Source: a virus (Duplodnaviria > Heunggongvirae > Uroviricota > Caudoviricetes). Taken from it: DNA of 12,544 nt. Of the stretch, positions 1 to 12,544 are shown one piece after another. Where the stretch lies: IMG/VR virus record IMGVR_UViG_3300029858_000327, one strand, 5' to 3'. The notes under the pieces were generated by a model, which saw only the letters and a program-made list of their open reading frames with translations, had not been told where the DNA came from and searched no databases. Position numbers and translations under genes: made by a program. How positions within the stretch are numbered: the stretch's first letter is position 1; every line of letters begins with the position of its first letter.

Positions 1-732
1 CATCCCTCCCAGGTAAAAGGAAAGGCAAAAAAGGTCACGTGCCATAATCAGCTTTCTTTTTTCTGGTGAAGATTCACGAATCTTGTTAAAACTCTGTACT
101 GTCAAATCAAGCTTCCTGATAGGGGCTGCAGATATTCTTGTTGTTACAAAAGGATGTATATCGTAAGATATATTCCACTCTCTTATCGCTCTGTTGATGA
201 CAGATTTCATCTGGGCGAGCATTGTGTTTACTGTGGTTTCAGTCACTTTTCGCTTCCGTATGAATGCAGCAAAATTCTGGACTAGTGATGGGGTTAAATC
301 TGAGAGAAGTATGTCACCTCTTGCAAAGTCACGAAAATACCTCCCCACCCTTTCAATAGACAATGCGTATGAATCTCTTCCCTCAGACTTGAGATAGTCT
401 ACAAAATTGCTACATGCTGATGAAAAGGTTTGCTCATCGGAAAGATTGTCTGTAGAAATGATTTCTTTAATTTGCCGGCAGGAATAAAGTTCAAGATGTT
501 TTATTGAGTCCAGTTTCTCTTGAAGGTCATCAAGGATGTTCCTAAGTTTCCGGTTTATCGCAGATGCCTCTGGATGCTTCACGACCTGACCGTTCTTAAA
601 CTGGTTCTCTGAAATAATGAATCGTGTGACGATATATGTTGTTTCATGCTTGTGACGGAGTGCAATTCTTATCTTATGTCTTCCGTCTTTTAATGCTTTT
701 GCCTTGAAAATGGTAAGTGATAGAGTTGCCAT
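1..732 (-). CDS. int: Tyrosine recombinase / phage integrase, N-terminal 244 codons (C-terminus beyond the left window edge)
   Basis: Not in the ORF track. Manual translation from ATG 732-730 is open to position 1: MATLSLTIFKAKALKDGRHKIRIALRHKHETTYI...ILLSDLTPSLVQNFAAFIRKRKVTETTVNTMLAQMKSVINRA...ARDLFCLSFYLGGM. This fits an arm-binding N-domain, a SAM-like core-binding domain and the start of box I of Bacteroidetes integrases. It lies next to a tRNA-derived att core. Confidence 0.9.
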   Translation of the reverse strand, partial: MATLSLTIFKAKALKDGRHKIRIALRHKHETTYIVTRFIISENQFKNGQVVKHPEASAINRKLRNILDDLQEKLDSIKHLELYSCRQIKEIISTDNLSDEQTFSSACSNFVDYLKSEGRDSYALSIERVGRYFRDFARGDILLSDLTPSLVQNFAAFIRKRKVTETTVNTMLAQMKSVINRAIREWNISYDIHPFVTTRISAAPIRKLDLTVQSFNKIRESSPEKRKLIMARDLFCLSFYLGGM

Positions 733-750
733 AATGATTAAAAAATTTAA

Positions 751-769
751 GGATACTCCAGGGATACTC
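751..769. repeat. Direct repeat GGATACTC x2, possible integrase arm-type binding sites
   Basis: GGATACTC at 751-758 and 762-769. A related GGATACC lies at 930-936, on the other side of the att core. The function is inferred. Confidence 0.4.
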
Positions 770-835
770 ACAGAATTGTAAATTTACAATTCAAATCCTT
801 TTTTTTAATCATCGTAATAAGCAGTAGAAAATAGA

Positions 836-870
836 AAAACCGCCTAATTCACAATGTAATAAGCGGTTTT
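836..870. terminator. Inverted repeat just downstream of the tRNA 3' half (possible terminator or processing hairpin)
   Basis: AAAACCGC (836-843) pairs with GCGGTTTT (863-870). T-runs follow on both strands. The loop is long, so terminator function is uncertain. Confidence 0.45.
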
Positions 871-875
871 AAGTC

Positions 876-919
876 GGAGCCGAAAGCGGGACTCGAACCC
901 GCGACTTACTCATTACGAA
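876..919 (-). mobile_element. Attachment-site core: 3' half of tRNA-Thr(CGT)
   Basis: The minus strand reads TT-CGT-AA-TGAGT-AAGTC-GCGGG-TTCGAGT-CCCGC-TTTCGGC-T-CC. That is an anticodon loop, 3' anticodon stem, variable loop, perfect T arm and acceptor 3' strand. The upstream sequence supplies no 5' anticodon stem, D arm or 5' acceptor strand. Confidence 0.85.
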
Positions 920-1013
920 CTCCTTAACAGGATACCGTTTAACTTTTTGTGTATTAATTAGTTATGATTGTTTTTCTGTTTTTAAAAAAGTACTTTTTTA
1001 GTAATTAGTTGGT

Positions 1014-1235
1014 TTATTTATAGCATATTCTACAAGGACGTCTTATTTTCTTTGCTTTTTCAAGTGATATTTCTTTTACCTCTCCTGAACATCTTTCAAG
1101 ACCTCTGCAGTCATTGTATTTGTGATATACTTTTGCTTTAGGTCCGGTGCATATATATACTGTATCAGATTTATCACTTTTAATACTGCAAGAAAGAAAT
1201 GCAGTCCACATAATTAGGCCGAATAATATTTTCAT
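1014..1235 (-). CDS. Small putative lipoprotein with a Cys/His-rich, possibly Zn-binding domain
   Basis: 73 aa. MK plus a hydrophobic stretch and lipobox-like FLS-C16. The mature part has VYIC..YH....C.....C...RPCRIC, reminiscent of Ada-like metal-binding modules. Confidence 0.75.
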   Translation of the reverse strand: MKILFGLIMWTAFLSCSIKSDKSDTVYICTGPKAKVYHKYNDCRGLERCSGEVKEISLEKAKKIRRPCRICYK

Positions 1236-1287
1236 AATCGCTAATTATTAAATCAAAAAATAATATTGTTAAATAATTGATACATTA

Positions 1288-2040
1288 TCATTTAAAATAG
1301 TACAAATCATCTATTTCAGAGTTATTGCGATTATCCTCACCTTCATTAAAAGTCCATATAAATTTGTAAATTTCTCCATTTAGAGAAATTCTGACATCTA
1401 TTGCATCACAACTTTTATATTTTATGTACATGTATCCAGCAAGACTTGTATTAGGAAACATTGTTTCTCTAAGAAGATAATTTTCTTTCATTGATTCAAT
1501 TATTTCATAGCTTTGATATTCTGCATCTGATAATCTCTCCATTGAATCTTGAATCTGTCTATTTTTTTCATAACTGTCGTACACGTTTACACTACTAACA
1601 TATCCCATGTTATCTGAATAAGTTACTTTACTTGTCGGTGCAGTTGAAAAGGATTGTAGACCAACTCCTATTCCTGCAAATATAGAAGCTGTATTTATTC
1701 GTTTTCTTGCCTTACGAGCATAATCTTCATAAGAAAGAACTAATGCATCGTTTTCACATACTTCTTTTTTTTTATTTATTATATACTTTCCTGTTATTGA
1801 CAAAGGGTCAAAATCAAATCTATAATCAGATGCATTTTCTATTATAAGACTAATCTTATAATATTTACCATATTGTTTTATTTGGCTCAGATTTGCTATA
1901 AGTGTTATACATTCATTTTTTATTACTTTGTATTGTTCTCCTTTTTGATAATAGCTATCTGTTTCTGTAAAAATTTTCTGAGCTTTAATACTAAGTATTG
2001 ATAAACATATAAATAGGATAAAAAATATTTTCTTTTTCAT
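1288..2040 (-). CDS. Exported hypothetical protein (immunity-region accessory gene)
   Basis: 250 aa ORF with a classic signal peptide MKKKIFFILFICLSILSIKA-Q. Visibly more AT-rich than the core genes and co-oriented downstream of the repressor. Confidence 0.8.
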   Translation of the reverse strand: MKKKIFFILFICLSILSIKAQKIFTETDSYYQKGEQYKVIKNECITLIANLSQIKQYGKYYKISLIIENASDYRFDFDPLSITGKYIINKKKEVCENDALVLSYEDYARKARKRINTASIFAGIGVGLQSFSTAPTSKVTYSDNMGYVSSVNVYDSYEKNRQIQDSMERLSDAEYQSYEIIESMKENYLLRETMFPNTSLAGYMYIKYKSCDAIDVRISLNGEIYKFIWTFNEGEDNRNNSEIDDLYYFK

Positions 2041-2083
2041 TTTTTGTGCAAATAAATATAATTAAATACACTTTAAAACAATG

Positions 2084-2719
2084 CTATAACCTTAAACTAC
2101 CGACAACTAAATTATAAGAACGAATATCCTCTTTTGGTATTGAGAAGTCTGGAAACTCGGGATTGTAAGAACGGCATGTTATGCAGTCTCCATCATCGTA
2201 TATTCTCTTAATTACTACTCCCTGGGTTGTGTCAAGCACGTGCACCCTACCCCATTGAAGGAACCGCTTTTCATTTACTTTAAGGCAAGCCACTTCATCA
2301 CCGGCAAAGTATTCAGGCTCCATGCTTCTTCCTACTACTCTAATCGTAAAGTCATAATGAGGAAAAGCACTGATAACCGGAACTTCTTCACACTGATATT
2401 CCGTTACTCCTTCTATTGTCTCAGTCAAAGTTCCGGCAGCAGCATCGTATGGTATACGTGGGCGAGTATTCTTATTTCTTTCATCCACAGAAGAAGACTT
2501 CATTTCGCTGATTTTAATCATTTCTCCTTCTCCTGTCAAAAGCCATTTAGTGCTTAAGTCCGGATAAACACAGAGAATCTTCTGTAACTTATCAGCACCA
2601 ATTCCCTTTGATATATTATTTACGAAACCATTGCTAAGGCCAACTGATTTTTCAAACCTGCTCTGGCTCAACCCTTTTTCTTTAATAAAAGCTACCAGCC
2701 TTTCCTTTACCGTACACAT
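2084..2719 (-). CDS. cI: LexA/CI-like phage repressor (HTH plus S24 autopeptidase)
   Basis: N-terminal HTH (GLSQSRFEKSVGLSNGFVNNI), Ala-Gly cleavage motif (YDAAAG), catalytic Ser (GRSMEP) and Lys (VIKRI). Divergent from the early operon. Confidence 0.93.
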   Translation of the reverse strand: MCTVKERLVAFIKEKGLSQSRFEKSVGLSNGFVNNISKGIGADKLQKILCVYPDLSTKWLLTGEGEMIKISEMKSSSVDERNKNTRPRIPYDAAAGTLTETIEGVTEYQCEEVPVISAFPHYDFTIRVVGRSMEPEYFAGDEVACLKVNEKRFLQWGRVHVLDTTQGVVIKRIYDDGDCITCRSYNPEFPDFSIPKEDIRSYNLVVGSLRL

Positions 2720-2744
2720 ACTGTAATATAAATTAAAGTTAAAA

Positions 2745-2792
2745 TACAGAAATTTCTCTATGTTTATTATTCATATTACAGAGATTTCTCTA
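2745..2792. promoter_or_regulatory. Two 16-bp near-palindromic repressor operators
   Basis: TACAGAAATTTCTCTA (2745-2760) and TACAGAGATTTCTCTA (2777-2792) differ by 1 and 2 bases from the perfect palindrome TAGAGAAATTTCTCTA. They are 32 bp apart start to start, and the second overlaps the -7 promoter motif. Confidence 0.75.
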
Positions 2793-2798
2793 AATTTG
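2791..2798 (+). promoter_or_regulatory. Bacteroidetes sigmaA -7 element of the rightward early (lytic) promoter
   Basis: TAAATTTG followed by CA matches the TAnnTTTG consensus. No clean -33 TTTG is seen. Confidence 0.7.
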
Positions 2799-2882
2799 CA
2801 CCAAGTAAGAAAGTAGGTAGGTAACAAGATGCAAATAAAAAAGAAGCGGCTACATAGTAGACACTTACACAATCTCTTAACA

Positions 2883-2890
2883 CAAAGATA
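2883..2890 (-). promoter_or_regulatory. Bacteroidetes sigmaA -7 element of the leftward (repressor) promoter
   Basis: The minus strand reads TATCTTTG. It is the only TAnnTTTG match I found on this strand in the intergenic region. Confidence 0.55.
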
Positions 2891-2929
2891 GCAATTTCTT
2901 TTCTGTTTGCATCAGTAAACTATAAAAAA

Positions 2930-3142
2930 ATGGATAGAGTAACAGTAGAAGATATTAAAAAAATAGAGCCTGGCACATCAATGAGCTGGACGCTTCCTCC
3001 GAACAAATGTCTGTCTGCAAAGAATCTTGCATACGAATGTTCATTCAGGAGAGTAAACCCGCGTGTGATGAAATACAAGGTATCCCTGAACAGAAAGGAA
3101 TCTAAGATAACCATCACTGCAATACCATTAAAAACTGAATAA
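2930..3142 (+). CDS. Small basic early protein in the Cro position (possible DNA-binding regulator)
   Basis: 70 aa, first gene of the rightward operon, preceded by an A-rich start context. No clear classical HTH. Confidence 0.7.
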   Translation: MDRVTVEDIKKIEPGTSMSWTLPPNKCLSAKNLAYECSFRRVNPRVMKYKVSLNRKESKITITAIPLKTE

Positions 3143-3143
3143 T

Positions 3144-3359
3144 ATGATGAACAGAATTTCTAAATCATGCCTGATACTGGTTGTAGCGGCATTATCAGTA
3201 TTTATCCTGTCCAACCACAAGGACTATTCATCCGAAATAGTAGAAGGAATCAGCGAAAGCGCACTTGAATCAATACGCTGCAAAATCGGCCATGATGCCG
3301 GAAACGCGGAGATTGCCAGAGAATACCTTAACAATAAATCATTTTACGATGCTCAATGA
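3144..3359 (+). CDS. Hypothetical protein with an N-terminal hydrophobic/TM segment
   Basis: 71 aa, tightly packed between neighbouring ORFs, with hydrophobic CLILVVAALSVFIL. Confidence 0.65.
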   Translation: MMNRISKSCLILVVAALSVFILSNHKDYSSEIVEGISESALESIRCKIGHDAGNAEIAREYLNNKSFYDAQ

Positions 3360-3588
3360 GACAGCAATATTCCTTGCCATGAATGACAAGACTTTTGGCC
3401 TTCGCGAATCCGCATCCATTGTAGGAGGAATGAAAAGGCTTTCAATGCTTCTTGATTCAGGCAAGATAAGATACACCAAGAAGAGCGAAAAGCAGAATGC
3501 CAAGCTATTCTGCAACGCATGGGACGTTCTTAAGCACGCATCAATAGAACGTGCAAGAGCAGGACGGCCAAGAACAGACGCCTGTTAG
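3349..3588 (+). CDS. Putative excisionase-like / winged-HTH DNA-binding protein
   Basis: The probable start is ATG 3349 (79 aa), inside the tracked 3265 ORF. FGLRESASIVGGMKRLSMLLDSGKIR...FCNAWDVL resembles the MerR/Xis-type wHTH pattern. The function is inferred. Confidence 0.6.
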   Translation: MLNETAIFLAMNDKTFGLRESASIVGGMKRLSMLLDSGKIRYTKKSEKQNAKLFCNAWDVLKHASIERARAGRPRTDAC

Positions 3589-3650
3589 TTCAACGGATAG
3601 AACGGAAGTTTCCTAAATTTCAGATCCGGGTTCGATTCCCGGACCGGTGA
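3579..3650 (+). tRNA. tRNA-Arg(CCT)
   Basis: Cloverleaf: acceptor CGCCTGT/ACCGGTG (one T-C mismatch), D arm GTTC-AACGGATA-GAAC with A20, anticodon arm GAAGT-TTCCTAA-ATTTC (CCT at 3612-3614), T arm CCGGG-TTCGATT-CCCGG, A73. CCA is not encoded. Confidence 0.88.
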
Positions 3651-3662
3651 CTATAAAAAAAC

Positions 3663-3674
3663 GGTCTTTGACAT
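3663..3674 (+). promoter_or_regulatory. boxA-like antitermination motif
   Basis: GGTCTTTGACAT resembles the boxA consensus (T/C)GCTCTTTAACA. It is followed by a GAAA-capped hairpin and lies in an early operon with a downstream terminator. Confidence 0.5.
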
Positions 3675-3690
3675 TCTTAAAATAAAAATG

Positions 3691-3753
3691 TGTACCAATA
3701 AAGAAATGTTGCTTAGCGGAAACGCGGTAATGGCATCCGGGCTTTTTGGTACA
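3691..3753 (+). ncRNA. Long imperfect hairpin capped by GCG-GAAA-CGC
   Basis: TGTACCAA (3691-3698)/TTGGTACA (3746-3753), then AAAG/CTTT and ATGTT/GGCAT, with an apical GNRA tetraloop at 3716-3725. Confidence 0.5.
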
Positions 3754-3798
3754 TTAACAAGTCCAATTTGCTTTAGATTATAAAAAAATGGCTGGGTA

Positions 3799-3891
3799 TG
3801 TCCCTTAAAGACAAGGTAACGCTTGCGGCACCCCTTGTGGTAAGATTCCACCGGAGAAATCCGTGACAGGTTTAAGCCTTCGAAGGGGACA
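3799..3891 (+). ncRNA. Multi-branched structured RNA candidate
   Basis: Closing stem TGTCCCT/GGGGACA. Internal ACAAGG/CCTTGT stem with a G-CTTG-C tetraloop, a CGGA-GAAA-TCCG hairpin and an AGG/CCT hairpin. Confidence 0.5.
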
Positions 3892-3944
3892 GATTTTGTC
3901 CATAGTATGAGTGTTTTTCATATTAGATTTAGTTTTGGTTTGAT

Positions 3945-3980
3945 AAATACATTCACTCCTGTGAAGGCCTGAATGTATTT
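3945..3980 (+). other. Strong hairpin with a GTGA (GNRA) tetraloop just before the CAT tRNA
   Basis: AAATACATTCA-CT-CCT-GTGA-AGG-CC-TGAATGTATTT: an 11-bp perfect stem, a 2x2 internal loop and a 3-bp apical stem. Confidence 0.65.
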
Positions 3981-3987
3981 CAATACC

Positions 3988-4061
3988 GGACCGTTAGCTC
4001 AGTCGGTCAGAGCGGCAGACTCATAATCTGAAGGTCCACGGTTCAAGCCCGTGACGGTCCA
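3988..4061 (+). tRNA. tRNA with CAT anticodon, probably tRNA-Ile2 (lysidine-modified) rather than Met
   Basis: Acceptor GGACCGT/ACGGTCC-A, D arm GCTC/GAGC, anticodon arm (G)CAGA-CTCATAA-TCTG(A) with CAT at 4022-4024, T arm CACGG-TTCAAGC-CCGTG. C4-G69 and C5-G68 are TilS determinants. There are no initiator features (no 1-72 mismatch, no GGG/CCC anticodon stem). Confidence 0.9.
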
Positions 4062-4117
4062 CGTTCGTGAGAATAATTAATTCCGTTTTATGTTTATTGG
4101 TAACACAACTATCGGCA

Positions 4118-4184
4118 GAGCCTGTATTTCAATGGTAGAATAACGGTTTTTCCGTAGATAAGAGTTCGATTCTCTTCGGGCTTT
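4118..4184 (+). ncRNA. tRNA-like RNA with a shortened anticodon arm (pseudo-tRNA or mimic)
   Basis: Acceptor GAGCCTG/CGGGCTT, D arm TTC-AATGGTA-GAA, T arm AAGAG-TTCGATT-CTCTT. The anticodon arm is only ACGG-TTTTT-CCGT (13 nt instead of 17). Confidence 0.75.
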
Positions 4185-4265
4185 CTAAAGCTTTTTTATT
4201 ATTAAAAACTAAACCAAGGGAGCCGTACACCCTATAAGCGTATCCAATCCAAGGAAGCGGAGGTA

Positions 4266-4324
4266 GGCTGATTTTCCGAAGGGGTCCACCGAAAGGTGAA
4301 TGGGTTCGAGTCCTATATCAGCCA
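4266..4324 (+). ncRNA. 59-nt mini tRNA-like RNA with D and anticodon arms replaced by 4-nt-loop hairpins
   Basis: Perfect acceptor GGCTGAT/ATCAGCC plus A, T arm ATGGG-TTCGAGT-CCTAT, and a middle of TCC-GAAG-GGG and CACC-GAAA-GGTG. Confidence 0.7.
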
Positions 4325-4341
4325 CATCGAAAGCATTTTTT

Positions 4342-4424
4342 TATGAATTGCGTATGAATACGCCAGGGCACTTGATTGTCGTATGCGTTGGGAATGCGTT
4401 GGGAATGCGTTACGGTTGATGCGT
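4342..4424. repeat. 11-bp tandem repeat array (ATGCGTTGGGA) with an upstream TATGAAT pair
   Basis: ATGCGTTGGGA at 4383-4393 and 4394-4404, ATGCGTT at 4405-4411 and ATGCGT at 4419-4424. TATGAATTGCG and TATGAATACGC lie at 4342-4363 and include the palindrome GCGTAT-GA-ATACGC. Confidence 0.8.
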
Positions 4425-4491
4425 GTCTGAGTATGTCAGGCGGCGGCTGCGCAAGCAGTGTGCACCGTGGAAAAGATGGCAAACACACCGT

Positions 4492-4535
4492 GCAAGACGT
4501 CCCGCAAGACGTCCCGCAAGATGACGGCAAAAGAC
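4492..4535. repeat. 12-bp tandem repeat array (GCAAGACGTCCC)
   Basis: Exact copies at 4492-4503 and 4504-4515, then degenerate GCAAGATGACG and GCAAAAGAC. CACCGTG is also repeated at 4463 and 4486. Confidence 0.8.
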
Positions 4536-4655
4536 AGTGTCTGCGAGCTAGTAAATACGCGTTAATAAAAAAAATGACAAAGAGAAATCAATAGCGGATT
4601 ATTTTTTTAATGCGTCCGCTAAATGGGTTTGCTGTACACTTTCGCCAAAAATACT

Positions 4656-4897
4656 TAGCAAATGCTAGCAATTGCTACCATTTGCAAGCTTTTGCCAGAT
4701 TTGCTAGAAGTTGCTTTCAATTGATAGAATTCTATTAAAGTTTGAATAAGACAAGTCAGATTAAAATTAAAATAATCATCTGATTTACACTAAGTTAAGA
4801 AATAGTTTTAGCAAACGTAGCAAATGCTAGCAATTGCTACAGATAATGATATATAATATATATGAGTGTATATTATTATCCCCTTTATATTCCCCTT
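4656..4897. repeat. 10-bp-period TAGCAAWTGC arrays plus an AT-rich tract; candidate replication origin
   Basis: About seven units at 4656-4724 and three at 4809-4840. The exact 23-bp repeat TAGCAAATGCTAGCAATTGCTAC occurs at 4656-4678 and 4818-4840. An AT-rich tract covers about 4841-4880 and TCCCCTT occurs twice. The origin role is inferred. Confidence 0.7.
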
Positions 4898-4907
4898 AGA
4901 AATTTCA

Positions 4908-4939
4908 GCTTGTCAGGATTTACCTGACAGGCTTTTTTT
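4908..4939 (+). terminator. Intrinsic terminator
   Basis: GCTTGTCAGG-ATTTA-CCTGACAGGC stem followed by T7. Confidence 0.8.
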
Positions 4940-4958
4940 ATAACCAAAATTCAGTCTT

Positions 4959-5138
4959 ATGGAAGAAAAAGAAAAAACAATTCTGCTTTTCGGAAGCTCC
5001 TCAAAAGGAGATCTTGTAATTGTTCAGAGACCGGAGGAAAATAATTCCTACCTCAATGAAAAGATTCTGATTCTTGACGAATCACAGCAAAACCAGTTAA
5101 GGAACTATCTAAACCAAAAAATTAAATCAAATGAGTAA
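4959..5138 (+). CDS. Small hypothetical protein (59 aa)
   Basis: Not in the ORF track. Manual translation: MEEKEKTILLFGSSSKGDLVIVQRPEENNSYLNEKILILDESQQNQLRNYLNQKIKSNE*. It overlaps the recT start by 8 nt. Confidence 0.65.
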   Translation: MEEKEKTILLFGSSSKGDLVIVQRPEENNSYLNEKILILDESQQNQLRNYLNQKIKSNE

Positions 5139-6072
5139 CGTAGCATTGAAATTAAGTGAATTCCAGAAGTACAATGCAGAGAACATTCTGGATTGCGAAG
5201 CGGTAATGGAAAAAGTCGTAGAGGTGTACAACCTGATGCACGGAGAAGGTGGTGAAGCTTTCTTCGAACGGGAAAGACAGAACTTTCAGAAGATTATCTC
5301 AGAAAGCATCTACCTTAAAAAGTGCACGGCATTTTCGATTTATACCAGCATCATCGACTTGTCTGTGTATAATCTGTCAGTAGAACCCGGAGCACAGGCA
5401 ACTGCATACCTGATTCCGCGAAATGTGAATATCGGAAAGGGTTCTGACGGTAAGGACGTCTACGAGACACGATGCACCCTGAAGATTTCCGGTTACGGTG
5501 AACTTGTCATACGCGCGTCTGCCGGTCAGATTCTATATGCTGACAATCCGATCGTTGTATATGACAATGACGAATTTTCTTGTTCGGTCAGCGGAGAGAA
5601 GAAAAGCGTTGAGTACAAGTGCAACCTTCCTCACAAGGGTCATCAGGTAATAGGATGCTTCATCCGCATAGTACGTAGTGACCGTTCCGTAGATTATTCC
5701 TGGCTCCTTGAAGAAGAGATTGAACGTCTTAAGGGTTACTCTTCCAAAGCAAACAAAAAATGGAATGAGAGGGAAAGGAGATACGAATGCAAGGCTAATG
5801 AGCTTTACACTTCGAATGACGGAAGTATAGATACCGGTTTCCTGATTGCCAAGACAATCAAGCACGCTTTCAAGACTTATCCAAAGATTAAGGTCGGAAA
5901 GAGCACGGTATTGCAGTCTGAGGATCCGGAACCTGAAAAGACGGAAGATATATACGGAGTTCAGACAGATTCAGTACCATCAGATAATGAACGTCCTTTC
6001 GGCCCTCCGGTAAACGATATGGCTAAGGGGGTTACGATTGACAATTCATCGAATCCTGACAGCCCTTTCTAA
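5131..6072 (+). CDS. recT: RecT-family single-strand annealing recombinase
   Basis: 313 aa with RecT motifs LKKCTAFSIYTSI..LS, AYLIPR, ISGYGELV, VVYDNDEF, KTIKHAFKTYP and an acidic tail ending in PF. Confidence 0.88.
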   Translation: MSNVALKLSEFQKYNAENILDCEAVMEKVVEVYNLMHGEGGEAFFERERQNFQKIISESIYLKKCTAFSIYTSIIDLSVYNLSVEPGAQATAYLIPRNVNIGKGSDGKDVYETRCTLKISGYGELVIRASAGQILYADNPIVVYDNDEFSCSVSGEKKSVEYKCNLPHKGHQVIGCFIRIVRSDRSVDYSWLLEEEIERLKGYSSKANKKWNERERRYECKANELYTSNDGSIDTGFLIAKTIKHAFKTYPKIKVGKSTVLQSEDPEPEKTEDIYGVQTDSVPSDNERPFGPPVNDMAKGVTIDNSSNPDSPF

Positions 6073-6097
6073 TGTGTAACAAAAAAAATAAATCTAT

Positions 6098-7297
6098 ATG
6101 GAAAATCAAATTATCAAGCAGCAGAATGATATAGTAGAAGTTGCAAGAATCGCACCTGACGCTATAGAAAGGAATCAGGTTTCCTGCCAGGCGTGCGTGG
6201 AATACGGTAAAAAACTTCTGTCAATTGCAGAAGGCGGTATGAATGATGATATAGACAAACAACTTGAGGACTATATCAAGAAATCAAGGGTTACGATTAC
6301 TGCAATGAATGACAGACGAAAACCTGTAACACAGCTATTCGATCAGATACGTTCCGGATTCACCCAACTTGAAACGATGATAGATCCGAAGGTTGCCGGA
6401 ACACCGGCCAACAAGGCACAGAAGCTGCGTGACCAGTACGCAAGAAAGAAATACGAGGAAGAGGAAAGAAGAAGAAGGGAAGCCGAAAGGATGGCCCAGA
6501 TTGAGAGGGACAAGACTTCATATCTTGAAGCGTGCGAGAAGGAAATATTCGGATTCTTCAACCAGCGCACCAATCAGGCTATTAACCGTCTTATATCGCT
6601 CAATTCCTCACTTACCTACTTGAATTTTGACGAAGTTTCCGCACAGATTGATTCTTTCGACTGCAAGTTTCCTGTAAAGGAAATTTCCGGATACACATTC
6701 GGAGTAATGCTTCCGTCTTCCCTTGGCATGGAAGAAGTCAAGGCCATTCAGAAGAAAGCAATCGACAAGGGGTATGCGATGATGCAGCAGTACGAGTTTG
6801 ACGTACAAGGTCAGAAAGATTCCATCATGCAGCTTCTTCCATCAAAGTACAATGAGCTTCTGGCAATTGAGAAGCAGAAGCAGGTGGATGCGGAAGCCGC
6901 AGCAGCACGTGAGGAAGAAATGAAGAGAAAGGAGCAGCAGGAGCGGGAAAGAAAAGAAGCTGAAAGAAAGGCCGAAGAAGAAAGGAAGAGACAGGAAGAA
7001 GAGCTTAAAAGCAAGCAGAGCAATGTGGAGAGTCTGTTTTCCGTATCTGCAGTAAGCGTATCATCACCGGCTAACAAGGTAAAGGTTAAAAAGCTTGTGA
7101 AGGTGTTGAATCCAAAGGGTTACGCTGATCTGTTCAACTACTGGTGGGTTGGTGAAGGAAAGTATCTGTCACAGGAGGAACTTGAAAAAGTATTCAAGAA
7201 GCAGATTTCATACGCGGAAAAATCAGCCAACCGCCAGAATCCTGACTATATCAAGTCCGACAACTTGAAGTACATTGACGAAATTAAGGCAAAATGA
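6098..7297 (+). CDS. Long coiled-coil hypothetical protein in the recombination module
   Basis: 399 aa with E/K/R-rich helical tracts. Translationally coupled (ATGA) to the nuclease gene. Confidence 0.8.
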   Translation: MENQIIKQQNDIVEVARIAPDAIERNQVSCQACVEYGKKLLSIAEGGMNDDIDKQLEDYIKKSRVTITAMNDRRKPVTQLFDQIRSGFTQLETMIDPKVAGTPANKAQKLRDQYARKKYEEEERRRREAERMAQIERDKTSYLEACEKEIFGFFNQRTNQAINRLISLNSSLTYLNFDEVSAQIDSFDCKFPVKEISGYTFGVMLPSSLGMEEVKAIQKKAIDKGYAMMQQYEFDVQGQKDSIMQLLPSKYNELLAIEKQKQVDAEAAAAREEEMKRKEQQERERKEAERKAEEERKRQEEELKSKQSNVESLFSVSAVSVSSPANKVKVKKLVKVLNPKGYADLFNYWWVGEGKYLSQEELEKVFKKQISYAEKSANRQNPDYIKSDNLKYIDEIKAK

Positions 7298-7944
7298 ATC
7301 CTGACAGCTACTACAACCGTAACGAGGTAAGTAATTCGGACCTTACGGAACTTAAGAATCTCCTTTATCCCCGGCTTCAGTTCGGGGATAAAGAGAAGAT
7401 ATTCGCTTTCGGCTCACTTGTGGATGCAATCATAACTGAGCCTGACAGAGTTAATTATTACCAGCTTACCGTTGATGATGTGAAGTATACGGAAGATGAT
7501 TTTGCACTTGCAAGGGAAATGCACAAGTCGCTTCTGATGGAATCCAGGAAAGATGAATTTCTTGATTACGTACTTAAAAACTCTGACACACAGAAGTTCA
7601 TGGTAAAAGAAAGGGAGTTCGATTACACCGGATTCAAGTATCATCTTCCTACCCGGTGCAAATGGGACTGGTTCCTTTCTTCTGTAGGATTCGGTGGCGA
7701 CCTTAAAACCACATTTGCTGTTTCTCAGGCTCAGTTTGACGAAGCAGTCGACTTCTTCGACTGGGACAGAAGCCGCGCATGGTATATGGATATTGCCGGT
7801 TCGAACAAAGACTTCATCTATGCCATCAGCAAGAAAAACTGCAAGGTGTTCAAGAAGTTCATTGAACGAGGGGATCAGGTATACAGACGTGGTTTTGATA
7901 AGTACAACGAACTTGCCTTTAAATACTATCTGTTTGTCACATGA
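7294..7944 (+). CDS. PD-(D/E)XK exonuclease, RecE/ExoVIII C-terminal (DUF3799)-like
   Basis: VSNSDL, FGSLVDAIITEP, RCKWDW...DLKTT motifs, located near recT. Confidence 0.8.
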   Translation: MNPDSYYNRNEVSNSDLTELKNLLYPRLQFGDKEKIFAFGSLVDAIITEPDRVNYYQLTVDDVKYTEDDFALAREMHKSLLMESRKDEFLDYVLKNSDTQKFMVKEREFDYTGFKYHLPTRCKWDWFLSSVGFGGDLKTTFAVSQAQFDEAVDFFDWDRSRAWYMDIAGSNKDFIYAISKKNCKVFKKFIERGDQVYRRGFDKYNELAFKYYLFVT

Positions 7945-8375
7945 AGATTCTATGTATAGTAACCGAAAACGGACTGGTTCCCAAATATGACAGCGACCGT
8001 GAGGAGTTCAGGAGCCTGAAAAGGAATACTGATGTTCTTGTAGAAGTTGGCCAGAAAAGGAACTACGAGTTTCATAAAAAGTTTTTTGCTCTTCTTAAGC
8101 TTACGTATGACAATTTCCCTGAATGGCTGGAAGATTCTCTTAACGTACATTCAGTAGAAGACTTGCGCACACGACTTAAGGTTGACCTTGGACTATACGA
8201 GGTGTCACACTACGGCAATCAGTCCGTAATAATTCCTAAGTCAATCGCGTTCGACAAGATGGACGAAACTGAATTTGAGAAGTTCTACAGAAGTTCGGTA
8301 AACCACATACTTAAGAACTACCTGAAGGGCGTAAACAACGAACAAATAGAGAAGGAAATATGGAAATTCCTATAA
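7941..8375 (+). CDS. DUF1367-like (NinB/Orf-related) protein
   Basis: RNYEFHKKFFALL and PKSIAFDKMDETEFEKFY motifs, coupled to its neighbours. Confidence 0.75.
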   Translation: MKILCIVTENGLVPKYDSDREEFRSLKRNTDVLVEVGQKRNYEFHKKFFALLKLTYDNFPEWLEDSLNVHSVEDLRTRLKVDLGLYEVSHYGNQSVIIPKSIAFDKMDETEFEKFYRSSVNHILKNYLKGVNNEQIEKEIWKFL

Positions 8376-9796
8376 AGCTCAACATAACACCATACGAATA
8401 CCAGAAGGAAGGAATTATAAAAGGACTTGAACTTAAACGTCTTTTCTTGGGAGATGAACCAGGACTGGGGAAAACCTGCCAGTCGATTGGCATCGTAAAT
8501 ACTGCAGGTGCCTACCCTTCCCTTGTAATCTGTCCTTCTTCACTGAAGATTAACTGGAAAAGGGAGTTCGAAAAGTTTGCCGGAGTTGAAGCACTTATAC
8601 TTAACGACAGCGTAAAATCCACATGGGGTTATCTGTTACAAATGCGAACTGCAGACGTCTGCATCTGCAATTACGAAAGCCTGAGAAAGTTTTTCGTGTG
8701 GAAGTACAGGAAGGGTGACAGGCTTAAAGATATAGTGTTCAACCCTTTCATCAGCCTGTTCAAATCTGTTATCATTGACGAAAGCCACAGATGCAAGAGC
8801 CCAGGGGCCCAGCAGTCCAAGTTCATTGCCGGAATAGCTCACGGTAAAAAGTACATCATGGAACTTACCGGTACTCCGGTAGTGAACCGACCGCGTGACC
8901 TGATATCACAGCTTGCCATAATGGACCGACTTAATGACTTCGGTGGAAATTCTTATTTCACAGCAAGATATGGTGACGGAGAAAACCTTGAAGAACTTTC
9001 TAAAAAGCTCTACGAAACATGTCTTATAAGGCGTGAGAAGAAGGACGTGCTTACACAGCTTCCAGACAAGACAAGGGTTGACATCTACATTGACATAGAG
9101 AAGGAATCTCCGAGAGATTATTATGAAGCCTACAAGATGGCGGAAGAAAACCTTAAGGAGTATCTTATTACATACAAGTCGTGCAGCGAAGGTCAGGCAC
9201 GAGCAAAGATGCGTAATAAGGCACTCGTCCAGTTCATGGAGCTGAGAAGCATCGTTGCATTATGCAAGGTTAATCCAGTAATAGATTTCCTGAAAGACTT
9301 TATTGCTACCGGCAGAAAAATAGTCGTATTCTGCTCCTCACATTCTATCGTAGACAGTCTTAAATCGGCATTCCCTGATTCGGTTATGGTAACAGGACGG
9401 CAGGATTTCATACAGAAGCAGGCTTCCGTTGACGTGTTCCAGAACAGGCCGGAGATTCAGATAATAATATGCTCCATCAAGGCGGCAGGAGTTGGAATAA
9501 CTCTTACAGCCTCTTCCACCGTACTTTTCGTTGAACAGCCCTGGACTTACGCGGATCTTGTACAATGCGAGGACCGGTGCCACCGTATCGGACAGAAAAA
9601 CAATGTTACGGTATACAACGCACTCGGTCAGGGAAGTATAGACCATCGTATATACAACCTCATACAGAAAAAAAGAAGCATTGCCAATCAGATAACCGCG
9701 TCCTCTGACGACATACCGAAAGATGAATGTTACTTCGATGAACTTGTTAACTTGATTCTATATGATAAGCAGGAAGAGTCGTGCAGCGATACTTGA
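8360..9796 (+). CDS. SNF2-family (SF2) helicase/translocase
   Basis: GDEPGLGKT (Walker A), ICPSSL, IIDESH (Walker B), LTGTPVVN, AAGVGITLT and QCEDRCHRIGQ. Confidence 0.93.
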   Translation: MEIPIKLNITPYEYQKEGIIKGLELKRLFLGDEPGLGKTCQSIGIVNTAGAYPSLVICPSSLKINWKREFEKFAGVEALILNDSVKSTWGYLLQMRTADVCICNYESLRKFFVWKYRKGDRLKDIVFNPFISLFKSVIIDESHRCKSPGAQQSKFIAGIAHGKKYIMELTGTPVVNRPRDLISQLAIMDRLNDFGGNSYFTARYGDGENLEELSKKLYETCLIRREKKDVLTQLPDKTRVDIYIDIEKESPRDYYEAYKMAEENLKEYLITYKSCSEGQARAKMRNKALVQFMELRSIVALCKVNPVIDFLKDFIATGRKIVVFCSSHSIVDSLKSAFPDSVMVTGRQDFIQKQASVDVFQNRPEIQIIICSIKAAGVGITLTASSTVLFVEQPWTYADLVQCEDRCHRIGQKNNVTVYNALGQGSIDHRIYNLIQKKRSIANQITASSDDIPKDECYFDELVNLILYDKQEESCSDT

Positions 9797-9998
9797 ATGC
9801 CTTGAATACGTGATTTCCCTTTTCCCTGACAACAACAGGGGATATAATACTTCACGCACTTACAGAAAAGCATTGAAGGAATATATACGAGAAAACAAAA
9901 TCGAACAAAATGAAAGAAAAGAGAACACCATTGCGGAGAAAATCTCCGCTTCGAATGGTAAAGATAAGGAAGGTAAGCAAAAAGCAGGAAGCACTTAA
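9762..9998 (+). CDS. Small basic hypothetical protein
   Basis: 78 aa ORF filling the gap between the helicase and HNH genes, overlapping both. Confidence 0.5.
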   Translation: MISRKSRAAILECLEYVISLFPDNNRGYNTSRTYRKALKEYIRENKIEQNERKENTIAEKISASNGKDKEGKQKAGST

Positions 9999-10269
9999 CA
10001 ATGAAATGAACAAGATAAAGAGGGAGCTTCCTGACAGATGCTGTATATGCGGAAGGCCGGCCGTTGATCCGGCACATCTTCTTCCACGGTCAATGTATCC
10101 TGAATACTATACGGCAAAATGGAATGTGGTTCCTATGTGCCGTGAACATCACCGGCTGTATGACAATGATATAGAATTCAGAAAGCAGCAGAAAAAATTG
10201 TACAAAATCGTGCTGGAGCATGACGAATGCGCGGCACACAGATATTTCAGGTTATATGAGATTAGATGA
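9910..10269 (+). CDS. HNH-type endonuclease (NinG/Rap-like position)
   Basis: CCICG...DPAHLLPRS...NVVPMCREHHRLYD Zn-binding/HNH pattern with a basic N-terminus. Confidence 0.8.
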   Translation: MKEKRTPLRRKSPLRMVKIRKVSKKQEALNNEMNKIKRELPDRCCICGRPAVDPAHLLPRSMYPEYYTAKWNVVPMCREHHRLYDNDIEFRKQQKKLYKIVLEHDECAAHRYFRLYEIR

Positions 10270-11099
10270 AAAAATAGAATATTCCATTAATCTTCTTAGA
10301 AAAAGCGAAGAAATGGCTTTGAAAATGGATCCTGATAACGGATTCTATCTGGCGTTTTCTGGCGGAAAAGACTCACAGGTATTATACCATTTAGCCGTAA
10401 TGGGGGGGGGTTAAATTTAAAGCCCACATGAACCTTACAAGCGTAGATCCACCGGAGGTTATCAGGTTCGTAAAACAGCATTATCCTGATGTGGAACTGA
10501 TAAAGCCGAAAATGAGTATCTATGATATGGCGAAGAAGAAAGGCTGTCTTCCTACTCAGAAAGTCAGATGGTGCTGTAAGGAATTTAAGGAAATGTCTGG
10601 GGCCGGCAAGGTTACGTTAATCGGAATAAGACGAGAGGAAAGTGCAAGAAGATCGAAGCGTAATGAGGTAGAAATGAATAATTATAAATTCAGCGGAAGC
10701 TTCGATCAGTGGAGCGAACATCGCGAGAATATGGTGACTTGCGTGGGAGGGAAAGATAAGATACTTGTCAGTCCGATACTCTACTGGACGAGCCGCGATG
10801 TCTGGGAGTTTCTTAATTCAAACGGTATACCTCATTGCAGTCTTTACGATAAAGGGTATAAGAGAATAGGTTGCATACTCTGTCCGATGTCAGGTCATAA
10901 ACAGAAAGTAAAAGAACTAAGGGATTTTCCTCATGTAAAAACCAATTGGATAAAAGCTATTGAATGGTTGAGAGAAAATAAATGGACTGATACATCTTTA
11001 AGTAAAGATTCAGAAATGGCTTTTAACTGGTGGATAAGCGGAAAATCTTTTGATAAGTTTTATGCTGATGAATATTTACAACAAAAAATTGAATTCTAA
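10256..11099 (+). pseudogene. Phage PAPS-reductase-family (PP-loop, Fe-S) protein, frameshifted at a G9 tract (possibly phase-variable)
   Basis: The 5' part from ATG 10256 has YLAFSGGKDS and stops at TAA 10412-10414 after G9 (10402-10410). Removing one G gives ...LAVMGGVKFKAHMNLTSVDPP... and joins the 10428 ORF (RWCCKEFKE, GIRREESARR, RIGCILCP), a 280-aa product. Confidence 0.85.
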
Positions 11100-11110
11100 T
11101 TTTTTTTATT

Positions 11111-11635
11111 ATGAACATAACAAAAGCAATAGCTGAACAGGTTGCAACAAAAATGGTGAAACCTATAGCTGAACGTATCAGCAATGAACATGATATACTT
11201 AATGATATAGTGAAAGATATAGCAGTAAGAGGTATTCCTGAACAGGTATATGATACTTTCACTAAGTATCCAAGATTCTTTTATCAAACAAGGGCCGTAT
11301 ACATAATAAACGGTTCACAGGTTACAAGGGTGGAAATTAAAGAATGGCTACCTGTAAGTTCATGCGGAGGTGGATTGAGTGTTCCGTGTACTGCAGAAGA
11401 ATCAGAAAAGGTGTCAGTGCTACAGGAAAGGATAGAAGAACTTAGGGATGAAAAGAGCAGGACATACAATTCTATAGTTAACACTCTCCTATCTCTAAGG
11501 AATTCAAAGAAAGTTAAGGAAGCATTTCCCGAAGCATACGAATACATAAAGGGATATGAAGATAAAACTACAACAGAAGTGGCACTTCCTGTTGAAACCA
11601 TAATGAATACAATCAATAAATACAGAAAGGAGTAA
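11111..11635 (+). CDS. Nmad5-like (nucleotide-modification-associated) phage protein
   Basis: 174 aa helical protein with N-terminal ITKAIAEQV and C-terminal LLSLRNSKKVKEAFPEA...LPV, resembling Nmad5 from memory. The ORF is secure; the family call is moderate. Confidence 0.6.
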   Translation: MNITKAIAEQVATKMVKPIAERISNEHDILNDIVKDIAVRGIPEQVYDTFTKYPRFFYQTRAVYIINGSQVTRVEIKEWLPVSSCGGGLSVPCTAEESEKVSVLQERIEELRDEKSRTYNSIVNTLLSLRNSKKVKEAFPEAYEYIKGYEDKTTTEVALPVETIMNTINKYRKE

Positions 11636-11638
11636 GCT

Positions 11639-12544
11639 ATGGCAAATTACACACCAGAATTTATTACAAGTCTTAAGTCGAATGAGGTTTTTGTGTTCGG
11701 CTCAAATCTTAATGGAAATCATGCCGGTGGTGCTGCTTATCAGGCACTAGAGAAATTTGGAGCAGAAATGGGTAATGCAGAAGGAATGCAAGGTCAGTCT
11801 TATGCTATTCCTACACTGGATAAGAACATGGAGCGCATTAACCTTACTGACTTGGAACATTCAATAGGAAGATTTTATGACTATGCAGACGAGCATCCTG
11901 ATTTGATATTCTATCTGACAAAGATAGGCTGCGGTATTGCAGGATATGAAGTGTCGGATATAGCGACAGTTGTTAATTGCCGTGATATTCCTGCCAATGT
12001 GATTATCCCGGAAGAATTTACTCATGTGCCTGGATTCAAGGGTTTCGATGAAAATATGCAGTGTCGTGGATTCAAGTATGAGGAAGGTAAGACTTATCAC
12101 GAGGATGGTGAAATACAAGCTTGCTATTCAGGATTTCACTACTGCAAATATCCTCTTGATGTTTTTGGGTATTATCCTCCTGCAAAGAGTCGTTTTTGCT
12201 CTGTAGAGGGTTTTGGCAAGATGTCAAATGATACGGATGATGCAAAGCTTGCTGTGTCTGATTTGAAAATAAAGGCTGAGATTGGTATAGCAGGTATTGT
12301 GAAAGCTGCAATAGAGTATACAAGAAAGAGATGCACTAACAGATGTAATGCTGAAGAATGTAAACCAGCTACGGCCGGTTCTTATGGTGCAGCTACGGCC
12401 GGTTATAGAGGTGCAGCTACGGCTGGTGATAGTGGTGCAGCTACGGCCGGTTCTTATGGTGCAGCTACGGCCGGTTATAGAGGTGCAGCTACGGCCGGTT
12501 CTTATGGTGCAGCTACGGCCGGTTCTTATGGTGCAGCTACGGCC
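11639..12544 (+). CDS. Multidomain phage protein, 3'-truncated: macro-like (A1S_2505-type) domain, DUF7666-like domain and octapeptide repeats
   Basis: Not in the ORF track. Open for 302 codons from ATG 11639: MANYTPEFITSLKSNEVFVFGSNLNGNHAGGAA...SYAIPT...LTKIGCGIAGY... Then from residue 132, GFKGFDENMQCRGFKYEEGKTY...GFHYCKYPLDVFGYYPP..., followed by (ATAGxxGA)n. Confidence 0.85.
   Translation, partial: MANYTPEFITSLKSNEVFVFGSNLNGNHAGGAAYQALEKFGAEMGNAEGMQGQSYAIPTLDKNMERINLTDLEHSIGRFYDYADEHPDLIFYLTKIGCGIAGYEVSDIATVVNCRDIPANVIIPEEFTHVPGFKGFDENMQCRGFKYEEGKTYHEDGEIQACYSGFHYCKYPLDVFGYYPPAKSRFCSVEGFGKMSNDTDDAKLAVSDLKIKAEIGIAGIVKAAIEYTRKRCTNRCNAEECKPATAGSYGAATAGYRGAATAGDSGAATAGSYGAATAGYRGAATAGSYGAATAGSYGAATA
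12368..12544 (+). repeat. In-frame 24-bp tandem repeat GCTACGGCYGGT-N6-GGTGCA
   Basis: Seven full units and one partial unit. The variable hexamers are TCTTAT, TATAGA, GATAGT, TCTTAT, TATAGA, TCTTAT, TCTTAT. Confidence 0.95.

Follow-up and report, generated by a model that had tools for sequence, protein, structure and literature searches.

The left end of a temperate phage, whose host is likely a gut member of the Bacteroidales, contains a 59-nt tRNA-like element that retains an acceptor stem and a T arm and is without an anticodon arm. This element, termed here the 59-mer, is real and constrained, and as judged from its sequence it is likely to be a leucine tRNA minus the 3′ strand of the D stem and the whole anticodon arm, a reduction from 82 to 59 nt. 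Among the roles considered, the one that we tentatively favour, at a little short of an even chance, is that of a cut mark for RNase P and RNase Z that would release an uncharged mini-tRNA. The 59-mer is apparently undescribed in print.

The DNA analysed (the window) is 12,544 nt in length. The features that frame the element are given below by position and strand.

877-919, minus: attachment core, the 3′ part of tRNA-Thr(CGT)
2084-2719, minus: repressor with a peptidase S24 domain
3349-3588, plus: small ORF heading the RNA block
3579-4940: 1.3-kb non-coding block that follows small rightward ORFs
3579-3650, plus: tRNA-Arg(CCT), called by ARAGORN and Rfam
3988-4061, plus: tRNA with a CAT anticodon (Met, or Ile2 if modified), called by ARAGORN and Rfam
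4118-4184, plus: 67-mer, its D and T arms normal and its anticodon loop collapsed (Rfam tRNA, 49 bits)
4216-4265, plus: 50-nt motif with two short predicted hairpins, adjoining the 5′ end of the 59-mer
4266-4324, plus: the 59-mer, tRNA-like and without an anticodon arm, from fold, chance test and conservation
4907-4940, plus: terminator-like hairpin with a U run at the end of the non-coding block, ahead of the recombination genes
5131-6072, plus: RecT (PF03837), the first large gene past the RNA block

RecT shares 44% identity with gp5 of Bacteroides phage BKO1-TP3, and downstream of it lie a PDDEXK-like protein, an SNF2 helicase and others. The assignment of the host is based on this match and on the presence of the 50-nt motif in nine named Bacteroides genomes. 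The small ORF at 3349-3588 is, from its position, presumably excisionase-like; the 107-aa ORF that contains it had no Pfam match. The T-arm part of tRNA-Thr(CGT) is found at both ends of a ~64-65 kb prophage in two relatives, and a circular 64.4-kb relative is present in one sequencing run; with the attachment core placed in this tRNA, the 59-mer is ruled out as the integration site. An integrase at 1-771 lies outside the attachment core, is missing from the circular relative and is likely part of a neighbouring element. A scan with what we take to be the Bacteroides promoter motif gave 11 matches against 12.7 expected, none of them just upstream of 4266. Among the public RNA runs listed, 8 of 24 were covered, and in their assembled contigs depth was flat or very low, with equal coverage of coding and non-coding sequence and no common contig end at 4266 or 4324, a pattern that speaks neither for nor against a discrete RNA.

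Other parts of the non-coding block are also of note. A conserved motif at 3790-3897 is predicted to form a multi-way junction with a 7-nt-loop arm, a variable hairpin and a closing C/G stem; copies occur in related sequences (L021 1713-1822, L023 1638-1750, L168 2563-2672 and L175 785-890), 4 of its 27 predicted pairs carry a double change across seven sequences, and it has no Rfam match. A hairpin at 3949-3981 (z -5.6), with a GTGA-containing loop, follows a T/G-rich stretch; similar GTGA-loop hairpins recur between RNA elements, in the spacers of L040 and L060, and they bring to mind boxB-like antitermination sites. Short repeats, both tandem and inverted, lie at 4380-4860; they are conserved at 66-80% identity in relatives, lack a clear intact ORF and are possibly origin-like iterons.

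The predicted minimum-energy fold of the 59-mer has a free energy of -21.5 kcal/mol (z -2.2), which 4 of 200 shuffles equalled, and divides the element and its trailer as follows.

4266-4272/4317-4323, plus: acceptor stem, with discriminator A4324
4273-4286, plus: shrunken D region, a small GAAG-loop hairpin and a run of four G
4287-4298, plus: GAAA hairpin, placed where a variable arm would be and most similar to that of tRNA-Leu
4300-4316, plus: T arm, loop TTCGAGT
4325-4328, plus: conserved 4-nt trailer, invariant in six of six aligned variants including the L023 type

Numbered within the element, the predicted acceptor stem (1-7/52-58) consists of seven Watson-Crick pairs out of seven and is followed by discriminator A59, the T stem (35-39/47-51) has 5 bp with one G-U, hairpin 1 has 3 bp (10-12/17-19) closed by the GAAG loop, and hairpin 2 has 4 bp (22-25/30-33) closed by the GAAA loop. 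A first-pass annotation of this DNA had proposed a 59-mer with a perfect acceptor stem, discriminator A and a TTCGAGT T loop; its coordinates are exact and the predicted fold agrees. It had also described two neat hairpins with 4-nt loops, and both loops are indeed of this size, but hairpin 1 is not neat: four registers lie between -21.5 and -18.9 kcal/mol, three of them within 1.0-2.6 kcal/mol of the minimum. The lowest-energy fold leaves one G in the D loop and a free GG is available only in registers 1.0-2.6 kcal/mol higher; formation of an elbow therefore needs a less stable register.

When set against the canonical tRNA model (RF00005), the 59-mer has the 7-bp acceptor stem with discriminator, the 5-bp T stem and the 7-nt TTCRA loop, and lacks the anticodon arm with its 7-nt loop, having 4-nt loops only. 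Without this arm it is non-decoding, as had been claimed. It does not encode CCA, and the host tRNA genes compared are likewise without encoded CCA. A descriptor that requires the T loop, 5/5 pairs in the T stem and 7/7 in the acceptor found three sites in the window, and any site at all in only 1 of 1000 dinucleotide shuffles of the sequence. ARAGORN called tRNA-Arg and tRNA-Met alone in the window and Rfam gave no match to 4266-4324 at E<=5, which bears out the expectation that tRNA scanners miss the 59-mer.

In class II tRNAs, the variable arm sits just before the T stem. A single nucleotide separates the GAAA hairpin from the T stem, so that the hairpin occupies the variable-arm slot and not the anticodon slot. 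A DNA search of 401 Bacteroidales genomes returned five partial matches and no full copy of the 59-mer; three of the five are the variable arm and T arm of class II tRNA-Leu(TAG), which agree with the 59-mer at 24/25, 24/25 and 24/26 nt. Over the 12 nt that precede the T stem, 5 of 64 Leu and 0 of 228 other tRNA-like sequences agree with the 59-mer at 10 or more, a count that is supportive only, as these 292 sequences were enriched for look-alikes by the searches. Two further likenesses to Bacteroidales tRNA-Leu are the discriminator, A73, and the spacing of positions 13-15 (G13 A14 A15) and 18-20 (G18 G19 U20). Since the variable arm of tRNA-Leu is the best match to the GAAA hairpin, the anticodon arm looks deleted and not replaced, and the earlier claim that GAAA stands in place of the anticodon loop is not borne out as written. 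After loss of the arm, the 59-mer would have gained its small compensating hairpin. In comparison with the 82-nt tRNA-Leu it is 23 nt shorter and non-decoding, its D stem is remodelled, and position 48 is A. The alternative to descent from tRNA-Leu is convergence on a GAAA tetraloop.

The contrast in rate between the element and the fourfold sites of RecT is stronger evidence for constraint than covariation. Compared with two related phages (L021 and L022), the 59-mer is identical at 54 of 59 positions, with the central 26 nt unchanged, whereas RecT fourfold sites are identical at 32 of 97 and 36 of 95 (33-38%). The true tRNA genes of the region stand at 70/72 and 73/74. Conservation is unbroken over a 113-nt block, 4216-4328, and drops to 47-61% identity in the flanks against the same two phages. 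Each of the four between-lineage changes that fall in stems leaves the bases paired (simulated chance 0.03-0.08); among them is one compensatory pair. Across the five distinct variants, 94 of 95 pair cells are paired, T-stem pair 36-50 being C-G, U-G or U-A; the closing pair of the GAAA hairpin is broken in one lineage, and position 8 is U, or A in one lineage. The first-pass annotation had looked to homologues with compensatory change, and these are found to the extent of this one pair, with pairing kept; covariation alone is not significant with five variants (202 of 500 shuffles score as high).

The distribution of the 59-mer is narrow. Copies were present in 10 of 10 viral pattern matches, all in phages 97-99% alike, and in 12 of 22 phages that carry the upstream ORF, being absent from 9 of the 22. 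The 17 metagenome matches to the upstream motif comprise 12 with the 59-mer, 1 with a different mini element and 4 due to chance. In L023 and L313 a different element of ~55 nt is found at the same distance from the 50-nt motif. It has a T arm and a single GAAA hairpin, its acceptor is imperfect, with 6 bp, and it shares its 3′ end with the 59-mer. A search for the GAAA plus T-arm pattern in viral contigs, covering 119 of about 190 stretches (90 distinct), gave no distant homologue; it yielded the known copies, ordinary tRNAs (many of them class II) and a few unresolved short parses. On 151 Bacteroidaceae genomes, the model R1 gave matches of 23-30 bits only, against 95-98 for true copies, and the 13 short matches inspected were 12 ordinary tRNAs and 1 that is not a tRNA. 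The GenBank phage collection had no full copy of the 59-mer, and alignment of the upstream ORF to genome contigs gave no match.

A Leu-like origin, a narrow distribution that leaves out 9 of 22 related phages and the mosaic nature of phage genomes would all suit a neutral relic, that is, a broken tRNA-Leu pseudogene that looks conserved only through recent block transfer between phages. We consider this very improbable: pairing survives in 4/4 changes at paired sites, the T-stem pair runs through the series C-G/U-G/U-A, the edges of conservation coincide with those of the element, the shortened D region has gained pairing of its own, and anticodon loss has occurred in parallel in other types with strong covariation. 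The 113-nt block may, perhaps, have been exchanged recently between phages.

The 50-nt motif is 48/50 identical in L021 and L022 and has no Rfam match. By estimate it is matched in about 250 viral stretches, some by chance, and it is widespread in Bacteroides prophage early operons (L036-L154, L177-L185 and L369). Of 56 distinct contexts, 54 have upstream of the motif a tRNA or tRNA-like element whose 3′ end is no more than 50 nt from the motif start; the contexts represent only about six or seven lineages, and the elements about six unrelated types. Where the 59-mer lies here, many other prophages instead have a terminator-like hairpin downstream of the motif, as read by eye. An alignment fold gives one 4-bp stem, and one double change seen by eye suggests a second short stem. 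Theta (HDV-like) ribozymes reportedly form a nested double pseudoknot directly 3′ of a tRNA; the 50-nt motif is 12-49 nt from the tRNA-like end, has no Rfam ribozyme match and folds into the one 4-bp stem. We regard it as an independent element and a candidate new RNA, either an antiterminator or a processed small RNA. The motif runs right up to the first nucleotide of the 59-mer, and the predicted cut point is 48 nt from the motif start in every carrier, L023 included.

Motif and mini-tRNA could also act together in cis and uncut, as one 113-nt RNA module of the nascent early transcript with a role in, for example, antitermination or as a nuclease barrier. This is unlikely: the unbroken conservation of 4216-4328, with about 50% on either side, and the position of the block upstream of a terminator-like site before the recombination genes speak for such a module, but the 50-nt motif usually occurs without the 59-mer, the 96-nt fold predicts no pairing between the two beyond weak flanking pairs, and an intact acceptor stem with a free 5′ leader is expected to attract RNase P.

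If the 59-mer is a cut mark, it would be transcribed within a rightward early operon and its elbow would fold; host RNase P would then cleave the early transcript of the phage just where the element begins, and RNase Z and the CCA-adding enzyme would finish the 3′ end. Two products would result, the RNA of the upstream 50-nt motif and a small mini-tRNA that is probably uncharged. Loss of the anticodon arm would keep the determinants of processing, and remove both decoding and the target of anticodon nucleases. Three papers describe precedents: bacterial RNase P tolerates large truncations (PMC4919922), a 7-bp acceptor stem lets the YrlA RNA of M. smegmatis be cut and CCA-tailed (PMC4201824), and menRNA serves as an RNase P/Z processing signal (PMC11693755).

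Several observations lead us to favour processing. The parts that were kept, a 7-bp acceptor stacked on a T arm, are what processing enzymes read, and Bacteroides genomes encode RNase Z (5/5) and RNase P RNA (4/5). The slot is interchangeable, as the L023 mini element indicates, with the cut point coinciding with the 3′ boundary of the 50-nt motif, which itself comes shortly after a tRNA or tRNA-like element almost throughout (54/56 contexts), and the neighbouring 67-mer slot keeps fold, not sequence. Lastly, the positions of the acceptor and T stem-loop equal those of menRNA. According to the menRNA report (PMC11693755), menRNA and mascRNA are of the same size class as the 59-mer and share with it a four-way layout without an anticodon, a small D hairpin, a compact second hairpin and almost no linkers; the acceptor (1-7/52-58) and the T stem-loop (35-51) fall at the positions published for human menRNA. 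For menRNA both processing and the elbow are proven in that text, whereas the 59-mer is known from sequence and predicted fold. The phage element also differs in its setting, an early operon and not the 3′ end of a vertebrate lncRNA (MEN-beta or MALAT1), and in its second hairpin, which is shorter and matches the bacterial Leu variable arm; there is no sign of common ancestry. The 59-mer thus resembles menRNA in build without belonging to the mascRNA/menRNA family.

The main point against a cut mark is that the sequence of the 59-mer is far more conserved than would be required of a simple cut mark, and far more so than that of the 67-mer, which hints at a specific partner or at recent exchange of the 113-nt block. 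Its absence from 9 of 22 phages and the less stable register required for the elbow also count against it.

Binding to EF-Tu requires aminoacylation, and recognition by EF-Tu, which had been attributed to the acceptor and T-arm modules as such, therefore does not stand as written, several LeuRS hinge determinants being missing as well. Were LeuRS to charge the 59-mer, the product would be a leucylated, non-decoding tRNA that could bind EF-Tu, sequester LeuRS or donate leucine off the ribosome. Charging is conceivable because an anticodon-deleted tRNA-Leu can be charged: E. coli tRNA-Leu minus the anticodon arm is chargeable if A73 and the D/T contacts are kept (PMC9976931), and the 59-mer has A73 in all variants, a Leu-type variable arm and G18 G19 U20 at the canonical spacing from the 5′ end. 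We nevertheless hold it to be decidedly unlikely. The A15-U48 pair and A20a, needed according to the same study (PMC9976931), are both missing (in 5/5 variants the T stem is preceded by A and U20 is followed by C), U8 is A in one lineage, and mascRNA, the structural analogue, is reported there as uncharged. With these hinge features gone (A48, no A20a, varying U8), lack of charging is favoured.

The 59-mer is one of several mimics. Homologues of the neighbouring 67-mer slot are 52-54% identical and 11 of 16 pairs covary, a value reached by 0 of 500 shuffles (six sequences, about four lineages). The 67-mer still has the layout of a class I tRNA and the 59-mer looks Leu-derived, so the two likely have different parents; the graded series from tRNAs to mimics that had been proposed holds as a description of the elements but not as a line of descent from a single parent. 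A descriptor scan of L001-L185 found that the corresponding early region of Bacteroidales prophages holds tRNA-like elements of several unrelated types. When 43 distinct prophage elements, each 60-78 nt long, were put through a rough automatic parse, 23 gave a loop of 3-6 nt where the anticodon loop would be, and these fall into about six families; of 23 host controls, 22 gave a 7-nt loop and one was misparsed. No acceptor identity is common to the mimic types. In view of the recurring families and the covariation of the 67-mer slot, loss of the anticodon with retention of the acceptor and T arm is recurrent and selected.

A rival reading is a decoy acting in trans. Here, the processed mini-RNA would accumulate and titrate enzymes that bind the acceptor end or elbow of tRNA, such as the anti-phage tRNA-modifying toxins of the host or of rival elements, with decoding undisturbed. 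The near-invariance of the 59-mer, approaching that of true tRNA genes (70/72, 73/74), is the reason that this reading keeps its weight; the early-operon position beside real tRNA genes suits it too, as does the finding of several mimics of different kinds in each prophage, apparently beyond what punctuation requires. It remains a minority possibility, as the mimic types share no acceptor identity and an RNA without an anticodon loop would be a poor decoy for anticodon nucleases. A fuller version, in which a tRNA-Leu without its anticodon arm has converged on a menRNA-sized fold and yields a stable, CCA-tailed early RNA that is a trans decoy against defence enzymes aimed at the acceptor end or elbow of tRNA, and an interchangeable module of a toolkit of such mimics found across Bacteroidales prophages, is a minority possibility of the same order. 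The layout of the 59-mer fits a processing signal somewhat better than it fits a decoy.

Among bacterial RNAs, YrlA (RF02553) is likewise an anticodon-less tRNA mimic of bacteria and phages, one member of which is cut by RNase P and CCA-tailed; as described in PMC4201824, YrlA is permuted (T arm, acceptor, D arm) and lies beside Ro60, unlike the 59-mer with its normal order. A Y RNA was rejected on this order, on the lack of an RF02553 match at E<=5 and on the lack of Ro60 (TROVE) in five of five near-complete relatives (91-100% complete; the positive control was found in 2 of 14 genomes). The tRNA-like domain of tmRNA resembles the 59-mer in having an acceptor and T arm, a reduced D region and no anticodon. 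A tmRNA domain was rejected as well: there is no G3-U70 (pair 3 is C-G), no reading frame or pseudoknot domain and no ARAGORN tmRNA call, and SmpB was found in none of five relatives. Species 1 RNA of phage T4, one of the RNase P substrates of phages, is a stable non-tRNA RNA in a phage tRNA cluster that is matured by tRNA-processing enzymes; it is longer, and the 59-mer differs from it in being a minimal four-way junction in a temperate phage.

The literature searched, mostly by title and the start of the abstract, held no description of the 59-mer or of anticodon-less mimics in Bacteroidales prophages. To our knowledge, an anticodon-deleted tRNA-Leu has so far existed only as an engineered construct. 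Four 15-nt spellings of the motif were absent from those supplementary files of Fremin and Bhatt 2021 (PMC8040213) that were searched; the alignments of that study may hold these motifs. In the available part of a review of non-canonical tRNAs (PMC7609411) the word phage is absent, and the available part of PMC8007984 has nothing that bears on the 59-mer. If the present reading is true, the 59-mer is a natural version of the engineered tRNA-Leu and a counterpart, in the bacterial world, of menRNA and mascRNA that arose independently. More generally, the 'intergenic' early regions of gut prophages are home to conserved tRNA-like RNAs, which escape ARAGORN and Rfam or are given the wrong label by them.

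The cultured Bacteroides phage BS-TP3 (PQ571276), with a related mimic and the same 50-nt motif, makes punctuation and decoy directly testable. Its mimic (L369 3380-3489), unannotated in this phage and found also in L044 and L073, is a 110-nt tRNA-like element with normal D and T arms, in which a long irregular stem replaces the anticodon loop; it lies 12-13 nt ahead of the 50-nt motif. A 65-nt tRNA-like element in L168 (3393-3457) has a UUCG tetraloop as its anticodon loop, and the neighbouring tRNA(CAT) in L168 and L171 has an altered 8-nt loop. Arrays of at least three aberrant tRNA-like elements occur at L040 736-1474 and L060 765-1475 and in L178 and L181-L183 (71, about 98, 67 and 83 nt); they sit in prophages of named Bacteroides genomes, and Rfam labels some of the elements as tRNA and misses others. 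In L021 (2389-3084) and L175 (about 1004-1702) the tRNA(CAT) is split, its anticodon arm being replaced by a ~640-bp insert. This carries an ORF that looks HNH-like by eye, together with an odd tRNA-like gene of 77 nt whose loop contains TAT. Part of this insert is also present in L005, L308 and L311, and it looks like a homing cassette that swaps tRNA genes.
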